A stretch of 64,000 bases of DNA. Origin: Promethearchaeota archaeon (GTDB lineage Archaea > Asgardarchaeota > Lokiarchaeia > Sigyniarchaeales > SOKP01). The notes beneath the pieces are model-generated. The model did no database searches. It saw nothing but the letters and a program-made list of their open reading frames with translations, and was not told the origin of the DNA. Positions 1-64,000 of this stretch are shown here, piece by piece (within the stretch, counting starts at the first letter, position 1; the number at the start of each line of letters is the position of its first letter). A program made the position numbers and the translations under genes. The stretch spans positions 5,328-69,327 of the forward strand of contig JAEOTA010000056.1 of NCBI GenBank assembly GCA_016840085.1, read 5' to 3'.

Positions 1-275
1 TTATTGAACATATTAATAGAATAAGAATAGAAAAACTGATAAAATATAAAATGATAATATTATTGTATGTTGAATAGAAAAACCAAAACTCAAAAACCAA
101 GAAAATAATTGAATTTTAAATAATTTTGTTTCTTATTTTTGTTTTTATTTCATAATCCCGGCTTATCATAAGAATTATATTATTATTATGTTAATTTTAA
201 ATAAAGCAATTAATAAAAATTCATTTTTTAATTACTATAAATATTATTTTAGTTTTAAGATAAAATTACTATAAA

Positions 276-824
276 ATGAAAGTTCCATACAAAATAGAGA
301 CTAAAAGACTTGTACTTAGATCATTCATCAAAGAGGATTTTAAAGCATTTCATGATTTAGTAAGCAATGAAGAAACAATCAAAAGCCTTTATCTTAAAGA
401 TCAATTTAAAGAAATTAACAAAGTTCAATACTTATTTAATTCTTTAATTAATCCTTATAATTCTTCTGAGTCAATTTTTGTCTTAGCTATCACAGATAAA
501 GAAAATGAAAATTTCCTGGGATTCTGTGGATTTAAAGATTTAGAAAATAACAGTGATGCATTAACGTTCTATGCATTGTTACCAGAATATCGAGGTTATG
601 GATATGCTATAGAATTTATGAAAAAACTTATCGAATACGCATTTTTAAGACTAGATTTACCTAAGATTGTCGCACTCATTAATCCAAGGTATACTAAATC
701 ATGGAAAGTTGCCGAAAGAATAGGAATGAAGTACATGGGGCACGTTAAATATAAGAATTTTAATCCTGATCCAATGTTTTTTACTATTGAAAAAAAAGAA
801 TTCGAAGCTCAAAGAGCGTATTGA
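276..824 (+). CDS. GNAT N-acetyltransferase, RimJ/RimL family
   Basis: IETKRLVLR N-terminus, YRGYGYA acetyl-CoA motif, KVAERIGM. Confidence 0.88.
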   Translation: MKVPYKIETKRLVLRSFIKEDFKAFHDLVSNEETIKSLYLKDQFKEINKVQYLFNSLINPYNSSESIFVLAITDKENENFLGFCGFKDLENNSDALTFYALLPEYRGYGYAIEFMKKLIEYAFLRLDLPKIVALINPRYTKSWKVAERIGMKYMGHVKYKNFNPDPMFFTIEKKEFEAQRAY

Positions 825-854
825 AAAATTTTTTTAAAAATACTTTTGAGATAA

Positions 855-1427
855 TCAGGGATATCCAATTGGAATAATGTATAACGGTTCTGTTTTTTTA
901 GGAAGATTTAGAACTTCTTTAACGCGGTCATCTTCATAAGCCCCAATTGGGACTGAGGCTAAACCTAAAGCAACAGCTTCTAGATGAACGTTTTGAGCAC
1001 AATGCCCAATTTCAATGAATACATATCGTACACCTCTTTCGCCATACCTTTGAGTGGTTCTTGAAAATATCGCACAAATTATTATATTCATGTATGCTTC
1101 AGATATAAAATTTTGATCCCAAGAGGCTCTAGCTAGGTTCTTACTTAAATCCTCCTCAATAATTAATTCTAAGATATGTTTTTTAAAATTATAGTGAAAA
1201 AAACCTTTATCTTTTAATGTAACATATATCTCTAATGGATAAGTAGCACCTGCGGAAGGCACTGTTCTTTTAAATCCTTTTAGTCCCTGGGCAGACCATA
1301 AGATTTGTGAAATTTTTTCAATTTCAATCTTTTTATCTTTAAATTTTCTCACGCTTTCACGATTATAAATACATTCTTCAAGACTTTTAGTACCTTTTAG
1401 TTGTGGATCTGGAAGGTGAATTGACAT
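855..1427 (-). CDS. SagB/ThcOx-type nitroreductase family protein
   Basis: RESVRKF, RTVPSAGATYPLE, EIGHCAQNVHL motifs. Confidence 0.9.
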   Translation of the reverse strand: MSIHLPDPQLKGTKSLEECIYNRESVRKFKDKKIEIEKISQILWSAQGLKGFKRTVPSAGATYPLEIYVTLKDKGFFHYNFKKHILELIIEEDLSKNLARASWDQNFISEAYMNIIICAIFSRTTQRYGERGVRYVFIEIGHCAQNVHLEAVALGLASVPIGAYEDDRVKEVLNLPKKTEPLYIIPIGYP

Positions 1428-1537
1428 ATTACTACCGTTTTATTTTAAAACCTTGTGATATAATAGAGAGCCCACTATTAATATTTATTTTCTTGATAAT
1501 AGGAAAGTTTTTTTTTATAGAAATAACTGAGTCTTAT

Positions 1538-1894
1538 ATGACATCTGAACCTGATTTAAAGATCATCTTTCAAGAATGGAATGAATTGAATATTAAGACC
1601 CAGGAGTCTCTTGGACAATTTGATTTCTCCAAAATTAAAGAAATCAGAAAGAAACAGAAAGAAATTGAAGATTCGATATTTGAAATTCTCAAATCAAACG
1701 CACCAGATAATATTAAAGCACTATTACCTGATGATTGTGGGGAAATGGAAGTAGGTTTTGAGAGTGAAGAAAAAACATTTTATTTTGTAATGTTTGACCC
1801 TGAGTGTAGTGATGATGAGGAAGAAGCTCTTATTGCAATTACTATCAATACAAATAAAGACGTGAAAATGATTAAAGATTTTGAAATGGAGTAA
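1538..1894 (+). CDS. Hypothetical acidic protein
   Basis: ORF 1403..1894; ATG at 1538 avoids overlap with the divergent gene; protein-like composition. Confidence 0.6.
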   Translation: MTSEPDLKIIFQEWNELNIKTQESLGQFDFSKIKEIRKKQKEIEDSIFEILKSNAPDNIKALLPDDCGEMEVGFESEEKTFYFVMFDPECSDDEEEALIAITINTNKDVKMIKDFEME

Positions 1895-2042
1895 ATTTTT
1901 CTGTTTTATTCCTTTAATAACCTATAAATTGTATAATTTAGTAAAAAGGATAAACATAAATAATGAATTCAAAATAATCCATTTAAATGAATTAATTTAA
2001 GTATGAAGTGATTTTAAAATTTCTATTCCATCATCCTTAAGA

Positions 2043-3632
2043 GTGGGTCCAAGAACAACAAATACACTTGCTAAAAAACGCTATTTAATAGTTTATACCA
2101 TGGTAATTGTGGTGAGTGCTCAACCGACGATTATCTGGTTATGGTTTTTTTGGCAATCCTTCTATAATCTTCTATTTATCTTCTATTTGCTGTTTCCATT
2201 TGCTTTCTTTGTTGGTATAATTATTTTAATATTGAGTTCAATAATAGTAGCAAGAATTTTTCTATTTTTTATTAATTTGATACATAAGCCAAAGGAAGGT
2301 GTATTTCTTAGAGATAAAAATGATAAAGATTATTGTTATTGGAGTTTGCGCGCAGTTGTTAAAAAGTGGCCAACGTGGTTAGCGCGACAGTTATCTTTAC
2401 CATTACTTGAGACTTTACTTTTTAAAATTTTAGGAATCAAAACATCATTTTCAAATTGTTTAAGCGAGGGATGGGTTGATCTTGAATTTATAGAAATGGG
2501 TAAAAATGTTAGAATTGGTCAAGGCAGCTTTGTAATTTCTAATATTATTATAAAGAATAAGCTTATTATAAAAAAGGTGATAATAAAAGATAATGTTATC
2601 ATAGGTGCACATGCAGTTGTATTACCAGGAACAGTAATTGAATCTAATACTATTCTTGATGCAATTTCTATGACAACCATAGATCAACATTTAGAAAGAG
2701 ATTCAATATATTGTGGTGCTCCTGCTAAAAAAGATGATGAACTTTTTATTGTTAAGAATGAAAAAGAATTTGAAATACTAATATTTGAAGATGATATTAA
2801 AGAGAAATATGATGAAGAAAATCTAAGGGCACATGTTAAAGAAATGTCTGTTCCGTTCCATTTCTATGTAATATCAGGTTGGATAATAATAGGAGCATCT
2901 TTTATTTTGCCTAGCTTTTTCTTTTTTTCATTTCTTTTTGGAGTTCTAACACCGAACTTATTAACAACTCCTTTATCATTTGAGACTCTATTAAATATAA
3001 ATATTGTTCTGATTTTAATTTTTACTCCTTTAGTTTTAATCTGTATTTATTTATTACACTTGTTTTTTGTTGCTCTATTTACTAAATGGTTTTATAAATT
3101 AACTGATAAAAGAGGCCCTGAACAGGGTGTTTTTGATAGAAATTTAGATGAAACCTCAACGATTTTAGATTATTATCATTTTAGATCTTTTCTATTTAAA
3201 TATCCAATTTTCGCTTTTATTCGCTCTCCTTTTCCTTGGCTATTGAATTGCGAGTTAAGATTCCTCCATTCTAATAAAATCGGAAAAGGAACTGTATTTG
3301 AAGATACGTTTCTTCACAGTCACATTGATTTTGGGGAAAAATGCTATATTGGAACCTTTGCTCACATTACAAATCATGTTGTTGATGGTGTATACGGTGA
3401 AGAAAATTTAACATTTTTTGGAGCCCAAATAGGAAATAACTGCGTGTTCAATGCCTCAAGTGGAGCATTTCCAGGATTAGAAATGGATGATAATTCTACT
3501 ATATTACCTATATCTGCTACAATTAAATTTGATAAACTTGGAAAAGATGGAATATACGGTGGGTTTCCTGCTAAGAAACTTAATGCTGATGCTATAATTA
3601 AACTTCTGGGTGGTAAAAATAATGAAGAATAA
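2043..3632 (+). CDS. Membrane protein with two TM-hairpin + left-handed beta-helix (hexapeptide) modules
   Basis: Hexapeptide repeats (IEMGKNVRIGQGS, VIIKDNVIIGAHAVVLPG; IGKGTVF, IGNNCVFNA) ending in GAPAK/GFPAK, each preceded by hydrophobic helices. Confidence 0.8.
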   Translation: MGPRTTNTLAKKRYLIVYTMVIVVSAQPTIIWLWFFWQSFYNLLFIFYLLFPFAFFVGIIILILSSIIVARIFLFFINLIHKPKEGVFLRDKNDKDYCYWSLRAVVKKWPTWLARQLSLPLLETLLFKILGIKTSFSNCLSEGWVDLEFIEMGKNVRIGQGSFVISNIIIKNKLIIKKVIIKDNVIIGAHAVVLPGTVIESNTILDAISMTTIDQHLERDSIYCGAPAKKDDELFIVKNEKEFEILIFEDDIKEKYDEENLRAHVKEMSVPFHFYVISGWIIIGASFILPSFFFFSFLFGVLTPNLLTTPLSFETLLNINIVLILIFTPLVLICIYLLHLFFVALFTKWFYKLTDKRGPEQGVFDRNLDETSTILDYYHFRSFLFKYPIFAFIRSPFPWLLNCELRFLHSNKIGKGTVFEDTFLHSHIDFGEKCYIGTFAHITNHVVDGVYGEENLTFFGAQIGNNCVFNASSGAFPGLEMDDNSTILPISATIKFDKLGKDGIYGGFPAKKLNADAIIKLLGGKNNEE

Positions 3633-4509
3633 GGATTCAAATATGAATACTGAAAATTTAGAATTAATAGATATAAGAAAAATCCCAATTACCACAAACG
3701 CATTCACATGGTCCTGTTCTAGCATTTTACTTTATTTATTTCTCCATATTATATCTATTTTAATTCCAACCACAATGATATTATCATTTTTTAGTTTTGC
3801 TATGGATTCAAATTTCTTTCATTGGAGAATATTACTCATATTCATAGATGTATTGGCTTGGTGGGGGGCTTACCTCCTTACCAGTCTTTTTCTTGGGAAG
3901 CTTTGTTTAATTACTTTAAAATTAATCCATAAACCTAAAGAAGGGCTTTTTAAAGCTGATAAAAGCAACCGGGATTTTTCATTTTTTTGTCTTAGAGTCA
4001 CAACCAAGAAATTTATTTTCTGGATATGGAATAACTTTTGCTTTCCTTGGGTTTCAAATTTTGCTTTTAAAATGTGTGATATGAGAGCAGATTTCAAAAG
4101 TACCATGTTTGATGGATGGAGTGACGTGGAATTTATAGAATTTGGAAATAATATAATGGTTGGACAAGGAGCGCAAATTTTTTCAAGTATAATTATTAGG
4201 ATAAACAAAATTGATTATCTTCTAATAAAAAAAGTCATAATCGGGGATCATGTAGTGTTAGGGGGTAATTCAATTGTAGCACCAGGTACTATTGTCGGTA
4301 AAGGAACTACACTGGGGGTGTGGACTGTAACGTATATTAACCAGATTTTAGATCCTGATTATATTTATATCGGAAAACCAGCAAGAAAATACCAACCAAC
4401 TCAAAAAGCGATTGAAGAAACTAAAAAGGAAGCTACAAGAAGGATTATAGATACAGGTGAAAAAATACTATTTGATATATCCAAATTTAAAAAGAAAGAT
4501 AGAAAATAA
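3622..4509 (+). CDS. Membrane protein with one TM-hairpin + hexapeptide-repeat module (paralog of upstream gene)
   Basis: LIHKPKEG shared with upstream gene; IGDHVVLGGNSIVAPG...GKPAR; overlaps the upstream stop. Confidence 0.8.
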   Translation: MKNKDSNMNTENLELIDIRKIPITTNAFTWSCSSILLYLFLHIISILIPTTMILSFFSFAMDSNFFHWRILLIFIDVLAWWGAYLLTSLFLGKLCLITLKLIHKPKEGLFKADKSNRDFSFFCLRVTTKKFIFWIWNNFCFPWVSNFAFKMCDMRADFKSTMFDGWSDVEFIEFGNNIMVGQGAQIFSSIIIRINKIDYLLIKKVIIGDHVVLGGNSIVAPGTIVGKGTTLGVWTVTYINQILDPDYIYIGKPARKYQPTQKAIEETKKEATRRIIDTGEKILFDISKFKKKDRK

Positions 4510-4521
4510 AAAAAATAATTA

Positions 4522-5886
4522 TTATTCTAATTTTGCGTGTTTTTCAGCATGCATTTGCAATACTTTTTCTTGGATTTCTTTTAAATAATCTCCTTTAAGT
4601 GGATAAAATACAAGAAGAATAACTCCAATTATCATGGCAATACCGGGTATTAGTCCTATTATGATTTTTATCATAAATATCGCACTAGAAGGTTGAGCTA
4701 TTTCTTCTGTTAGAAAACCAGCAAGTGATAATAACCATGGACCAATAGAAATAGCAATAGATTGAGCAGGTTTAGTAAGCATAGCATTAGTACCGAAAAA
4801 TGCTGCTTCTCTTCTAACTCCCGATTTAATTTCATCTTCATCAGCAACTTGACCATAAAGGACGTTTGTTAATACTAAAGGACCAGCTAATCCAATCCCT
4901 CCAATAAACAAACTAATATAAATTAAAGTATCAGGAACAAATGGTACAATTATTAAAAACACTGCACCAAAACCTAGAAGAATTTGATTTGCTTGAACAA
5001 CACCAAATCTACCGGCAAGAATATTTGTGAAGAATACGCCAACAATTATCCCTCCAATTAACGCTGCCAATAAAATTATTGTAGAAACCATCATAACATA
5101 GTCCGCTAAATAAAACATGTAACTCAAAATAATTTGTTGAAATAAAATTGACATGAAATTGGCTGCCGTTAATATCAGAAACGCTTTACTTTTAAATGTA
5201 TATTTAATTGATGCACCCAGTTTTAGTGGTTCATCAACTTGTGTAAATTCAGGGCGCTCTTTAAATCTATAAGTTGTTAAGATTACACAAGCAGCTCCAA
5301 TTACTCCAACTATTATCATCCCTATATAAAACCAAGTTAAATTGGTTTGTCCTACTTCAGGTCGTACAAGATCGGGGATTATAAAACCAAAAATTGCCCC
5401 TATTAAATAAAATATAGAACTATATTGTTGAAATTCACCTCTTACTTTGTCTTCTTCACTCAATTCAGGTAATAAAGCAGAATATACTAGACCGATTATA
5501 GTATAACAGGTATCATACAAACACATTAATAATAACATCCAGAGAAAGATAGAAAGTTGATCAAAATTTAGAGGGACGAACCAAAATATAATAAATGTTA
5601 ATGCAAGAAATGGTGCTGTGAATCTCATAAACGGAATACGACGACCTAATTTACTTCTAGTTTTATCTGATAAATATCCAAAAATTGGATCATTTAAAGC
5701 ATTCCAGATTGCGTAGATCCAAGCAGCAACTCCTATTAAAAATGGATCTAAATTTAGATAGACATGATAAAAAATTACTGTAGTTGTAGCAAAAACTCCA
5801 GAAATTATAGATGTTCCGAAATTAGCAATTCCCCATATTGCTTTATCTTTCGTAGTATATATTCGAGCACTACTATTTTCTGACAT
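4522..5886 (-). CDS. MFS transporter, GPH/MelB glycoside:cation symporter family
   Basis: WNALNDPIFGYLSDKTRSKLGRRIPF and ADEDEIKSGVRREA motifs; ~12 TM; ATG at 5886. Confidence 0.9.
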   Translation of the reverse strand: MSENSSARIYTTKDKAIWGIANFGTSIISGVFATTTVIFYHVYLNLDPFLIGVAAWIYAIWNALNDPIFGYLSDKTRSKLGRRIPFMRFTAPFLALTFIIFWFVPLNFDQLSIFLWMLLLMCLYDTCYTIIGLVYSALLPELSEEDKVRGEFQQYSSIFYLIGAIFGFIIPDLVRPEVGQTNLTWFYIGMIIVGVIGAACVILTTYRFKERPEFTQVDEPLKLGASIKYTFKSKAFLILTAANFMSILFQQIILSYMFYLADYVMMVSTIILLAALIGGIIVGVFFTNILAGRFGVVQANQILLGFGAVFLIIVPFVPDTLIYISLFIGGIGLAGPLVLTNVLYGQVADEDEIKSGVRREAAFFGTNAMLTKPAQSIAISIGPWLLSLAGFLTEEIAQPSSAIFMIKIIIGLIPGIAMIIGVILLVFYPLKGDYLKEIQEKVLQMHAEKHAKLE

Positions 5887-6161
5887 GATATCACATCTTT
5901 TTTTTTTAAATTTTTTGAAAAAGTAAAATGTTGTAAATAATATTTCTTTAAGGGCTTTAAATAACTTTCTTTTCAAATTTGATTTTAAAAATATGGTAAT
6001 TATCAATTAGAATCTTTCAAAAGATCTCTTCTTATCTAGATATTTTTAAGATTAAAAGGAAAACCGTTAAATTATCTTAAAAATTAAAAAAGTAAGAGAT
6101 ATATATTAAAAATTAAATATTCTAATAATACGATTATTATAAATTAAGAAACTGATATATT

Positions 6162-6908
6162 ATGTATAAACTTGTATTTTTAAGACATGGGGAAAGTATT
6201 TGGAATAAGGAGAATAGGTTTTCAGGTTGGACTGATGTTGATCTCTCAGAAAAAGGGATTCAAGAGGCGAAAGAAGCAGCAAAGTTATTGAAAGAAGGAG
6301 GTTATTCATTTGATATTGCTTTCACATCTGTACTTAAAAGAGGTATAAGAACCCTATGGATTGTATTAGATGAGATGGATTTAATGTGGATTCCAGTTCA
6401 TCGCTCGTGGAGGTTGAATGAACGACATTATGGTGCCTTACAAGGTTTTTATAAAGCAAAAATGGCTGCTGAAATAGGTGAAAAACAAATACTTATTTGG
6501 AGAAGAAGTTATGATGTGCCCCCTCCTCCTCTTAAAACTAGTGACCCTCGATATCCTAGAAATGAAAAAAAATACGAAGAGTTAAGTAGCGATGAAATTC
6601 CTTTAACTGAATGTTTGAAAGATACAGTTGCCAGAGTATTACCTTACTGGCATGAAACAATTGCCCCAACTATTAAATCTGGGAAAAAAATCTTAATTTC
6701 TGCCCATGGTAATAGTTTACGGGCTCTTGTTAAATACCTTGATAATGTTTCTGATGAAGAGATTTTAAAATTAAATATTCCAACTGGAGTTCCTTTAATT
6801 TATGAATTAGATGACGATTTAAAACCAATTAAACATTATTATCTTGGAGATCCTAAAAAAATTCAAAAAGCTATAAACGCAGTAGCAGAACAAGGAAAAG
6901 CATTATAA
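6162..6908 (+). CDS. gpmA: 2,3-bisphosphoglycerate-dependent phosphoglycerate mutase
   Basis: [33 protein letters not shown]. Confidence 0.97.
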
Positions 6909-7002
6909 TTAAGGAAATTACATTTGAAATATTTTCATTTTTCTAAAGGGTAATTATAAAAAAAAATTTAATTTTATTAAAAATCTTTTTAAAGTAATTG
7001 GT

Positions 7003-7314
7003 TTATTTCCATTCCATTCCAACTATTTTATAAGAATCAGATACTCCCATTAAATTTTCAACCTGAATGTGAAATCCTTCAATTTCAGTAGCAAATGGAA
7101 CGAAATATTTATTAAGTTCTAATGCAACTTCTTCTGCTTTTCCTCGTTCTGTATAAATTAAGTGATATTTTTTCATTCCATCTTTACCTGCTGGGGTATT
7201 GAAAACACGCCATTTTGCTACATAAGGAAGTTCTCTAGGTTGTTTTAAATATATTTTAGCAATATCTAACCCTTTATGCATTGGATACCATACTGTTACC
7301 ATAAAAATTCCCAT
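7003..7314 (-). CDS. Small hypothetical protein
   Basis: 103-aa ORF, ATG preceded by GAGGT. Confidence 0.7.
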   Translation of the reverse strand: MGIFMVTVWYPMHKGLDIAKIYLKQPRELPYVAKWRVFNTPAGKDGMKKYHLIYTERGKAEEVALELNKYFVPFATEIEGFHIQVENLMGVSDSYKIVGMEWK

Positions 7315-7473
7315 AATTCATTTTAACCTCTTTTTACTTTTTAAAATTGGATTTAAAGGTAAGTTAATACTTATCATAATTTTATCTAAGAATTTCCATT
7401 TTTTTAAGGATCTATTAAAAAATAATAAAAACATTCGAATAATTTTATCAAATAGAACAAGAGGAAATTTAAT

Positions 7474-8262
7474 ATGGTAAAAAAATTGTTAATTGATAAT
7501 CCTGCTGTTTCCAATGTGGTTTTCTACCCTCGAAAAATTCTAATACCTGATGAAAGGGATTCAAACATTAAAGTCCTAAAACTTCAAATTACTAAAGATA
7601 TCCTTATTGGAGGTTTTTTTTATTTGAATAATCCAAATTATCCCACGATTTTATTATTCCATGGTAATGGAGAAATTGCAGCAGATTATCAGTATTTTTT
7701 AAATTTCTTTTTTAAATGTGATATCAATTTAGCAGTTGTGGATTTTCGGGGGTATGGATTTAGTTCGGGTGAACCTTTCTACACAAGTTTAATAATAGAT
7801 GCTTTACCAATCTATAATGCATTTTATAAGTGGATGATTGATAATAATATGAAAGATTCCTTATTTGTTCAAGGTCGTTCATTAGGGAGTATTTGTGCTT
7901 CTGAAATTGGATCATATAATCCTGAGAGTTTAAATGGAATTATTTTTGAAAGCGGATTTGCCAGTTTATATGATATGATGACAAGATTATTTAGAGTAAG
8001 TGGTTCTGAGATTACACCAGATTTCTTAAGTCAATATTCCAATGATACAAGAATCAGAAAATTTAAGAAACCAGTGTTAGTCATTCATGGTACTGTTGAT
8101 TGGATTATTCCTTATTATCAAGGAAAGATGATCTATGAAAATATTCCTGAGGAAGTTGAGAAAAATTTAGTATCAATAGAAGGTGCTGGGCATAATAATA
8201 TTTTTTCTTTTGAAGATGATTATATAACGCCCTTAAAAGAATTCATAAGTAAATTTAAATAA
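7474..8262 (+). CDS. Alpha/beta hydrolase (ABHD13/17-like)
   Basis: FHGNGE, DFRGYG, GRSLG nucleophile elbow, HGTVD, GAGHNN. Confidence 0.9.
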   Translation: MVKKLLIDNPAVSNVVFYPRKILIPDERDSNIKVLKLQITKDILIGGFFYLNNPNYPTILLFHGNGEIAADYQYFLNFFFKCDINLAVVDFRGYGFSSGEPFYTSLIIDALPIYNAFYKWMIDNNMKDSLFVQGRSLGSICASEIGSYNPESLNGIIFESGFASLYDMMTRLFRVSGSEITPDFLSQYSNDTRIRKFKKPVLVIHGTVDWIIPYYQGKMIYENIPEEVEKNLVSIEGAGHNNIFSFEDDYITPLKEFISKFK

Positions 8263-8406
8263 CTTTTCTTCTATAATTTGTATTTTTATTTAGGTTTTTT
8301 ATCAGAAATTGTTAAAAATTGGACTAGGTATCATTTTTCTACACTTCTTTTTCTATAATTATTAAGATACAAGATAAGTATAGAATAAAACAAAGTGAAA
8401 ATTTAA

Positions 8407-8724
8407 GTGTCTGGAAAGGCTTTTAATTATTGTCCTCATTGTGGAAAAAAATTACCAAAAACTAATGGTTCCAAAGCAAATTTTTGTTGTTATTGTGGGC
8501 GTAAATTAAGAAATGAAAATAAGAAAACATACACCAGAATCCAATGTACAATTTGTCATAAGTATATTAGTAATGAATATATAAATACTATAAAATGTTC
8601 TTACTGCGGAAGTCAATATCATTCAAGCTGTGTAACCTCTTGGCTCTTAAAATATAATGCGTGTCCTATGTGTCAAAATGTTTTTATTTTTCCTGATAAG
8701 AAATTAATTGAATTAAAACATTAA
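8407..8724 (+). CDS. Double zinc-ribbon + RING-finger protein (putative E3 ligase-like)
   Basis: CPHCG...FCCYCG, then CTIC-x13-CSYC-x4-HSSC..W..CPMC. Confidence 0.8.
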   Translation: MSGKAFNYCPHCGKKLPKTNGSKANFCCYCGRKLRNENKKTYTRIQCTICHKYISNEYINTIKCSYCGSQYHSSCVTSWLLKYNACPMCQNVFIFPDKKLIELKH

Positions 8725-8757
8725 GAACGGGAAATTGAAAAAAAAAATGGTAGTTTT

Positions 8758-9387
8758 TTACTTTTTCAAGACATAAATTCCATTTTCAAGAAACCAGATC
8801 AAGTTAGCAAAAAGAAACAACCATTCAGTAAGACTTTGAGCCTCAGGTAATATGTCACTTTGCACTCTATTCACAACTAGTATTATTAAATAAATAATGA
8901 AAAAGACAGCAACTATTATATTGAACACTGTTTGTATCATTGAAAATTCTGAAGATTTCCATTCAATATATGCATATGAGAATAAATATAATATTCCCAT
9001 GAAAAAGAACATTAATTCAAAAACAAAGTGAGTATTATAGGCTTGCTCTGAATTGAATATTGCCATACCACAAATTCCTGCTGCTGAAAGAACACTAAAA
9101 ATAAACACGATCCAAGTATTTTTCACATCTAAGCCTTTTTCCTGCAAATATCGAGTAAAGCCTAATAGAAAAATTATCATAAAAACACCTGTTATAAACC
9201 AGAATATATTAAAGAAGATATACAAGTCATTCGAAGGAGTTCCTAAATAACTAACATGGGTCACTAGTAAACTAAAATTAGGTTCTACCAATATCGCTGG
9301 AATTAGCCCTATTATAAAAATTGCAAGTCCAATAAAAGCGAAATAGCTCGTGTGTACCTTTTCAAAAATTTTATCTATTCTTTCCAT
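8758..9387 (-). CDS. Membrane protein, DUF998/Frag1-DRAM-Sfk1-like
   Basis: About 6 TM; HVSYLG after TM1, conserved His, EW in the last helix. Confidence 0.65.
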   Translation of the reverse strand: MERIDKIFEKVHTSYFAFIGLAIFIIGLIPAILVEPNFSLLVTHVSYLGTPSNDLYIFFNIFWFITGVFMIIFLLGFTRYLQEKGLDVKNTWIVFIFSVLSAAGICGMAIFNSEQAYNTHFVFELMFFFMGILYLFSYAYIEWKSSEFSMIQTVFNIIVAVFFIIYLIILVVNRVQSDILPEAQSLTEWLFLFANLIWFLENGIYVLKK

Positions 9388-9554
9388 TTTGCATCATCTA
9401 TATTGTTATGTTATTGTTATTAAGAAATATATTGGATATAAGTCTTATTTATAAATATTTAATTCGAAGAAATAAAAAAACTATATAAATAAAAGTAATT
9501 TTTTTTTTTACCTTTATTGAATTTGAAATCTATTATATAGAGGGAAAAAAAACA

Positions 9555-9938
9555 ATGGCAGAAATATCTAAAGAATTAAAATATGTAATTTTGGCTCACG
9601 CAATAGTATTTTTACTATTTGGGATCTGGTTCTTCTTTTTCATTGAAAACTATGTCGATGTTTTCCAATGGCTATATTTAGATCCTATAGCTGGACATTA
9701 TATTGGTGGATTTTTACTAGCAGGTGGAATTATCAATATACTAATCTATTTTAAAGAGACAGAATGGGATAGGATAGAATGTTATGTAATTTTCTTAATA
9801 CTTTTTTGTCTATTAGGATTGATTGCTCAGATTTGGGGTTCAATTACAGATTTTACTGCTGCAGGAATATTTAATGCAATACTACATGCGATATTTTTAG
9901 TGGCATATACGTATTTCTTTTTAAAACAGCGTAAATAG
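9555..9938 (+). CDS. Small 4-TM membrane protein
   Basis: 127-aa hydrophobic ORF, GAGGG upstream. Confidence 0.75.
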   Translation: MAEISKELKYVILAHAIVFLLFGIWFFFFIENYVDVFQWLYLDPIAGHYIGGFLLAGGIINILIYFKETEWDRIECYVIFLILFCLLGLIAQIWGSITDFTAAGIFNAILHAIFLVAYTYFFLKQRK

Positions 9939-10044
9939 ATAGATTACATTAATTCATGAATCAAAATGAAATAACAATAGAAAGAGTCATAAAAAAAATA
10001 TTAAATTTTTTTTCTTTTTTTTAAAAAAACTTAAAAATCTCTTT

Positions 10045-10269
10045 TTAATCACTCAGAAACTCATGGATTAAAATTTCCTTAAATTCTAAGTGTTTTTCTT
10101 TGAATGGGATCATTTCTTTTCCATCATAAATATCTGGAGGTGTGAATTTTTTAAATGCAACAGAGAAAGGGATGATAAGATTTGAGATATCAGGAAAATT
10201 ATTATTATCTACAGCTTCTTCATCAATATTAATTATTTTTATTTTTTTATCAATTATTTTTATACTCAA
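10045..10269 (-). CDS. Small IPF-motif family protein, copy 1
   Basis: ISNLIIPFSVAFKKFTPPDIYDGKEMIPFKEKHLEFKEILIHEF; TTG start with GAGGG 7 nt upstream. Confidence 0.8.
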   Translation of the reverse strand: MSIKIIDKKIKIINIDEEAVDNNNFPDISNLIIPFSVAFKKFTPPDIYDGKEMIPFKEKHLEFKEILIHEFLSD

Positions 10270-10409
10270 ATATAATCCCTCATTATGTTCTTTTTAATTT
10301 CAACATATTAAGCTAATTATTTAAGAGAAAACTCCCGACAAATTTAGTGATATATAAAAAAATTGCATTTCAAATTCTAATCTTAACACGGTTTTCATCA
10401 AGTAAAGTG

Positions 10410-10727
10410 TTATTCTATATGGAATTCATTTTTCATAACATGTTTAATTTTAGAATTGGGTTTCTTTATGATATTTCTTTTATCATTGGAGTATAAATCA
10501 ACTGGAAATTTTTCATTATAGATATTTAAAAGCAGAATTATTAAATTTGAGATATTATGGAAGCAAATTGAAGAATTTTTACAATTAAATAAGTCTGCTA
10601 CAAGCTTTGAAAGTAAAAAAAATCTCTTTTTTTGAACCTCCTTGTTTGTAGAATAATCGTCTGTTCTAAAAGTACTTTCTAGAAAATCTTCAACAAGTTT
10701 TTCAATAGATACTGAATCCATTTTCAT
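10410..10727 (-). CDS. Divergent IPF-motif family protein, copy 2 (N-terminally extended)
   Basis: ISNLIILLLNIYNEKFPVDLYSNDKRNIIKKPNSKIKHVMKNEF aligns by eye with copy 1. Confidence 0.7.
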   Translation of the reverse strand: MKMDSVSIEKLVEDFLESTFRTDDYSTNKEVQKKRFFLLSKLVADLFNCKNSSICFHNISNLIILLLNIYNEKFPVDLYSNDKRNIIKKPNSKIKHVMKNEFHIE

Positions 10728-10834
10728 CGTAAAATTGCAATTTTTTACGATTTATCTGAATTAAAATATATAAAGAAACAGCTTTTTTATCAAAACGAGT
10801 TTAGAGTAAATTCATTACTTTATATAAAAAATAT

Positions 10835-11074
10835 TTAATCAACCGTAAATTCAGCTATAAGAATCTTATGATATTTAGGGTGTCTTTCATTAAAAGGAAT
10901 TTTTTCATCTCCATTGTAAATATATTGAGGGTTCTCAATTTCATAAACTTTAGAAAAAGGTATAACTGCTTCTGAGATGATTGGATAAAATTTTTCTTCA
11001 AAATCTTCAATAATTTCCTGAAAAATTCTTTGATTATATCCTAATACCCTCTTGATGTTCTCGTATATTAAATG
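10835..11074 (-). CDS. IPF-motif family protein, copy 3 (not in ORF track; no canonical start codon)
   Basis: Manual translation: ...ISEAVIPFSKVYEIENPQYIYNGDEKIPFNERHPKYHKILIAEFTVD*; frame open from 11074 to the stop at 10835. Confidence 0.75.
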   Translation of the reverse strand, partial: HLIYENIKRVLGYNQRIFQEIIEDFEEKFYPIISEAVIPFSKVYEIENPQYIYNGDEKIPFNERHPKYHKILIAEFTVD

Positions 11075-11265
11075 CTAGTCTTATCAAATTATTTAACATT
11101 TTATTAATAAACTGCTTATATTTAATGATAAACAAAACCAAACATTTAAACAAAAAAAATATTGGCTTTTCAGTATTTTCCACTGAAATAAATGAAAAAG
11201 AAATGCAATAATTAAAAATTAAGTGAAAAACCAAAAATAAATCACTAAAAAAAATAAAAAAAAAT

Positions 11266-11577
11266 TTAATCAGAAATTCGTTCTAATTTAAAACATACAG
11301 GGCGAATACCATCTGGACATGCGGTATATATCATATCCTCTCCAGTCCAAGTGGGAAACCCACCTCCACATTGTAGAATAGACACATTCTTGTATAACCC
11401 ATACCACGCATGATGACAAAAACCTTCTGGCATATCCCCTGTTTCGTCTACAATAAACTCCATTCCCTCTTTTATACCACATTTAGTAATTGGGGTTCCG
11501 TCAAGTCGGATAAACTCATGTCCTAGTACATCCTCCGGTCCAAATTGTTTTACTACAGTAATTTTCACCTTACTCAT
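11266..11577 (-). CDS. TIGR04076-like Cys-containing small protein
   Basis: KVKITV, MPEGFCHHAW, ACPDGIRPVCFKLERI. Confidence 0.85.
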   Translation of the reverse strand: MSKVKITVVKQFGPEDVLGHEFIRLDGTPITKCGIKEGMEFIVDETGDMPEGFCHHAWYGLYKNVSILQCGGGFPTWTGEDMIYTACPDGIRPVCFKLERISD

Positions 11578-11652
11578 AATATTTCCTCCTTTTTTATCTA
11601 TTTGAGTTAATTTATTATTTTATTGTTTTATTATATTTCTGTCATTTATATT

Positions 11653-11982
11653 TTAATCTGAAATTCGCTCTAATTTAAAGCAAACAGGTTTACGACCATC
11701 CGAACATGATGTATGTTGAATACCTTCTTTATGTCCATAAAAATTCCCATTAAAATAGAGTACAGAAAGATCTTTATAGATATCGCGCCACGCCCAGCCA
11801 CAAAATCCCTCTGGCATTTTTTCAATATGTTCCACTATGAATTCTTGTCCCTCATCGAAGGCACCGCATGTAGTTATTTTTGTTCCCGATGTAGAAAATA
11901 CTTCATGTCCAAATACATCAATCGGACTGAATTTCTTAATTACAGTAATTTTTACTTTTGAAATTTCAATATTCACCATCAA
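11653..11982 (-). CDS. TIGR04076-like small protein (tandem paralog)
   Basis: KVKITV, MPEGFCGWAW, SCSDGRKPVCFKLERISD. Confidence 0.85.
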   Translation of the reverse strand: MMVNIEISKVKITVIKKFSPIDVFGHEVFSTSGTKITTCGAFDEGQEFIVEHIEKMPEGFCGWAWRDIYKDLSVLYFNGNFYGHKEGIQHTSCSDGRKPVCFKLERISD

Positions 11983-12252
11983 AATTTATTTTAAAATATA
12001 GAGAATGATAAAATTTATAGTTTTATTTGTTGAACTTCACTAGAAGTAAAAATTAAAAGCGAACTTTTGAATTAAATTATCTAAATAATTAATAATTAAT
12101 AATAGAAAGCTTATAATTGGAATTGTCCTCAAAGAGTCGCTAATTCTAAGAGTGAGAATTTCCAAAAAATTAAATAGAATCTTAAACTCATTTTTCCCAT
12201 ATTTAGGTTAAAATTAGTGAACTAAATAGATTATAGAAAAGAAATATATAGT

Positions 12253-13059
12253 ATGATGACAACAAAAATAAAGTTTGTTGATTTGAGCTTGGAAATTAAG
12301 GAAGGATTGGGCGACTTGCCACCTGAATTTAAATACCTTGAAGAAGGTTTATCTGCTAAAATCAAACACTTAGATCATAAAGATAACATCTCCTTAATGG
12401 TAAGTTCTTTTCCTGGTATTTCCCCCGAGAATCTTCCAGATGGTTTAGCTTGGGCTGATGATCTTCTAACAATTGGTGTTCATATGGGTACACATATGGA
12501 TGCTCCATGGCATTATCACCCGACCAGCGAGGGGAAAAAATCAAAAACTATTGATGAAATCCCTATCGAATATTGTTTTAGTGATGGGGTTGTGCTCGAT
12601 ATGACTCATAAAGAATCAGGAGATTTGATAAGCTCAAAAGATATTCAGGAGGTTCTTCAAAAAATTAAGTATACACTAAAACCATTGGATATTGTCTTGA
12701 TCCGGACAGATGCCGATAAATTCTGGGATACATTAAAGTACTGGACAGATTATCCAGGAGTAGGAAGAGAAGGAACAATTTGGTTGATCAATCAGGGAGT
12801 AAAGGTGGTTGGAACTGACGCATCAGGCTGGGATCGTCCTTTTCATTTTCAAGCTAAAGAATTTCGTGAAACTAGAAATAAAAACTTAATCTGGGAAGGA
12901 CATTATGCAGGTATTGAGAGAGAATATTATCAGATGGAAAAATTAACTAACTTAGACAAACTTCCTCCATATGGGTTCAAAGTTAGCTGTTTTCCTATTA
13001 AAATATTAAAAGCTAGTGCAGCATGGGTAAGACCCGTCGCTATAATCGAGAAATTTTAA
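12253..13059 (+). CDS. Cyclase / kynurenine formamidase family metal hydrolase
   Basis: HMGTHMDAPWH, VGTD, EKLTNL, VRPVA. Confidence 0.92.
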   Translation: MMTTKIKFVDLSLEIKEGLGDLPPEFKYLEEGLSAKIKHLDHKDNISLMVSSFPGISPENLPDGLAWADDLLTIGVHMGTHMDAPWHYHPTSEGKKSKTIDEIPIEYCFSDGVVLDMTHKESGDLISSKDIQEVLQKIKYTLKPLDIVLIRTDADKFWDTLKYWTDYPGVGREGTIWLINQGVKVVGTDASGWDRPFHFQAKEFRETRNKNLIWEGHYAGIEREYYQMEKLTNLDKLPPYGFKVSCFPIKILKASAAWVRPVAIIEKF

Positions 13060-13125
13060 TAAAATTAATTATTCATTTTGGATTAAGTAATATAATAAAA
13101 AACATAATTATACAAATTTAATAGA

Positions 13126-13959
13126 TTGAAAAAAATGATAGCTATTAAAGATTTTAGAGATATAAAATATGAAAAAGAAGAAAATGGCATAGGAACTATA
13201 ACTATTAATCGGCCAGAACGCAGAAATGCTCTATCTCCAATAACCTTTCTAGAATTGGAATCGGCATTCGATCATATGGAACGAGATGATGATATTAGAG
13301 TTGTTATTATTACGGGGAACCAAGATGGAAATGCATTCTCTTCAGGGGCATATATGAGCCCAAAGATAGCGAGTGAGATGACACCTGAAATAAAGGAAAT
13401 GTTAGATCCAACTGATAAATCGTCAATACATATGGCTCGAAAAATTTTTGATTTTCCTAAACCAATTGTTGCTGCTGTGAATGGGTTAGCTATTGGTGGC
13501 GGGATTACAATGCTTTTGATTGGTGCGGATCTTATTTATGCCTCCGAAAATGCATATTTAGGCTTTTATTTTGTACAAAATGCGTTTATGTCAGAATTTG
13601 CTTCAACCTTTCTTTTACCCCTCTATTTTGGATTTCAAAAAGCAAAAGAAATTATATATTTCGGAGCAAAAATTGAAGCTCAGGAAGCATTTGAGCTTGG
13701 TTTAGTCAATAAAGTACTTCCTCTTAATGAATTAGTACCTTATACGAGAGAACAGGCATTGAAATTAATCACTCCAAAAGCACCTGGGTTATCCATCAGA
13801 TTAATGAGGAAAGCCGTGCACGATATTTTTAAAGCTCAAATATACAAAATCCTAGATATAGAAAATGAAGGTTATACAACATTACTGAAATCAGAAAATG
13901 TAGGAATAGCAATATCTGCTAGACGTAAAAAAATAGAACCTGTATTTAAGGAAAGATAA
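13126..13959 (+). CDS. Enoyl-CoA hydratase/isomerase family protein
   Basis: ITINRPERRNAL, AFSSGA, KPIVAAVNGLAIGGG. Confidence 0.92.
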   Translation: MKKMIAIKDFRDIKYEKEENGIGTITINRPERRNALSPITFLELESAFDHMERDDDIRVVIITGNQDGNAFSSGAYMSPKIASEMTPEIKEMLDPTDKSSIHMARKIFDFPKPIVAAVNGLAIGGGITMLLIGADLIYASENAYLGFYFVQNAFMSEFASTFLLPLYFGFQKAKEIIYFGAKIEAQEAFELGLVNKVLPLNELVPYTREQALKLITPKAPGLSIRLMRKAVHDIFKAQIYKILDIENEGYTTLLKSENVGIAISARRKKIEPVFKER

Positions 13960-13974
13960 GATCCATTTTTTTTC

Positions 13975-14043
13975 TTAGATTAAGTTTGCAAATTCTTTTC
14001 TTAAAATCATCAAACATTCTAGATCTCTCTCTTAAAAATGAAT
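13975..14043 (-). pseudogene. 3' remnant of an IPF-motif family gene (copy 4)
   Basis: Translates IHF*ERDLECLMILRKEFANLI*; 54/69 nt identical (hand count) to the 3' end of the copy at 16269-16337. Confidence 0.75.
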
Positions 14044-14124
14044 TGGGGTTCGTATGGGTCTGGAAGTTCATAAATGAGAATTTTGACTATAATTTGTCGT
14101 TCTCTTATCAATCGCTTTTTACAT

Positions 14125-14137
14125 AAAAGCTTAAATA
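14125..14137 (+). promoter_or_regulatory. Putative archaeal BRE/TATA promoter of the beta-propeller gene
   Basis: AAAAGCTTAAATA about 85 nt upstream of ATG 14222; the same 13-mer occurs at 57996-58008. Confidence 0.4.
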
Positions 14138-14221
14138 TCCTTTTGACAAATATATAATTAAATCTTTTAACAAATAATCTGAAGATTTAGTTTAGAAATT
14201 TAAAATAAAATGGCGAAATAA

Positions 14222-16123
14222 ATGAAAAATAAAAAAATTTTAATAGTGTTAATACTCCTTATTTTAAATTTTAGCTTCGTGTTTCAGAAATATAACACTA
14301 TTAATACAGTTCAAGAAGAATGCGACAAGAAAGAAATAAACCCTATATTATCTTCTAGTATTTCTATTGCATACGAATGGAATAGGACATGGGACGGAGG
14401 TATTAATGATGAGGATTTGGCTTATGGAATCGTATTAGATACATCAGGTAATATTTATCTTGGGGGATATACATACAATAGTGTGAGTTATTATGACATA
14501 TGTGTGGTAAAATTTAACAGCTCTGGTGACTACCAATGGAATAGCACATGGGACGGAGGTATTAATGATGATGATTGGGCAAATGGAATAGCATTAGATC
14601 CATTAGGCAATATTTATCTTGCGGGAGTTACCTATAATACGGTAAGTGATTACGACATGTGTGTAGTAAAATTTAATAGCTCTGGTGATTATCAATGGAG
14701 TAGCACATGGGATGGAGGTATTAATGATGATGATAGGGCAAATGGAATAGCATTAGATTCATCAGGTAATATCTACCTTGCGGGATCAACATATAAACTT
14801 GAGAGTAATCACGACATGTGTGTAATAAAATTTAACAGCTCTGGTGACTATCAATGGAATAGCACATGGGATGGAGGTATTAATGATGATGATTATGTTT
14901 ATGGAATAGCATTAGATTCATCAGGTAATAATATCTATCTTGCAGGTGAAACCTACAACAGTGTGAGTCGTCGCGACATGTGTGTAGTAAAATTTGATGA
15001 CTCTGGTGATTATCAATGGAGTAGCACATGGAATGGAGGTATTAATGATAATGATAGGGCATATGGAATAACATTAGATTCATTAGAAAATATCTTTCTT
15101 GCGGGATACACAATAACTCCAGCAAGTTATTACGACATGTGTATAGTAAAATTTGATGACTCTGGTGATTATCAATGGAATAACACATGGGATGGAGGTG
15201 TTAATAATTGGGATTTAGCTTATGGATTAGTATTAGATTCATTAGAAAATATTTTTCTTGCGGGCTTTACAATAAATCCAGCGAGTGGTCTAGACATGTG
15301 TGTAGTAAAATTTGATGACTCTGGTGATTATCAATGGAGTAGCACATGGGATGGAGGTTTTAATGATGAGGATGTAGCTTATGGAATCGCATTCGATTCA
15401 TCAGAGAATATCTATCTTGCAGGATATACACATAAACCAGGGAGTTATGACGACATGTGTTTAGTGAAATATAATTCAGCACCAAAGATTAAGATTAATA
15501 CACCAATCCAGAATAATTATTATAGCATAATTGCCCCAAATTTTGAGATTTCTATTCTTGATTCAGAGTTAGATACTACGTGGTATACTTTAGATGAAGG
15601 GACAACAAACATTATATTTAGTGGATCAATAGGCAATATTAGTCAAGCAGAATGGGATAAAAAAGGCGAAGGTTTAATTACTATTAATTTCCATGCAAAT
15701 GATTCTATAGGCCTTGAGGGAACTTCAGGGGTATCTGTCTATAAAGATATAACGGCTCCAACCTCATCAATATCTTTTACACCGCATAAAGGAACTAATA
15801 TAGTGAAAAAATCAACCAGCTTCAATCTAACTGCTGATGATGGACAAGGTTCAGGCGTTGCTTCGATTATGTATAAAATTAATGATGGGGATTGGACTAA
15901 TTATAGCGATCCATTTGATTTATCTGATTTTAAATCCGGCAATCATAATATCTCATATTATTCAATTGACAAAGTGGGCAATATGGAAAATATAAACTCA
16001 CAACTAGTAAAAATACCTGGACCAGGCGTAATCCCTGGATACAACCTTTTACTTGTGATAAGCTTAATTTGTGTAATTTCAGTTGTTACTATTAAATATC
16101 GAAATAAAAGTCTAAAGAAATAA
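14222..16123 (+). CDS. Secreted SBBP-type 7-bladed beta-propeller surface protein with Ig-like stalk and IPGY/TM/basic C-terminal anchor
   Basis: Signal peptide; 7 repeats W..TWDGG..DD.A.GI.LD..GNIYLAG.T....DMCVVKF; DITAPTS Ig-like domain; IPGY-TM-KYRNK tail. Confidence 0.9.
   Translation: MKNKKILIVLILLILNFSFVFQKYNTINTVQEECDKKEINPILSSSISIAYEWNRTWDGGINDEDLAYGIVLDTSGNIYLGGYTYNSVSYYDICVVKFNSSGDYQWNSTWDGGINDDDWANGIALDPLGNIYLAGVTYNTVSDYDMCVVKFNSSGDYQWSSTWDGGINDDDRANGIALDSSGNIYLAGSTYKLESNHDMCVIKFNSSGDYQWNSTWDGGINDDDYVYGIALDSSGNNIYLAGETYNSVSRRDMCVVKFDDSGDYQWSSTWNGGINDNDRAYGITLDSLENIFLAGYTITPASYYDMCIVKFDDSGDYQWNNTWDGGVNNWDLAYGLVLDSLENIFLAGFTINPASGLDMCVVKFDDSGDYQWSSTWDGGFNDEDVAYGIAFDSSENIYLAGYTHKPGSYDDMCLVKYNSAPKIKINTPIQNNYYSIIAPNFEISILDSELDTTWYTLDEGTTNIIFSGSIGNISQAEWDKKGEGLITINFHANDSIGLEGTSGVSVYKDITAPTSSISFTPHKGTNIVKKSTSFNLTADDGQGSGVASIMYKINDGDWTNYSDPFDLSDFKSGNHNISYYSIDKVGNMENINSQLVKIPGPGVIPGYNLLLVISLICVISVVTIKYRNKSLKK
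14375..15478 (+). repeat. Seven intragenic tandem repeats of 159 bp (one unit 162 bp)
   Basis: Trp codon of the WDGG/WNGG motif at 14390, 14549, 14708, 14867, 15029, 15188, 15347. Confidence 0.92.
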
Positions 16124-16268
16124 ATACAATTTTTTTTCTATTTTTTTAATGAATATTTCTTTTCAAAATTATAATAGTATGGTCATATCGAAAGAAAATA
16201 TACTAATGAAACATGGCTTATTTAATGGCATAATCTAAGATATCAAAATACAAAAATAAATTCTCTTC

Positions 16269-16497
16269 TTAGAAACAATTTGCAAATTCTTGTCTTAAAA
16301 TCATCTTATATTCCGGATCTCTTTCTTTGAAGGGAATTTTTTCCACTACCAGAATAAATATCAATTGATTTATGAGATTTAAACATTTTAGTAAAAGGAA
16401 TGATAATCTGAGAGAAATCTGTACTTTTTTCTAAAACAATTTTATCCGGGCGTACAATGGATTCTTGAGAAAACTTATCTAATTTTCCAGAACTCAT
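16269..16497 (-). pseudogene. Frameshifted IPF-motif family gene (copy 5)
   Basis: FSQIIIPFTKMFKSHKSIDIYSGS, then one extra G; shifted frame continues EKIPFKERDPEYKMILRQEFANCF*, matching the intact copy at 17152..17427. Confidence 0.85.
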
Positions 16498-16512
16498 TTT
16501 AATATCACTTCC

Positions 16513-16997
16513 TTATTCTTTTACAATTAATTTTCCTCTTATTTGGAGTTTAATTCCAAGTTTTTCTAATTTATTTCGATATTCAAATATAATATCTCTC
16601 AGAATTTTCTTACTGATTTCTAGTTGTTCTGCCAAGATGTTAAATTCTATTTCATTGAATAGTTCTGAATACCTTACTATTTTCTGAACTTAATCTTGTA
16701 TAACTTGATCATAATCTGCTATTTCGATTTCTCTTGTAATATCATTTAATCTAAATTATATTTGCAAGTACATTAAGCTTCTCCGTCTAATTATATAAAT
16801 TTTTCATAATAAGGGATGCTCCATCGAAGAAAAATTCAATTTTCTTTAGTAATTTTAAATTCTCAGAAATAATCTTCTATTCTAACTTCAGATGATTTAG
16901 AATTAGCCAGTTTTTTAATTATCCTATCATAAAAAATATCCAAATAAACCACATGAACTACTGGTTTAAAAAATAATTTATCAATTCTTTCTGTCAA
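16513..16997 (-). pseudogene. Degraded paralog of the RHH/HTH gene 17450..17911
   Basis: From TTG 16997: ..VHVVYLDIFYDRIIKKLAN..*; another frame gives ..IQD*VQKIVRYSELFNEIEFNILAEQLEISKKILRDIIFEYRNKLEKLGIKLQIRGKLIVKE*; in-frame stops plus a frame change. Confidence 0.75.
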
Positions 16998-17151
16998 TCA
17001 GAATAACTAAAAATAGAATTGAAATTTAAGTCTTTTTAATCAATAAATCTAAGAAAAGTTATGTGTAATTTTTAGAATCTGTTATCATTTTCAACTGTTT
17101 TTTGTTCTAGCGCTGGTACTTTAAAAAAAGTTAAAAATGTAAGGCCAGATA

Positions 17152-17427
17152 TTAAAGAGTAGGAAATTTTATAACTGATTTATAGACCTTAAATTCAACT
17201 TTTAAGATATTGGCAAACTCTTGCCTTAAAATCATTTTATATTCAGGATCTCTTTCTTTAAATGGAATTTTTTCATTTCCAGAATATATATCAGAGGTTT
17301 CATATTTCCTAAAGAGTTTTGAGAAAGGAATGACAATTTCAGAAAGATTCAAATGCATTTCAAAGATTTCTTTTTGAATTTTTTCATCAAATGTATTAAG
17401 TAATTTATTTGAACTCATAATGCTCAA
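17152..17427 (-). CDS. IPF-motif family protein, copy 6 (intact)
   Basis: LSEIVIPFSKLFRKYETSDIYSGNEKIPFKERDPEYKMILRQEFAN; 22 nt downstream of the RHH gene. Confidence 0.85.
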   Translation of the reverse strand: MSIMSSNKLLNTFDEKIQKEIFEMHLNLSEIVIPFSKLFRKYETSDIYSGNEKIPFKERDPEYKMILRQEFANILKVEFKVYKSVIKFPTL

Positions 17428-17449
17428 TCTTTAGTTTATTTTATTTGAC

Positions 17450-17911
17450 TTAAATTTTAAATATTTGACCTTCTTTTAATTTTAGATTTAAACCTACTTT
17501 TTTAATCTCTTTACTATGTGTAAATATAATTTTTTTAATTATTTTGTTAGGAACATCAAAATGATCTGCTAGATCATCAATATCTACAACTTCGACTATT
17601 TCAAAAAACTCGGGAAGCTCTTTAATAATATCCTTCTCAATTTTTCGTAATGTCTTATCTAAAGCTAAACTTGCAGATTCAGAAAAAATTTCATCTGAAA
17701 TCTCCTTTATATCTACTCCATAATTTTTCTTTAGTAAATCAGGATTACTTTCAATCCATTGATGAACTATATTTCTCATACTATTTGAAAGAGATATATT
17801 TCTATTGGTAGCCATTTTATTTATTACTCTATGATCAAAATCATCTAATTTGACAGTAATTCTTGTTTTTTTCTCTTCAATATCCTCTTGATTTGTAGAT
17901 TCAGATGGCAT
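17450..17911 (-). CDS. Ribbon-helix-helix (CopG-like) + C-terminal HTH-like DNA-binding protein
   Basis: RITVKLDD..RVINKMATNRNISLSNSMRNIV RHH pattern; VDIDDLADHFDVPNKIIKKII HTH-like. Confidence 0.78.
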   Translation of the reverse strand: MPSESTNQEDIEEKKTRITVKLDDFDHRVINKMATNRNISLSNSMRNIVHQWIESNPDLLKKNYGVDIKEISDEIFSESASLALDKTLRKIEKDIIKELPEFFEIVEVVDIDDLADHFDVPNKIIKKIIFTHSKEIKKVGLNLKLKEGQIFKI

Positions 17912-17992
17912 TCTTCTAATCCGACAAAATTAACCAGTTGAGATATAAATGATCATTAAAGTATATAAATATTTGCATTCTTGATTCGAAAG

Positions 17993-18010
17993 TGCATCGA
18001 TTGTGATGCA
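17993..18010. promoter_or_regulatory. Inverted repeat TGCATC-N6-GATGCA in the divergent promoter region (candidate operator)
   Basis: Perfect 6-bp arms in an AT-rich spacer between 17911(-) and 18102(+). Confidence 0.4.
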
Positions 18011-18101
18011 TAAATTTAAATATGAATTAATTCAATAATATCTTAATAATATCAAAATGACACTACGATATTACTAACATTTAAAAAAGAATTAGGATTC
18101 T

Positions 18102-18752
18102 GTGTGTAAAATGTTAGAACTCTATACCCCTAATTATGAAGTAATAAGTACCAAAGAACGAATAACCATTGATTTAATAAAAGATGGTCAAGAATTCTTG
18201 GAGCAATTTGACATTAACCATGAATTTTTATTAGATACTGTTTCCTTAGTATATAGATATTTAAGGATCAATGAGAAAATTCCCCATAATTTATATAAAT
18301 TCTTTGTGGCTGCATATTACATAATAACCAGACATCCATATAATTTTCCTGTTCATGAAACTAAGAGTGAACTTTGTCAGAAATTTGGCTTACAGGTGAG
18401 TTCTTTAGAGTATTGCGTAGAAAAGATGATTAACTCATTGAATTATATTAAATTATTAGATGATTCGAATTTCCCATATTTTGTTGATCCTGAACGAGAC
18501 ATTCGGTTAAATCTAACAAAAAGTATTACGAAGAAGAAAGTTGATAAAGCGATGATGAATTTTCTACTCTATCATCAACCAATAAACTCGCAAATCCTTA
18601 CTGAAGAGTTAGTACATGAAATAATTTTTGAACAAAAAGCGTTTCCAGAGGAACTTTTCCGTCAATTATATGAAATAATAATTGAATTCGTTGAAAAGCA
18701 ATTTATAGACTATAATGAATATGCAAAAATGCAACAAAAATATTTTATATAA
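18102..18752 (+). CDS. Protein with a single TFIIB/cyclin-like repeat
   Basis: FVAAYYIITR...TKSELCQKFGLQVSSL resembles the TFB AAxxYIAxR...TxxEVAxxxGVxxxTI; no zinc ribbon; alternative ATG at 18111. Confidence 0.6.
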   Translation: MCKMLELYTPNYEVISTKERITIDLIKDGQEFLEQFDINHEFLLDTVSLVYRYLRINEKIPHNLYKFFVAAYYIITRHPYNFPVHETKSELCQKFGLQVSSLEYCVEKMINSLNYIKLLDDSNFPYFVDPERDIRLNLTKSITKKKVDKAMMNFLLYHQPINSQILTEELVHEIIFEQKAFPEELFRQLYEIIIEFVEKQFIDYNEYAKMQQKYFI

Positions 18753-18800
18753 ATATCTGAATTGATACTAATTTAGAATTAATAACAATCTAAAGAAAAC

Positions 18801-19640
18801 CTATTTCTTTTTTATTATATATCCGCATTGTGGACAAAAATTTAAATGCTCAGTTATTTGCATACCACAAAATTTACATCTAAAAGAAAATGTTTTTGGT
18901 TCCGCTTCTTTGGGTTCGGAAAATGATGAAATTGGGTCTGATTGGATAATCGAGGTAGTTTGAGGTTTTATATCCTTTTGTTCTGTGATTGATGGAACTG
19001 TTTGTAATTTTCTATCTGTATCTTGATGAACCTCAATAATAGCTTTTAAAGCTTTTTCATTAATTTTATCTTCTTTAGCATCTAAATTGATTGGAGTGGG
19101 TTTTGTTTTTTTAAACTTTGGTATAATATCTTTAGCTATAGGCTTTAAAGGAGGTACCAGGTCTTCTACTGGAATTGTTTGCCTTTTATCAATATATTCT
19201 TCAAAATCATTTTTAGTAGCTTTTCTTAAACTGTACCGATTCCCACAAATCTCGCAAAAATCTCTAATTGTATCTGTGAAATTCTTGCAGTTATCACAAA
19301 TAAAAGGCTGAGCTTCTAGAAAGGTTTTCCTATCTTGTATTAACGGTGTTAGAAATCCCACGCTCTCTCTATCACGATCTCTTTTTTCTTTTTTTTCTCT
19401 TTTAGGTTTAAAAGAAGAATTTTCAGTTTTAGGTTTGTAAGTAACTATATGATAATGAATTTCTCCGTTATATAGAGTTGAATATATTTTTCCACTAGAT
19501 TTCAATTCATTTAAGATTTTTGTGAGATGTTTTTTGCCATATTTTATCTCATTAGAAGGTAATATAAAATTATCTAATCTTTTCTTCAAAGCATTAACTG
19601 AAAGTGCTTTTCCTTGATATTCTTTCAAGTAATTAAGCAA
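18801..19640 (-). CDS. Winged-helix + zinc-ribbon protein
   Basis: LTKILNELKSSGKI wHTH; CDNC..CEICG and CKFCG..CPQCG ribbons. Confidence 0.7.
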   Translation of the reverse strand: MLNYLKEYQGKALSVNALKKRLDNFILPSNEIKYGKKHLTKILNELKSSGKIYSTLYNGEIHYHIVTYKPKTENSSFKPKREKKEKRDRDRESVGFLTPLIQDRKTFLEAQPFICDNCKNFTDTIRDFCEICGNRYSLRKATKNDFEEYIDKRQTIPVEDLVPPLKPIAKDIIPKFKKTKPTPINLDAKEDKINEKALKAIIEVHQDTDRKLQTVPSITEQKDIKPQTTSIIQSDPISSFSEPKEAEPKTFSFRCKFCGMQITEHLNFCPQCGYIIKKK

Positions 19641-19856
19641 AATATTTGCTAACTTGATTGATTTCTTAATTAAAAACCAACTTTTTTAATTGTTTTGGAT
19701 ATTATCTATTGTTGTTAATAGAAATGTTATTATTTAAATATTTTTCTTAGTAGTAGTCGATTTCCCATTTCATTTATAATAGAGTAAGGATGATCTATTT
19801 CAAATTTTAAATAAATAAAAAAGAGTATTTAGAAATTCTTACTTAGAATTTTATTA

Positions 19857-20315
19857 TTATTTTCGAATTTTGTTTCCTAGTTCTTGAGCCCATGCTTTAA
19901 CTTTCTCGGGATCAGTATAATCCATATCAGCATATCTTCCTCCAAAAGCTTCGGTCGCTATTGGCTTAATGTGGGGATTTTTAGTTAATTTTTTGTCTAT
20001 ATATTTTGTAATAGCATCATCATAGCTTTCAGGATCTCCTGCCTTACCAGAGGATAGGAAAATTGCTACATTTTTATCTTTAAAATTATTTTTTAGAAAT
20101 TTATTTACTTTTCCATACCATCTTGCGATTCTAATTCCACTACCGATAATAATATTTTTATATTGAGAAAGATCAGGTTTTGGATTTTTCTTGAGGTTAA
20201 TTAAATCAACTTCAAATTCGTATTGATTCTCCAAAATCTTTGCGATTATGTTAGCATTTTCTTCTGTTACACCCGACTTTGTAGCGTATGCTATAAGGGT
20301 CTTATTTTCATTCAT
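19857..20315 (-). CDS. Flavodoxin domain protein (HemG-like)
   Basis: IAYATKSGVTEENA FMN loop, IIGSGI, FGGR, VKAWA. Confidence 0.88.
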   Translation of the reverse strand: MNENKTLIAYATKSGVTEENANIIAKILENQYEFEVDLINLKKNPKPDLSQYKNIIIGSGIRIARWYGKVNKFLKNNFKDKNVAIFLSSGKAGDPESYDDAITKYIDKKLTKNPHIKPIATEAFGGRYADMDYTDPEKVKAWAQELGNKIRK

Positions 20316-20459
20316 ATTTAAACACCATTTTCAATTAATTTAAGATTTAATTTATATTAAATGGAGTCCAATTTTAGATGATATATTAAGGATCTTTCTT
20401 GATCCATAAAAATAATTCGTATAAATCTAATTTTACCTCTTGTTTCCTATTTTAAAATT

Positions 20460-21305
20460 TTATTGACCTTCATAGAGATTTAAACTTTTTAAAATATCAT
20501 TTACTTTCGAAAATAAACCGATTGTCAGAGTCAATTCTCTTTTTGACATAAAAGCCCGTTCAAATATATTTCTAAAGGCAAAATATACATTTTCTTTTTT
20601 ATAATCTCTTACTTTTAATTTTTCACTTATCTCTTTTACAATTTTCAGGAGTAATTGGCGGTCTTCTCGATCTGCTAATAAAACTGGATTCTCGCCACGT
20701 CCAATATTTAAGATATTTATTTTTTTGAAAATTTCATATAAAATAATTCCACAGGCATGCGATAAATTTAATGAAGGATAACGAATACCAGTTGGAATTC
20801 TTAAAATTATATCAGCGAGGCTAATCTCTTTATTTGTTAATCCTCGAGATTCTTTTCCAAAAAGAATAGCAATTTTTAATAATTTTTCAGAACGTGGAAT
20901 ATGTAAATCTTCGGGAAATATCGCGAGCCTCCTAATATTAGTATATCTCTTCCCTTTTGCTGTTGTTGCGATAACTAAATCATATTGTCTAAGATAGTTT
21001 TTTAACTTAATAATATGTTCTTCATTATCATGAACATCAATAATTTCGGAATTCATTAAAATATCTTTCCCATGCATAGCGAATCCTTGAGTTTTGTAAC
21101 TTAAGATGTTTTCTATAGTCTCAATAGGATTAAAAATTACTAACTTTGTGAAATCGAAATTTTTCATAATTCGTGCAATAGAGCCAATATTCCCCGCATG
21201 CTCAGGCTGAATTAAAACGACTGAAATTGCCACATTTCGATAATCTTCAGCGTGATGGATTTCTTGGAAAGACATTAATTCTCTCTTAACTTTCTTTTTA
21301 TCCAA
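20460..21305 (-). CDS. trmJ: tRNA 2'-O-methyltransferase TrmJ (SPOUT)
   Basis: GNIGSIARIMKNF, FGKESRGLTN, YPSLNLSHA. Confidence 0.9.
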   Translation of the reverse strand: MDKKKVKRELMSFQEIHHAEDYRNVAISVVLIQPEHAGNIGSIARIMKNFDFTKLVIFNPIETIENILSYKTQGFAMHGKDILMNSEIIDVHDNEEHIIKLKNYLRQYDLVIATTAKGKRYTNIRRLAIFPEDLHIPRSEKLLKIAILFGKESRGLTNKEISLADIILRIPTGIRYPSLNLSHACGIILYEIFKKINILNIGRGENPVLLADREDRQLLLKIVKEISEKLKVRDYKKENVYFAFRNIFERAFMSKRELTLTIGLFSKVNDILKSLNLYEGQ

Positions 21306-21440
21306 TTTAGTAATACCTCTTTTGTTTTTAAAGTTCCATAATAAGCAAATTAAATTGATGATTAAAATTTTTTTATAATCTCATATTTTAAGAAAAAAAT
21401 AAAATAAAATTAAGAAATTCAGCAAATCATTAGAAAAACG

Positions 21441-22085
21441 CTATTTTAGCTGTGAGTATGGTAGAGGAAATATTTGTACTAAACGCTCCTTTGGTGCTAA
21501 TTCTCGAAGCCCCCTAAACCATTCTTTCATACCCTCAACAGCGGGTTGATAATTTTTTGGACCTATAGCTCCTTTCCATATATCAATAACTTCATTCGGA
21601 TTTCCAGCGATAGGCCGCCAACTTGCAATAATTGGGAAAGTGTTTGAACCCATCTTCACGCCTTCAATGAAATCCGGCATTTTATTGGGAGCTACCTCGA
21701 GAATTGCCATACTATAAACTTTAAGCGCTTTTTTCTGACTTTCTTCGATTGCTTTATGCAAATTTTCGGGTGGAATCGCTCCAATAGGTTCTAAAAGTCG
21801 TGTATGTCTTTCTGGAGCGAAATCTTCTAATTGTGCTGAATATTCACCCCATTGTTTATCTTGGCTAGTTTTAATGCGAAAATCCTTTAATGCATTCATA
21901 TCTTCAAACTCCAATACATGTGTCACCTGAGCGAACCACTCATAAGTGCTAAACCAAGCAGCCACCAAACATGAACCTAGACGTTTGCAAGTAGGAACCA
22001 GCAATTCTTGCGCTATCTTTATAAAAGAATCAAGAATTTCTGGTGTAGCTGGTGTAAGATTATAAATTTCTTGCAAATAAATCAT
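21441..22085 (-). CDS. NIPSNAP-like dimeric alpha/beta barrel protein
   Basis: IYLQEIYNL, AWFST...VTHVLEF, PLPYSQLK end. Confidence 0.7.
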   Translation of the reverse strand: MIYLQEIYNLTPATPEILDSFIKIAQELLVPTCKRLGSCLVAAWFSTYEWFAQVTHVLEFEDMNALKDFRIKTSQDKQWGEYSAQLEDFAPERHTRLLEPIGAIPPENLHKAIEESQKKALKVYSMAILEVAPNKMPDFIEGVKMGSNTFPIIASWRPIAGNPNEVIDIWKGAIGPKNYQPAVEGMKEWFRGLRELAPKERLVQIFPLPYSQLK

Positions 22086-22190
22086 ACCTTAATTTCACCT
22101 TTATTTTCTAGTTATTATGAATTTCAATTTCAAGATAAAAAATATTTTAATAAATAATTTATCTTGGAACTATTTAAAATTAAGTTAAAA

Positions 22191-23021
22191 TCAATTCTCT
22201 AAAAAATCTATAATTATTTTATTAACCTCAGATGCTCTCGATAATGTCATAAAATGACCAGCATTTTTAATTATTTTTAATGTGCTATTTGGAATTTTTT
22301 TAAGAATTTCATACATAGATGATTTTGTTATGAGTCTATCATGAGACGCTGCTAATAGTAGTGTTTGTTTTTTAATTTTATGCAATTTACCTAAAGTATT
22401 ATGCTCTTTCATAGCATTTCCTTGATTGATGATATCTTGTGGTCTGGAAGGATTAATCTGGTTCTCTTTTATTAAAGTTTCTAAAGAAAATGAATTATAA
22501 TATACTTTTTTCGGATTTGACTTTAGATTACTTCTAAATTTTTGATGAAATGTGAAATATGCTTTATTCCAAAATGCTTTTTCTGGGGCAGTTCTTAATA
22601 ATTCAATTTCCTGAATTCGATTACTTATAATCGAATCTATAGCTTCCTTTTGGTCAAATTTAGAGCTTGTTGCTATTAGAACAAGCTTTTCTACGCAATT
22701 GGGATACTTTAACACAAAATTTTGAGCTATCATCCCTCCAAGTGATCTACCAATAAGATGAGTTAATTTAATATGAAAAAAATCCATTAGACCTTTAATA
22801 TCGTCTGCAAACATTTCCATCGTATAGTGAAAATCAGGTCTATCAGACATGCCTGCTCCTCGCAGGTCGAAAGTGATTATTTTAAATCTTTTACTTAATT
22901 CTAAAACTTGAGGTTGCCAAATCTCCTTTTTTGAGCCAAATCCATGAATAAATATTACTGGAAAACCTTCTCCTTTCATTTCATAAGAAATATTAATTCC
23001 ATTTGCATTTGCAAAACTCAT
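22191..23021 (-). CDS. Alpha/beta hydrolase
   Basis: FIHGFG, FDLRGAG, GRSLGG, AGHF; ATG at 23021. Confidence 0.9.
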   Translation of the reverse strand: MSFANANGINISYEMKGEGFPVIFIHGFGSKKEIWQPQVLELSKRFKIITFDLRGAGMSDRPDFHYTMEMFADDIKGLMDFFHIKLTHLIGRSLGGMIAQNFVLKYPNCVEKLVLIATSSKFDQKEAIDSIISNRIQEIELLRTAPEKAFWNKAYFTFHQKFRSNLKSNPKKVYYNSFSLETLIKENQINPSRPQDIINQGNAMKEHNTLGKLHKIKKQTLLLAASHDRLITKSSMYEILKKIPNSTLKIIKNAGHFMTLSRASEVNKIIIDFLEN

Positions 23022-23129
23022 AGTTTTAGTAAGAAATGTGTAGAAGATATAATTGAAAAGATTATACATTTTTTAAAGATAATCGATTAATAACTCTTAT
23101 TATTATAAATAAAATTTAATGCGATAGCA

Positions 23130-24809
23130 TTGTCTAAAGAAATACTCGAACAAATTACGGAAGCTTCTTTTAAAGGAGATTATAAAACAATTGGACGATT
23201 AGTGAGAAAAGCACGAAGAGAAGGATATTCAAATGAAAAGATAATAGGTGCGCTCTCTGCAGGATTAATTGATGTAAGTGAAAAGTATAAGAAACAGGGT
23301 ATGTATTTAGATGACATTATTAAAGCTGCGGGAGCATTTGAGGCAGGATTTCAATCTTTAGGTTTACAAGATGAATCTAAAGAACCAGAGAAAAAAGTAG
23401 TTTTGGGAGTTATGGGGGGACCTTGGACAATAGGAACAAATATTGTAGCAGCAAATTTGAAAGCCCATGGTTTTGAAGTAATTAATGCAGGATCTGATAT
23501 TTCACCCAAAGAAATTGCTGAAACAGTAAAAAACAGTAAAGCAAAAATCGTAGCATCGGCAATTTACTTGATGCAATCAATTAAAGATATTGAGAGTTTA
23601 GAAAATCAATTATGGAAAAATGGAATTCGTCATAAAATTCGAACAATTCTAAGTGGTCCAGCAGGTTCAAAACAACTAGCGGAGAAATATAATTATGATG
23701 CATTTGTTAAAGACGTAAACGAGTTAATTGTTAAAGTAAAAGAATTCTCGGACGATCTCAAATCAGAAATGACCTCATATGATAGAGTTATGACTTCTGT
23801 TAAACATAGTGAACCCGATAGAGTTCCGTTTATGCCATTTGCCCAAACGTTTACAGCCAAATTTGCGGGAATTCCATTTTCAGAATATGTAAGTAAAGCT
23901 GAAAAATTTGTTGAGGCGCAGTTAAAAGCTTACAATTTTTTTGGATGGGATGCTCTCTGTTTTTCATCTGATGTAGGGATGTATGCTGAAGCATTAGGAG
24001 CAAAAATTGAATTTCCTTATGATGATGTACCAAGAATAGCTAAACCTGTGCTTAATCATACTTCAATGTATAAAGATTTCATATCACTTGAAATTCCAAA
24101 TCTTAATAATGCAGGACGGTTAACAGAGTCAATTAAAGCAATAGAACTCACAAAAAAAGAAGTAAAAAATGAAGTGCCGCTAATTGGTTGGACAGAAGGA
24201 CCATTTCAAGGAGTCACATTATTAGCAGGAGGTGATCTTATGCAATTTTTTTATGTATTAGAACATCCTGATGAATTTAAAGAAATATTAGATTGGTACG
24301 CAAATTTTGAAATTGAAGTTGCTGAAGCTATGTATGAAGCTGGCGCTGATATAATTGGTGTTGGAGAAACTGCAGCATATTTCATGTCTCCAAAATTCTA
24401 TGAGGATTTTTGTTTGAAACCAGAAAAAAAAGCCTGTAATGCTATAAAAAAGATGCGTATGATTCCACTCATTCATTGTTGTGGATATGTTCCACAATGC
24501 ATTCATTTTGCAAAAGAAACAAATCCGGGTGGGGCCATTCAATTTGATTATCAAGTTGATTTGGAATGGGCAAAAAAACTTATCGGTGATGAGGTAACTA
24601 TTATGGGAAATCTTAATTATAATAAATTACTTACAGCAAGTCCACAACAAGTATATGAAGATTGTGCGACACATATTAAAATAGCTGCGCAAGGAGGAGG
24701 GTATTGGTTAGCTTTTGGTTGTGAAATACCTCGTGATCTTCCAATACAGAATCTTAGAGCAATTTTACGTGCAACTAAAACTGTAGCGAAATATTCTTTT
24801 AACAAATAA
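23130..24809 (+). CDS. Corrinoid-binding domain fused to MtaA/CmuA (URO-D family) methyltransferase
   Basis: B12 cap + Rossmann domain (IGTNIVAANLKAHGFEVINAG); PDRVP, EALGA, IHCCG, GNL, GCEIP. Confidence 0.88.
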   Translation: MSKEILEQITEASFKGDYKTIGRLVRKARREGYSNEKIIGALSAGLIDVSEKYKKQGMYLDDIIKAAGAFEAGFQSLGLQDESKEPEKKVVLGVMGGPWTIGTNIVAANLKAHGFEVINAGSDISPKEIAETVKNSKAKIVASAIYLMQSIKDIESLENQLWKNGIRHKIRTILSGPAGSKQLAEKYNYDAFVKDVNELIVKVKEFSDDLKSEMTSYDRVMTSVKHSEPDRVPFMPFAQTFTAKFAGIPFSEYVSKAEKFVEAQLKAYNFFGWDALCFSSDVGMYAEALGAKIEFPYDDVPRIAKPVLNHTSMYKDFISLEIPNLNNAGRLTESIKAIELTKKEVKNEVPLIGWTEGPFQGVTLLAGGDLMQFFYVLEHPDEFKEILDWYANFEIEVAEAMYEAGADIIGVGETAAYFMSPKFYEDFCLKPEKKACNAIKKMRMIPLIHCCGYVPQCIHFAKETNPGGAIQFDYQVDLEWAKKLIGDEVTIMGNLNYNKLLTASPQQVYEDCATHIKIAAQGGGYWLAFGCEIPRDLPIQNLRAILRATKTVAKYSFNK

Positions 24810-24972
24810 TTTTCATTATCAATGCCTCTCTTTTTAGTTGTTAGTTTTAATGAAAGATATAAATATGAGAAGTATCATTAATTAGTTAAAATATTAATTT
24901 ACTATTTGAGAATATTAATTAGCTTAAAGTAGATTTTATCAAAAGAAATTAATTTTAATTGGTTTGAATTAA

Positions 24973-25566
24973 ATGCCGGTATATCGAAATATCGGGGAGT
25001 TCCTTGAATTTATCAATATTAGCAACGATAAATTTACATTTTTTGAATGGAAGCCTTCCCAGTCGTTCAGAAGATTTGATTTAGACCTAAATATCGTTAG
25101 AGAAAATGAAACTGCGGATATTTTTTTTCATAAAGATAAGGGTAATATGAAAATTGTCTATATAAGAAAAAATAATCTTATTTATACAGTAGGGTCGAGT
25201 CCAGAAGTACAATTTCAATTATTAGAAGCATTACTAGAATATATAGATTTAAAATTCAATGAAACTTATGATGTTGAAGTTATTTTATCTTATGGTAATT
25301 TCTCTCCTAACATTTTTGATGGATTTAAAGAAACTACTAAAGATATTTTAGCTAATTTTGCAGAGTTAGATTTAGTAAAAAGAATTCACATAGAATGTAG
25401 AGTCTGTAAGAAAGTCTTACCTTTATTTGTTAAAAAAAGCTTTATACAAAATGCTGAGTCCTATCCTGTTCCTATTGTATATGTTCATGCAGGACATGCC
25501 ACACTCTGTTTTATAGATCAAGATTTTCACCATCGTGGCGTAGAACTTGTTAATATTACAGGCTGA
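24973..25566 (+). CDS. Longin-like domain + C-terminal Zn-binding domain protein
   Basis: Longin-like beta/alpha pattern (KIVYIRKNNLIYTVG..LEALLEYIDLKF); CRVC..HAGH..FIDQDF.RGVE tail. Confidence 0.55.
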   Translation: MPVYRNIGEFLEFINISNDKFTFFEWKPSQSFRRFDLDLNIVRENETADIFFHKDKGNMKIVYIRKNNLIYTVGSSPEVQFQLLEALLEYIDLKFNETYDVEVILSYGNFSPNIFDGFKETTKDILANFAELDLVKRIHIECRVCKKVLPLFVKKSFIQNAESYPVPIVYVHAGHATLCFIDQDFHHRGVELVNITG

Positions 25567-25682
25567 ATAAGTTATACTCAGTAATTTTATAATTAATTGT
25601 TCTCTTCTAAGAAGAGTTAATTTTAATCTATTAATTGTTCAACAGAAGAAATTATTATAAGATCTTTATTCTTTTAATTAAT

Positions 25683-26726
25683 ATGGTAGAAAATCAGAAT
25701 TCCAACGAAGAAGAAAATTTCTATGAAGATATTGTAAAAAAGACTAAAACAGGAATAACATTTCCAAAAGATTTAAGAGATCTATTATTCCAAGAAGATT
25801 CAGATGTATTTTTTAGGATAATAATTCCGAAAACAAAAGATAAAATAATTTTAGAGTTTTTAGCTGAAGAAGAGGTAAAAGAACTTTCAGAAAAAATAAA
25901 GGCTAAAAAACCGAAAGCAGCTAGAACTATAGGCGAAAAACGAGTTGTTAAAGCAAAAAAATCGATAGGACCAAGCCCCGCTTGGGGTGAATATTTTGTA
26001 TATGATTTTGAGGCAAAAGACAAAATTCAACCTATTTTAGAATCTGCCTTTTATAAATTTAATGAAACTCCTGTCAATTTAGAAGATGCTATGGGACGTG
26101 TTAAATATGCGTTAGTCTCATTTCTCACACCTACTAAAACAGAAAATGCAAAATTATATTTTGCAGTCGAGAAGTTTTTATTAGATATTATAGAAAAATT
26201 CAATCAACCTAATTTACTTGATTGGATTTTTGATAAAGTTGTGCCAAATATAGAATCTAGATTCCTCTATGAATTAGCATTATTGGAACTTGTAGAAGCT
26301 AGCTTAAAGTTTAAACGCTGGGAAAAAGCAGAACTCTATATTTTTCATGTCTTAAAAAACATAGATGAGTACCCAAAAACAGAAATGTATAATGTTATGA
26401 ATAGCTTCAAACAATTAGTAAAAAAGGTAAAATGGGTTGAAAGATCAGATAAAATAGATATTCTACTTAAAGAAAAATTAATGGAATATGGGGAAGGCGT
26501 AGATGACGCTGATTATAAAATTCAGATTATTGAATTTTTAGAAGATTTGAAATATGTAGAACTTGCTTATGAAATGGCTAAAAAAGTTCAAAAGAGTTTA
26601 CCTCCTGAGAGTGTGAAAGTAGAAGATATCAGAAAAATAGTGAGAAGATTACACATTACTCCCGTAGAGAATAAACCCGAATCATCAGTAGATTTTGATG
26701 ATGAAGAAGATGTAAAAGAGGAGTAA
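25683..26726 (+). CDS. Hypothetical protein with AbrB-like N-terminus and helical-repeat C-terminus
   Basis: GITFPKDLRDLL AbrB-like motif; all-helical, TPR-like remainder; ATG at 25683. Confidence 0.6.
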   Translation: MVENQNSNEEENFYEDIVKKTKTGITFPKDLRDLLFQEDSDVFFRIIIPKTKDKIILEFLAEEEVKELSEKIKAKKPKAARTIGEKRVVKAKKSIGPSPAWGEYFVYDFEAKDKIQPILESAFYKFNETPVNLEDAMGRVKYALVSFLTPTKTENAKLYFAVEKFLLDIIEKFNQPNLLDWIFDKVVPNIESRFLYELALLELVEASLKFKRWEKAELYIFHVLKNIDEYPKTEMYNVMNSFKQLVKKVKWVERSDKIDILLKEKLMEYGEGVDDADYKIQIIEFLEDLKYVELAYEMAKKVQKSLPPESVKVEDIRKIVRRLHITPVENKPESSVDFDDEEDVKEE

Positions 26727-26754
26727 TTTAGAGTCGAATTACAGAATAAGTATC

Positions 26755-27999
26755 TTAGGGTGGATTTTGTTCTTCTTCTTTTTTCTTTATTTCTTTTAAT
26801 TTTTCTTCAACATGTTTAGCTTCTTCTTCTAAAATCTTTTGTTCTTTCTCTTTAATAATTTTCTCCTTTAATTCGAGCTCAACTTTAGACAATTCCTTTT
26901 CTTTCTCAATTAATTCCTCTTTTATTTTCAAAGTTTTCTCTTTTTCTAAAATCTCCTTTTCTTCTAATTCTTTTTCTTTCTCTTCTATTTCTAATTTCTT
27001 CTTTTTAATTTCTAAGTCTTTTATCTTTAATTCTATTTTTTTATCGATGATTTCGGATTCTTCTTTCTTTAATTTTTTTGGTAATTTTTTTTTAACTTTT
27101 TTATCAATATCTATATCCTCTTCTGACAATTTACTCTCTTCTTCTAGCAATTCCTCTTTTAATTTTAATACTTTCTCTTTTTCTTTAATGGTTTTTTCTT
27201 CAATTTGCTTTTCTTTTTCTTCTAATTCTAATTTTTTCTTCTTAATCTCTAATTCTTTCTTTTTTAATTCAATTTCTTTATCTATAACTTCAGCTTCTTC
27301 TTCCTCTAAGCTCCTTTCCTTTTTTTCTTCAGTAAATTCGACAATTTCTTCAATTTTTTCAACAGTCATAAATCCTTTTAAAATATTATCAATATTTTTC
27401 TTTATTTCCTTATTTTCGGGAGTATTTACTATCTCTTTAGCATAATCAGTTAAAATTTTTGTTACTTTTGAAGGAGATTTTCGACCTATCGCTTTTAAAG
27501 CTTGAATCGCTTTCTCAACAACAAAATCTTTCTCGTCTGTAAGCTTTAAAGCTATGGTTTTAATTAATGATTCATCATCTAAAGTTGTCTCTCCTCCTGC
27601 CATATATATTAACAACTGTAAATCTGCTTCTCTTACATTGGGATCATCAGAATTTAATAAATTTTCACTAAAAGGTAGAAATAAATCGCACTCATTTTCG
27701 CAAATTGTCTTTAATAGCAATAAAAATGTATATCTTAAGACAGAGTCTTTTGTGGAAAGGTTTTCTAATAACGAAGGGATGTCGATGATGATATTCTCAA
27801 TTAGAAATCGTAATACCGTGCGTCCTCCATGCAAAATCAATAAATTCTCGATTACAATTTCAAGTCTATCTAAATAATCCTCATCGGCAGCATCTCCAAG
27901 CAAAAGGGCAATAACTTGCACAACATCATCAAATCTCCCATCTTGTATAAAATCTTTAATTTGATTAATTTCTGTTAAATATTTTTCATTATTACTCAT
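26755..27999 (-). CDS. HEAT-repeat protein with long Glu/Lys coiled-coil tail
   Basis: LLNSDDPNVREA and LTDEKDFVVEKAIQAL HEAT units; ~190-aa E/K-rich tail. Confidence 0.8.
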   Translation of the reverse strand: MSNNEKYLTEINQIKDFIQDGRFDDVVQVIALLLGDAADEDYLDRLEIVIENLLILHGGRTVLRFLIENIIIDIPSLLENLSTKDSVLRYTFLLLLKTICENECDLFLPFSENLLNSDDPNVREADLQLLIYMAGGETTLDDESLIKTIALKLTDEKDFVVEKAIQALKAIGRKSPSKVTKILTDYAKEIVNTPENKEIKKNIDNILKGFMTVEKIEEIVEFTEEKKERSLEEEEAEVIDKEIELKKKELEIKKKKLELEEKEKQIEEKTIKEKEKVLKLKEELLEEESKLSEEDIDIDKKVKKKLPKKLKKEESEIIDKKIELKIKDLEIKKKKLEIEEKEKELEEKEILEKEKTLKIKEELIEKEKELSKVELELKEKIIKEKEQKILEEEAKHVEEKLKEIKKKEEEQNPP

Positions 28000-28029
28000 C
28001 TAAAATCACTTTCCTTTTAAATATTATTT

Positions 28030-28983
28030 TTATACCCGAATTATATAATAGTCCGTGTAAATGCGAGTTATAAAATTTAATATTAATCTTAAATCCCTAA
28101 ATCTAAGGGCTATTCTTTTTTCATCCTCCGAATAATTATTAGTTAATAGAGATATTGATAGAGTTATTTCTAAATTTTGATTTCTATCCATCTGTAAATG
28201 AATCTCATCACAATATTGCGTTAAAGCATTAAGATCTTCCCGGAATGTATTCCAAAAGTATAAATCTGCTTTAGAATCATCATCTTGGGAGGGTTCACTT
28301 TTAACTTGTTTAAGAACATCATAGGGAATTTTCACGGCTATTTTTACATACTTAGAAGGGATTAACTTTAAATTTATTTCAGGAAAATATATCCCCGCAT
28401 AAAGTCTACAGAGGTTATATAATAATTCTATACTTTCAATATCTTCACGATTTGCATTACAAAGAACATAATTTTCATTTAAAAATAACACATGAATCTT
28501 GTCACCGAATTTAAAAATTAAATAATTATCAGTTAAGATATAATTGAAATGTTCGTTCCTATTATTTATTCTATCATCAAAAATTTTAAGAACATCATCC
28601 CATTTCTTAAAATTTATTAATTTATTTAATTTGCGATAATCTCCATGAAAAAAAACATCTAAAAAATCTATTACATATAAATAACTATCATATGGTCGGT
28701 ATACAATAGTTCTATTTCTAAAATCCCTCTCTATAACACCTTTATGTACACTGTAACAAAATTTAGGCAAATCTTCTATACTTAATCCATTTTTAATCCT
28801 TAATTTCAGTAAAAATCTTCTTGAGCACATAGGTGTTAAGGTACAAAGTATTCTATCGCGCTCACATTCCTCAAAACATAGGGTTTTTATTCTTTTATTG
28901 AGTAAGTCAAGTAACTCTGATTTGAATTTTGTATCTGATTCATTATCCAAAAAATGTGCTATGTGATTAGGTTGTAAAGGCAT
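28030..28983 (-). CDS. Hypothetical protein with N-terminal Cys cluster
   Basis: CFEECERDRILCTLTPMC...FCYSVH. Confidence 0.7.
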   Translation of the reverse strand: MPLQPNHIAHFLDNESDTKFKSELLDLLNKRIKTLCFEECERDRILCTLTPMCSRRFLLKLRIKNGLSIEDLPKFCYSVHKGVIERDFRNRTIVYRPYDSYLYVIDFLDVFFHGDYRKLNKLINFKKWDDVLKIFDDRINNRNEHFNYILTDNYLIFKFGDKIHVLFLNENYVLCNANREDIESIELLYNLCRLYAGIYFPEINLKLIPSKYVKIAVKIPYDVLKQVKSEPSQDDDSKADLYFWNTFREDLNALTQYCDEIHLQMDRNQNLEITLSISLLTNNYSEDEKRIALRFRDLRLILNFITRIYTDYYIIRV

Positions 28984-28984
28984 C

Positions 28985-29036
28985 TAAGTATTAAAATCTA
29001 ATATTTAAGTATTATAAGTATTAAAATCTAATATTT
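28985..29036. repeat. 22-bp direct repeat TAAGTATTAAAATCTAATATTT x2 (30-bp period)
   Basis: Copies at 28985-29006 and 29015-29036. Confidence 0.85.
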
Positions 29037-29175
29037 TTTATTGTTTTTTAAAGCATAATTAGAGAAGATAAGAATTTATAATTATTGGATAATAAATAAA
29101 GAATTATTAATTATCATTTCTTTTTTTTTTATAAACCTTAATAATCTCTATTAAAACCATAAGGATAAACAAAAG

Positions 29176-30729
29176 ATGTTAAGACAAATTCATATTTTTT
29201 ATTCAACGCAACACCTATTTGTTAAAGATTATGCTATTGCTTATGGAAATGAAGAATTGAAAAATGTAAAAGAAACAATTCTTAAATACATGGAGATGCC
29301 TATACCTGGAAAAACTTTCAATCGAAAAGTTTCTAATTATCAAATATTTCATAGAGGAGTAGGCAATTTGTACTTTCTATTTATTACTGATTTAGTAGAT
29401 TCACTTCAATACATTGAAACACTAATGGAAAATACAATAAAAAAATTTCAAGAATTATTTCCGAATCCTGAGAATATAAACGAAACTAGTGACGTTAAAA
29501 CTGAATTTATCAGTTTCTTAGATCAAATTCAAAGAGATTTAAGATCAAAGATTACAATTATAGGTCCAACCAATGCCGGTAAAACAACTTTTTACGATAT
29601 GTTAAGGAGTAACGGAGAAAAAATAATAATGGAAGTTGTTAAATCATCCAATTTATTAATAGATGGTTTAAGCTTTGAGATATGGGACTTTCAGTTAAAA
29701 GACAACTTCTCGCCTTTATGGGTAAAATTTATTGGTGGCTCTGATTTAGTGATTTTACTATTTAATTTATCAAATTATAATTTAAAAAGTATGAATCAAT
29801 TCTTAAATCTTCAAAAACTAGAGAGTAATTACTCAAAATTATTAATTATAGGGAATAAACGAGATTTAGTCGAGGATAAAGAGATTAAAAGGATTAAGAA
29901 TGAACTTAATATTTATGAATTTAAAGAGATTTCATTAAATTCACCTGATGCAAAATCCATTATATTACAATATATTAAAGATGCTTTAGGTTTAAAAAGA
30001 GAAATTCCTGAAAATCTTGAAGAATCAATGGAAGAAGCAAATTATTTAGCTGAAAGTGGACAAAATGTTCAAGCATTAACAAAATATAAAGAACTAAATG
30101 CTTTATATGATTCATATCAAGACTTTGAACATGTAAAAATTATTCAAGAAAGGATTGAAGCGTTAAATGCTAAACTAAAGAAACAGATGGAAATAAGAAA
30201 GGAAACTGCATTGAAAGAAGAATTTCACATCCCAATAGGTCTTAAATTTAAAAGAAAAATTTCTGTTAAGCCATTACCAACTGTTAAACCTCTGGATCAG
30301 GCGTTTGAACCAGAAGAACCTGAAGTAACAGAACTTACTTCCTCTTCAGAATCTCCACATAAAATGGTTTCTTTTCAGAAATTAGAGAAAAAACCGATGG
30401 AACTAAAAATTTTTAAAACTTCTGACGTTCCTCCAAAACCTGTAATATTTTCTAAAGATAAAGAAGAGAAAATCGAATTGGATGAATCAAAAATGCCAAT
30501 TAAATTGTTTCCCCCTCATGATGAATTGACAGAAGAATTAAGTAAACCAAAAGCTATTGAATTCATACAGGATTTACAAAGCATGATTATGGAAAAAGGA
30601 AGCACTTTAAGTTTGAAATTATGTGAACAATTAGTTTTAGATTTAGAACAATCTCTCGGTAGACCTTTATCAATTGAAGATATAAAAATAGCAGCGGATT
30701 TTTTTGTGAAACAAGAACAAATTACATAG
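29176..30729 (+). CDS. Longin domain-small GTPase (Ras superfamily) fusion with helical and low-complexity C-terminus
   Basis: LYFLFITD longin strand; GPTNAGKTT (G1), IWDF (G3), GNKRDL (G4), EISL (G5). Confidence 0.85.
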   Translation: MLRQIHIFYSTQHLFVKDYAIAYGNEELKNVKETILKYMEMPIPGKTFNRKVSNYQIFHRGVGNLYFLFITDLVDSLQYIETLMENTIKKFQELFPNPENINETSDVKTEFISFLDQIQRDLRSKITIIGPTNAGKTTFYDMLRSNGEKIIMEVVKSSNLLIDGLSFEIWDFQLKDNFSPLWVKFIGGSDLVILLFNLSNYNLKSMNQFLNLQKLESNYSKLLIIGNKRDLVEDKEIKRIKNELNIYEFKEISLNSPDAKSIILQYIKDALGLKREIPENLEESMEEANYLAESGQNVQALTKYKELNALYDSYQDFEHVKIIQERIEALNAKLKKQMEIRKETALKEEFHIPIGLKFKRKISVKPLPTVKPLDQAFEPEEPEVTELTSSSESPHKMVSFQKLEKKPMELKIFKTSDVPPKPVIFSKDKEEKIELDESKMPIKLFPPHDELTEELSKPKAIEFIQDLQSMIMEKGSTLSLKLCEQLVLDLEQSLGRPLSIEDIKIAADFFVKQEQIT

Positions 30730-30890
30730 TTTTAATAACTTCTTCTACATAGTTCAAAAAAAGTTCACAACATACTTCTTTTAAAGCTATTTAATATTAG
30801 AAATTATGAATAAAGAATTGGTAAAGCTTTTTTGTAAAAGCTTAACTAATTCACTTAAACTTTAGTTAAAAATTCAAATATTTAAGAAAA

Positions 30891-32396
30891 GTGTTAAAAA
30901 TGAGTGCTATAAAAGAACTTCGGGAATATTTTGGCGAAATCATGACATTACATTATACACAAGCTGCTTTAGGATGGGATCAAGAAGTAAATATGCAAAA
31001 TTATCGTACACTGGAAGGAAGGTCTAAACAAGTATCTCTACTCGAAAAATTAATTCATAAACGAGTTACCTCTGAAAAAGTTGGTAAATTAATTAGGGAA
31101 GCTCAAAAACTTACTAATCTTACCGAAATTGAGAGTGCTATGTTGCGAGAAATAACCAGAGAATATGAATTAGAAACCAAATTACCCGAAAAATTAGTCA
31201 TAGAAATTGCAGAAACAAGTATATTAGCCGCAAAAGAATGGAGAGAAGCCTACACTAAAAGTGAGTTTTCAACTTTTCAAGAACTGTTAGAAAAAACAGT
31301 TGAATTGCAAAAGGAAAAAGCTACTAAACTGGCAACACATCCTGATATATATTCTACCCTTATTGATTTGTACGAACCAGGTGCTACATATGGTTGGATT
31401 GCGAATATCTTCAATCCCATAAAACCAAAAATAATTGATTTCGTAAAAAAGTTAAATTCATCTTCAGATAAACCTGATGATTCTATATTACATAAAAATT
31501 ATGATATCAATAAGCAATTTGAACTTAGTTTTGAGCTTATAAAAAAATTACATTATGATCTAGGAATTGGGCGTCAGGACAGATCAACTCATCCCTTTAC
31601 ATCATCTTTAGCTTCAATGGATATTCGTATTACTACACGAACACGAGAAGATTTTCTTAATGAATGTATTTTTGGCACGATACATGAATGTGGTCATGCA
31701 CTGTACGAGATGGGTATTAAGAAAGAGCTTCATAATACTATTTTGTGTAATGGTACTTCGATGGGAATCCATGAATCACAATCAAGAATGTGGGAAAATA
31801 TCGTCGGGAGAAGTAAAGAATATTGGTCCTATTGGTATCCGACTTTTCAAAAATATTTCCCCGAAAATTTGAAAGAATATCCAATGGAAGAATTTCACCG
31901 TGCGGTCAACTGTGTTCAACCATCATTTATTAGAGTCAATGCTGACGAGGTCACATATGGTTTACATGTAATTTTAAGATTTGAAATAGAAAAAGACCTA
32001 ATTGAAGGCAAAATCCAAGTAAATGAATTGCCAGAAATATGGAATTCTAGAATGGAAGAATACTTAGGAATTATACCGGCTAATGATAAAGAAGGAGTTC
32101 TCCAAGATATACATTGGTCAATGGGAGCTATAGGTTATTTCCCGACCTATTTCTTGGGGAGCTTATATGCTTCGCAAATTTATTCAGATGCTATTAAGAA
32201 GATGCCACATCTTCCTGAAGATTATAAGAAAGGTGAATTTTCAAACCTATTAAATTACTTAAGAGAAAATGTACATCAATACGGGAAAATTTACAGAGCC
32301 AATGATTTAATAAAGAGGATAACTGGAGAAGATCTAAATCCAGACTACTTTTTCAAATACATTGAGGAAAAATTTTATCCAATCTATAAACTCTAA
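30891..32396 (+). CDS. Carboxypeptidase, M32 family
   Basis: LGWDQE, HPF, HECGH, HESQSR, IRVNAD, QDIHW, GYFPTY. Confidence 0.96.
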   Translation: MLKMSAIKELREYFGEIMTLHYTQAALGWDQEVNMQNYRTLEGRSKQVSLLEKLIHKRVTSEKVGKLIREAQKLTNLTEIESAMLREITREYELETKLPEKLVIEIAETSILAAKEWREAYTKSEFSTFQELLEKTVELQKEKATKLATHPDIYSTLIDLYEPGATYGWIANIFNPIKPKIIDFVKKLNSSSDKPDDSILHKNYDINKQFELSFELIKKLHYDLGIGRQDRSTHPFTSSLASMDIRITTRTREDFLNECIFGTIHECGHALYEMGIKKELHNTILCNGTSMGIHESQSRMWENIVGRSKEYWSYWYPTFQKYFPENLKEYPMEEFHRAVNCVQPSFIRVNADEVTYGLHVILRFEIEKDLIEGKIQVNELPEIWNSRMEEYLGIIPANDKEGVLQDIHWSMGAIGYFPTYFLGSLYASQIYSDAIKKMPHLPEDYKKGEFSNLLNYLRENVHQYGKIYRANDLIKRITGEDLNPDYFFKYIEEKFYPIYKL

Positions 32397-32468
32397 TCTA
32401 TTTTTTTATTTTTTAAAAATTTTTAAAATAGACATTCTTTTATTTTATATTTCATAAGGATAGAAAAA

Positions 32469-33083
32469 ATGCTCTTACAAGTAAAAAAATTTTCAGAAAA
32501 ACTTTTACTCCCCCTAGGTAAAAAGGTAAAACGAGTACCTGCAAATTATTTTACATTTTTTGGAGTAATTACCGCATTTATAACTTTCATAGGTTTTTTA
32601 TTTCAATTTCTGTTATTAGTCATAGTTTTCTTGTTTATTACTGAATTTTTTGATCAACTAGATGGAGTAGTAGCCCGTCTTCAAGGTCCTACAGAATTGG
32701 GCGCATTTTTAGACTCAATGTTAGATAGAATAGGAGATTTTTTCATATTTGTTGGTGTTATTCTTAGTGGATATACCACTTTTGAGATTGGAATTATAGT
32801 GTTAATTGGCGCCTTTTTGACTTCATATTCTAGAGCAAAAATAGAAGTTTTAGGTATCGAGAATCTTTATGGTGTAGGCTTACTCGAAAGAACGGATCGA
32901 ATACCAATCTTATTCATTGGAGCACTTTTGCAAATTTGGTTTCCTATAGCTATTTGGTGGACTATGATAATTTTAGCAGTTGGAACTAATATAACAGTGA
33001 TTCAAAGAATAATTTTTGCTTATCGAAACTTTTCAAAAAACCAAAAAGAACGTAAACTTAAAGCATTGAGAAACGTTAAATAA
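32469..33083 (+). CDS. CDP-alcohol phosphatidyltransferase (archaetidylinositol-phosphate synthase-like)
   Basis: DQLDGVVAR...GAFLDSMLDRIGD signature; SYSRAKIE. Confidence 0.92.
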   Translation: MLLQVKKFSEKLLLPLGKKVKRVPANYFTFFGVITAFITFIGFLFQFLLLVIVFLFITEFFDQLDGVVARLQGPTELGAFLDSMLDRIGDFFIFVGVILSGYTTFEIGIIVLIGAFLTSYSRAKIEVLGIENLYGVGLLERTDRIPILFIGALLQIWFPIAIWWTMIILAVGTNITVIQRIIFAYRNFSKNQKERKLKALRNVK

Positions 33084-33104
33084 GAGAATTTTTAATATTT
33101 TTTT

Positions 33105-34331
33105 ATGGGATTAAAAGATTTAGTTGAACTCAAAAAAAGAGAAAACCGTCTTATTCTAATTCTTGTGATTTGGCTTTTAGTTGGATTTACAGCTGTTCAA
33201 TTTAGAACAACTCGAAATATTGGTATTGTTATATTTTTACCACTTTTAGGAATTTTAATCATTTTATTATTAGCTTCAGTAATTTTTAAAAAGGATTTAA
33301 AACAAATGACATTTAAATCAATATTAAAATATTGCCTATTAGCTATTCCACTCTTTTTGATCTTTACTGCACTTGTTTTTTTCGCAGTTCTAATTTTAAT
33401 AGTTATTTCTATTCTTTCTTACATATTTATAACATCATTATTTACATTACACAGTTGCTATAAATGGGGTGTAGATTTAGATGAAAAAATATATAAATTG
33501 CCAAAACTTCTGAATTTTCTTTTAAGGATAATAACATTCGTAGGAGGCCTAATTCTTTCTATCATCATAATGTTATTAATTGCTAATATCGGTTTTAATT
33601 GGGGTATCATCCCAGAAGAGGTATTAAGTGAATTAGGTCATATCCCATGGGTCATGATAACTTTTTTTATAATCTTATTTTTAGTCTGTTTATTATTTCT
33701 TTTTATAGGCAAATTTAACGCATGGTTTGGAGTCTTTCTCATTTATGTTTCGATTTATGCTTCTTATTTAATATTGAAAGCTTCTTTAAGTTTAATTAAA
33801 AGTGAAGAATCTGTATTAGCACTCCCAATACAAATATCTCTTTACTTTTTTGATTTATTTCTATTACTTGTAACAATGGGAAGTTTAATTGGGAAAAAGG
33901 CTGAAATTATAAGTAAAAAATTGAAATTCATAAAATCTGAAATAATAATAATTTGGTTAATCTTTTCTAAATCAGCCTATGAATTTATTTTTGCTCTTCC
34001 TACTCCGGATGAGGGTATGCCTACTTCATTTTCATTCATAATGATTTCATTCATAATTTTTATCCCACTCTTTTTATTTATTGGCTTTTATGGAATTTAT
34101 AATTATTTTAAATTAAAAAAGCAAAGAAAAGAGAAAAAGAAAGCCAAGAAACTAAAGAGAAAAGATTTGGAAGAGATTAGGATTACCGAAGAAGAAAAAT
34201 TTGAAGAAGAAAAGCTAGAAAATATTCCTATACAAGAGATTCGAGAAGAGCTTTTAACCTGTCCTTCTTGTTTAGCAATTAATAGGAAGGGTGCAAAATA
34301 CTGTAGTAAATGTGGTTTTGAAATTAAATAA
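33105..34331 (+). CDS. Polytopic membrane protein with C-terminal zinc ribbon
   Basis: Many TM segments; CPSC..YCSKCG. Confidence 0.8.
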   Translation: MGLKDLVELKKRENRLILILVIWLLVGFTAVQFRTTRNIGIVIFLPLLGILIILLLASVIFKKDLKQMTFKSILKYCLLAIPLFLIFTALVFFAVLILIVISILSYIFITSLFTLHSCYKWGVDLDEKIYKLPKLLNFLLRIITFVGGLILSIIIMLLIANIGFNWGIIPEEVLSELGHIPWVMITFFIILFLVCLLFLFIGKFNAWFGVFLIYVSIYASYLILKASLSLIKSEESVLALPIQISLYFFDLFLLLVTMGSLIGKKAEIISKKLKFIKSEIIIIWLIFSKSAYEFIFALPTPDEGMPTSFSFIMISFIIFIPLFLFIGFYGIYNYFKLKKQRKEKKKAKKLKRKDLEEIRITEEEKFEEEKLENIPIQEIREELLTCPSCLAINRKGAKYCSKCGFEIK

Positions 34332-34378
34332 AATAATAAAATACTTTTTAAAGAATTATATAAAAAGATAATTACACC

Positions 34379-35038
34379 TTAAAATTGCACACGGTTAAAT
34401 AGAAGTATATTTATACCCATTATTACAGTAGTAATAGATATTCCCAAAATTAACGCTAATAATTCGGGATCTAAACCTGGTATAAAGAATGTAGGTAAAA
34501 TTATAATAGAAGATAATTGACCGCCTAAATATACTGCTAAAATTGCTGCTACTGCAACTGAAGATACTAATACACCAATACATATACCTATAGAACATGT
34601 AATAGCCATTGAGGACATACTTATTATCAGAGAATCAAACATTGAATTTAAGTAATTTTCAGGAAATCCTATCGTACTGATATCAATTAATAACCCAACT
34701 ATAAGGGATATAAAAATGGCTATAATTAAACATAAGAAAACAGCAAAAAACTTTGCTAACAGTAAATTGTACCGCTTCACAGGTCTTATCAGAAATAATT
34801 CATAAACGTGACGATTTTTTTCGCTTACAATTGATGTACTAAGCATAATAGAGGAAAGCGTTCCACCAATACTAGAAACAAGGAGGACAACTAAAAATGA
34901 AATTGGAAAATCTTCAGTTGGAGGTTGAATAAAATGAATTAAGAATGATAATAATGGTAATCCAAACCATAAAACTATCATTACTTTAGATTTTGCATAT
35001 CCTTTTAATTCGTCAAAAAAAAGTAGTATAAAGCTCAG
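34379..35038 (-). CDS. ABC-2 type permease
   Basis: SIVSEK..YELFLIRPVKR..LLAKF; frame extends to CTG at 35038, overlapping the upstream TGA. Confidence 0.85.
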   Translation of the reverse strand: MSFILLFFDELKGYAKSKVMIVLWFGLPLLSFLIHFIQPPTEDFPISFLVVLLVSSIGGTLSSIMLSTSIVSEKNRHVYELFLIRPVKRYNLLLAKFFAVFLCLIIAIFISLIVGLLIDISTIGFPENYLNSMFDSLIISMSSMAITCSIGICIGVLVSSVAVAAILAVYLGGQLSSIIILPTFFIPGLDPELLALILGISITTVIMGINILLFNRVQF

Positions 35039-36039
35039 AAAGTTCCACCTCCGACATATTTTAAATATACATCTTCCAAACTAGGTTTTACAAGATTGAA
35101 ATTTCTGATTCTGCATTTCTGTTTTGCTAATTTATTCAAAATCTGAAATATAATTGAATCTACATCGGTATCAGATTTCAAATGGATTAATTGGATGTTT
35201 GATCTTATTTTCTCAATATATTCAACATCCATTAAATCATCTAATCCTTCACATAAAGGAGTGTTTTCTGCAACTTCAATTTGTATTATATTTCCTATAT
35301 GAAAGCTACTTTGAAGATCTTCAGGAGTTCCAATTTTCATAATCTGACCTTGATTTAAAATACCGATTTTATCTGCAATATTTTGTACATCACTTAAGAT
35401 ATGCGATGAAAACAAAATAGTTATTCCACTTTTAGAAAGTTGTTTAATAATATTTTTGAATTGAAATCGACTTGTTGGATCTAATCCTGATAATGGTTCA
35501 TCTAAAACCAAGATTTCTGGTTCATGTAAAAGAGCTTGGCATAATCTTAATTTTTGGAACATACCACCTGATAAATAAGTTATCTTTTTATATCTTACAT
35601 CTGATAGATTTAGCAAATTTAAAACTTCTTGAATTCGGTTTTCAAGGTGATTTGAACTAAGTCCTGATAAACGACCAAAGGTTTTAAGACTGTGATCGAC
35701 AGTACGCCATTCTTGAAAACCAGCTTCTTGTGGATGATATCCTATTAGATTTTTTACCTCTTTCAAATTATTGTAAATACTCTTTCCATTAACATAAACA
35801 TCACCTTTGTAGTCCTTGATTAAGCCAACTAAAATTTTGATTGTTGTTGTTTTACCTGCTCCATTTGGACCAATATAACCAAATATATCTCCCTTTTGGA
35901 TTGCAAAAGAGACATTATCTAAGGCTAATAACATTTTATATTTTTTAGATACATTACGGAACTCTATTAATGTATCTCTATTCGATAACTTATTATTCTG
36001 TCTTGTAGTATTAATTTCTTTTTTTCCATTTAAAGCCAT
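35035..36039 (-). CDS. ABC transporter ATP-binding protein
   Basis: GPNGAGKTT, LSGGM, LDEPLSGLDP, SSH. Confidence 0.96.
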   Translation of the reverse strand: MALNGKKEINTTRQNNKLSNRDTLIEFRNVSKKYKMLLALDNVSFAIQKGDIFGYIGPNGAGKTTTIKILVGLIKDYKGDVYVNGKSIYNNLKEVKNLIGYHPQEAGFQEWRTVDHSLKTFGRLSGLSSNHLENRIQEVLNLLNLSDVRYKKITYLSGGMFQKLRLCQALLHEPEILVLDEPLSGLDPTSRFQFKNIIKQLSKSGITILFSSHILSDVQNIADKIGILNQGQIMKIGTPEDLQSSFHIGNIIQIEVAENTPLCEGLDDLMDVEYIEKIRSNIQLIHLKSDTDVDSIIFQILNKLAKQKCRIRNFNLVKPSLEDVYLKYVGGGTF

Positions 36040-36187
36040 AGTAATTATAGAATATTCTGATATTTTATATTATAATTAAGTTATCTATTATCCACCTTAA
36101 ACTTTTCCCGCCCAAATAAAATCTATAGTAATGGTTCTATTAAATTGAAAAATATTAGCAAACTCTTCTTTTTTTTAGCATTTATTC

Positions 36188-37342
36188 TTACTTTCTTAAT
36201 TTAGGTGGAGGTACATAGACTTTTCTCATACCTTCCAATAAAGATATAGCATTTTCAGGACAAAAATGAGCACACACTCCACATCCTATACACCATTCCG
36301 CGTTCCGAACGGCTATATTTTTATCATCATTAAAATGTATTGCTTTTGTTGGACATTTTTCAACACACGTTCCACACCCAGTACATTTTTCATTGTCAAT
36401 TTTAGATAAATAATTTGTCCAATTCATCATTGGTAAAACACCTTCTCTCCATAGTTCGAACGTTGCACAGCAATCCTCACAACAATTGCAAATACTTGTC
36501 TCAGCTTTAGTAATATCTTCGTGAGGATGGAAAGCTTTATGAACTAATCCTGCTTCTTCAGATTTTTTCAAAATTTTTAATGCTTCATTTTTATCTATAA
36601 GTCTAGCAAAACCTTGTTCTGTTGTATAACGAGCAGATTTTCCGAATGTAAAACAATTTTCTCTCATTCCTGTTTGTTTGCAAGGAGTTCCTAATAAATC
36701 TTTATGATGTCTACAAAAGCAATGACCAACAGCGATATAATCAAACTTTTCAATAAGTTTTCCAACATTTTGAGTAGTCACTATGGATTCTTCTGGTATT
36801 TCTAATTTTTGGTTAACTGAAATCTCAATTTCATCTCCAGAAGCAGTTTTATCTAAAATGGGAACAGTTCTATCTAATGGAGGGAATTTTCGAAAAACAG
36901 GTTCTAAAACATCATATTTTGATTGAACTGTGTCTTTTACTTCATCAAACAATTTTTTGAATAAATGTGCAATCCTCTTTTCTACTGGACTATATTTAAG
37001 CTTTTGCATAAATATATACTCAAAAGGTCCAACCATCATTAATGGGAGCAGTCGATAAACCATTATACCTTTCGAACTTTGTTGATTGAAGATTACACCT
37101 TTTTTAGCAAGAGATTCCACGTTATTTAAGATTTCCTCTTCAGATAATTTACTAGTTTTCTGAAGTTCTTCTAATGTTTGAGATTTCTTAAGTTTGAAAG
37201 CGTTAATAAAATCTAACTCACTCTCATCAATAAGATACTTTAGAATTTCTATTAAAGTATCATTAACAGGAAATGGGAGACGGCCAGCTTTTACTATTAT
37301 TCTTGCTGCTCTCTTGTACTTTTCCTCAGACATTTTTATCAA
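36188..37342 (-). CDS. wHTH + 4Fe-4S dicluster protein
   Basis: CFCR, ICNCCEDCC, CTGCGTCVEKCP and CIGCGVCAHFCP. Confidence 0.88.
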   Translation of the reverse strand: MIKMSEEKYKRAARIIVKAGRLPFPVNDTLIEILKYLIDESELDFINAFKLKKSQTLEELQKTSKLSEEEILNNVESLAKKGVIFNQQSSKGIMVYRLLPLMMVGPFEYIFMQKLKYSPVEKRIAHLFKKLFDEVKDTVQSKYDVLEPVFRKFPPLDRTVPILDKTASGDEIEISVNQKLEIPEESIVTTQNVGKLIEKFDYIAVGHCFCRHHKDLLGTPCKQTGMRENCFTFGKSARYTTEQGFARLIDKNEALKILKKSEEAGLVHKAFHPHEDITKAETSICNCCEDCCATFELWREGVLPMMNWTNYLSKIDNEKCTGCGTCVEKCPTKAIHFNDDKNIAVRNAEWCIGCGVCAHFCPENAISLLEGMRKVYVPPPKLRK

Positions 37343-37439
37343 TCATTTTTACAAGATTTTTTTATTGTAGTTTTGATTAAAAACTATTTAACTATATTTG
37401 TTTACAATTGAGTAATTCTCACTGTAATTTTCATTTATT

Positions 37440-38810
37440 TTAATAAAGATTCTCAAATTCAGAAATCCCTTTTATAATACCGACTTTTCTAATCCTTAAA
37501 ATAGTAGAAACACGTGTTTTTCTGAATTTTCGAAAGCTAACGCTTAATACGTGATAATCAGGTAAAATTGTTCTTTGTCTTTTTTCAATATAATTTTTCC
37601 ATGAATTATAGAAACAAATTTTACCTAAATCCATTCTTGGAGTTGGTTTTGGGTAATTTTTTGCGTATCCAAAAATGGCCATACTTGGTATATGCCAATC
37701 TTTAGGGATGTTTAAGATTTTCCTTAGATTTCCACGATTAAAAGCTCCAATCCAACAAGAACCAATCCCCAATGTATGAGCTCTTAATAACACATTTTGA
37801 ATAATTGAGCCTGTGTCGGTTTCGGCATAAAAACCTGGTGAATTATTAGAACAATCATATGCTACTACAATAATTAAGGGCACTTTTCGAACATGGCTCT
37901 GTTGTACAACTATCTTTGCACTTTTAGCGGTTTGTTTAAGTACTTCTTTATCATCAATAATAATTATTTTTAAATAGGGGTGATCTATTGTTAAGGGAAT
38001 CATCATACCTGCTTTTAATAATTCTAAAATAATGCCTTTAGGAATGTCTTTATTCTCATCATATTTTCTTATTGATCTTCTATCAACAATTGCATCAACA
38101 GCATCAATATCATAATTTTGATAATTTATACTTTCATCTTGTAAACTCCTTCCTTCTAAATTATTTCCCCATAAATTATAAAAATATAAATCCTTGAAAT
38201 CCTTTCTTTTATATTCCTTTGTATCGAATAATTCTTTTGCTTTCCCAATCACTAATACAGCATCAATGAATATTGATTGTGGAATATTAAATTTTTCTCT
38301 AATAAATTCCCTATCAAAAATCCTTACCCAACGGGTATGGTATCCTAATTCATATGACATTAGAATCATATTCGTAATCGCTGCACCCATATCAGTAGAT
38401 CCAAATATTTTCCCTGATATAGTGCTTTTATGAGTGCAAAGGATAAAAAATGACGCTGATTTAGCACAGTCAATATCATTAGAGTGGTGTTTAAATATAA
38501 AGTCCTTATATTTATCAGTCTTAGCATTGTAATTTTCAGTAGAGAAGACAAAATTACTCCTTAATTCAGGTGATTTAACATCCTGCAATGTTGTTTTTAA
38601 TCTGGGATCCTTTGCTATAATTGATTGGATGATAGTATCTTTACCTTTTTGAGTATTAATTACTAGAAATCTCCAGACTTGTTGATTCTCGGCAGAAGGA
38701 GCAAATCGTCCAGCTTCTAAGATCTTTAATATTTCATTCTTTGGTATTTCAAAGTTAGATTCAAATTTCAGTGGTTTTTTCCATGTTTTAATAATTTCTT
38801 TTAAATACAT
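37440..38810 (-). CDS. Tandem two-domain nitroreductase
   Basis: APSAENQQVWRF (domain 1); RRSIRKY, GIGSCWIG (domain 2). Confidence 0.88.
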   Translation of the reverse strand: MYLKEIIKTWKKPLKFESNFEIPKNEILKILEAGRFAPSAENQQVWRFLVINTQKGKDTIIQSIIAKDPRLKTTLQDVKSPELRSNFVFSTENYNAKTDKYKDFIFKHHSNDIDCAKSASFFILCTHKSTISGKIFGSTDMGAAITNMILMSYELGYHTRWVRIFDREFIREKFNIPQSIFIDAVLVIGKAKELFDTKEYKRKDFKDLYFYNLWGNNLEGRSLQDESINYQNYDIDAVDAIVDRRSIRKYDENKDIPKGIILELLKAGMMIPLTIDHPYLKIIIIDDKEVLKQTAKSAKIVVQQSHVRKVPLIIVVAYDCSNNSPGFYAETDTGSIIQNVLLRAHTLGIGSCWIGAFNRGNLRKILNIPKDWHIPSMAIFGYAKNYPKPTPRMDLGKICFYNSWKNYIEKRQRTILPDYHVLSVSFRKFRKTRVSTILRIRKVGIIKGISEFENLY

Positions 38811-38911
38811 AGAAATAATTACTTGGTTAATAATTAATGTTAAAATTATTTGTTAACCTAGTTAGTAAATATAATTAATTAAAATTGATACATTTTCAGT
38901 GTTGATAAACT

Positions 38912-40237
38912 ATGGGAAAAAATTCATGTTTAATAATTGGTCACGGCGCCAGAGAACATGTTATTGGTGAAACTCTTGTTGGAGATGGAGTAAAATTATT
39001 TTCCTTTATGAGTTTTAAAAATGCGGGATTAGAAGATTTAAGTAAAGATATCAAAATTCACTCTGAAACTGATTTTCAAGAGATTATAGACTTTTGTAAA
39101 GAAAAAAATATTGATTTTGCTGTAATTGGTCCGGAAGCTCCATTAGTAGTTGGAATCGTAGATGCTTTAGAAAAAGTTGGAATCCCATGCGTTGGGCCAA
39201 AAATAGAAGCTGCTCAATTAGAGGGTTCAAAAGTCTTTACCAGAAACTTATTAGAAAAATATAAGATTAAATCAAATGTTAGAAGTAAAATGTTTGATTC
39301 AATGGAAAGAATAGACAGCTATATCAAAGACATGGGTGTCGAAAACATAGTTGTGAAACCAGAAGGGTTAACTGGGGGTAAAGGAGTTAAAGTTTATGGT
39401 GATCACCTTTTTTCGACACAAGACATTTTAGATTATTGCCAAGAATTAGTAAGCAAAAAAAGTAGATTTCTTTTAGAAGAGAGGTGTGTGGGTGAAGAAT
39501 TCACATTGCAGACTTTTGTTGATGGTAAAAATGTAATTGGCTCACCCTTAGTTCAAGATCATAAAAGAGCATATGAAGATGATAAGGGACCAAATACAGG
39601 AGGGATGGGGAGTTATTCAATGGAAGATCATCTTATGCCTTTTTTTACTCAAAAAGATGTTGATGAAGCTCTCGAAGATATGAAAAAGACGGTAGCAGCA
39701 GTTAAAGCTGAAACAGGAGTAGGATATAAAGGATTTTTATATGGGCAATTCATGAAAACAGCGAAGGGATTAAAACTAATAGAATTTAATTCTCGATGGG
39801 GTGATCCTGAAGCGATGAATGTTTTACCACTCCTTGAAGGAAATTTTGTAGATATCTGTTGGTCAATCATAAATGGAAATTTATCACAAAATATTGAATT
39901 TGAAAATAAGGCTACGGTGTGTAAATATTTGGCTCCAGAGGGATATCCTGTGAATCCTAAAAAAGATGAGCAAGTAATTATAAACAAGGAGAAAATTAAC
40001 AAAACAGGGGCAAAATACTACTATGCTTCGGTTTATCGAGAAGGTGAAAAGATATTTACTACTACTTCGAGAGCAATGGGAGTATTAGGGATTGCAGATT
40101 CTTTAGAAGAAGCTGAAAAAATTAGTGAATCCGGAGTTGCATGTATAGAGGGTAGACTCTTTCATAGAAAGGATGTAGGTACACGGAGGTTATTACAGAA
40201 GCGAATTGATCACATGAATTCCCTTTTAAAAAAATAA
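38912..40237 (+). CDS. purD: Phosphoribosylamine--glycine ligase
   Basis: GAREH, GPEAPL, LEGSK, GKGV, QDHKR, GPNTGGMG, GDPEA. Confidence 0.97.
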   Translation: MGKNSCLIIGHGAREHVIGETLVGDGVKLFSFMSFKNAGLEDLSKDIKIHSETDFQEIIDFCKEKNIDFAVIGPEAPLVVGIVDALEKVGIPCVGPKIEAAQLEGSKVFTRNLLEKYKIKSNVRSKMFDSMERIDSYIKDMGVENIVVKPEGLTGGKGVKVYGDHLFSTQDILDYCQELVSKKSRFLLEERCVGEEFTLQTFVDGKNVIGSPLVQDHKRAYEDDKGPNTGGMGSYSMEDHLMPFFTQKDVDEALEDMKKTVAAVKAETGVGYKGFLYGQFMKTAKGLKLIEFNSRWGDPEAMNVLPLLEGNFVDICWSIINGNLSQNIEFENKATVCKYLAPEGYPVNPKKDEQVIINKEKINKTGAKYYYASVYREGEKIFTTTSRAMGVLGIADSLEEAEKISESGVACIEGRLFHRKDVGTRRLLQKRIDHMNSLLKK

Positions 40238-40335
40238 ATAATAATTTTTTATATAGTAATTTATCTCATTATTAGATTATTATATTCTATAATCATCATA
40301 TTATAATAATATTATAATTAAATTCTACTTGAATT

Positions 40336-40818
40336 ATGGATTGGCATGAAAAAAACGCTGAATTTAATGCTTTAATTAGACAACTTTTTCACGATGATGA
40401 TTGGCAAAAAAGAGCTGATGCTGCGAGGCATTTAGGTATATTAAAGGACGGAAGAGCAATAAATTTATTATGTAGAGCACTTAGAACAGAAGAAGATCAT
40501 ATCGTTATTAACAAAATAATCGAATCATTAGGTAGAATAGGAGATGGAAGAGCAACTCTGAGAATTATTGAGAAACTGAGGGAGGAAAAAGAAAGAATAG
40601 AGCCAGATAAATATAGAATAATATATATCTTAGAAAGTTTAACAAGCATTAAAGATAAACGCGCATTAGCTTATATTGGGTCGTTCTTAGATTCCTCAGA
40701 TAATGAAGTAAGAGAATTAGCTTATAAAGCTTTTGATATAATAGAGCCTAATTGGAGAGAAATAATAAAGAAAGAAAGAAAGAAATCAATTCAGGATATT
40801 TTTAAAATTAATGATTAG
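40336..40818 (+). CDS. HEAT (PBS lyase-like) repeat protein
   Basis: RADAARHLG, IESLGRIGD, EVRELAYKA. Confidence 0.85.
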   Translation: MDWHEKNAEFNALIRQLFHDDDWQKRADAARHLGILKDGRAINLLCRALRTEEDHIVINKIIESLGRIGDGRATLRIIEKLREEKERIEPDKYRIIYILESLTSIKDKRALAYIGSFLDSSDNEVRELAYKAFDIIEPNWREIIKKERKKSIQDIFKIND

Positions 40819-40957
40819 GTAAATCTCTTTTTCTCTATACTTTTGTTTAGTTTTAATTTATAATAAAGACTTAATAAGTAGATTATTATGATTCCTTTAT
40901 ACTTTTTATTTTAAATTTATGAGTAAATTTGTATAAAACTAAGTAAGGTGTCATAAT

Positions 40958-42064
40958 CTGAAAAAATTGTGCGCATGTTGGGATTTAGAAGGACCTATTA
41001 GTATACTTGATTTTGCAGCAGAATTGGGAAAAGAATTAAGCAAAAAATCTCAATTAAATCTAAGAAACTATAATATGGGAGATTTTTTCAAAATGATTTC
41101 AAATTATGATGATTACATAATTGATATTCCAGGAGTTAAAGAAAAATTAAACATTCCTGATTATCAGCCTGGTGATACGCTTAGAATTATGGCTCCTTTG
41201 TATGTTGCTAGTTATACTGATACGGAATTAATTAACCTTGCTAGAAGTAACCTTGGATTATTACCTGGATGTAAAGAATTGATGAAAATTTTACATAAAG
41301 ATTGGGATATCTATGTTATTTCTACAAGCTATACTCATTTTGCTCACACGGTAACAGCAGCTTTAGATATTCCAAAAGATCATGTGTACTGCACAGATTT
41401 TAATATTAAAAAATTAACAGAAGGTTTGAACGATATAAAAAGCTCTGTAGATGTTTTAATTCGAGAAATATTTCAAAAATATCTTAATAATAATAAGGAC
41501 CTTAATACTGTTATTGAGGATTTGAATAATTTCTTTTGGAAAGGGGAAGAATCTGATTTTATTAAAGTGATGAATAAAATAAAAGTTAGAGGAGGAAAAC
41601 GTAAGGAATTAGCAGTAGAAGAGATATCCAAAAAAATAGGTATTCCTATTTCAGAGATGATTGCTTTAGGCGATTCAATTACAGATATTGATATGCTTCA
41701 AAGATTAAAAAATGAAGATGGTATTGCTATCTCTTTTAATGGAAATAGATTTAGCTTAAAGAGAGCTAATGTCGCAGTAACCAGTCCAAACAATCTAGGA
41801 ACTTTACCCATTTTTCAATTTAAAAAAGATATATATAATTTTTTAGATAGTTGGGAATTAAAATATGAAACTTTTAAACATGATCCAAAAAAAATCTCAA
41901 ATGAATTAATTTCAAATGAGTCCAAATACTACTTTATTAAATATAATTTTATACCAGATCTAAGAGATTTGACAAATAAATCAAAAGAACAAATAGAAGA
42001 AATAACGTTAATTCAGGAAAGAATGAGGAAAAAAGTCCGTGGTTGGGGAGGTACTTTAGGATAG
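40958..42064 (+). CDS. HAD-superfamily hydrolase (COG4030/EhaR-like)
   Basis: WDLEGP, YQPGDTL, ISTSY, GDSITD, SFNGN; probable CTG start at 40958. Confidence 0.85.
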   Translation: MKKLCACWDLEGPISILDFAAELGKELSKKSQLNLRNYNMGDFFKMISNYDDYIIDIPGVKEKLNIPDYQPGDTLRIMAPLYVASYTDTELINLARSNLGLLPGCKELMKILHKDWDIYVISTSYTHFAHTVTAALDIPKDHVYCTDFNIKKLTEGLNDIKSSVDVLIREIFQKYLNNNKDLNTVIEDLNNFFWKGEESDFIKVMNKIKVRGGKRKELAVEEISKKIGIPISEMIALGDSITDIDMLQRLKNEDGIAISFNGNRFSLKRANVAVTSPNNLGTLPIFQFKKDIYNFLDSWELKYETFKHDPKKISNELISNESKYYFIKYNFIPDLRDLTNKSKEQIEEITLIQERMRKKVRGWGGTLG

Positions 42065-42300
42065 AATAATTAAAATTTACGAGATGGAATCTATTTGCCA
42101 TTTTATGTATTACAATTGAGAGCTTTTTTTTAACTATATTAAAATCTAGAACAAACTCCAACGTAGAGAAAAAATATATTTTTTAATTCCTATATTTTTA
42201 TTTAAGAAATGATTAATTTAATCTTTCAAAATTTATATATTGACAAATAATCATTTTTCTTAAATTAATATCATAATCTAATAGATTAATTGAGGTATGA

Positions 42301-45300
42301 TTGAAAATGTCAACCGCATTTGAAGATAAAAATAGATTAAATCGAATTATATCTGAAAATATCGATGATCCAATCTTTTTGTTAAATGAGAAATTTACTT
42401 GTGAATATACCAATTCTAAAATTTTAGGAGAAAATAAACTTTTTATTGATTTTATTCACCCAAATGAAACTAAGCATATAATAAAATTATTAAAAATTGT
42501 TTTGAAAATTGGGAATGGGATTGGGGAAGCAAGGATGAAGCTCGAAGTTAATCAATATGATTGGTTTGAAATTAGAGGTAAACGAATTCAGCTTGATAAT
42601 AAAACAAAAAAAATATTTCTCATTTGTAGGGATATTACAAATTATAAAAAAAAGGAGGAATATTATAAAGAAAGTCAGGAAAAGCTCAATAAATTGGCGG
42701 ATTCATTACCAGAAATTAGATATTGGAAATTTCTTCAATCGAAAGAAGGAATCAAAATAGTTCAAAAAACTCGGGAAATGTTAGAGCTTGTAATTGATAA
42801 TATACCTCAATTAATTTATTGGAAAGATAAAAACTTGGTGTATTTAGGGTGTAATAAAAATTATGCTCAAATAAATGAGATTCAAGAACCCTCTAATATT
42901 GTTGGCAAGACAGATAACGATTTAATCTGGTTAAAGAATAATTCATCGCACATCCAAGAGAGAGAGACACAAGTAATAAAAACTAATAAAGCAGATTATG
43001 ATGTTACTGAATTATTAAGTACTCCTGATGGCAATCAGGCTTGGTTTGAAATCAATAGAATCCCTTTACACGATTTAGAAGGTAATGTTGTAGGAATCCT
43101 CGTTACTTATGAAAATATCACTGGTCGAAAAACTGCTGAGCAAAAATTAAAAGAATCTGAAGAAAAATATCGTGGAATACTTGAAAATATAAAAGAAAGT
43201 TATTTTGAAGTTGATTTAAGAGGTAATATCACTTTTTTTAATGATTCATTATGTGACCTTATTGAATATTCACGAAATGAACTTTTGGGATTGAATTATA
43301 AATATATTATGGATGAGGAAAATCGAAAAGAAATTTTTAGAGGATTTAATGAAGTTTATAAAACTGGTGAACCTTTAAGTCATTTTCAATATCAATTTAA
43401 GATAAAATCTGGAAAAACTGTCATTTGTGAAACTTCAGTTTATTTGAATTATGATTCTAAAGGAAATAAAATTGGATTTAGAGGTATAACAAGTGAAATT
43501 ACGGAAAAATACATCTTAGAACAAAAGATTAAAGAGTCAGAAGAAAAATATCGAACAATTTTCAATGCAAGCCCAGATTATATTTTTATAACTGATATCA
43601 ATGGAAATATTTTAGAGATGAATCCTATAATGTTAAAAAGAATTGGCGTGACTTTAGAAGAAGTTCGTGGAAGAAATTTTTCTGAATTTTATACAGGTGA
43701 TAAACTTGATGAATTACAAAAAGTTGGTGAAAAAATTAGGGAAGGAAAAATGGTCAAAGGAATTGAATTTAAATCTAAGTCTAAACTTGGAGAAATTATT
43801 GAATATGAAATTAATTCTGTCCCTTTAATGGAAGATGGAAATGTGACCAAAATATTGAATTTAGCACGAGATGTATCATTTCGAAAAGAAGCTGAAAAAC
43901 GATTAAGAGAATCTGAAAAACAATATAGAAATATTATCGAAAATACTAAAGATACAATTGTTATTATAGGTTTAGATGGAAAATTTAAGTATATTTCCCC
44001 CCAACTTACTACGATGTTAGGTGGTCGCGAGGTTAATCTTCAAGCTGAATTGTTTTCAAATATTCATCCTGATGATATTAAAAATCTTGTAGATTTGTTT
44101 TCTAAAGCTGTAAGAGAAAAAAATGTCTTAACCGGAGAAGAAGTTGAATTTCGAGCATTACATCAAAATGGTCATTACATCTGGTTATCGAGTTCATCAA
44201 AAAATTATCAAGATGAAGATGGAAATATGATTGGTTTTATTACTTTAATACGCGATATAACTGATAAGAAAATTGCTGAACAGAAACTAAAAGAATCTGA
44301 AAAAAAGTATCGCCATTTATTCAAAAGTTCTCCTTACGGGATTATCTTAGTAAATAGAAAAGGACAAATTATAGATGCGAATCCCGCAACTGAGATTTTA
44401 TTTGGGAGAAATATGGAGGAATTAATAAATGAAAGCTTTTTAAATATAAGAATAAAACCCGAAAAGATTTTACCAGTATTTAAACAAAGGTATGAAGCAA
44501 TTCTCAAGGGAAAAGTACCAACACCTTTAGAAATACAAATTACTAGATCTCAAGATAGAGGAAAAATATGGATAAACATTGATGATTCATTAGTGGAAGT
44601 TGGAGGTGAAATGCTTTTTCAAGTCATAATACAGGATATAACTGAAAAAAAAATTGCTGAACAGAAATTAAAGAAATCTCAAGAAGAATTGCAGATTTTA
44701 AATCGTGAGTTAGAACAGAAAGTCAAAGAAAGAACTAAAAATTTAATAGAATCTGAAAGACAATATCGTACAACGATAAATTCATTAGCAGATCCTCTTC
44801 ATGTCGTAGATAAAGATTTAAGATTAATTTTAATCAATAAAGAACTTCATAACTGGCTTAAAGAACTCAATTTGAATTCAAACATATTTGGTAAACAGGT
44901 CTTTGAAGCGTTCCCATTTTTACCCCCTAAGGTTCATGAAGAATATATGCAAGTATTTGATACGGGAATACCTCTCATTACTAAAGAAACCACAATACTG
45001 AACAATTTTGATGTCATTACTGAAACTCGAAAAATCCCGATCTTTCGTGAAGGAAAAGTTGAGCAAGTAATTACAATAATACGAAATATCACTGAAAGTT
45101 TCAAATTAGAGCAAGAATTGCGTCAATCTGAGAGGAAATTAAGAGAGCAAAATATTGAGTTAATGAAAATGGATAAAATAAAAAATGATTTTATAAGTAT
45201 GGCGGCGCATGAGTTAAAGACTCCTTTAATTTCAATTTCGGGATACACTGATTATATACTTTTGAAACATAGAAATCATCTAAATCCAGAAATTACAGAA

Positions 45301-45870
45301 GATTTAAGAATTGTGCAACGAAATGTTAACAGATTGGAAATATTAATGGATCAATTACTTGATGTAATGAAGATTGACGAAGATAAATTAAAATTGCAGG
45401 TAGAACCTACTAATATATGTAAAATAATTAATAACTGCCTTAATGAATTAAGTTATTTGATTAATGAAAAGAATCTTGAGATAATTCTTAATATTGATCC
45501 TGAAATGATGTTGAATGTAGACCCAACTCGAATTATGACTGTTTTTTCTAACTTGATCTCAAATGCAATAAAATTTACACCTGACTATGGGTGGATTGAA
45601 ATATCTACCAAAAAAGATAAAAATAAATATTTTTTTGAAATAAAAGATAACGGGATTGGATTAACAGAAAGCGAAATTGGGCGGTTATTCAAAAAATTTG
45701 AAAGGATTAAACAACCGATAATAAGTAAAAGTAGTATTATAAAAGATACTGGAACTGGTCTGGGTCTTTATATTACTAAAGGTATAGTTAATGCACATGG
45801 CGGAGAAATCTGGGCAACTTCTGAAGGTGAAAATAAAGGATCTACTTTTATCTTTGCATTACCATTTTAA
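42301..45870 (+). CDS. Cytoplasmic multi-PAS (about 7) sensor histidine kinase
   Basis: Repeated DIT..K.AE.KLKESE.KYR linkers; AHELKTPL H-box, NLISNAIKF, DNGIG, GTGLGL. Confidence 0.95.
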   Translation: MKMSTAFEDKNRLNRIISENIDDPIFLLNEKFTCEYTNSKILGENKLFIDFIHPNETKHIIKLLKIVLKIGNGIGEARMKLEVNQYDWFEIRGKRIQLDNKTKKIFLICRDITNYKKKEEYYKESQEKLNKLADSLPEIRYWKFLQSKEGIKIVQKTREMLELVIDNIPQLIYWKDKNLVYLGCNKNYAQINEIQEPSNIVGKTDNDLIWLKNNSSHIQERETQVIKTNKADYDVTELLSTPDGNQAWFEINRIPLHDLEGNVVGILVTYENITGRKTAEQKLKESEEKYRGILENIKESYFEVDLRGNITFFNDSLCDLIEYSRNELLGLNYKYIMDEENRKEIFRGFNEVYKTGEPLSHFQYQFKIKSGKTVICETSVYLNYDSKGNKIGFRGITSEITEKYILEQKIKESEEKYRTIFNASPDYIFITDINGNILEMNPIMLKRIGVTLEEVRGRNFSEFYTGDKLDELQKVGEKIREGKMVKGIEFKSKSKLGEIIEYEINSVPLMEDGNVTKILNLARDVSFRKEAEKRLRESEKQYRNIIENTKDTIVIIGLDGKFKYISPQLTTMLGGREVNLQAELFSNIHPDDIKNLVDLFSKAVREKNVLTGEEVEFRALHQNGHYIWLSSSSKNYQDEDGNMIGFITLIRDITDKKIAEQKLKESEKKYRHLFKSSPYGIILVNRKGQIIDANPATEILFGRNMEELINESFLNIRIKPEKILPVFKQRYEAILKGKVPTPLEIQITRSQDRGKIWINIDDSLVEVGGEMLFQVIIQDITEKKIAEQKLKKSQEELQILNRELEQKVKERTKNLIESERQYRTTINSLADPLHVVDKDLRLILINKELHNWLKELNLNSNIFGKQVFEAFPFLPPKVHEEYMQVFDTGIPLITKETTILNNFDVITETRKIPIFREGKVEQVITIIRNITESFKLEQELRQSERKLREQNIELMKMDKIKNDFISMAAHELKTPLISISGYTDYILLKHRNHLNPEITEDLRIVQRNVNRLEILMDQLLDVMKIDEDKLKLQVEPTNICKIINNCLNELSYLINEKNLEIILNIDPEMMLNVDPTRIMTVFSNLISNAIKFTPDYGWIEISTKKDKNKYFFEIKDNGIGLTESEIGRLFKKFERIKQPIISKSSIIKDTGTGLGLYITKGIVNAHGGEIWATSEGENKGSTFIFALPF

Positions 45871-45999
45871 TTTTATTTAATTAAGAGTTCAATTATTTTT
45901 TATTTAATAACAAACAGAAATTTATTTACCTGTTATATTATATTATTGATTTTTCATAAACTAGAGTATTGAAATGTCTTATTTGTTTAGAAATTCAAA

Positions 46000-48153
46000 A
46001 TGGCTACATTAATTATTACTGAAAAAAATAAAGCAGCAGAAGCTATAGCAAAAGCGTTAGGTACCGCTAAAGTAATAAAGAAAGCCAAATCCTTAAATAT
46101 ATATATTATTCCTTCGAAAAATATATATGTTGTCCCACTTCGTGGACACATTCTTGAATATAAAAATACTGATAGCTATAAAAGTTGGACAAAGACAAAT
46201 CCAAGGGAAATAATTACAAACCCAAAAGCAATTAAGAAAATTCCTATAAGTTATGCTTACCCCTATATTAATGCTTTAAAGGAATATTCAAAAATTTCAG
46301 ATCATTGTGTTATAGGGACGGATGCTGATATTGAAGGATGTAACATTGGATTATTTGATGCACTTCCGTTTGTAAGACAGGGAAATCCTCATATAAAACT
46401 ATCACAAATGTGGCTTAGTTCTCTTCAAAAAACTGAAATAATAAATAAGTATAATAACCTTATAGCACCAAAATATAGTTGGGGTGAATCAGGAGAAACA
46501 AGAGCTTATATAGATGCATTTATAGGGTTTTCAGCTACTCGTGAAGTTACTAACACTCTTCGCCCACTTTTAAATAAATTTAGAATTCAATTTACTTCAA
46601 TTGGTAGAGTTCAAACCAGCCTTCTATATTTAATTTATTTAAGAGAACAGGATATAGTTAATTTTATTCCTGAACCATATTTTTTAATTGATGCCATTTT
46701 ATCTCATAATAAAGGAACTTTCATTGCTCATCATCAATTCAATCCTTTTAACAAGAATGAAAAATCCAAAGCAAATCAAATTTTTCAGAAGATTAAAGAT
46801 GAGAAAAAAGGGAAAATTATTGATAATTCTAAAAAATCAAATAAAAGATTCCCTCCTCCTCCATTGAATACTTCAAAAGCTCTTGTACTTTTAACTAAAA
46901 ATCTAAAGATTACCGCGAATACTGCATTGAGAACTATGAATACATTATATCTTAATAAAATAATTTCCTATCCCAGAACGGATAGCGATGTATACAAATC
47001 AAGTTTTAATCATCTTGAAATTTTAAAAAAGATCTCTTCACATTCTCAATTTGGGAATTATACAACAAATTTATTAAAAAATAATCGAATAAATCCAACA
47101 ATAGGAAAGAAAGATGCAGGAGATCATCCTCCAATAACGCCTCTAGAAAGTTTAGAGATAAATAGTCCAAAATTAGAAAATGATTTGCAGAAAAAAGTTT
47201 ATGCTCTGCTAACAAGGCATTATCTCGCTCTATTTGGGGAAGCTGCGATAGAATCAAAACAATTATTAAAAATCCTGATTAAAGAGGAGCTATTTCAAGC
47301 TCAACTTGTATACTTGATTTCTCCAGGATATCTTAAAATTGCTCCTTTTCTTAAACCTAAATATAACGAGATTATTCAAATTTTTGGAAATGAAATTCCA
47401 ATAAATGAAATCTTATTTCTAGATAAAGAAACCAAACCTCAACCAAGATATACCGATACTTCTCTACTTAAATTAATGGATAAAAATCATTTAGGTACAA
47501 AATCAACAAGACCGATAATAATTAGATTATTACAAACTCGCAATTTGATAAAAAGAATCAAATATACATATTCCATAACCGATCTAGGTAAATTTTTAAT
47601 TGAACATCTAATAAAGATATGGATGCCGTTTTTAGAGCCCAATTTTACTAAAAGAGTAGAAGAAAAACTGGAAGACATTAAAAATAAAAGAAGAAAAATG
47701 TACGATGTTGTAAATGATATAAGAACAGAATTTTTGGAATTATTTGACAAGTTTATAGCTAGTAAGAAAGAATTAATTTCTAACGCTAATAATTATAAAA
47801 TAAATTTTACTATACCTCTTACTACTTCAAATTGTCCTTACTGTAAAACAAGTCCAATGAAATTCATAAATTTAAAGAACAAAAGATTTTTAGTTTGCGC
47901 AGATGATAATTGCAAAAAATATTTATCATTACCAAAGAATGGAAAAATAGAGTTATTAGAATCAACGTGTTCTATTTGTAAATTCAATATTTTTAAAATT
48001 TCTCTTAAAAAGAATAATAAATTTTACAATTATTATTTATGTCCTCAATGTTGGAATGAAGGCTTTAAAGATAATTCAGGTAAAGGTTTTTGTTCAAATT
48101 GTAAAGAATATAAAATATTTAAGGATGATTGCATAAAAAAAAATAAATCATAA
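46000..48153 (+). CDS. topA: Type IA DNA topoisomerase with C-terminal zinc ribbons
   Basis: LIITEK, GHIL, TDADIEG, GRVQT, ISYPRTD catalytic Tyr, LGTKSTR. Confidence 0.95.
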   Translation: MATLIITEKNKAAEAIAKALGTAKVIKKAKSLNIYIIPSKNIYVVPLRGHILEYKNTDSYKSWTKTNPREIITNPKAIKKIPISYAYPYINALKEYSKISDHCVIGTDADIEGCNIGLFDALPFVRQGNPHIKLSQMWLSSLQKTEIINKYNNLIAPKYSWGESGETRAYIDAFIGFSATREVTNTLRPLLNKFRIQFTSIGRVQTSLLYLIYLREQDIVNFIPEPYFLIDAILSHNKGTFIAHHQFNPFNKNEKSKANQIFQKIKDEKKGKIIDNSKKSNKRFPPPPLNTSKALVLLTKNLKITANTALRTMNTLYLNKIISYPRTDSDVYKSSFNHLEILKKISSHSQFGNYTTNLLKNNRINPTIGKKDAGDHPPITPLESLEINSPKLENDLQKKVYALLTRHYLALFGEAAIESKQLLKILIKEELFQAQLVYLISPGYLKIAPFLKPKYNEIIQIFGNEIPINEILFLDKETKPQPRYTDTSLLKLMDKNHLGTKSTRPIIIRLLQTRNLIKRIKYTYSITDLGKFLIEHLIKIWMPFLEPNFTKRVEEKLEDIKNKRRKMYDVVNDIRTEFLELFDKFIASKKELISNANNYKINFTIPLTTSNCPYCKTSPMKFINLKNKRFLVCADDNCKKYLSLPKNGKIELLESTCSICKFNIFKISLKKNNKFYNYYLCPQCWNEGFKDNSGKGFCSNCKEYKIFKDDCIKKNKS

Positions 48154-48201
48154 ACTTCTATTATTATCAAAATAAAAGATCTATATTTTTGGTTTTACAA
48201 A

Positions 48202-48702
48202 ATGAATAAATTTGGATTTATCTCTTTATTACTTACATTTGTTCTTTATTTTCTTCAGTTTATACCTATGGGGATTTCCTTCCAATTTGAAACTCCATTC
48301 ATAATCACTCTGGTTAAAATTCCAATTCATATTTTTGCTTATGAAAATAATGAAATCTTTTTTTGGGGGATAATAGCAAATGGAAATTTCCAATTCTGGT
48401 TTAATATTAATATTTTAACTGGTATTTTTTTATTAATTCTCACACCACTTGCAGCAGTTTTAAATATTTTTGGCTTTTGTAAAGAAAATAAAACTGGAAA
48501 AAAATTAATGAATGCGAATTTCGTCATATTATTGATTATTTTTTTATACATTATTATTGGGATTCCTATATACAGTGAAGAAATTTTTGGAATTCAATTT
48601 GGATATTTTGATATCTTTCTTTATCTCAATTATGGATTTTTTATTCTGTTAATTAATGTTATAATCGCTGGAATAGCTTACTTTACACACCCAATTAAAT
48701 AA
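48202..48702 (+). CDS. 4-TM membrane protein
   Basis: Hydrophobic helices; FFWG..NG loop; YGFFIL final TM. Confidence 0.75.
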   Translation: MNKFGFISLLLTFVLYFLQFIPMGISFQFETPFIITLVKIPIHIFAYENNEIFFWGIIANGNFQFWFNINILTGIFLLILTPLAAVLNIFGFCKENKTGKKLMNANFVILLIIFLYIIIGIPIYSEEIFGIQFGYFDIFLYLNYGFFILLINVIIAGIAYFTHPIK

Positions 48703-48718
48703 GTGGAGGATCTTTTAA

Positions 48719-49195
48719 ATGGCATTAAAATCAGGTATTTTTGCTGGAATAATCGCATTTATAATTGCTTTCATAGCTGAGTTCCCTATATATCCCCCTG
48801 AAAATTGGGTAATCAACTTTAAATTATTTTCTTTACACAAAACTAATTTCTATTACTGGGGCTATACAACTAATGGTCACGGTGTATTCACGCCCCTTTT
48901 AGGCTCTATTCCTGAATGTCTTATTTCTGTTTGTTTTTGGTCTTTTATCTTTATTATTGGATTGAATTCTATAATGGCCTCAACTTCTAAAGCAAATCTA
49001 AACAATTCTTTAAAATTATTTAAGTTAAATATTTTATTACTGATTTTAATATTAATTATATTTAGTTGGATAGCAGTAACATTAATTTTAGAAGATTTTA
49101 GCTCTTTTTTTGATATTATTGGATTAGGTTATTACTTAACTATTAGTGTTTTGATTCTTAATATAATTGCAGTAAAGAAAGTAAAAAAATTATAA
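48719..49195 (+). CDS. 4-TM membrane protein (distant paralog of upstream gene)
   Basis: YYWG..NG loop; LGYYLT final TM; GGAGG upstream. Confidence 0.75.
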   Translation: MALKSGIFAGIIAFIIAFIAEFPIYPPENWVINFKLFSLHKTNFYYWGYTTNGHGVFTPLLGSIPECLISVCFWSFIFIIGLNSIMASTSKANLNNSLKLFKLNILLLILILIIFSWIAVTLILEDFSSFFDIIGLGYYLTISVLILNIIAVKKVKKL

Positions 49196-49208
49196 CACGT
49201 TCTGCCTT

Positions 49209-49547
49209 CTAAAAGAAATTTCTCGTCTCGAATCTATATGCTGCTCGCGTTAAACCTACATAATTATCTGAGATTTTATAAAACATTTTACCATTTACAA
49301 TTTTCTTCTGTAAGTAATTATTTTTTAGAGTATGATTGAGAGCGCCGATCATAGTCCCTAGCGTGACTGCTCCTATAAACCCATGCTGTTTTTTAGTTAC
49401 TCTTATTAATTCAAGCTCAGAATGCCACTGACCATCGAGTAAAGCTATTAGAATTTCGTTTTTAATTGGAGTTTTAATATCCTTAATTTTATTAAATAAA
49501 ATTGAATAGCTAGGTTTATAGTATTTATTTTCCTCAATTCCTTCCAT
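49209..49547 (-). CDS. Winged-helix protein
   Basis: NEILIALLDGQWHSELELI...YLQKKIVNGKMFYKIS. Confidence 0.7.
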   Translation of the reverse strand: MEGIEENKYYKPSYSILFNKIKDIKTPIKNEILIALLDGQWHSELELIRVTKKQHGFIGAVTLGTMIGALNHTLKNNYLQKKIVNGKMFYKISDNYVGLTRAAYRFETRNFF

Positions 49548-49659
49548 TATTTAAATTACCTTTAAAAAAGAGAGTTTATAATATTAAATAATACTAAATT
49601 TTGTTATTTAACTAAATATATTATCACAGTATTATGAAAATTCAATTGGATAATATTCA

Positions 49660-50781
49660 TTATATCAAATCAGGTGTGATGCCCTCTTTAAAATATCTGG
49701 CTCGAGTTATCCAATTGTCTGAGAATTCTGGAATCATGGCCAGAATAGAACCACCAATCCAAACGGAAAATGTCCTTTCTTGAGGAGCAATAATTCTGAG
49801 GGACTGATCTTTTTTCTTCCTCCTAGCCAACTCCAATTCTAATTCTTGATATATACGTGATTTTAGATTAGGGAACATTGAAGATCCTCCAGATAGAAAT
49901 ATGTTGTTTAATAATTCTGGACGAATATCTAAATCACAAGCTCCAATCACATCTATTATAGCAACGGGTAATGAGTCTTCCTCTAATTCTGAAGAAGGGT
50001 TAAATAAGAGCTCTGGTACAATAAATCTTTCTTTATTCAAAGAAATAGTGGAGCCATCGGGTAAGGAATATTCCTTTTCATACTGTTCACTTCTTCTTAG
50101 GTCTTCTTTATAATCTAGCGATACAAAACAAGCCTTTTCCTTTAATACTCGAACTAGTTCTCGTCTTATAGATGAATCTACAGACCATCCAATTGATTCT
50201 AATGTTTGTTCCATATACCGAGTTAAGACTCTTCCTCCTATGTCCAAAATCTTTACTGCATGTTCTAATTTATAGCCTTCATAAATTGGAACAATTCTGG
50301 TATTACTATCACCAATTTCAATAATTAAGCCTGTTTGAAATCCTCCTGAATATAGAGTCAACATAGAATCAAGTACAGGATAAAAAGCCATGCATTGATA
50401 CTGCTCTAAGAAAAGTTCAAAAATTTTTTTTAAATCTTTATACGGAAATAAAGGGTGTACAGCAAATAATACATGCACCAAAGTGGGATCTACTCTCAAA
50501 TTATAAAAAATATAATCAATAATGTTTTCAAAACGTGCCCAATCTATAATCATCCCTCGTTCTATAGGATGAGAAATCTTATATAAACCAATTGATTGAA
50601 TTTCATCACCAACATAGATTTCATTTTCTCGAGATTCATTTGTTACATAATCAATCCCTACACTTTGGTATTTGGGCTGCCCAACCATCGTTAAAAATAC
50701 TTGGCTAGGTGAATCTTCTCCTGCAAATCCGATCTTTGAACTAAACTGACCTATATCTAAAACAACAGTAAGATTTCCCAT
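49660..50781 (-). CDS. Asgard actin-related protein (divergent actin)
   Basis: VVLDIG..SKIGFAGED.P, YVGDE, HPIERG, VPIYEG, YSLPDG, ERFIVPELLF, LSGGSSMFP, SVWIGGSILA. Confidence 0.95.
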   Translation of the reverse strand: MGNLTVVLDIGQFSSKIGFAGEDSPSQVFLTMVGQPKYQSVGIDYVTNESRENEIYVGDEIQSIGLYKISHPIERGMIIDWARFENIIDYIFYNLRVDPTLVHVLFAVHPLFPYKDLKKIFELFLEQYQCMAFYPVLDSMLTLYSGGFQTGLIIEIGDSNTRIVPIYEGYKLEHAVKILDIGGRVLTRYMEQTLESIGWSVDSSIRRELVRVLKEKACFVSLDYKEDLRRSEQYEKEYSLPDGSTISLNKERFIVPELLFNPSSELEEDSLPVAIIDVIGACDLDIRPELLNNIFLSGGSSMFPNLKSRIYQELELELARRKKKDQSLRIIAPQERTFSVWIGGSILAMIPEFSDNWITRARYFKEGITPDLI

Positions 50782-50873
50782 AATTTATATTAATTCAAAT
50801 TTCTTTTTTGTTAAATAGCCTAAAGACCAATATTTAATATATTATTATACTAATTCAAAAATATTATTTACTT

Positions 50874-51620
50874 TTATACTAATAAAATTTTTAGTGGAGT
50901 ATATGTAGTTTCCGGCATGAATGCTTCCCCATATTCGCTATTAATCTCATTCCCTCGTAAAATAGCAGTGTCTTTTGCCCAATCTAAAACGCGTTCTAAA
51001 ACTTCTTTTTGAGAAATATATACACGATTAAAAATTTCTTTTTTACGTTCCCAGGTCTCAGTAATATCTACAATTACAAATACAGATCCTTCAATATATT
51101 GAAATTTGCATGATGGGGATTCATAATAATAAACTCCATAAGGTTTCCATTCTCTTCCATGACCTCCGTAAGCTTTCCCGGTAGAACAATGATAAATTGC
51201 TTCTCTTACTACAAATGATAAATTTCGATGCACTCTATGAAAATCTGTATAATGAGGTAATAAAATTACTTGAGGTTTGTAATCTCTTATCAAATTCGTA
51301 ATTTCTGCAATTTTTTCTCTTTCTCTCTCTAAATTTGAATAATTTAATTCTATAATTTCACATTTTAAAATTTCCTTTATAAAATCTAGTTCTTTTTCTC
51401 TCTGAGATGATATTGTTTCTTTATCCCGTTGTTTAGCATAACCACCTAATCCCCTAGTAGCTATAACAATAACAATTTCAGAACCAAGATCTTGATATTT
51501 TAAAATTGTTCCACCACAAGAAATTAATTCATCATCAGGATGTCCTGCAAAGACAATTACTTTTTTTGGTATAATTACAGGAAGCTTATCTTCACATATC
51601 AAAAATGAATTTTCTGGCAT
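50874..51620 (-). CDS. PIG-L/LmbE family deacetylase
   Basis: GHPDDE..CGGTI, DFHRVH, YGEAF. Confidence 0.9.
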   Translation of the reverse strand: MPENSFLICEDKLPVIIPKKVIVFAGHPDDELISCGGTILKYQDLGSEIVIVIATRGLGGYAKQRDKETISSQREKELDFIKEILKCEIIELNYSNLEREREKIAEITNLIRDYKPQVILLPHYTDFHRVHRNLSFVVREAIYHCSTGKAYGGHGREWKPYGVYYYESPSCKFQYIEGSVFVIVDITETWERKKEIFNRVYISQKEVLERVLDWAKDTAILRGNEINSEYGEAFMPETTYTPLKILLV

Positions 51621-51821
51621 TTAATATTAATTTTATCTTAAATATAAAAAACTTTGTTGAATTTCTATTTGAAGTTCATATTGAGAATTTAGGATCTACT
51701 TCTTAAATTTTAAAGCTACAATAATAAGTAATAAAAAGGAAGAGAAAAAGTATCTTAAGTTTCTATTCTACAATTTGATTCTCTCAATAGAATGTATAAT
51801 TCTACCCAATTAAGGATTTAG

Positions 51822-52544
51822 CTATTCTCCTCTCATGATCTTCTTCAATCTATTTAACTCATCGAGCATTTCATCTCTAAGAGATCCTAAACCACCGCCT
51901 ACTTGAGGAGCAGCTGCAGGTGCTGTAGGAGCTGCTGTGCCAGGAGGTCTTGGCGGTCCGCCACTAGGAGCTGTGGCAGGTGGTGCAGTTGGAGCGACAG
52001 GTCTTTTTGCAAATGTTGGTGCTTTTGGTGGACCACCACCAGCTGGAACTTTAGGGGGACCTCCACCTGAAGGAGGTAGTTTAGGGGCGGGTGGCAAATT
52101 ACCACGCTTAGGGGGACCGCCACCAGGAGGTGCTTTAGGAGGACCTCCACTAGGGGGTGCCTTTGGAGGACCACCACCAGGTGGCGCTTTAGGAGGACTA
52201 CCACCACTTGGAGGAGCAGGGGTAGCTGTCAGACTGGGGGGAGGTGGAGCTGCTGCTGAAGCCTCAGATGGAACTCCTCCGCTTAATAAGGAAAATAATG
52301 TGCTAGCTGCGGCTGTTTTAGCAGTATCAGGGGTTGCTGCTGCTACTATTTTTTTAGAGGAAGTACTTACTGTTTGAACTTCTTCTACAGTAATATCTTT
52401 TAAATCCTTCTGGGCTTTAGCTAAAGACTTGATAAAATCATTAATTCCTTTTACAGACTCCTCAAGATCATCAGCTAAAGAAGTTAGACCTTTTTTCATA
52501 AAATTAATAACGCGTTCGATTTTTTTTTGCTCTTTTGAAACCAC
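51822..52544 (-). CDS. Coiled-coil / polyproline / C-terminal WH2- or VASP-like protein
   Basis: N-terminal heptads; PPKAPPxGG repeats; GGGLGSLRDEMLDELNRLKKI end; GTG start with GAGG. Confidence 0.8.
   Translation of the reverse strand: MVSKEQKKIERVINFMKKGLTSLADDLEESVKGINDFIKSLAKAQKDLKDITVEEVQTVSTSSKKIVAAATPDTAKTAAASTLFSLLSGGVPSEASAAAPPPPSLTATPAPPSGGSPPKAPPGGGPPKAPPSGGPPKAPPGGGPPKRGNLPPAPKLPPSGGGPPKVPAGGGPPKAPTFAKRPVAPTAPPATAPSGGPPRPPGTAAPTAPAAAPQVGGGLGSLRDEMLDELNRLKKIMRGE
52018..52217 (-). repeat. 27-bp (9-aa, PPKAPP[G/S]GG) intragenic repeats
   Basis: About 6 units in the translation; locally GC-rich. Confidence 0.8.
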
Positions 52545-52937
52545 GTCTTACTCAATTCCTCTAATATTATTGAAAGTTTGATAAAAAGTTATTATTACTA
52601 GTAATAATCTAATATTTTAATTATATAATAAATTAATATGTATTTATATTTTTATTCCATTCTTGAATGAACTTTTAATTTGAACTAACCAGTATTTCTG
52701 AAAAAACGTTAATTATTAAAAAACCTAAACTAATAATATTATATAACATATTTCATTAGTAATTTTTAAATTAATTACATTATAAATTCAAAAAAAAAAT
52801 AAGACATAACTAAAATTTTTGCATTGGTGATTAAATATTCCTAAAAGAGAGCTCTTCATAATAGACTTAACACTCCGTTAGGTTTGTGAAAAAAGGGTAT
52901 ATGAAATAGTAAACGAGCTCAAAATACCACTGTTCCA

Positions 52938-53171
52938 TTGAGATCTCCTCATTTTACATTTGGAGTGGACATTGACGAGCGCGTTTATGATAAGGTTACT
53001 TTCAGTACGGGATCGGCGATCGCATCCGTCATTTTCAAATTTGAAGAGGATGAATCTGTAATCCGAGGATTCCTCGGTCTTGCTGAATACTTTCATACTG
53101 TTGTAATTAAGCGTAAGGACGAGTTTTTCATTCCTCATGCGTCTATATTGTTCCGTTTGATTAGCGCTTAA
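52938..53171 (+). CDS. Small protein, possible Sm/Hfq-like fold; 5' end uncertain
   Basis: VIFKF..VIRGFL..HTVVI..EFFIPHASIL strand pattern; upstream ATG at 52901 is out of frame by one base. Confidence 0.65.
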   Translation: MRSPHFTFGVDIDERVYDKVTFSTGSAIASVIFKFEEDESVIRGFLGLAEYFHTVVIKRKDEFFIPHASILFRLISA

Positions 53172-53229
53172 AATTTATTTTTTTTTACTTTTATTTTATA
53201 GATTACTAATTTTATAAACGTACTACTAA

Positions 53230-53946
53230 TTAAGTCTCATTTATACTGGAGATATAATAATTTGAATTATTAATCATTTCCAATACTTCAGTCTCAGGCA
53301 CATCATACCAATTTTTATAGGCATCTGCGACAGCAAACCATAGAACATCCCTAATATTAGGACAAAATAAATCATCAACTCCCTTCTCAACCACCCTCAC
53401 AGTTCTCAGAGGAGCTGTCGGAACTGCAACAAAAACTTTCGAGGGATTATATTTTTTTATCATATTAAGCGCTGCTAACATTGTAAAACCCGAAGCTAAA
53501 CCATCATCAAGAAGGAATATATATTTATTTTCAATATTTTTTTCGTAAAAATCCTCTGAAATCGAAGTTTTATCATAGAACTTTAACCTATCACTTATTT
53601 CTTCCTTAGTTAAAACAATAGAATCTTTTATTGCTTTTCCCGATAAGCTAAGCTGATTTAATAACGGTTTATTAATTAAAATTGTACCATCTGTAGTTAC
53701 AGCTCCAAATCCTGCTTCTGTATTATACGGAATCTTAATTTTTCGAACTATTAAAATATCATATTTAATGTTAAGTTTAGAGCAAAAACCCTCTGCAACA
53801 GGCACACCACCATTAGGAATCGCAAAACAAAAAAATTGAATATTATTTTCAAGAATACGATCTTTAAAAGAATTTCTTTCTTTTAGCACAAAATCCGCTA
53901 AAATTTCTCCTGCTTCAAATCTAGAGTCATATCTAATGAATTTCAT
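53230..53946 (-). CDS. Phosphoribosyltransferase family protein
   Basis: AIPNGGVPVA, VRKI, LLDDGLASGFTM. Confidence 0.92.
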   Translation of the reverse strand: MKFIRYDSRFEAGEILADFVLKERNSFKDRILENNIQFFCFAIPNGGVPVAEGFCSKLNIKYDILIVRKIKIPYNTEAGFGAVTTDGTILINKPLLNQLSLSGKAIKDSIVLTKEEISDRLKFYDKTSISEDFYEKNIENKYIFLLDDGLASGFTMLAALNMIKKYNPSKVFVAVPTAPLRTVRVVEKGVDDLFCPNIRDVLWFAVADAYKNWYDVPETEVLEMINNSNYYISSINET

Positions 53947-54138
53947 TATTATTAATAGTTATGTTAAACAATAATATAAAAATTATAGTTCTAAAAATCA
54001 AACACTTGAAATTATAACAGTTTTTGTGTAAAAAACTGAGCGTAGAAATATAAAATAAATTTAAATAGTTGAATTAGAATAATTAATATAAAATTGTATT
54101 TCTAATAACAAGGATAAAAAAATAAAATTGAGGAAAAC

Positions 54139-55857
54139 ATGAAAAAAGCTAGTTTATTTGCTGCTTTAATATTAGTTACATTATTTTTAATTCCTTTTGG
54201 AACTTTAACTGTAGCACAACCAACTAGTTATATTGGAATAGAAGAAGATAAAGAATACGAATGGAGAATCAATTTAAATATAGACGGTTTGAACGCATAC
54301 ATGCATAATATTGAGGGGTTATTAACTGACTTACAAACTAAAGTATCAGAATTGAACTTATCCGGCTACGAATCCCTAACTATTCCAGAAGCTATGGAAA
54401 CTTTTGCTCATGAAATGCTTTCAAGTTTATTGCCTTCAAACTGGGAAGCTTTAAACATATCAACATTATTCCACAAATCTGTTGAACATTTCATAATTGA
54501 ATTTAACTCAACATTTCTTTCGGGAATGATCCCTTCTAATTGGAAATCACTAGAATATGATGCGTTTATAGATTATATAATTGATGGTCTTAATAATACG
54601 TTACCTTCAGGATGGGAAGAGTGCCCAGTTCCAGAATTAATCAAGCTTGCTGTAAATGAATTTAACAGTTCACTTTTATTCGGACTACTGCCTACAGGAT
54701 GGGAAGATTTCACATTAAAAGAAATATTTGATCATGTAATACAAGAAGCAATTCCCGAATTAAAAAAGAGTTTCATAACCTATAAGATGATATCTCAGAT
54801 GATAGAAATGATACTAATGGATTTACCATCTGAAGTAGTAGATTATTCAATTGACGACCTTCTACCCATAGTTTTACCTAGCAACGTGACAGATTTAAAT
54901 CTTACATCCTTACGTGAATCTATTTGGTATTTTTTCAATAGTACTATGCCAACAGGTTGGGAATCTAAGAATATTTCTACATTAATTGATTATCAAATTG
55001 AAGCAATTAATTACACTTTACCTCCAGGGTTCGATGAAGCAAATATATCAACCATTATAACATGGGGGATAGATGGATTAATGGAAAATGCTACAAATAG
55101 CGTGCCTCCAGAATTATTACCTTATGGTTGGGAGAATATGACAATATCAGATTTAGCTATTGCATTGATTGAGGAGGGTAAAACCCAATGGACAGATATA
55201 GTTTTACCACAATGGGAAACTCTCAAGCAAACCTCTGAGTTTGCAGATTATTTTCCCGATAAAATTGGTTTAAGACTCGCTATTGATCAGATCGGATCAG
55301 AAATAGAAGCCTATGTGGGTGGGCCAAAAGCATCCCCTATTGAGATGACAGCTTATATCAGTATTGATATGGAAAACTGGATAACTCTTGAAGAATTGAT
55401 TTCTAATCTTACAGGACCAGTTTCTACATCTGAACCTTTAAATTATGAAGAAAATTATACATACACATCCCCTTTTGAATTTCTTCTTAATTTTTCATAT
55501 ATTCCATACATAGTGGATCCATCGACTTATTCAGATGGGCAATTAGCATTATTGGATCAAGTAGTATTTACAGGAGGTTTCATCGTAGCAACAAATTATG
55601 ATTGGGAAAATATTACAACTGATACGGCAATTGAAATCCAAGGAAATGTAGATGCGTTTGAGTTCTCAGCAGAATGGAATGATTACGGTCTTCTTAAACA
55701 AGCAACTTTAAAGGCAGATGGAAAAACTGCAGTTTCTATTAATTTATTTGAAGAAGTAACAGAAATTCCGGGATATGAAATGACAACATTTATTATAGTT
55801 ATTCCAATAGCTATTGTCGGTTTAATTTATTATATAAGGAAAAAAAACATTAGGTAA
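54139..55857 (+). CDS. Secreted surface protein with LPxGWE repeats and IPGY/TM anchor
   Basis: Signal peptide, many N-x-S/T sequons, IPGYE-TM-RKK tail. Confidence 0.85.
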   Translation: MKKASLFAALILVTLFLIPFGTLTVAQPTSYIGIEEDKEYEWRINLNIDGLNAYMHNIEGLLTDLQTKVSELNLSGYESLTIPEAMETFAHEMLSSLLPSNWEALNISTLFHKSVEHFIIEFNSTFLSGMIPSNWKSLEYDAFIDYIIDGLNNTLPSGWEECPVPELIKLAVNEFNSSLLFGLLPTGWEDFTLKEIFDHVIQEAIPELKKSFITYKMISQMIEMILMDLPSEVVDYSIDDLLPIVLPSNVTDLNLTSLRESIWYFFNSTMPTGWESKNISTLIDYQIEAINYTLPPGFDEANISTIITWGIDGLMENATNSVPPELLPYGWENMTISDLAIALIEEGKTQWTDIVLPQWETLKQTSEFADYFPDKIGLRLAIDQIGSEIEAYVGGPKASPIEMTAYISIDMENWITLEELISNLTGPVSTSEPLNYEENYTYTSPFEFLLNFSYIPYIVDPSTYSDGQLALLDQVVFTGGFIVATNYDWENITTDTAIEIQGNVDAFEFSAEWNDYGLLKQATLKADGKTAVSINLFEEVTEIPGYEMTTFIIVIPIAIVGLIYYIRKKNIR

Positions 55858-55929
55858 ATTAAAAATCTAAAAATTTTTTTTTATTTTTGCTTTCTTAAAA
55901 TTGATTAGAATTTAGAGTTTAGAATTTAG

Positions 55930-56208
55930 ATGAATTTCGCAGAATCAATCCTTTTTTTACTTATGATTGTACTATTTTTATCATCTTTGAAATCAAATAC
56001 CTTTTTTATAGTTTTTGGAGCAGCTATTTATTTATTTTTTATTCTGCAATTGGCTTCATTCGACCCCATTGAAATTCTTGAAAAAATTGCTAAATATATT
56101 GTATTTAATCCTCTAGGTATACTAATATTGTTTATTCCATTAATGCTAAATGCTTTCTTTAACTATTTAAAATCGTCTTTAAAGAAGAAAAAAGAAGATA
56201 CTAGTTGA
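55930..56208 (+). CDS. Small membrane protein
   Basis: 92-aa hydrophobic ORF with a basic tail. Confidence 0.6.
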   Translation: MNFAESILFLLMIVLFLSSLKSNTFFIVFGAAIYLFFILQLASFDPIEILEKIAKYIVFNPLGILILFIPLMLNAFFNYLKSSLKKKKEDTS

Positions 56209-56211
56209 TTT

Positions 56212-57864
56212 TCATTCAATTGAATTTAGATTGCGAATTCCGAAAATAAACATAACACTAGCTATAGCTGATGATATTCCTAAGCTAATCAAAATAATAT
56301 AAATTAGTCCTAAATATGGATTTATTATATCTGGCACAGTTGGGATAAATATAAAAAGAGTGAGCAAAAAAGAACAAATATGTAATAAAAGAATTAAATA
56401 ATTATTTGTAATTAGATTTTTTCGACGTTCTTCAAATAAGGGTCTAATACACTGAAATCCTATAGCTTGAAGAAGGATATTGGTGCTATTTACGATATAA
56501 GTAAAGAAAAATAATAAAGAAATAAAGATATCTAATTGAAAAACAAGAGAAAAAAATAATGTCAATACTATATCAAAAGAAATTAAGATATACAACATAG
56601 AATACAAAAAAGAGTAAAATAACGATTTGGTTCCTTTGGGAGTCTTTTTATAAGCAAATAATAATTCTTTTGATCCAATAAAATCATACATTCCTACTAA
56701 CAAGCCAAAGATTAATCCTCCCATCCAAGCTATAATAATTGCTATAATGTTTTTATTAAAGGTAATTTGAAAAATTATGGGAATATTTAATGGTTCTAAT
56801 GTGAATGAGAAAGCTTGATTTTCAAAAGAAACCATAATAAATATACCAAGAATACTGATCGTTCCAATAATGTATATTAATTTTGTTAGATTTTCTCTTT
56901 TTCTTAAGAAGGATTTAAACTGGACAACAACTAATTTTTTGTATTTTGTAAGAGTAATCTTTTTAATTAATTTATGCGAAAATTTTATCTTTTCAATGAA
57001 TTTTGAATCTTTCTGTGTTCCCAATCTTAAATCATAAAAAATGTATGCTTTTTTATAAGAAAGATAGAAAACTAAGATTGGAATTAAAATAGCTAAACTT
57101 AGATTTGCCCAAATATTTAAAATATATGAATTTATGTATGTTGGATTAATAGAATATAGAATTATATTTGAATACCAAAAAGAAGGATAAAAAAAGAACC
57201 AATTTTTAAATTCTGGATGATTTCTAATAAAGTCAAACACAAAATGAAATATATAAAATATAATAATTACTAAAACTGCGATTAAAAATAGAGATATATT
57301 GCCTAAATTTTTTAATTTTTTGCTGGAAGTAAATTTATGCTCAACCCAATTAGATACAATTGCCCCTATCAATGAGCCGAAAATAGATAAGGTAAAAAAA
57401 CAAAAATAAAAAATCAGATAATGGAAAATATTCATTTGAGGATTTATTTGTAATATTAAAGCTATACCAAATGGACCAATTATCAAAATAAATACTAAAT
57501 AAAATGGTAATTGTCCCATAAATTCACCTAAGAATATGTCTCCTGGTCTGGCAGGTGTAGCTAATAATAATTCTTTTTTATCAATTTCTGCTTTTCTAAA
57601 GAGAACAAAGAGAGGATATATTACAGACATAAAAAAAAAAGTTGTAAATGTATATTCAACTAATTGAATAATGAAATTTTCTAATTGATTTGAAAAATCT
57701 TTTATTATTTCTGGAATAATTGCATCAATAATAACGGGTCCTAAGTAAAGTGCCCAGAATAAAGCTAATGAATAGATCAAAATGAAATATAGTCTACGAT
57801 TTGTTCTTAAACGACTAGATTTTAACCGAATTTCACACTTTGCGATTGTTCTCCAAAGATTCAA
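56212..57864 (-). CDS. ABC exporter permease-like polytopic membrane protein
   Basis: ELLLATPARPGDIFLGE; many TM in two halves. Confidence 0.78.
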   Translation of the reverse strand: MNLWRTIAKCEIRLKSSRLRTNRRLYFILIYSLALFWALYLGPVIIDAIIPEIIKDFSNQLENFIIQLVEYTFTTFFFMSVIYPLFVLFRKAEIDKKELLLATPARPGDIFLGEFMGQLPFYLVFILIIGPFGIALILQINPQMNIFHYLIFYFCFFTLSIFGSLIGAIVSNWVEHKFTSSKKLKNLGNISLFLIAVLVIIIFYIFHFVFDFIRNHPEFKNWFFFYPSFWYSNIILYSINPTYINSYILNIWANLSLAILIPILVFYLSYKKAYIFYDLRLGTQKDSKFIEKIKFSHKLIKKITLTKYKKLVVVQFKSFLRKRENLTKLIYIIGTISILGIFIMVSFENQAFSFTLEPLNIPIIFQITFNKNIIAIIIAWMGGLIFGLLVGMYDFIGSKELLFAYKKTPKGTKSLFYSFLYSMLYILISFDIVLTLFFSLVFQLDIFISLLFFFTYIVNSTNILLQAIGFQCIRPLFEERRKNLITNNYLILLLHICSFLLTLFIFIPTVPDIINPYLGLIYIILISLGISSAIASVMFIFGIRNLNSIE

Positions 57865-58000
57865 CTGATCTATTCTCTTTAATTTTATTAAAATAGTCTT
57901 TTCTATAATAATAAGATTATTCGGTAAATAACTTTAATATTTAGATAAAGGTATGCATTTGATTATTCCCATCTAAAATTGACTGTGGTAAATATAAAAG

Positions 58001-58029
58001 CTTAAATAGTTAAAAAACTTAAATAGTTA
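58001..58029. repeat. Direct repeat CTTAAATAGTTA x2 (17-bp period) in a divergent promoter region
   Basis: Copies at 58001-58012 and 58018-58029, overlapping a TATA-like element. Confidence 0.55.
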
Positions 58030-58258
58030 TCTAAAAAGCTATAAATTATAATTAAATAATAGCTAAATATTTAATTTTTTCTATACAACACACAAAATAT
58101 ATTGATAATTTAACAATAAAAAAAAAAAATTAGTTGCACCTAAAATTTAAATATGAAGAGAAATAATTTAATTAAGAAGTTAAATAAATAATAAAATATC
58201 TTAAAAAAATGCTTCAAAAAGATAATATTAATTCAATGGATTCTGATGAGGATGGTAG

Positions 58259-58813
58259 ATGGAGTCTCAAGATTCTAAAGGAAAAATTGTTAAAGAGACC
58301 TTCCCATCAGAGATCATATCAATTATAGGGGATATTTTTGCTGGGATTATTCTTTCTTTTTTGATTTTACCTTTTGAAAGTTTTCTTATTTTATTATTAA
58401 TGATACCAGCCCTTTTATCCTTAAGAGGGAATTTAAGCGGTCCTTTCATTGCCAGAACTTCACGTGATTTTATTATTGGAGATTTTACAAAGAGATCATG
58501 GATTGAAAATGTGTTAGCAACATATTCACTTTCGATTATAACTGCTTTTTTTATTGGTATATTTACGATTCTTTTAAATATAGCCTTTTTTAAGATATTT
58601 ATACTTCATATTGGATATCTTATTGCGATACCTATAATATCAATTGTTCTAACTTTATCTATATCAATTCCTTGTTCGACAGGATTAAACTATCTAGCTT
58701 TCAGAAAAGGTCTAAACCCAAACAACATAGTTAATCCTATTATGACGGCAATTGATGATTTTTTTACCGTTTTTTGTTTTCTTTTAACAATTATCTTATT
58801 GGGGGTTCCATAA
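58259..58813 (+). CDS. MgtE/SLC41-type transmembrane domain protein, half 1
   Basis: PALLSLRGN, GLNPNNIVNPIMTAIDD. Confidence 0.85.
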   Translation: MESQDSKGKIVKETFPSEIISIIGDIFAGIILSFLILPFESFLILLLMIPALLSLRGNLSGPFIARTSRDFIIGDFTKRSWIENVLATYSLSIITAFFIGIFTILLNIAFFKIFILHIGYLIAIPIISIVLTLSISIPCSTGLNYLAFRKGLNPNNIVNPIMTAIDDFFTVFCFLLTIILLGVP

Positions 58814-59364
58814 TGAAATACTTTGTAAAAATTTTCAAGGAATCGATAATAATTGTGGTAATTTCCTCCTTAATGGGATTAATCTCTGGTTCCTTATTAT
58901 CTTTAAATGAAGAATTACTTTATACAATTCCAATTATTTTATTAATTCTCCCTGCTTTAAATTCACTTATAGGAGATATCTCAACTGTTCTCGTCTCTCG
59001 ATTAACCACACATCTTTATATTGGAACCTTATCTCCCACAATTCAAAATTCTGAAAGATTGAAAGAAGATTTTTATGGATTACTCATTACTCTTTTGTTA
59101 AGTTTAGTTTCTTTAATCTCTTTAGGTTATATGATTGGGGTGATTTCTGGTATAGAAATTGTTAATCCATTTTTAATGATTTTAATTATAAGTATTACTG
59201 TTTTATTGATTTTTTTTATAATGTTTATCTTACTCTTTACAAGTGCTATATTTTTGTTTAAGCGGGGGATGGATCCGAATAATTTTTTAATTCCATTTGT
59301 TACCTCCCTAGCAGACTTTCTAACGCCTTTTTTCTTAATTTTATTTATAATAATATTTATATAA
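58813..59364 (+). CDS. MgtE/SLC41-type transmembrane domain protein, half 2
   Basis: PALNSLIGD..SRL, GMDPNNFLIPFVTSLAD; TAATG stop/start overlap. Confidence 0.85.
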   Translation: MKYFVKIFKESIIIVVISSLMGLISGSLLSLNEELLYTIPIILLILPALNSLIGDISTVLVSRLTTHLYIGTLSPTIQNSERLKEDFYGLLITLLLSLVSLISLGYMIGVISGIEIVNPFLMILIISITVLLIFFIMFILLFTSAIFLFKRGMDPNNFLIPFVTSLADFLTPFFLILFIIIFI

Positions 59365-59401
59365 AATCAAAGTATTATGAAAAGTGAGTGATTAAAACAA
59401 C

Positions 59402-60649
59402 ATGACTAAGCCCAGTAAAAAATTTAAATATAAGCCACTTTCTTTAAAAGAGATTATTCGGGAAATGAAACAAAATATTGATTTAATGATTGATTTGACT
59501 TATAGTGCATTAAAATTCGGAAGCAAGGAGCCTGCTGATGAGGTCTATAATATTGAACAAAGAATTCATGAGCTTACGTTTTTACTAAATTTTCAAATAA
59601 TTCAAGCTCATCCAAGGGGTTTACAAGGTGCTAAAAAATTAGAACCTATAGTCGTTATGGGTTATGCTATTGATAAAATTTCTGACGCTTTATCTGATAT
59701 CGCACGAGTAGTTTATATCAATAATGATATTTCATACTTTGTCCAATTATTCAGTGATATTAGTTATGTGCCTAAACCTATAGTGAAAATTGTTGTAAAT
59801 AAAGGTTGTGAGTTTATAGGTCAGATAAGGAAAGATGTCCATTTTAGATCTAAACACGGAGTTGATCTCATCGCAATCAGAAGGGGAAACAAATGGTTTT
59901 TTGAAAAAGACGAAAGAGTGCAATTAGGAGATATTCTAATCGTTAAAGGAGAAATCACACCAATAATGGAACTGAAAAATCTATGTATTGATCAAGAACC
60001 CTTTTCTTTTGATATAGAAAAACAAAAGGAAAAACCTTTTTTCGATCTTGAAAATCCAGATATTTGTGAAAAATTTGAAGAACTCCAAGGAAAATATGTA
60101 TTAATTACTAATATTTCAGAAACTATGATCGAATTATCTTTGGCTGCCTTATTCTTTAATAATGAAGAACTTGCTGAAGATATTCTTGAAATGGAAGAAT
60201 TGATGGATGGACTAAATATTGCGTTTGAAAAAGATCTATTAGATTTAGTTCAATTAATAGAATCACCTCGAGATCTTACAGGAGTTATGCGAATTATTTT
60301 TTCCTGTGAATTGATATCAGATGCTGCTGCTAATATAGCAGAGAGCATCTTAAAAGGGTTTGAACCCCATAGAATTCTGCAACAAGCTATTCGAGAGACT
60401 TCGGAAATTGTAGTGAGAGAAACTCTATCAGAGGATTCTTATTTCAAAGATAAAACTTATGATGAACTACAAGATAGCCGTTATAAACGTGGTTTCCATA
60501 TCATTGCTCTAAAACGAGAAGATAAATGGGTTTATAGTTTTAAACCTGATTTCAATTTTGAAGAAGGAGATCTACTGATAGGGTTAGGCCCTAAAGAAAC
60601 GGTCTTAGAATGGAGAAGATGTGTAAATCCTGAAAAATATAACGAATAA
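59402..60649 (+). CDS. PhoU + TrkA_C (RCK_C) duplicated regulatory protein
   Basis: LMIDLTYSAL/MIELSLAAL PhoU halves; GVDLIAIRRG and GFHIIALKR TrkA_C domains. Confidence 0.88.
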   Translation: MTKPSKKFKYKPLSLKEIIREMKQNIDLMIDLTYSALKFGSKEPADEVYNIEQRIHELTFLLNFQIIQAHPRGLQGAKKLEPIVVMGYAIDKISDALSDIARVVYINNDISYFVQLFSDISYVPKPIVKIVVNKGCEFIGQIRKDVHFRSKHGVDLIAIRRGNKWFFEKDERVQLGDILIVKGEITPIMELKNLCIDQEPFSFDIEKQKEKPFFDLENPDICEKFEELQGKYVLITNISETMIELSLAALFFNNEELAEDILEMEELMDGLNIAFEKDLLDLVQLIESPRDLTGVMRIIFSCELISDAAANIAESILKGFEPHRILQQAIRETSEIVVRETLSEDSYFKDKTYDELQDSRYKRGFHIIALKREDKWVYSFKPDFNFEEGDLLIGLGPKETVLEWRRCVNPEKYNE

Positions 60650-60673
60650 GAAGAAAGTATTGAGACAATAACT

Positions 60674-61261
60674 ATGAAAGAAAACAATGACAGTAAAAGA
60701 TTTCACAATACTATGCTTGAAATTGCAAATCAGATAGAAAATAATGCAGAAAAAATCAATATCAATGATATATTGAATACAATTGAATTAATATTACAAA
60801 AGCATAACCAAAATAATATGATTTTCATTTATGGTGCTGGACGTTCAGGATTCATTGGAAGATGTTTTGCACAAAGACTAATGCATTTAGGAATAAGATC
60901 ATGTTTTATATCCGATACTGTGACTTATCAATATACAAATAAAGATCTTCTCTTTATTATTAGTGGTAGTGGAGAAACAACTTCCTCAGCCGCAATTGCA
61001 CAAAAAGCAAAAGATATAGGAGGGATGATTGTTTTACTAAGCGCCAATTCTGAAAGTACAATCGGAAAATTATCTAATTGCATAATAAAAATTTCTGGTA
61101 AAAGTAAAGATATAGCAAAAACACAAAAATCATTAGCACCTTATACAAGTTTATTTGATATCTCAGCTTTAGCAGTTTTAGACTCAATAGGAGGGACTTT
61201 AATGAATATCTTAGATGTCACAGAAGCAGATATTGATAAAAGGCATGCCTCCATTGAATAA
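60674..61261 (+). CDS. hxlB: 6-phospho-3-hexuloisomerase (SIS domain)
   Basis: GAGRSG..FAQRLMHLG, SGSGET, HASIE end. Confidence 0.92.
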   Translation: MKENNDSKRFHNTMLEIANQIENNAEKININDILNTIELILQKHNQNNMIFIYGAGRSGFIGRCFAQRLMHLGIRSCFISDTVTYQYTNKDLLFIISGSGETTSSAAIAQKAKDIGGMIVLLSANSESTIGKLSNCIIKISGKSKDIAKTQKSLAPYTSLFDISALAVLDSIGGTLMNILDVTEADIDKRHASIE

Positions 61262-61340
61262 ATAATTATAAACTAGCAGTTAAAATTTTATACTTAAAAA
61301 AATATAATTATTTTAAGTAAGAAAGTGTAAATTTAATGTT

Positions 61341-61538
61341 ATGATTCCAAGATCAACTTTAGAAAAACTAAAAGGAGAAAAAATTAGATTTTTCATAAAA
61401 GATTTACCAGATCCTCACTGTATTCAATGTGGAAGAATTGAAGAAGTAACAGAACATCTTGTATTAATTAAAGATGAGGCCCATGATCAACTAATTTACA
61501 TACCTATTGAGAAGATAATGTTAATTAAAACAACATAA
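61341..61538 (+). CDS. Small Sm/LSm-like beta-barrel protein
   Basis: LEKLKGEKIRF..GRIEEV..LVLI..IYIPIEKIMLI pattern. Confidence 0.6.
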   Translation: MIPRSTLEKLKGEKIRFFIKDLPDPHCIQCGRIEEVTEHLVLIKDEAHDQLIYIPIEKIMLIKTT

Positions 61539-61605
61539 AATTACAGGTTATCCTCTAATTTGAAAATTCGGTTATTAATTACATATAATCAATTTAGTAA
61601 ATCTT

Positions 61606-62001
61606 ATGAATGACATATTAGAAGTTAAATTCATATCAGCAAAAAAAGGGAAAGGAGTATTTGCTAATAAGGATATCAGAAAGGATACGATCATTGATGT
61701 TGCACACGTTATTCCTTTACCAAACAAGGATTATAAAAGAATATTTAAAACTATTTTATATAATTATTGTTATATATGGGAAGATCCTAAGCACAATCCA
61801 GAATATAAAAATGCTATTTCCTTAAGTGTTAGTCAATTTATAAATCATTCTTATAATCCAAATGTTAGATATATTTATGATTACGATAATAATTGTATTG
61901 AATTTGAAACATTACGAGATATTTCTAAAGGGGAAGAAATGTTAGTCAACTATAATGGTTTAGTTGATGATAAAAGTCCAGTTTGGTTTGAAATCGAATA
62001 G
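61606..62001 (+). CDS. SET domain protein-lysine methyltransferase
   Basis: KGKGVFA, FINHSYNPN, RDISKGEEMLVNY. Confidence 0.93.
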   Translation: MNDILEVKFISAKKGKGVFANKDIRKDTIIDVAHVIPLPNKDYKRIFKTILYNYCYIWEDPKHNPEYKNAISLSVSQFINHSYNPNVRYIYDYDNNCIEFETLRDISKGEEMLVNYNGLVDDKSPVWFEIE

Positions 62002-62002
62002 T

Positions 62003-62872
62003 TCATTTTTTCCTTAAAGATTTAAGAGTGGTTAAATTCATAATGTCTTCCTTCATATCCTTGCCCTTGGGTGTTTCCAAAATGCCTGGCATATCTTTAA
62101 ATCTTTCATCATTAATAAAAAACCCAAAGGGTTCTTTTCCAATTTTGCCTTGACCGATGTGTGTATGTCTATCAACTCTTGATCCACACTCTTTATCAGT
62201 ATCATTTAAATGAAATGCATATAAATATTTTAAACCAATTTCACCATCAAATTCATCCCACATTTCATTATATTTTTTTCTAGTAGTAAAATCATATCCT
62301 GCCGCAAAAGAATGGGCTGTATCAAAACAAATTCCGATCCGATTTTTTTTTTGTATTTTGTCTATTATAGTTTTAAAATGGTGAAATTTATTACCTAAAC
62401 CTTTACCTTGTCCTGCAGTAGTTTCAAGTAATATTATAACTTTTGATTGTTTCGTTACTTCCATCAGCTTATTTAGTTGTTCAGCGATTTGAATAAGAGC
62501 TTCTTCCTTATTTATTTCTTTTTTATTGCTTATTGGAATGACTCCAGGGTGCATATTTTCGTATTCTATACCTAATTGGTCTACTTTTATCAACTCATCA
62601 AGCATTGCATTATATGATTTTTCTAATTTCTCTTTATCTATACTTGCGAGGTTTATTAAATAACTATTATGAGATATTACTGGCCAAATTTCATCTTTTA
62701 ACTCTTTCTTTTTGTCTTGAAAATCATCGATTTCTTCTTGTTTTAAAGGTCCAGAGGACCAACCTCGTACATTTCGAACAAATACTTGAATTGCTTCGCA
62801 TCCTAATTCTTTCCCTCTCTCAAAAGCCAAATATTTACTTCCAGATACGCTCATGTGGGCTCCAATTCTCAT
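62003..62872 (-). CDS. nfo: Endonuclease IV
   Basis: GAHMS, HNSYLINL, HPG, ETTAGQG, DTAH, HLND, DRH, ETP. Confidence 0.96.
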   Translation of the reverse strand: MRIGAHMSVSGSKYLAFERGKELGCEAIQVFVRNVRGWSSGPLKQEEIDDFQDKKKELKDEIWPVISHNSYLINLASIDKEKLEKSYNAMLDELIKVDQLGIEYENMHPGVIPISNKKEINKEEALIQIAEQLNKLMEVTKQSKVIILLETTAGQGKGLGNKFHHFKTIIDKIQKKNRIGICFDTAHSFAAGYDFTTRKKYNEMWDEFDGEIGLKYLYAFHLNDTDKECGSRVDRHTHIGQGKIGKEPFGFFINDERFKDMPGILETPKGKDMKEDIMNLTTLKSLRKK

Positions 62873-62972
62873 TTCAAATCACTTTTAAATAATTGTTTTT
62901 TAAAATCATATTCTAAAACAAAATCTTTTTCAAATTTTCATAATATAAATAATATAATTTTTTTAAATTTCA

Positions 62973-63545
62973 ATGGTTAAAAAATATATGGGAATTCTTG
63001 CTAAACGAGAAATGTTTTTTCGTTTCATTGGAGCAAGTATATTTCTATTAGGATTAATAATTTCAATAACTCTTGATATATATCTAAGAAAAGCATTATT
63101 ATCCTCTATTGCACTTATCTTAATAATCTTGTTCTTATTTTCGTTTATATTATGCTTGAAATTTGAGTTAAGGTTTATTCGGGAGAATTATACAATAAGT
63201 TCAATAAGTATAGTTATATGTTTAATTATACTCATGACAATTGGATTTATCGATAGTTTTTTAAAATCACGGGACTTAGTATTTTTATTCATTTCAAGCT
63301 CTAATATCCTAATTATTATAAGTTGGCATTACTCTTTGGCTTTATATAAAAAGAAGAAATTGATTTCTATAGTGGGATATATCCTATATAGCACTATAAC
63401 CACTTTTTTAAGAGTGAGAAAATATTATTCCCAATCTGGGTTAATTTTAAGCTTTTTACCACTTATTTTGATAACTTGTGGAGTGTTAATTATTTTAATT
63501 ACAGAAATAAGAATGAAAAGAAAGGGTTTATTGAATTATTTATAA
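62973..63545 (+). CDS. Membrane protein
   Basis: About 6 TM segments. Confidence 0.75.
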   Translation: MVKKYMGILAKREMFFRFIGASIFLLGLIISITLDIYLRKALLSSIALILIILFLFSFILCLKFELRFIRENYTISSISIVICLIILMTIGFIDSFLKSRDLVFLFISSSNILIIISWHYSLALYKKKKLISIVGYILYSTITTFLRVRKYYSQSGLILSFLPLILITCGVLIILITEIRMKRKGLLNYL

Positions 63546-63631
63546 CTAAATTTATCCCACACTTTACGCGGCTTTTTCCAATTGTAATTCACTGTAAGTT
63601 GGTTTAGAATTTTTTAATTATTAATTAAATA

Positions 63632-64000
63632 TTAATCCATTTTTTTCCAAAAATTTTGCAAATCTTCTTTGGTAAATGTAAATTTCAAGCCAGTGGGTTC
63701 TGAAGGCTCTGTTCTAAAAAATTCAGGTAAATTATTCATAGTTTGACTAATTCCTGCTTTTTCGTTAAATTCTAATTCATTTTTTATGATATTTTTTCCA
63801 ATACTAATTACATCTTTTCTACTCAATTCGATTCCATACATGGCATTTAAAGCACTTGCTACTAATTCCATGTTTTCCCAACTTGGTCCTATAAAATAAC
63901 AACATCCCATAGAGTCTAAAACTGCTGTATAAATTTGCAACTCATAAGATAGTTCAAGTTTTCCTTTATTTTCAGTGAGTTCACCATAATCTTTTGTTTG
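63632..64000 (-). CDS. Aldehyde:ferredoxin oxidoreductase family, C-terminal part (truncated by window edge)
   Basis: AVLDSMGCCYF, ELEFNEKAG, LPEFFRTEP. Confidence 0.85.
   Translation of the reverse strand, partial: QTKDYGELTENKGKLELSYELQIYTAVLDSMGCCYFIGPSWENMELVASALNAMYGIELSRKDVISIGKNIIKNELEFNEKAGISQTMNNLPEFFRTEPSEPTGLKFTFTKEDLQNFWKKMD

Follow-up and report, generated by a model that had tools for sequence, protein, structure and literature searches.

A family of small Asgard archaeal proteins with old paralogue classes, one of them encoded behind a putative RHH repressor gene

Six neighbouring sites in a 64,000-nucleotide stretch of Promethearchaeota DNA (the whole of it is called the window here) carry small reading frames with a common C-terminal motif. 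Do these frames represent a recent expansion of one gene family, and is their role tied to that of the genes beside them? The motif could be found at all six sites in the translations, always on the minus strand, as the earlier note had described:

10045..10269, minus strand: copy 1, class D, intact, 74 aa, TTG start
10410..10727, minus strand: copy 2, class C, 105 aa, basic, intact but diverged, both IPF motifs lost
10835..11074, minus strand: copy 3, class B, open 79-codon frame with intact core and no ATG, GTG or TTG
13975..14043, minus strand: copy 4, a remnant in which about 20 codons of the C-terminal helix are left, interrupted by an in-frame stop
16269..16497, minus strand: copy 5, A-type at a second A position, frameshifted, its halves in different frames
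17152..17427, minus strand: copy 6, class A, intact, 88 aa, likely starting at the ATG at 17418 (17152..17418)

The small proteins of these six sites form one new, uncharacterised family, and we hold the descriptive account of it as a whole with high confidence. In the core of about 45 residues, a hydrophobic-Pro-Phe-Ser stretch is followed by a DIYSG-like turn; a second stretch, Ile-Pro-Phe, comes next, and the last element is an amphipathic helix with IL..EF at its close. Members are generally about 65-105 aa long, hydrophilic and mostly free of cysteine. Database relatives amounted to 109 clusters at E <= 0.01, whose names are only Asgard or 'hypothetical', and to 215 representatives at 50% identity and E <= 1e-3, nearly all of 42-131 aa.

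That the family has no name, as claimed before, was confirmed with the profile libraries. Pfam gave no family for copies 6, 1 and 2 and no consistent match among the 109 members, NCBIfam no family for copy 6, and PADLOC and PHROGs nothing matching copies 6, 1 and 2. The PDB, searched by sequence, held no family entry (best match E 0.29). The best scores in the ESM Atlas (0.89, 0.88 and 0.86) all fell on unnamed clusters, each below the tool's lead threshold, and 46 pattern matches in viral contigs included no family relative. Nothing on the family was found in the parts of the literature accessible to us; supplementary tables (e.g. of Asgard orthologues) may list it without a function. An S100 identity was considered and rejected: the matches to PDB S100-Z (E 0.29) and to Pfam S_100 (in 4 of the 109 members, best E 0.11) were taken as chance.

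Family members occur in 47 of 251 Asgard genomes, all within one GTDB family. For classes A, B, C, D and H, differences between sequences accumulate at codon positions in the order 3 > 1 > 2, and the median dN/dS of 0.23-0.43 indicates purifying selection. Both the codon-position pattern and dN/dS led us to reject the reading that these frames are not genes.

Individual copies were scored with a family model built from the 109 database relatives, with E-values calculated per genome. Copy 6 (4.3e-34), copy 1 (6.4e-17), copy 3 (4.7e-15) and the two halves of copy 5 (2.4e-13 and 7.7e-12) were clearly recovered. Copy 4 was marginal, with a genome-wide HMM E of 0.034 and 65% identity over 20 residues by tblastn in the window (E 0.006). 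Copy 2 taken alone did not match the family model significantly (E=2), and its membership is established only through the profile of its orthologue group, class C, which matched the family profile with an hhalign probability of 96.1% (E 2.8e-9, 48 columns).

Class-specific HMMs sorted the window copies, in order of coordinates, as D, C, B, A and A. Copy 1 reached 91.6 bits with the class-D model compared to 68.8 with the next class, copy 3 88.0 bits with class B compared to 62.4, and copy 6 109.3 bits with class A compared to 72.6. For copy 2 the class-C model gave 141.2 bits, and the protein is 58% identical to its class-C counterpart at locus L016 (E 1.6e-36). The halves of copy 5 scored 52.1 and 47.6 bits with the class-A model. 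Copy 6 is identical to database protein P0001 and carries a C-terminal extension common to part of class A. A seventh copy lies beyond the window on another contig (G000 C50:13071-13289), beside helicase genes.

These assignments do not agree with a lineage-specific reading of the six-copy expansion proposed in the earlier note, since copies 6, 3, 2 and 1 are orthologues of the old paralogue classes A, B, C and D. In many related genomes these classes are found at corresponding syntenic positions, and genomes of the same genus hold 2-8 family matches each, compared to 6 here. The idea of active gene birth and death fits the decay of copies 5 and 4; the startless copy 3 may be a further case, but the remaining copies do not fit it. 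The frameshift of copy 5 recurs in a related genome (L002:7904-8041). As part of the same firmly held account, this genome carries the usual old paralogue set of its clade at fixed positions, together with two decayed A-type extras, copies 5 and 4.

Copies 3, 2 and 1 (classes B, C and D) form a tandem trio of which copy 1 is the last gene. Class C is followed by class D in 15 loci, and in 11 of these 15 class B is also present, giving complete trios. Two further genes stand next to this arrangement:

11266..11982, minus strand: two tandem TIGR04076-family genes (NCBIfam TIGR04076, E 1.4e-19), upstream of the B-C-D trio

In other loci, 1-3 copies of such genes stand upstream of the trio or of its remains; judged from gene order, the TIGR04076 genes are part of a conserved block around it.

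The surroundings of class A are different in kind and include the following features:

16516..16749, minus strand: pseudogene; what persists of this second RHH-winged-helix gene, which is of the canonical 141-aa type, is the C-terminal half (residues 64-141), interrupted by an in-frame stop
17450..17911, minus strand: RHH-winged-helix protein of 153 aa, upstream gene of the class A pair
17993..18010, no strand assigned: candidate operator, the palindrome TGCATC-N6-GATGCA, within the 190-bp intergenic DNA of the divergent promoter
18102..18752, plus strand: 216-aa protein modelled with a cyclin/TFIIB fold, divergent from the RHH gene

The RHH label derives from several sub-threshold profile matches, all of which fall on residues 4-60 of the 153-aa protein: Pfam DUF6290 (24.9 bits, cut-off 27) and RHH_1 (13.5 bits, cut-off 20.5; E 0.074), the NCBIfam RelB antitoxin profile (26.1 bits, cut-off 50), ParG (E 0.043) and an Arc-like PHROG (E 0.0084). 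Tabulation of neighbours across Asgard relatives revealed a recurrent neighbourhood, with class A behind the RHH-winged-helix gene. The adjacency to RHH and TFB-like proteins reported before was reproduced for one paralogue, class A: an RHH-winged-helix homologue is present in 40 of 56 related loci, and a homologue of the 216-aa protein is also present in 40 of the 56. In 38 loci, 39 family ORFs start at most 120 nt after the stop codon of the RHH gene, on the same strand and with a median gap of 15 nt (range 3-58, n=39); copy 6 begins 31 nt after this stop codon. Copy 5 likewise stands behind the truncated second RHH-winged-helix gene, which matched the L016 protein by tblastn with 77% identity over 78 residues (E 8e-37) and one internal stop.

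The palindrome occurs once in the window and in none of 100 shuffles. In a stricter form it was found exactly once per locus in 22 of 67 loci, in all 22 close to the RHH-winged-helix gene, upstream of it and towards the 216-aa gene. None was found upstream of the B-C-D trio or of the helicase-locus copies, which argues against a tie between these paralogues and the RHH protein. Nor do copies 1-3 or the C50 copy have an RHH or a TFB-like neighbour. Consequently, the suggestion of a module acting on the adjacent RHH or TFB-like protein can be maintained for class A only. In the helicase locus the family copy is preceded by a 98-aa protein, to which the RHH-winged-helix protein is not related (hhalign probability 0.1%), so that no common partner domain is evident.

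What could the small protein do behind such a gene? An AlphaFold2 monomer model (109-row alignment) had a mean pLDDT of 60.7 and approached 80 only at residues 50-70. GRAVY is negative in every class. By median pI, classes B (4.66) and D (4.85) are acidic and class C (9.3) is basic. The low pLDDT could also come from an unfamiliar fold instead of disorder.

Our working proposal, which we put forward as possible and no stronger, is that the family is a partner-dependent binding module and copy A an accessory of the RHH repressor. The core of about 45 residues would not be stably folded alone and would need a partner, as suggested by the mean pLDDT together with the negative GRAVY of every class. 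Paralogue A would be co-expressed with the RHH-winged-helix protein and, at the divergent promoter, might assist or counteract it as a co-repressor or anti-repressor. For the remaining paralogues we would expect binding to one another (B and D being acidic, C basic) or to other partners. A complex prediction for the RHH-winged-helix protein and copy A, with both alignments, gave no support (score 0.00 in two runs performed without controls) and counts neither for nor against the pairing.

A two-gene unit of this type also brings to mind the RelB/ParD/CopG type II toxin-antitoxin operons, and the earlier note had indeed considered a toxin/antitoxin-like component. The pair would then be the RHH-winged-helix gene and copy A, and each of the other copies an orphaned toxin or one in decay. 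The DNA-binding gene comes first on the same strand at the short median gap given above, the promoter holds a palindrome, the RelB-type match exists although weak, and there are several copies and pseudogenes. While gene order fits, the fixed, vertically inherited position and the low-confidence fold do not. The pair is not patchy or mobile in its distribution: in 40 of 56 loci it keeps to one and the same syntenic place, beside a gene conserved at 60-91% identity. It has no relatives in viral contigs, PADLOC or PHROGs, and the small protein matches no known toxin family or fold (copies tested and 109 members). Purifying selection also acts on the conserved, intact orphans (classes B, C, D and H), which have no antitoxin gene beside them. 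The upstream protein, of 141-153 aa, has an additional winged-helix-like C-terminal domain, and typical type II antitoxins are smaller. We therefore regard a toxin-antitoxin pair as unlikely.

Parallels may also be sought among archaeal RHH operons. CdrL/CdrS and aCcr1 are reportedly RHH regulators encoded in short operons together with a small protein that is of the RHH type as well. As far as the accessible parts of these reports go, CdrL/CdrS of Haloarchaea and aCcr1 of Sulfolobales resemble the present pair in linking an archaeal RHH regulator to a small-protein gene (PMC8406309; 10.1101/2022.07.28.501860). The small protein described here, in contrast, lacks an RHH signature and could be assigned to no known family.

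Gene order could, on the other hand, merely reflect vertical inheritance in a narrow clade, with the family having a function unrelated to its neighbours (a role as small subunits in a complex, for example). The carriers all fall within one GTDB family in which long synteny blocks persist anyway, the SpoU methylase, MFS transporter, GNAT and MBL genes also keep their order, and no neighbour is common to the three contexts of the family. Against this, the spacing of 3-58 nt behind the RHH gene in 39 cases is tighter than in the rest of the block, and the decayed second pair in the window retains the order of RHH remnant followed by small gene. We consider such independence from the neighbours rather doubtful.

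Two genera of the same GTDB family are informative about the reverse dependence. No family match was found in g3 (0 of 4 genomes) or g8 (0 of 1), where the 216-aa protein is kept; the RHH gene is also kept in all three loci examined from these genera. The RHH and cyclin-fold genes thus work without the small family, which speaks against our working proposal. In two g3 loci a 76-aa ORF occupies the place of class A, with no detectable homology to the family (hhalign probability 0.85%).

The second neighbour, the 216-aa protein, had been labelled TFB-like, and this label was supported at the level of the modelled fold. The top Foldseek matches of its model were all TFIIB/Brf (probability 1.00, E 1.7e-3, about 100 columns). 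VIA-align 2 aligned 104 residues with TFIIB (Z 11.8, rmsd 3.2), and gave Z 10.6 with Pyrococcus TFB and 10.7-11.1 with cyclins; for helical folds, Z values below about 13 may reflect only a common arrangement. The N-terminal half models as a cyclin box. As regards a second cyclin repeat, the fold matches are confined to residues 13-133, and residues 159-216 have pLDDT below 50. The N-terminal zinc ribbon and the B-reader/linker of TFB/TFIIB are absent from the sequence, which has no Cys pairs; the cyclin-type helices of the model start at residue 17, leaving no room for a zinc ribbon. Pfam gave no family for this protein at E <= 1. Homologues were found in 126 of 251 Asgard genomes from many families, and 26 locus homologues share 60-91% identity (alignment A3). 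Nothing on a cyclin-only TFB-like Asgard protein was found in the parts of the literature accessible to us, which is not proof of its absence in print.

Eukaryotic cyclins bind short linear motifs at a hydrophobic patch. By analogy, the small proteins might dock on the 216-aa protein, their hydrophobic-Pro-Phe stretches contacting the cyclin-box surface, while the RHH protein would only regulate their expression. In 40 of 56 loci the A pair has the 216-aa gene as a neighbour, the Foldseek and VIA-align 2 values above favour a cyclin box for the modelled N-terminal half of its product, and the small protein combines repeated short hydrophobic motifs with a low-confidence monomer model. The ranges of the two proteins differ, however: the 216-aa protein is spread over many families and the small proteins over one, and g3 and g8 have the former without the latter. 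Unlike in the eukaryotic case, no kinase partner is present here, and to our knowledge no cyclin docking motif of the hydrophobic-Pro-Phe kind has been described. Docking on the cyclin-fold protein therefore appears improbable. In an extended version, the 216-aa protein would be a docking hub for short-motif ligands whose level the RHH repressor sets via TGCATC-N6-GATGCA, and the diversification of paralogues (A, B, C, D, G and H) would give different outputs; we give this little credence.

For most Asgard genes no function is known, and those for small proteins have received the least attention. Here a conserved, selected and multi-paralogous family has a clear genomic partner, a putative RHH repressor with a candidate operator, and its class A neighbours a widely conserved protein modelled with a cyclin/TFIIB fold that no profile library names. 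The three proteins and the one DNA site can be made in vitro without culturing the organism. Were there no docking, the family would stay lineage-restricted. If docking on the repressor or on the cyclin-fold protein is true, this would be a regulatory module not described before, in the archaea most closely related to eukaryotes; with the 216-aa protein as hub, it would be a regulatory system of cyclin box and linear motifs in close archaeal relatives of eukaryotes.

The shared core was read in minus-strand translations at all six sites for which the earlier note had claimed it (6/6), in an AT-rich region (GC 0.24-0.33 over the window), and the observation of six motif-bearing places is real. 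The states of the copies are given below, together with their placement by class-specific HMMs (paralogue classes A, B, C, D, G and H) and their scores against an independent model built from 109 database proteins (alignment A1).

Copies of the small-protein family: position, strand, state, class (bits, next class in bits), E-value with the 109-protein A1 model
10045-10269 (-): copy 1, intact, 74 aa, TTG start; class D (91.6, next 68.8); E 6.4e-17
10410-10727 (-): copy 2, intact, 105 aa, both Ile-Pro-Phe stretches gone; class C (141.2, next 21.1)
10835-11074 (-): copy 3, open 79-codon frame, full core, without ATG, GTG or TTG; class B (88.0, next 62.4); E 4.7e-15
13975-14043 (-): copy 4, ~20 codons left, in-frame stop; class A, weak (18.9, next 11.1)
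16269-16497 (-): copy 5, divided over two frames; class A (52.1 and 47.6, next 35.5 and 33.5); E 2.4e-13 and 7.7e-12 for the two halves
17152-17427 (-): copy 6, likely start 17418, intact, 88 aa; class A (109.3, next 72.6); E 4.3e-34
Contig C50, another contig of the same genome: E 2.1e-14

A seed model made from four window copies, run against the six-frame translation of the genome (172,282 segments), retrieved its own seeds, as expected by construction, and an additional copy on contig C50 (E 1.1e-12). Copy 4 reached E 0.034 and copy 2 only E 2 in this search. A conserved 103-aa protein of other genomes shares 58% identity with copy 2 (E 1.6e-36), and since this group of orthologues can be aligned with the family profile across the whole core (96.1% probability, E 2.8e-9), the description of copy 2 as a diverged member is borne out. 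Support for copy 4 is marginal (tblastn E 0.006), and copy 3 is either a start-loss pseudogene or a gene with a rare start.

None of the libraries searched describes the family. As stated previously it is unnamed: the window copies tested gave no family match in Pfam, NCBIfam, PADLOC or PHROGs. A word-indexed search returned 109 clusters at E <= 0.01, each without Pfam domain, from Asgard MAGs and named solely 'hypothetical protein'; an exhaustive profile search, with representatives taken at 50% identity, gave 215 at E <= 1e-3, 98 of them <= 1e-10. The 24 weak Pfam hits among the 109 members included none common to more than four of them, and a PDB sequence search gave nothing below E 0.29. 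All but one (260 aa) of the 150 representatives listed measure 42-131 aa, and the family thus consists of small proteins that stand alone. Near-invariant positions are concentrated in the core; the proteins are hydrophilic, with a cysteine median of 0 to 1 per class. Differences by codon position follow the order 3 > 1 > 2, a coding signature, in all paralogue classes, and median dN/dS is 0.23-0.43 across them.

The HMM search of Asgard genomes proposed in the earlier note restricted the carriers to one GTDB family. A match was found in 47 of 251 genomes sampled across the phylum (the genome carrying the window, G000, counted), all within that family: 46/54 without G000, versus 0/197 in 27 other families. 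By genus, matches occurred in 18/18 (g1), 4/4 (g2), 0/4 (g3), 19/21 (g4), 1/2 (g5), 3/3 (g6), 1/1 (g7) and 0/1 (g8) genomes. Same-genus genomes carry 2-8 matches each, so G000 (6 matches, 5 loci) has a copy number usual for its genus. A scan of 185,579 species (one genome each) yielded 56 loci, all titled Asgard or uncultured archaeon MAGs.

When ORFs were called and clustered in these 56 loci, three contexts recurred. In the class A context, a 216-aa gene (18102..18752, + in the window) lies on one strand and a divergent RHH-winged-helix gene (17450..17911, -), followed by small gene A, on the other. Homologues of the RHH and 216-aa genes each occur in 40/56 loci; 39 small ORFs in 38 loci begin 3-58 nt (median 15) past the RHH stop codon, and L009 and L027 have a family match at the same spot, though outside the ORF rule. 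The trio context, some kb downstream on the same strand, comprises an MFS transporter, one to three TIGR04076 genes, an MBL-fold gene, then tandem B, C and D; C then D were found in 15 loci, with B also present in 11. The window has two tandem TIGR04076-family genes (11266-11982, -) for Cys-rich proteins of 103 and 109 aa; related loci have one to three, most with the MBL-fold gene, which is absent from the window. The helicase context (7-8 loci and contig C50) consists of a Hel308-like helicase, copy G where present, a 98-aa protein that is conserved, and copy H, converging on a zinc-ribbon gene (DUF1922) and a large helicase, which from its sequence we take to be Hef-like. In locus L067 (C50:6000-19500) the 98-aa protein, helical and without family, lies at L067:7439-7732 (-) between the G and H positions, flanked by the Hel308-like helicase and by the convergent DUF1922 protein, large helicase and a 203-aa protein. 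Thus, the claimed adjacency to RHH and TFB-like genes holds for class A but not for the other two contexts.

From the HMM class placements, the window has the clade's normal layout in reversed orientation. The six places stand; however, a recent expansion does not, the set being mostly old, conserved paralogues. Between the A and B positions the window carries an apparently lineage-specific insert (12253-16123, +; cyclase, enoyl-CoA hydratase and a 633-aa repeat protein), on the opposite strand within an otherwise conserved block. In the 633-aa protein the N-terminus is signal-like, a unit of ~55 residues is repeated about eight times and the C-terminus forms a membrane anchor.

Active gene birth and death, claimed for the six copies, does not apply to the family as a whole but is limited to two unstable positions, B and a second A. 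B is absent from 4/15 C-bearing loci and its end is out of register in L016. Downstream of A, eight cases had another A-type copy, six of them intact (L021, L028, L033, L037, L045, L047) and two decayed (L002 and the window). Window 16516-16749 corresponds to residues 64-141 of the canonical 141-aa RHH-winged-helix protein (77% identity, one in-frame stop) and is directly followed by copy 5; besides its intact pair (153-aa RHH variant and copy 6), the window thus has a second one that is degraded. Copy 5 aligns at the DNA level through the core with L002:7904-8041, with an identical frame shift at the same base run, and the pseudogene therefore predates the split of both genomes.

RHH hits of the RHH-winged-helix protein were sub-threshold only, all on residues 4-60. 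The intergenic region between this gene and the 216-aa gene is conserved and contains a palindrome, TGCATC-N6-GATGCA (17993-18010; 1 match in the window, 0 in 100 shuffles), as a candidate operator. With a stricter form of the pattern, 22/67 loci have exactly one occurrence each, always a short distance upstream of the RHH-winged-helix gene. Two TATA-like boxes flank the palindrome in the divergent promoter region, and more distant loci have repeated ATGCA units in its place. Genera g3 and g8 have the 216-aa and RHH genes without the small family. Right behind the RHH gene, g3 loci carry a conserved unrelated 76-aa ORF (L057:6287-6517, L059:4105-4335): the position is kept, with the protein either replaced or diverged past detection. 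The suggestion that RHH gene and A form a toxin-antitoxin-like pair agrees with the gene order but not with a position that is fixed and vertically inherited, the absence of the pair from mobile or viral sequence, the missing toxin fold or the orphan paralogues under selection.

AlphaFold2 (109-row alignment) modelled the small protein with one long C-terminal helix at a mean pLDDT of 60.7, only residues 50-70 being near 80. This low confidence, with repeated short hydrophobic-Pro-Phe stretches, suggests a module that may fold on a partner. For A, the first candidate partner would be the RHH-winged-helix protein, because of the tight operon, and the second the cyclin-fold 216-aa neighbour. Median pI is acidic for B (4.66) and D (4.85) and basic for C (9.3); the opposite charges might point to a complex of B, C and D.

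Identity among 26 locus homologues of the 216-aa protein (alignment A3) is 60-91%. The model of the protein is confident at residues 17-130, which match TFIIB, Brf and cyclin boxes (Foldseek E 1.7e-3, probability 1.00); the VIA comparison gave Z 11.8 (rmsd 3.2, 104 aligned), and helical folds with Z below ~13 may have only a common arrangement. It lacks a zinc ribbon and has no Pfam or NCBIfam name. Beside it, the window encodes a 279-aa protein (18801-19640, -) that has a pair of zinc-ribbon motifs and a linker of low complexity; a homologue of this protein was seen only in L002, the closest locus. Nearly always single-copy, the 216-aa protein was found in 126/251 Asgard genomes of several GTDB families, a much wider range than that of the small family, and may merit separate study.

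Follow-up and report, generated by a model that had tools for sequence, protein, structure and literature searches.

A predicted single-repeat TFIIB/cyclin-type box protein of Asgard archaea and the putative regulator encoded divergently from it

Introduction

Cyclins, Rb, and Orc6 use the cyclin-type fold as protein-binding adaptors or regulatory subunits. Cyclin boxes are peptide-binding modules, those that make up Orc6 in eukaryotes are TFIIB-like, and the solved complexes of TFIIB or TFB with TBP and DNA involve both cyclin repeats.

Archaea are stated to lack cyclins and CDKs, and the cyclin fold is considered to descend, in all probability, from TFB (10.64898/2026.09.06.749720, PMC7617429). 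One report also calls for an analysis of Asgard cyclin-fold proteins to resolve the path from TFB to cyclins (10.64898/2026.09.06.749720). In archaea, cyclic transcription is driven by a transcription factor of the cyclin fold and by small RHH repressors (10.64898/2026.09.06.749720, PMC7617429, PMC9976878, PMC13199686). Our search of the literature on the Asgard and archaeal cyclin fold found no description of the cyclin-box family treated here, although the supplementary tables of Asgard structure-prediction papers could contain it. ESP surveys do list InterPro “cyclin-like” matches, likewise in most reference archaea, and we infer that these are of the TFB type.

In this study, we examine a locus in a 64,000-nucleotide stretch of DNA (hereafter, the window) from a Promethearchaeota archaeon (assembly GCA_016840085.1, contig JAEOTA010000056.1). 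A gene for a 213-aa protein with a predicted cyclin box is divergent from an operon encoding a putative 153-aa regulator and a small protein, IPF. As with Sulfolobus TFB2 and aCcr1-3, a cyclin-fold gene is here paired with an RHH-like gene. In contrast to the 213-aa protein, TFB2 is a full TFB, and no homology evidence ties the 153-aa protein to aCcr1; the parallel with cell-cycle regulation by TFB2 and aCcr1-3 is only an analogy.

Results

Organization and conservation of the locus

The initial annotation had described a two-gene minus-strand operon and a divergent gene separated by a 190-bp spacer. The ORFs and the spacer are as described (Table 1), the latter measuring 190 bp up to the GTG and 199 bp up to the ATG of the cyclin-box gene, except that the cyclin-box protein more likely has 213 than 216 aa. 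The ATG is the likely start because most homologues in a 27-sequence alignment begin at the Met of MLELY. The IPF ORF (17152-17427, minus strand) is open for 91 aa from a TTG, and the database copy begins at the ATG at 17418, giving 88 aa. A downstream 279-aa Zn-ribbon gene (18801-19640) was rejected as a module member because only 2 of 29 same-genus loci have it.

At these same-genus loci the RHH-like gene adjoins the cyclin-box gene in 28 of 29 cases and an IPF gene lies within ~700 bp in 27, the misses being contig ends. The RHH-like gene is also adjacent in nine of ten loci from other genera, as opposed to a single one for IPF. A cross-check by coordinates, spanning the 13 genera of the window's taxonomic family, placed the best RHH-like match on the same contig and the opposite strand, ~180-530 bp away, in 108 of 112 genomes, with all 13 genera having the regulator there; it was found in 127 of 135 genomes of the family. 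The three-gene arrangement is not due to chance. Conservation of the whole triad, proposed initially as a check, thus held for the RHH-like linkage across one taxonomic family but not for IPF outside the genus.

Table 1. Features of the cyclin-box locus, in window coordinates
Feature	Position	Strand	Remarks
Cyclin-box gene	18111..18752	+	213 aa; ORF likewise open from GTG 18102 (216 aa, 18102-18752)
Putative regulator gene	17450..17911	-	153 aa; RHH-like N-terminal domain, linker, C-terminal putative winged-HTH
IPF small-protein gene	17152..17418	-	88 aa; 22 bp downstream of regulator, same strand
Shared divergent control region	17912..18110	.	Alignment of 37 spacers
TATA-1	17962..17974	-	TATATAAATATTT; leftwards contains TTTAAATA-like; conserved column block TATtTAAATaTTtg, 37-spacer alignment
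Candidate operator, palindrome TGCATC-N6-GATGCA	17993..18010	.	Between TATA boxes; ends 3 bp ahead of TATA-2
TATA-2	18014..18023	+	ATTTAAATAT; consensus AgATTTAtAaATg; 37-spacer alignment
Second conserved inverted repeat, ATAATAT ... ATATTAT	18036..18080	.	Between TATA-2 and start codon; may be operator or RNA hairpin
Conserved gTGTGTGTaAA	18100..18110	+	Directly ahead of ATG; 37-spacer alignment
Decayed earlier cassette	16258..16749	-	Regulator remnant 16516-16749 and frameshifted IPF copy 16258-16497

The divergent control region

The spacer is ~185-200 bp long across loci, and 184-188 bp in 21 of 37. Judged by position, TATA-1 would serve the regulator operon, and TATA-2 would serve the cyclin-box gene. 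The palindrome between the two boxes is exact in 24 of the 37 spacers, and in 20 its distance to the ATG is 100 bp; it is absent or altered in the other 13, although those loci carry the regulator too. It occurs once in the window (0.06 matches expected), and this is the sole site in the 4.68-Mb genome. As for an RNA hairpin in the leader, RNAalifold predicted no more than a 6-pair stem (-2.7 kcal/mol) from 21 leaders of the majority type, which is not a convincing consensus structure, and the long inverted repeat with 15-20-nt arms occurs in only 7 of 37 loci. An Rfam scan of positions 16200-19000 returned one sub-threshold match (E 0.72).

The regulator-IPF cassette

The putative RHH domain of the regulator (residues ~17-59) draws matches that are mutually consistent and all below curated cut-offs: RelB_antitoxin (E 7.7e-6, 26.1 bits, cut-off 50), DUF6290 (E 2.3e-5, 24.9 bits, cut-off 27), an Arc-like phrog (E 0.008), RHH_1 (E 0.074, 13.5 bits, cut-off 20.5), and ParG and E73 (E 0.08-0.13). 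The winged-HTH (residues ~110-153), separated from it by the linker, is likewise putative, read from sequence pattern alone. Regulators fall into at least nine sequence types that cut across the relationships of the cyclin-box genes; at two loci (L020 and L023) the cyclin-box gene is 95% identical and the regulator 30%.

IPF has 109 relatives and a conserved core, IPFSK..F....DIYSG.EKIPFKERDPEYK.ILRQEF, and the gene is real. Profiles from Pfam, NCBIfam, PADLOC, PHROGs, and the PDB gave no match, and the structural model has low scores (pLDDT 63.7, pTM 0.24) with no secondary structure in the core. IPF occurs in 8 of the 13 genera of the one family, in multiple copies of which many contain stops, and further copies cluster within ~10 kb on the same side in the window's and other genomes. 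The decayed cassette of the window retains the C-terminal 78 residues of a majority-type regulator, with an in-frame stop; these 78 aa are 90% identical to the regulator of locus L030, and DNA identity is 77% over 468 bp. The regulator-IPF cassette has been replaced repeatedly at a fixed site.

Such turnover is what a selfish, toxin-antitoxin-like addiction cassette might display if it merely occupied a stable site, having no functional tie to the cyclin-box gene. A putative RHH-like N-terminus, a small gene immediately downstream, and a palindrome in the operon's own promoter region are features shared with autoregulated operons of the RHH antitoxin or Arc/CopG type, and the sub-threshold resemblance to RelB and DUF6290 antitoxins, the many regulator types discordant with the neighbouring gene, the decayed remnant, and the abundance of IPF pseudogenes all fit this explanation. 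Unlike mobile TA loci, however, the regulator keeps one chromosomal position beside one conserved gene throughout the 13 genera, it is retained where IPF is not adjacent, and the shared spacer is conserved on the cyclin-box promoter side as well. The regulator also carries an extra C-terminal putative wHTH, IPF matched no toxin family and its low-confidence model shows no toxin-like fold, none of the three genes has a PADLOC match, and PHROGs gave weak matches, the Arc-like repressor included, for the regulator only. We therefore consider an unconnected addiction cassette unlikely.

Fold of the cyclin-box protein

The AF2 model of the 213-aa protein (pLDDT 89.5, pTM 0.83) predicts a five-helix TFIIB/cyclin-type repeat at residues ~10-112, a conserved beta-hairpin at 113-125 (DDxNFPYFxDP), and a three-helix C-domain at 130-213. 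In VIA-align, residues 10-127 matched the first repeat of human TFIIB (5iy6_M, residues 105-209) with Z 12.0 and an rmsd of 3.2 A over 104 residues, a Z of ~12 falling in the range that, by the tool's own warning, helical bundles can produce. Cyclin A followed with Z 11.5 (rmsd 2.7 over 101 residues), then 6xi8_B (11.4), cyclin C (10.8), Pyrococcus TFB (10.7), cyclin B1 (9.7), the ORC-MCM entry 8s0d_F (8.5, rmsd 2.8 over 89 residues), and Rb (7.8); judged by entry titles, each of the best 31 rows belongs to TFIIB/TFB/Brf, a cyclin, ORC, or Rb. Foldseek of the whole model returned six TFIIB entries and nothing else at E<=0.001 (E 2.7e-4, probability 1.00), at a whole-protein TM-score of only 0.39 and an rmsd >10 A. 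By profile against the PDB, cyclin B1 or TFIIB made up 12 of 15 matches, the top one being cyclin B1 (E 0.0097), and hhalign against the genome's own TFBs gave E 3.9e-4 with a probability of only 35%.

Together, these comparisons support a TFIIB/cyclin-type box as the predicted fold, and the cyclin fold that the initial annotation had assigned to a 216-aa gene product is borne out by the profile, Foldseek, and VIA-align results. The TFB-like AAxYIxxR motif that it had read is present and conserved (A67, A68, Y70, I71, R74). Also confirmed are a missing zinc ribbon, with no match to a zinc-ribbon family and no N-terminal extension, and a helical C-domain lacking specific relatives, since the C-terminal half is modelled as a three-helix bundle with generic matches only (Z<=7.5). 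The box begins at residue ~10-14 of the AF2 model, with only ~13 low-pLDDT residues ahead of helix 1, and therefore leaves no room for a zinc ribbon. No Pfam family matched at E<=1, Zn_Ribbon_TF, Cyclin_N, and Cyclin_C included, and NCBIfam gave no match either.

The predicted likeness to the first TFB/TFIIB repeat extends to the five helices, the AAxYIxxR helix, and an HTH-like helix pair. The protein differs from TFB in having no B-reader, B-linker, or second repeat in the AF2 model (VIA-align likewise shows one repeat), and in adding a conserved RHPxxFP loop to the hairpin and C-domain. PF00382 detected 11 two-repeat TFB loci in the genome and missed the cyclin-box gene even at E<=10. Loki-type members are acidic (pI 5.3), and the helix that hhalign aligns with the BRE-recognition helix of TFB is acidic at positions that are basic in TFB. 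Some distant members of the family have a basic pI (7.8-9.8 in nine of 35 sequences), so that an absence of DNA binding may fail to hold for the whole family. A His/Cys metal site, suggested by H, H, C, and C residues invariant in the close set, was dropped, since distant members have other residues at three of these four positions. A relationship to DUF6398 was also set aside: a homologue in a protein atlas matched DUF6398 at 0.88-0.89, under the lead threshold, and otherwise only its own cluster.

Resemblance to cyclins, Rb, and Orc6 is about as close, given a common fold and similar scores, and like a cyclin the protein is acidic, free-standing, and devoid of DNA-reading features. It departs from all three in its single box, in the absence of a Cyclin_N or Cyclin_C match, and in having no kinase gene in the conserved neighbourhoods examined.

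One might nevertheless see in the protein a TFB paralogue that was truncated yet kept its ability to dock on TBP-DNA or RNA polymerase, and that competes with, or modulates, the genome's TFBs, much as TFBs truncated at the N-terminus are dominant-negative. Its top structural matches are first repeats of TFIIB, its AAxYIxxR...SSLE motif aligns with TFB, and the 11 TFB loci make a modulator plausible. There is a precedent in Sulfolobus, where, according to one report, a TFB2 deprived of its N-terminus, and thus of RNA polymerase recruitment, was engineered to be dominant-negative (10.64898/2026.09.06.749720). Against this stand the single repeat, given that both repeats take part in the solved complexes, the acidic HTH-equivalent helix and low pI, the failure of PF00382 to detect the gene, and cyclin scores as high as those of TFIIB, which together render such a paralogue improbable. 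The alternative transcription factor first suggested for this gene is unlikely if it is understood as TFB-like, because ribbon, reader, and second repeat are absent, the pI is 5.3, and the BRE-helix equivalent is acidic.

Distribution and neighbours of the family

The cyclin-box family is present in 273 of 400 Asgard genomes, mostly in single copy and annotated “hypothetical” throughout, and in 131 of 134 genomes of the window's taxonomic family. Among the matches listed from a profile search of a 5.8-billion-protein set there were only close relatives, all “hypothetical”, and cluster look-ups of 10 distant representatives returned names for three, all Asgard MAG hypotheticals. Within the genus, the protein is 72-91% identical, as compared to 65-70% for the adjacent 281-aa gene at the same loci. 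Three ~635-aa paralogues carry the same ~190-aa module (profile positions 10-191) after two wHTH domains and before a TPR region.

In a further four families of the class, the cyclin-box gene adjoins small RHH-like or wHTH genes, whereas outside the class its neighbours encode a coiled-coil protein and a Zn-ribbon/WH protein, the latter with an MCM-type winged helix; the regulator linkage is therefore lineage-specific. The coiled-coil protein was rejected as a homologue of IPF or the regulator (hhalign E 0.86 and 0.32), and its profile found nothing in the PDB or NCBIfam. A weak candidate homologue of it (E 0.002) lies elsewhere in the window's genome.

These distributions bear on the suggestion that the protein is a cyclin-like switch with IPF proteins as peptide ligands, the IPF...DIYSG...IPFKER core docking on the cyclin box. 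Cyclin boxes do bind peptides, and IPF by itself has no confidently predicted fold, its most conserved stretch being without predicted secondary structure, as expected of a sequence that would fold upon binding; the proximity of IPF genes within the genus and the extra copies nearby in the window's and other genomes would also suit a ligand. The distribution of the two families argues against a pairing that is obligatory, because the cyclin-box family is far wider than IPF, IPF is often broken, and adjacency outside the genus is limited to one locus in ten; moreover, IPF would be co-transcribed with the regulator and not with the cyclin-box gene. We regard the ligand proposal as very unlikely. 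An Orc6-like replication factor acting with Orc1/Cdc6 or MCM, which the ORC-MCM match and the MCM-type winged helix of the Zn-ribbon neighbour might recall, is extremely unlikely, as that match ranks under ~20 TFIIB and cyclin rows, the conserved neighbourhood contains no replication gene, and the paralogue fusions involve wHTH and TPR.

Discussion

The account that we favour combines a protein-binding cyclin-box adaptor, a dedicated palindrome-linked regulator, and a replaceable regulator-IPF cassette, and we give it, taken whole, about an even chance. The cyclin-box gene represents, in the Loki family, an orphan family that spans the Asgard archaea, mostly with one copy per genome. Because its product lacks the RNA polymerase-recruiting parts of TFB, is acidic in this lineage, and has acidic residues in the equivalent of the DNA-reading helix, it would most likely serve, by analogy with cyclins, Rb, and Orc6, as an adaptor or regulatory subunit rather than in initiation. 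The proteins that it contacts are probably transcription regulators bound to DNA, as suggested by the fusion of its module to wHTH domains and TPRs in the three paralogues and by the small RHH or wHTH genes beside it throughout the class; every protein-protein contact proposed here is a presumption of this kind.

We infer that the RHH-like regulator is the probable binder of the TGCATC-N6-GATGCA palindrome between the back-to-back TATA boxes. From there it would control the cyclin-box gene as well as its own operon, the sign of that control being conjectural. The regulator and IPF constitute a fast-evolving cassette, exchanged time and again at one site, in which IPF may act as a small, probably unstructured co-factor.

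A bolder extension holds that the family is an Asgard-wide free-standing cyclin-box subunit, in which the TFB fold was freed from initiation to become a protein-binding switch before eukaryotes, with interchangeable partners (RHH/wHTH proteins, IPF peptides, and the coiled-coil protein of other classes). We hold this extension to be rather improbable; if true, no prokaryotic family would be a closer analogue of cyclins, Rb, or Orc6 than that of the 213-aa protein, and it would open a way into the origin of cyclin-type regulation. With its conservation, its single box, its lack of a ribbon, and its putative dedicated regulator, the protein lends itself to direct testing, and the family offers a concrete candidate for studying the spread of the cyclin fold beyond TFB. 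The partners of the cyclin-box protein would show whether Asgard archaea already used this fold as a regulatory adaptor.

Gene layout and domain architecture

ORF calls bore out the layout proposed in the initial annotation, a minus-strand pair encoding the regulator and the small IPF protein, divergent from a plus-strand cyclin-box gene. The regulator and IPF ORFs are separated by 22 bp. Because most homologues in a 27-sequence alignment begin at the Met of MLELY, ATG 18111 is the likely start of the cyclin-box gene, yielding a 213-aa protein and a divergent spacer of 199 bp, or 190 bp if counted to the GTG. At E<=1, neither this protein nor IPF matched any Pfam or NCBIfam model.

Coordinates of genes and control elements (window positions unless a contig or compared locus is named; control elements from the spacer alignment)
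Feature	Position	Strand	Remarks
Regulator ORF	17450-17911	minus	153 aa
IPF ORF	17152-17427	minus	91 aa from TTG; database entry 88 aa from ATG 17418
Cyclin-box ORF	18102-18752	plus	open from GTG 18102
Conserved block CCGACAAAA			adjoins regulator start
TATA-1	17962-17974		
Palindrome TGCATC-N6-GATGCA	17993-18010		
TATA-2	18014-18023		
Inverted repeat ATAATAT...ATATTAT			
gTGTGTGTaAA	18100-18110		immediately 5' of ATG
Decayed cassette	16258-16749	minus	400 bp beyond intact operon
Further IPF copies or fragments	10045-10269, 10844-10978, 13978-14043, 16258-16497	minus	
~635-aa paralogues	contig G000:C43 (L002 874-2778; L066 955-2865), contig G000:C3 (L067 703-2616)		window's genome
TFB locus	G000, C51:71547-72107		about 2.2 kb beyond window's end
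DUF1922-like Zn-ribbon/WH gene	L004 (G000:C50) 964-1497	plus	identified by eye
IPF-like gene	L004 1489-1707	minus	72 aa
Coiled-coil/cyclin-box operon with nearby Zn-ribbon plus MCM-type winged-helix gene	L056 3254-3847, 1954-2664		example from another class
Cys-rich protein	8407-8724	plus	105 aa; C-terminal part RING-H2-finger-like by eye (C..C...C.H..C..C...C..C)
Paralogous Cys-containing proteins	11266-11577, 11653-11982	minus	adjacent; ~105 aa; shared end PVCFKLERISD
Repeat protein	14222-16123	plus	633 aa; about eight ~50-residue repeats (YDMCVVKFNSSGDYQW.STWDGG.ND.D.A.GIALDS.GNIYLAG); hydrophobic C-terminal anchor

The structure of the 213-aa protein was modeled from an alignment (A2) of 35 family members with identities down to about 20%. 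The model is confident (pLDDT 89.5, pTM 0.83) and consists of five helices (14-110), a beta-hairpin (113-125), and three long helices (131-212). A Foldseek search of PDB structures returned six matches at E<=0.001, every one a TFIIB entry, and the matches listed were exclusively TFIIB, Brf, TFB, and cyclin entries. The TM-scores were low (0.32-0.39, with rmsd of 10-16 A across about 200 columns) because the match is confined to residues ~10-127, the only region aligned by VIA-align against 48,161 representative chains. The best VIA-align match was the first repeat of TFIIB (5iy6_M, chain residues 105-209; Z 12.0, rmsd 3.2, 104 residues), followed by cyclin A (11.5), 6xi8_B (11.4), cyclin C (10.8), Pyrococcus TFB (10.7), and a Pol III entry (10.5), and the best 31 rows were, by entry title, all TFIIB/TFB/Brf, cyclin, ORC, or Rb. 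Residues 130-213 gave generic three-helix matches only (Z<=7.5). For helical proteins, VIA-align Z scores below about 13 may reflect a common arrangement; independent sequence evidence stands against that reading, in that 12 of the 15 matches of the A2 profile to all PDB sequences at E<=10 were cyclin B1 or TFIIB, in the same region as the structural match (best E 0.0097). Alignment by hhalign to nine TFBs of the window's genome gave E 3.9e-4 with a probability of only 35%. As the structure matches and the A2 profile agree, the earlier reading of one TFB-like repeat, no ribbon, and an unknown helical C-domain is correct.

The cyclin-box protein is nevertheless not a TFB. Its model has a single repeat and no space for a ribbon, reader, or linker, and a PF00382 search of the window's genome did not detect it even at E<=10, while recovering 11 loci with two repeats. 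The helix opposite the basic BRE-recognition helix of TFB (VTEVTLRSR.KEL) reads SSLEYCVEKMINSL in the hhalign alignment and is acidic. Loki-type members are acidic overall (pI 5.3 for the window protein), within a range of 4.5 to 9.8 across the 35 family members. Conservation is highest at positions in helix 3 (A67, A68, Y70, I71), the next loop (R74, H75, P76, P80), and the hairpin (D117, P122, Y123, F124, D126), which together likely form a functional surface. The TFB family itself is large in this genome, each of the 11 loci carrying two PF00382 repeats above the cut-off and one lying in an 815-aa frame.

Distribution and fused paralogues

The 213-aa sequence matched 462 proteins at E<=0.01. 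Identity is 67-92% for the best 120, which, if they bear a name at all, are called "hypothetical protein" and come from Asgard MAGs; among 1.84 billion cluster representatives only 41 clusters matched at E<=1e-3. Of 400 genomes searched in the phylum, 245 were positive with the single sequence and 273 with the profile. The profile was positive in 131 of 134 genomes of the window's family and in all or nearly all genomes of several other families; by this one profile, some families had no match (e.g., 0/31, 0/22, and 0/12 genomes). One match per genome is usual; two genera, the window's own and a sister genus, depart from this with 1-7. In the window's genome the extra matches belong to three proteins of ~635 aa, two encoded in tandem; in each, profile positions 10-191 fall between a pair of winged-helix (wHTH) domains and a TPR array. 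The best available hint of a possible role for the module in DNA-bound regulatory complexes comes from this fusion.

Linkage to the regulator and the control region

Residues 17-59 of the regulator gave only sub-threshold RHH-type matches (DUF6290, 2.3e-5; RHH_1, 0.074; RelB antitoxin, 7.7e-6) and further weak ones to ParG and E73 (E 0.08-0.13) and an Arc-like phrog (E 0.008); its C-terminal part is a putative HTH by sequence pattern alone. Among 29 same-genus loci the divergent regulator was present in 28 and IPF in 27, the missing ones falling at contig ends. Of 10 loci compared outside the genus but within the family, nine have the regulator beside the cyclin-box gene and one has IPF there. 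The regulator profile was found in 127/135 family genomes. In 108 of 112 genomes, which span all 13 genera, comparison of printed coordinates by eye placed its best match on the opposite strand of the cyclin-box contig at a distance of ~180-530 bp; of the four exceptions, two were on separate contigs, one was 26 kb distant, and one had no cyclin-box coordinates listed.

Elsewhere in the class, other families have a different flanking gene, again small and putatively DNA-binding: a same-orientation upstream 82-aa RHH-like gene, a 163-aa HTH_10 protein or wHTH proteins of 98-152 aa, all encoded divergently, or ~95-aa wH-like genes, with Pfam matches that are weak except for HTH_10. Neither regulator nor IPF was found at 10 loci of other classes, eight of which have a co-oriented ~175-205-aa coiled-coil gene immediately upstream and, close by, a divergent gene combining a Zn-ribbon (DUF1922/DUF5817-like) with an MCM-type winged helix. 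The coiled-coil protein, of no known family, and the cyclin-box gene form a conserved operon there (L054-L063). A gene judged by eye to be of the same Zn-ribbon type occurs at locus L004 of the window's genome, tail to tail with a divergent IPF-like gene.

Across 37 aligned spacers the length is near-constant (184-188 bp in 21). Of these spacers, 24 contain the exact TGCATC-N6-GATGCA palindrome, in 20 cases at a distance of 100 bp upstream from the ATG; in the window's subtype this distance is 117-118 bp. Another five carry different TGCA...TGCA pairs, and six lack any such pair. The window contains a single exact palindrome, against 0.06 expected, and no second one exists in the 4.68-Mb genome, the backwards control giving 0. 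All sequence types of the regulator retain its beta-strand segment (R-I-T-x-x-L-D), which fits an operator common to them. The regulator presumably binds the palindrome as its operator, and any sign of regulation is equally presumptive. The gTGTGTGTaAA element is conserved as DNA across the family, is not Shine-Dalgarno-like, and is sometimes translated by gene callers (VCKM/VCEM).

Turnover of the cassette

The regulator falls into at least nine types at 50% identity that cut across the relationships of the cyclin-box gene: loci L020 and L023 share 95% identity in the cyclin-box gene versus 30% in the regulator, and L047 and L053 share 52% versus 66%. A decayed cassette in the window retains the C-terminal 78 residues of a majority-type regulator, 90% identical to that of locus L030 and with an in-frame stop inside, adjoined by a frameshifted IPF copy; a variant cassette has therefore taken the place of an older one at this site.

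The IPF gene, though small, is genuine and conserved: it has 109 relatives, and a core of ~45 residues shows strong conservation. Structure prediction gave a poor model (pLDDT 63.7, pTM 0.24) in which this core lacks secondary structure, a profile compatible with a candidate partner-dependent peptide. IPF is multi-copy and occurs in 105/135 family genomes and 8/13 genera; each genome has 1-8 matches, and stops interrupt many of them. Five IPF copies or fragments, every one minus-strand, are found in the window between 10.0 and 17.4 kb. The four besides the intact gene lie in the 7.5 kb beyond it, in spaces separating unrelated genes; in other genomes, too, IPF copies occur on the regulator side at up to ~10 kb. 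Such copies may reflect tandem accretion or an integration hot spot at IPF. Judged by its sequence distribution, narrow and unstable, IPF fits better as a predicted co-factor of the cassette than as an obligatory ligand of an Asgard-wide protein.

Discussion

According to portions of a 2024 review (PMC7617429), TACK archaea have no obvious homologues of cyclins or CDKs, and expression of the cyclin-fold factor TFB2 is cyclic. Excerpts of a 2026 preprint (10.64898/2026.09.06.749720) name TFB as the probable ancestor of cyclins and state that Asgard cyclin-fold proteins need analysis. The main texts of two Asgard structure-prediction papers mention CINP alone. Two 2021 preprints report InterPro "cyclin-like" matches in all new Asgard MAGs, and one of them in most reference archaea as well; these are presumably TFB-type.

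Taken as a whole, the initial observation is confirmed and extended. The cyclin-box gene represents a new architecture within the class of TFIIB/cyclin folds and is conserved in much of Asgard. A highly ordered divergent promoter region ties it, in the Loki family, to a dedicated, fast-turnover RHH-like regulator.

Follow-up and report, generated by a model that had tools for sequence, protein, structure and literature searches.

A candidate adaptor in Asgard archaea: a conserved C-terminal helix on a proline-rich leash, encoded near an actin-related gene in a family of Lokiarchaeia

Eukaryotic WH2-type actin factors carry an anchor, a proline-rich tract and a basic C-terminal helix, in that order. 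A related logic is known from bacterial division, where FtsZ bears a conserved tail at the end of its C-terminal linker, and partner proteins are engaged through a short conserved peptide that a long, variable and disordered linker carries. In Asgard archaea it is an open question what initiates actin filaments or fastens them to the membrane of the protrusions. The portions of the published literature considered here name only profilins and gelsolins as Asgard actin regulators, and from that record a tethering or assembly factor is therefore missing. The main text of a Lokiactin co-immunoprecipitation preprint (10.1101/2025.11.30.690169) lists an Arf GTPase, a profilin and five gelsolin-type proteins, and names no protein of the kind described below. 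Lokiarchaeial profilins are reported not to bind VASP polyproline, and the tails of Asgard Vps2/24/46 proteins are described as MIM1-like in a separate account (PMC7240154).

Here we describe a protein encoded in a Lokiarchaeial contig, within a stretch of 64,000 nucleotides that was analysed as a whole and that we call the window. We consider it probable that this protein is an adaptor built from an anchor, a leash and a hook. The fuller statement, that it represents in Lokiarchaeia the soluble version of an adaptor type found nearly throughout the Asgard archaea, with the actin family as the leading candidate for its hub, we advance only tentatively.

Architecture of the protein and reuse of its C-terminal helix

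The first-pass annotation of the window had proposed a coiled-coil, polyproline and WH2 protein resembling VASP and WASP. The reading frame on which it rested is real: it encodes 240 residues from a GTG start on the minus strand, contains the sequence that had been quoted from it, and ends in GGGLGSLRDEMLDELNRLKKIMRGE. Its parts are as follows.

51822..52544, minus strand: target ORF, encoding 240 aa from a GTG start; its family is unnamed and Asgard-only
52395..52535, minus strand: long amphipathic N-terminal helix, residues 4-50 (AlphaFold2 pLDDT 85-96)
52284..52331, minus strand: second, short conserved helix, residues 72-87, including TAAASTLFSLLSG (AlphaFold2 pLDDT 56-65)
51900..52247, minus strand: disordered, proline-rich leash spanning residues 100-215 or thereabouts and bearing PPKAP-type repeats (from the translation, the repeats and AlphaFold2)
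52071..52100, minus strand: NLPPAPKLPP motif, residues 149-158, 8 of 10 positions invariant
51999..52013, minus strand: conserved FAKRP motif, residues 178-182, with F178 and K180 invariant
51825..51899, minus strand: C-terminal module, putatively for docking, residues 216-240, with the helix at 219-237 and the core LRDEMLDELNRLKKIM

An AlphaFold2 monomer model built from a 26-sequence alignment places helices at residues 4-50, 72-87 and 219-237 and leaves the remainder non-regular; taken with the translation and a 22-member alignment, it bears out the proposed order of helix, PPKAP-type repeats and C-terminal helix. The C-terminal helix (pLDDT 88-89) runs unbroken through LKKIM in this model, which describes the free monomer and does not fix a bound state. 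The proline repeats are likewise as first described, a 27-nt unit occurring 3.7 times at 52108-52206 and corresponding to a 9-residue unit. Six PPK units are legible in the translation, and the repeat region forms an island of 57% GC in surrounding DNA of about 30%. Repeat number varies, and the window protein has PPxxPP units, that is, pairs of prolines, and no long proline runs.

Conservation is concentrated in defined segments. Both the N-terminal and the C-terminal segments are invariant across 22/22 aligned members, as are the positions from K76 to L87 in the second helix. In the NLPPAPKLPP motif, L150, P151 and A153 to P158 are invariant in all 22, P152 is nearly so and N149 is not conserved; related LPPPPKLPP-type strings are present in distant homologues, in which the residue pattern of the N-terminal helix is also kept. 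A total of 240 database proteins match the target at E<=0.01 (best 6e-94, among 8,000 candidates scored), and these matches, with the invariant terminal segments, argue that the ORF is not a chance frame. All named family members are Asgard, and the protein belongs to no Pfam (E<=0.01) or NCBIfam family. One match, P0144, a 7,883-residue Bartonella adhesin, is a spurious coiled-coil hit, and an ESM Atlas search with the homologue P0047 returned its own Asgard cluster and, beyond that, meaningless structure rows of low TM score. A literature search with three words of the tail sequence found no paper, and one on Asgard archaea with WH2 or polyproline found gelsolin WH2-like motifs and general remarks only. 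A search for longer forms of the protein yielded one fused form, a single sequence on one short contig.

The C-terminal helix is not confined to this architecture. A profile of the tail motif (A4) matches 161 of 189 Asgard genomes that are at least 90% complete, and homologues outside the window's GTDB family and class retain a recognisable tail; the helix is thus a near pan-Asgard module, which is a new observation. It ends proteins of 510-630 residues that read as multi-pass membrane proteins (3 of 13 checked by sequence), as well as proteins of 266-288 residues with one N-terminal hydrophobic segment. The tail also occurs once or twice after Ras/Roc GTPase domains (2 of 31 proteins scanned), as three tandem copies with a 42-residue period in one Odin-labelled protein, and in copies that precede a Cys-rich domain and a C-terminal domain. 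A paralogue in the window's own genome carries GPPP and GPPPP runs ahead of a similar tail. Since the tail sequence is near constant across classes, it most likely docks on one conserved cytoplasmic partner.

From this arrangement we infer a working model. The anchor would here consist of the 47-residue amphipathic helix and the short second helix, the former being proposed as an anchor or oligomerisation module. The leash, of about 115-200 proline-rich and disordered residues with conserved proline motifs, would provide reach and multivalency, and the hook, a 19-residue C-terminal amphipathic helix of almost constant sequence across classes, would take hold of a partner, which the adaptor would then retain or concentrate at the anchor site. 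In other Asgard classes the leash and hook appear to hang from one or many transmembrane segments, while the soluble form co-occurs with, and is usually encoded beside, an α/β protein of 88 residues.

Gene neighbourhood and the divergent 88-residue protein

Genes on both sides of the target recur in related loci, and in the window they are arranged as follows.

52837..53171, plus strand: remnant of the gene for a conserved 88-aa α/β protein, divergent from the target
50874..51620, minus strand: gene for a deacetylase of the PIG-L family, placed between target and actin-related gene (Pfam PIG-L, 82 bits)
49660..50781, minus strand: gene for an actin-related protein (ARP), 373 aa, not the main Lokiactin (Pfam Actin, 291-296 bits)
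49209..49547, minus strand: 112-aa ORF downstream of the ARP gene, present in 74 of 80 loci

The gene for the 88-residue protein is the best-conserved neighbour of the target, is unannotated, and is reported here as a new observation. An intact copy lies divergently upstream of the target in 71/80 loci (six of the nine misses come without upstream DNA), and in 8 of 18 distant loci it adjoins the target or lies within 1.6 kb of it in other orientations. At the family level its distribution mirrors that of the soluble form of the adaptor, and it is found in none of the families f9, f13, f16, f18 and f28, which show only other tail forms or tail-only matches. The copy in the window is broken. Its start ATG is replaced by ATT, and it carries inserts of 30 nt (at about 52862-52891) and 38 nt (52933-52970); both fold as plain hairpins (z about -2.2), and archaeal bulge-helix-bulge introns would be a speculative reading of them. 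The 685 nt upstream of the target had also been considered as RNA, with no Rfam hit and no tRNA, before they proved to hold a protein gene. The 88-residue protein has a confidently predicted fold with elements in the order α-β-β-α-β-β-β and belongs to no Pfam or NCBIfam family. That order had suggested a roadblock-like fold, and fold searches with the model returned no such match: Foldseek gave no matches at E<=0.001, and the best Z in a wide VIA-align search was 4.5.

On the other side of the target, the first-pass annotation had noted an actin gene about 1 kb away on the same strand with one gene between, and this holds: the target lies upstream of the ARP gene, and 1,040 nt separate the target stop from the ARP start. 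The ARP matches the actin profile (PF00022) over residues 5-367 at 296 bits, more weakly than the two Lokiactin-type genes of the same genome (441-444 bits against Pfam Actin), and among solved structures it comes closest to an 'HC1 actin' chain (294.5 bits). The intervening PIG-L gene is seen in only some relatives (51 of 80 loci), and the 112-residue ORF has no Pfam or NCBIfam match. The proposed linkage itself is confirmed in part. Within the window's GTDB family the ARP gene accompanies the target in 76 of 80 loci, but outside that family an actin-family gene, sought within about 7 kb, was found in 0 of 18 distant loci. In the window's family the whole neighbourhood is syntenic, a topoisomerase gene being present in 71/80 loci. 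A closed genome from a sister family still holds the target, the 88-residue gene and the ARP orthologue within 45 kb. Target homologues also occur in genomes with a single detected actin gene, and the neighbouring ARP therefore cannot be a universal partner.

Candidate partners of the hook

As partner of the hook we place an actin-family protein first, either Lokiactin or the neighbouring ARP. We regard it as a possible rather than a likely hub. In its favour are the ARP gene, which in 76 of 80 loci follows the target in the same orientation, the proximity of the three genes in the closed sister-family genome, the proline runs ahead of a similar tail in the paralogue, the absence of a tethering or assembly factor among the Asgard actin regulators in the published record considered here and, by analogy, a layout that runs from anchor through proline-rich tract to basic C-terminal helix, like that of eukaryotic WH2-type factors. 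With such a partner the adaptor would be a functional analogue, and not a family member, of membrane- or oligomer-tethered proline-rich/WH2 factors.

Membership in the WH2 family, as first proposed, is not supported. The window protein has five weak Pfam hits at E<=10, none of them WH2 (PF02205), and in an hmmscan of 22 members at the same threshold neither WH2 nor VASP_tetra is among the matches listed (25 of 27 families). The LKK[T/V] motif fares no better: the window protein reads LKKI, and none of 19 aligned tails has T or V in fourth place, where I, L, F or M stands (the paralogue having a different tail); in third place K, S, E, G, T, A and R all occur. No break is predicted in the helix, and a profile search of the PDB with the tail returned no WH2, thymosin or VASP chain. 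An actin hub is further disfavoured by the restriction of the ARP linkage to one GTDB family with general synteny, by the homologues in genomes with one detected actin gene, by the main text of the co-immunoprecipitation preprint and by the reported failure of Lokiarchaeial profilins to bind VASP polyproline. The window protein moreover has PP pairs in place of long proline runs, and its tail is closer to ESCRT-III tails than to helical controls.

This last resemblance, to the C-terminal tails of Asgard ESCRT-III proteins, is a new observation at the level of sequence, and it leads to the strongest alternative: that the hook is a MIM1-like tail docking on the MIT domain of Vps4, or on another MIT-like domain, to recruit or regulate the ESCRT ATPase. 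The LPPAPKLPP-type string could then be a second, proline-type contact. In hhalign comparisons the A4 profile matched 19 Asgard Vps2/24/46-type tails with P=5.6e-4 (probability 30%, 11 columns) and 10 Vps20/32/60-type tails with P=2.6e-4 (probability 42%, 19 columns), and two helical controls were weaker, at P=0.095 and P=0.07. Among 4,987 ORFs of at least 80 residues in the window's own genome, two contain the hexapeptide ELNRLK, one in the target tail and one in that of the ESCRT-III gene adjoining Vps4, and in both proteins it falls within the last 35 residues. Hook and ESCRT-III tails are both extreme C-terminal elements behind a proline-containing flexible stretch, and the Vps2/24/46 tails are MIM1-like in the account cited above. 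However, short helices rich in K, E and L can resemble one another through composition; in HMMER the ESCRT-III tail reaches only 4.5 bits against the tail profile, and a genome scan with that profile does not retrieve it. The hook exceeds ESCRT tails in length and carries further conserved hydrophobic positions to either side. ESCRT tails read differently in other lineages, with no co-variation with the hook seen. No ESCRT gene lies beside any locus examined, and the genome's own two Snf7 genes lie elsewhere, away from the target. Snf7 genes occur in 28/28 genomes tested, 18 of them without the hook, so that distribution does not discriminate between hubs. A second MIT candidate in the genome (29.6 bits) was set aside, its ORF translation being unlike an MIT protein. 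On balance, docking on a Vps4-type MIT domain seems to us possible, at odds slightly below those of an actin hub. What probability is not taken up by actin and Vps4 MIT falls to self-association or another hub.

The original and more specific proposal, a VASP/WASP-like nucleation or elongation factor whose repeats recruit profilin-actin and whose WH2 or F-actin-binding tail works with the ARP, now appears unlikely. The architecture and the ARP synteny agree with it, and the tandem triple tail of the Odin-labelled protein recalls tandem actin-binding repeats. Against it stand the WH2, motif, helix and PDB results just given, the local character of the ARP linkage and the reported behaviour of Loki profilins towards VASP polyproline; moreover, the EVH1, WH1 and CRIB domains, the acidic tail and the VASP tetramerisation domain all went undetected, with neither EVH1/WH1 nor VASP_tetra among the Pfam families listed at E<=10. 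A search of the genome with the Pfam profilin model had no match and is uninformative, the controls being equally blank.

It is also unlikely that the tail helix serves solely for oligomerisation or hetero-association, bundling with itself or with other tail-bearing proteins and requiring no separate hub. Its hydrophobic positions recur every 3-4 residues over about five turns, with acidic residues on one flank and basic residues on the other in a helical-wheel reading, an amphipathic pattern that would also permit self-association and so weighs against a single hub of any kind; the only PDB hits of the tail profile, all weak (E 2.7-10), are coiled coils. Yet 19 residues are short for a stable bundle, near-identical sequence over classes and unrelated architectures would be unusual for plain coiled coils, and the long N-terminal helix is already available for oligomerisation.

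Least probable is a small-GTPase hub, with an Arf/Ras-like GTPase or a longin/roadblock-type partner in an Asgard membrane-trafficking circuit: tails follow Ras/Roc domains in 2 of 31 proteins scanned, tail copies precede a Cys-rich and a C-terminal domain, in loci L098 and L198 the tail-bearing gene is followed immediately by one of the Arf family, a Ras-family gene is adjacent in L094, and an own-genome Sec23/24-like protein has a weak tail-like helix (17.7 bits), but the cases are few and partly related, most loci have no GTPase neighbour, and the Sec23/24 match is marginal.

Implications and comparison with known systems

Returning to the adaptor with an actin-family hub, its broadest form would be an Asgard-wide and unnoticed module for actin tethering or assembly, in which an interchangeable anchor (transmembrane segments, or an amphipathic helix with a dedicated 88-residue protein) is joined through a proline-rich leash to an actin-binding C-terminal helix unrelated in sequence to WH2. 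We put this forward as a speculative reading, and a rather improbable one. If true, the module would supply the connection that is still lacking from membranes to Lokiactin filaments, and proline-rich/WH2 nucleation-promoting factors would have in it a pre-eukaryotic counterpart. To the question of how Asgard actin is started or tethered, the family offers candidates: a 25-residue peptide conserved over Asgard classes, an 88-residue partner gene with a confident but unmatched fold, and natural variants that carry the same peptide on membrane anchors. Should the peptide bind actin, the logic of tethered proline-rich actin factors would predate eukaryotes; should it bind Vps4 MIT, MIT ligands would extend beyond ESCRT-III in the closest archaeal relatives of eukaryotes.

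Three known systems bear comparison. ESCRT-III proteins with MIM1-type tails share with the hook a leucine-rich amphipathic C-terminal helix behind a flexible, proline-containing stretch, with profile similarity at P of about 3-6e-4 and one hexapeptide in common with the tail of the genome's own ESCRT-III protein. Unlike them, the target has no Pfam hit to the Snf7 core (PF03357) and no gene linkage to ESCRT loci, and its helix extends for about two more turns, has further conserved hydrophobic residues and sits on a far longer leash.

The WH2 factors and Ena/VASP proteins (WASP, WAVE, WIP, VASP EVH2) resemble the target in the order of their parts, a localising or oligomerising element, a proline-rich disordered tract and a short basic amphipathic helix near the C-terminus, and the target's linkage to an actin-related gene, within its own GTDB family only, adds to the likeness. 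The target differs from WH2 in having no profile match or conserved LKK[T/V], and in its predicted single continuous helix where WH2 has a helix and an extended LKKT strand. It differs from WASP/VASP-type factors in the absence of EVH1, WH1, CRIB, central or acidic elements and a VASP tetramerisation domain, and its leash has PPxxPP units in place of their long polyproline runs.

The FtsZ linker and tail, as hubs of bacterial division, may be likened to the target by their linker-peptide logic only. FtsZ is a polymerising GTPase, whereas the target family is unrelated to it and begins with a single helix or a membrane anchor.

Architecture and conservation of the 240-aa protein

The gene under study shares its strand with an actin-family gene (the ARP, for actin-related protein) and is separated from it by one gene, as the first-pass annotation described; the intervening gene encodes a PIG-L deacetylase. 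The genes run as follows:

51822..52544, minus strand, target ORF, GTG start, 240 aa
50874..51620, minus strand, PIG-L deacetylase gene, downstream of the target
49660..50781, minus strand, actin-family gene (ARP), downstream of the target, Pfam Actin 296 bits
49209-49547, minus strand, 112-aa ORF with no family match, next after the ARP and on its strand in 74 of 80 related loci

Reading the ORF bears out the N-terminal helix, proline repeats and C-terminal helix described for it. AlphaFold2, given a 26-sequence alignment, predicts helices at residues 4-50 (pLDDT 85-96), 72-87 (pLDDT 56-65) and 219-237 (pLDDT 88-89), with non-regular structure elsewhere (mean pLDDT 65.8, pTM 0.23). The proline-rich middle is an island of 57% GC within DNA of about 30% GC and includes 3.7 copies of a 27-nt repeat unit at 52108-52206.

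The target is a member of a real, conserved, unnamed family. Among 8000 scored candidates, 240 proteins match at E<=0.01 (best 6e-94), all named 'hypothetical' and from Promethearchaeota/Lokiarchaeota-type metagenome bins, and searching 1.84 billion representatives with a profile yields 106 matching proteins at E<=0.001, 38 at 1e-10 and 16 at 1e-30. No Pfam or NCBIfam family was found for it. Matches occur in 172 of 400 genomes of the phylum, in 117 of 134 from the window's GTDB family, and in all 14 from the sister family that includes closed genomes. The N-terminal helix, the last 25 residues, and the stretches TVSTSSKK, TAAASTLFSLLSG, NLPPAPKLPP and FAKRP are constant or almost so across 22 aligned members, which differ in how many PPKAP units they carry. 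We favor, somewhat cautiously, a role for the protein as an adaptor, in which the N-terminal part would serve as an anchor, the disordered middle as a leash, and the C-terminal helix, or tail, as a hook.

Local linkage to an actin-related gene

The window's genome (4.68 Mb, 89 contigs) carries four actin-family genes: two Lokiactin-type genes scoring 441-444 bits, the target's neighbor at 291.5, and one more divergent gene at 207. Given its lower score, the neighbor is an actin-related protein rather than the main actin. The two Lokiactin-type genes (G000:C38:1313-2449 and G000:C83:176166-177308, on separate contigs of this genome, whose contamination is estimated at 7.6%) are 96% identical and could be paralogues or the product of a mixed bin.

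The proposed linkage between target and actin holds within one GTDB family and fails beyond it. Of 80 related contigs, 76 have the ARP downstream of the target and in the same orientation, with a contig edge accounting for two of the four misses; PIG-L intervenes in 51, and a topoisomerase and a phosphoribosyltransferase are present in 71 and 54, respectively. All 80 loci are 47-88% identical to the query, and since the class names that several carry, from one study, are at odds with such identity, we treat them as one GTDB family. At 18 loci belonging to other families and classes, tblastn finds no actin-family gene within about 7 kb of the target homologue, and a Pfam scan of 149 neighboring ORFs at 17 of these finds mostly housekeeping genes and none of the actin family. 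The distances separating the target homologue from the ARP orthologue (51% identity) are 44 kb and 273 kb in two closed sister-family genomes, and two genomes with a target homologue have a single actin-family match each. Because it is lost outside the GTDB family, the ARP linkage is real but local, in a region where all genes are syntenic.

A divergent small gene upstream

The 88-aa gene is the better-conserved neighbor of the target. A 685-nt stretch upstream of the target looks intergenic, yet it shows 66-95% nucleotide identity and a three-base periodicity of conservation, and it encodes an 88-aa protein on the strand opposite the target. The gene is divergently upstream in 71 of 80 loci (median gap 290 nt), and six of the nine loci without it have no upstream DNA; at 8 of 18 distant loci it adjoins the target homologue or lies no more than 1.6 kb away, in tandem or convergent orientation. 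It occurs in 180 of 400 genomes, with a distribution over GTDB families that parallels the full-length target family, and in none of the genomes of f9, f13, f16, f18 and f28, families in which the tail was seen only in other forms or as tail-only matches. The protein has 396 database relatives, none named. Its AlphaFold2 model (pLDDT 91.1, pTM 0.83) has the order α-β-β-α-β-β-β and no convincing structural relative by Foldseek (0 at E<=0.001) or VIA-align (best Z 4.5). The window's copy is damaged:

52837-53171, plus strand, 88-aa gene, unannotated, divergent from the target, ATT in place of the start ATG
about 52862-52891, plus strand, 30-nt insert containing a stop codon
52933-52970, plus strand, 38-nt insert that shifts the frame, in the window alone among 14 aligned loci

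Both inserts fold as hairpins, and taking out each exactly restores the conserved reading. The 30-nt insert occupies the same codon in 6 of 14 loci (L035, L026, L040, L071, L059 and the window; columns 348-377 of alignment A6), and candidate explanations are a small mobile hairpin element, a mini-intron, and a shift to a downstream start; 78-aa entries exist in the databases.

The tail as a module and its candidate partners

A 36-column tail profile finds matches in 161 of the 189 genomes whose completeness is 90% or more; it finds none in four small families (0/1, 0/1, 0/2, 0/1), and none in 20 of the 40 genomes that represent another family. Named tail-bearing members are labelled Thor-, Loki-, Hod-, Sigyn- and Odin-. 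The tail forms the C-terminus of 13 proteins measuring 509-631 aa (those read by sequence, three in all, have many hydrophobic segments), of 266-288-aa proteins in which basic residues come after a single hydrophobic segment at the N-terminus, and of 318-336-aa proteins whose genes immediately precede an Arf-family gene. Elsewhere, one or two copies follow a Ras/Roc domain in two database proteins, two or three copies stand before a Cys-rich domain, and three copies form a tandem array with a period of 42 aa. Membrane-anchored forms from different families (L104, L100, L195, L196) have ribose-5-phosphate isomerase, a PIN/ATPase/KH protein and tRNA-splicing endonuclease as common neighbors, and the soluble forms of L090 and L091 also have the endonuclease close by; these shared neighbors suggest that anchored and soluble tail proteins are related by position, their anchors having been swapped.

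Within the window's genome, a 150-aa paralogue (G000:C83:58444-58896; L002:1459-1911, plus strand) combines an N-terminal helix, GPPP/GPPPP runs and a similar basic C-terminal helix; it adjoins a 211-aa protein that reads as a coiled coil and an Elf1-like zinc-ribbon gene. At L098:5998-6924 and L198:6672-7595, of one GTDB family, an Arf-family GTPase gene is directly downstream of the tail-bearing gene on the same strand. A fused form is represented by P0121 alone (549 aa, from one contig of 2153 nt), in which a hydrophobic segment at the N-terminus precedes the whole family protein with its tail, and a TIR_2 domain follows. A Sec23/24-like protein (trunk and beta-sandwich; G000:C4:75546-77204; L154:1300-2958, minus strand) has a weak tail-like helix (17.7 bits) past the beta-sandwich.

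The actin family is our leading candidate for the hook's partner, though less likely than not. The main text of a Lokiactin co-immunoprecipitation preprint (10.1101/2025.11.30.690169) lists an Arf GTPase, a profilin and five proteins of gelsolin type, with none like the target. A GTPase module, or something else, takes up whatever likelihood the other candidates leave. Docking on the Vps4 MIT domain is a candidate of only slightly lower likelihood than actin, suggested by sequence likeness: when the two ESCRT-III tails of the window's genome are read, the one beside Vps4 ends in EKIAELEKELNRLKSDE, and ELNRLK is found in 2 of 4987 ORFs, in that tail and the target's. Profile comparisons with ESCRT tails and with controls gave these values:

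Profile comparisons of the tail (A4), ESCRT-III tails and controls
Comparison; P; probability
Tail vs 19 Vps2/24/46-type tails; 5.6e-4; 30%
Tail vs 10 Vps20/32/60-type tails; 2.6e-4; 42%
Control, tail vs the family's own N-terminal helix; 0.095; 0.6%
Control, the family's N-terminal helix vs ESCRT tails; 0.07; 0.8%

Against this docking, the ESCRT tail scores 4.5 bits in HMMER against the tail profile, the hook is longer than ESCRT tails, the two do not co-vary in other lineages, and an ESCRT gene is beside none of the loci examined; Snf7 is universal, and distribution is therefore uninformative. Self-association of the hook is unlikely.

The tail had been read as a WH2 domain, with a putative likeness to the F-actin-binding segment of VASP. 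Pfam returns five weak hits for the window protein at E<=10, WH2 not among them, and neither WH2 nor the VASP tetramerisation domain appears among the 25 listed of 27 Pfam families matched by any of the 22 members. Against the PDB, the tail profile gives weak coiled-coil rows only (best E 2.7), with no WH2, thymosin, VASP or ESCRT chain. The LKK[TV]-like motif does not hold up either: across 19 aligned tails from different lineages the third position of 'LKK' is not conserved and the residue after it is I, L, F or M, never T or V, and LKKIM stays within one continuous helix in the free-state AlphaFold2 model. The first-pass observation is confirmed and its interpretation supported in part, with architecture and local ARP linkage real and WH2 membership not. 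The published Asgard 'WH2-like' motifs, in the portion of that literature available to us, all lie within gelsolins.
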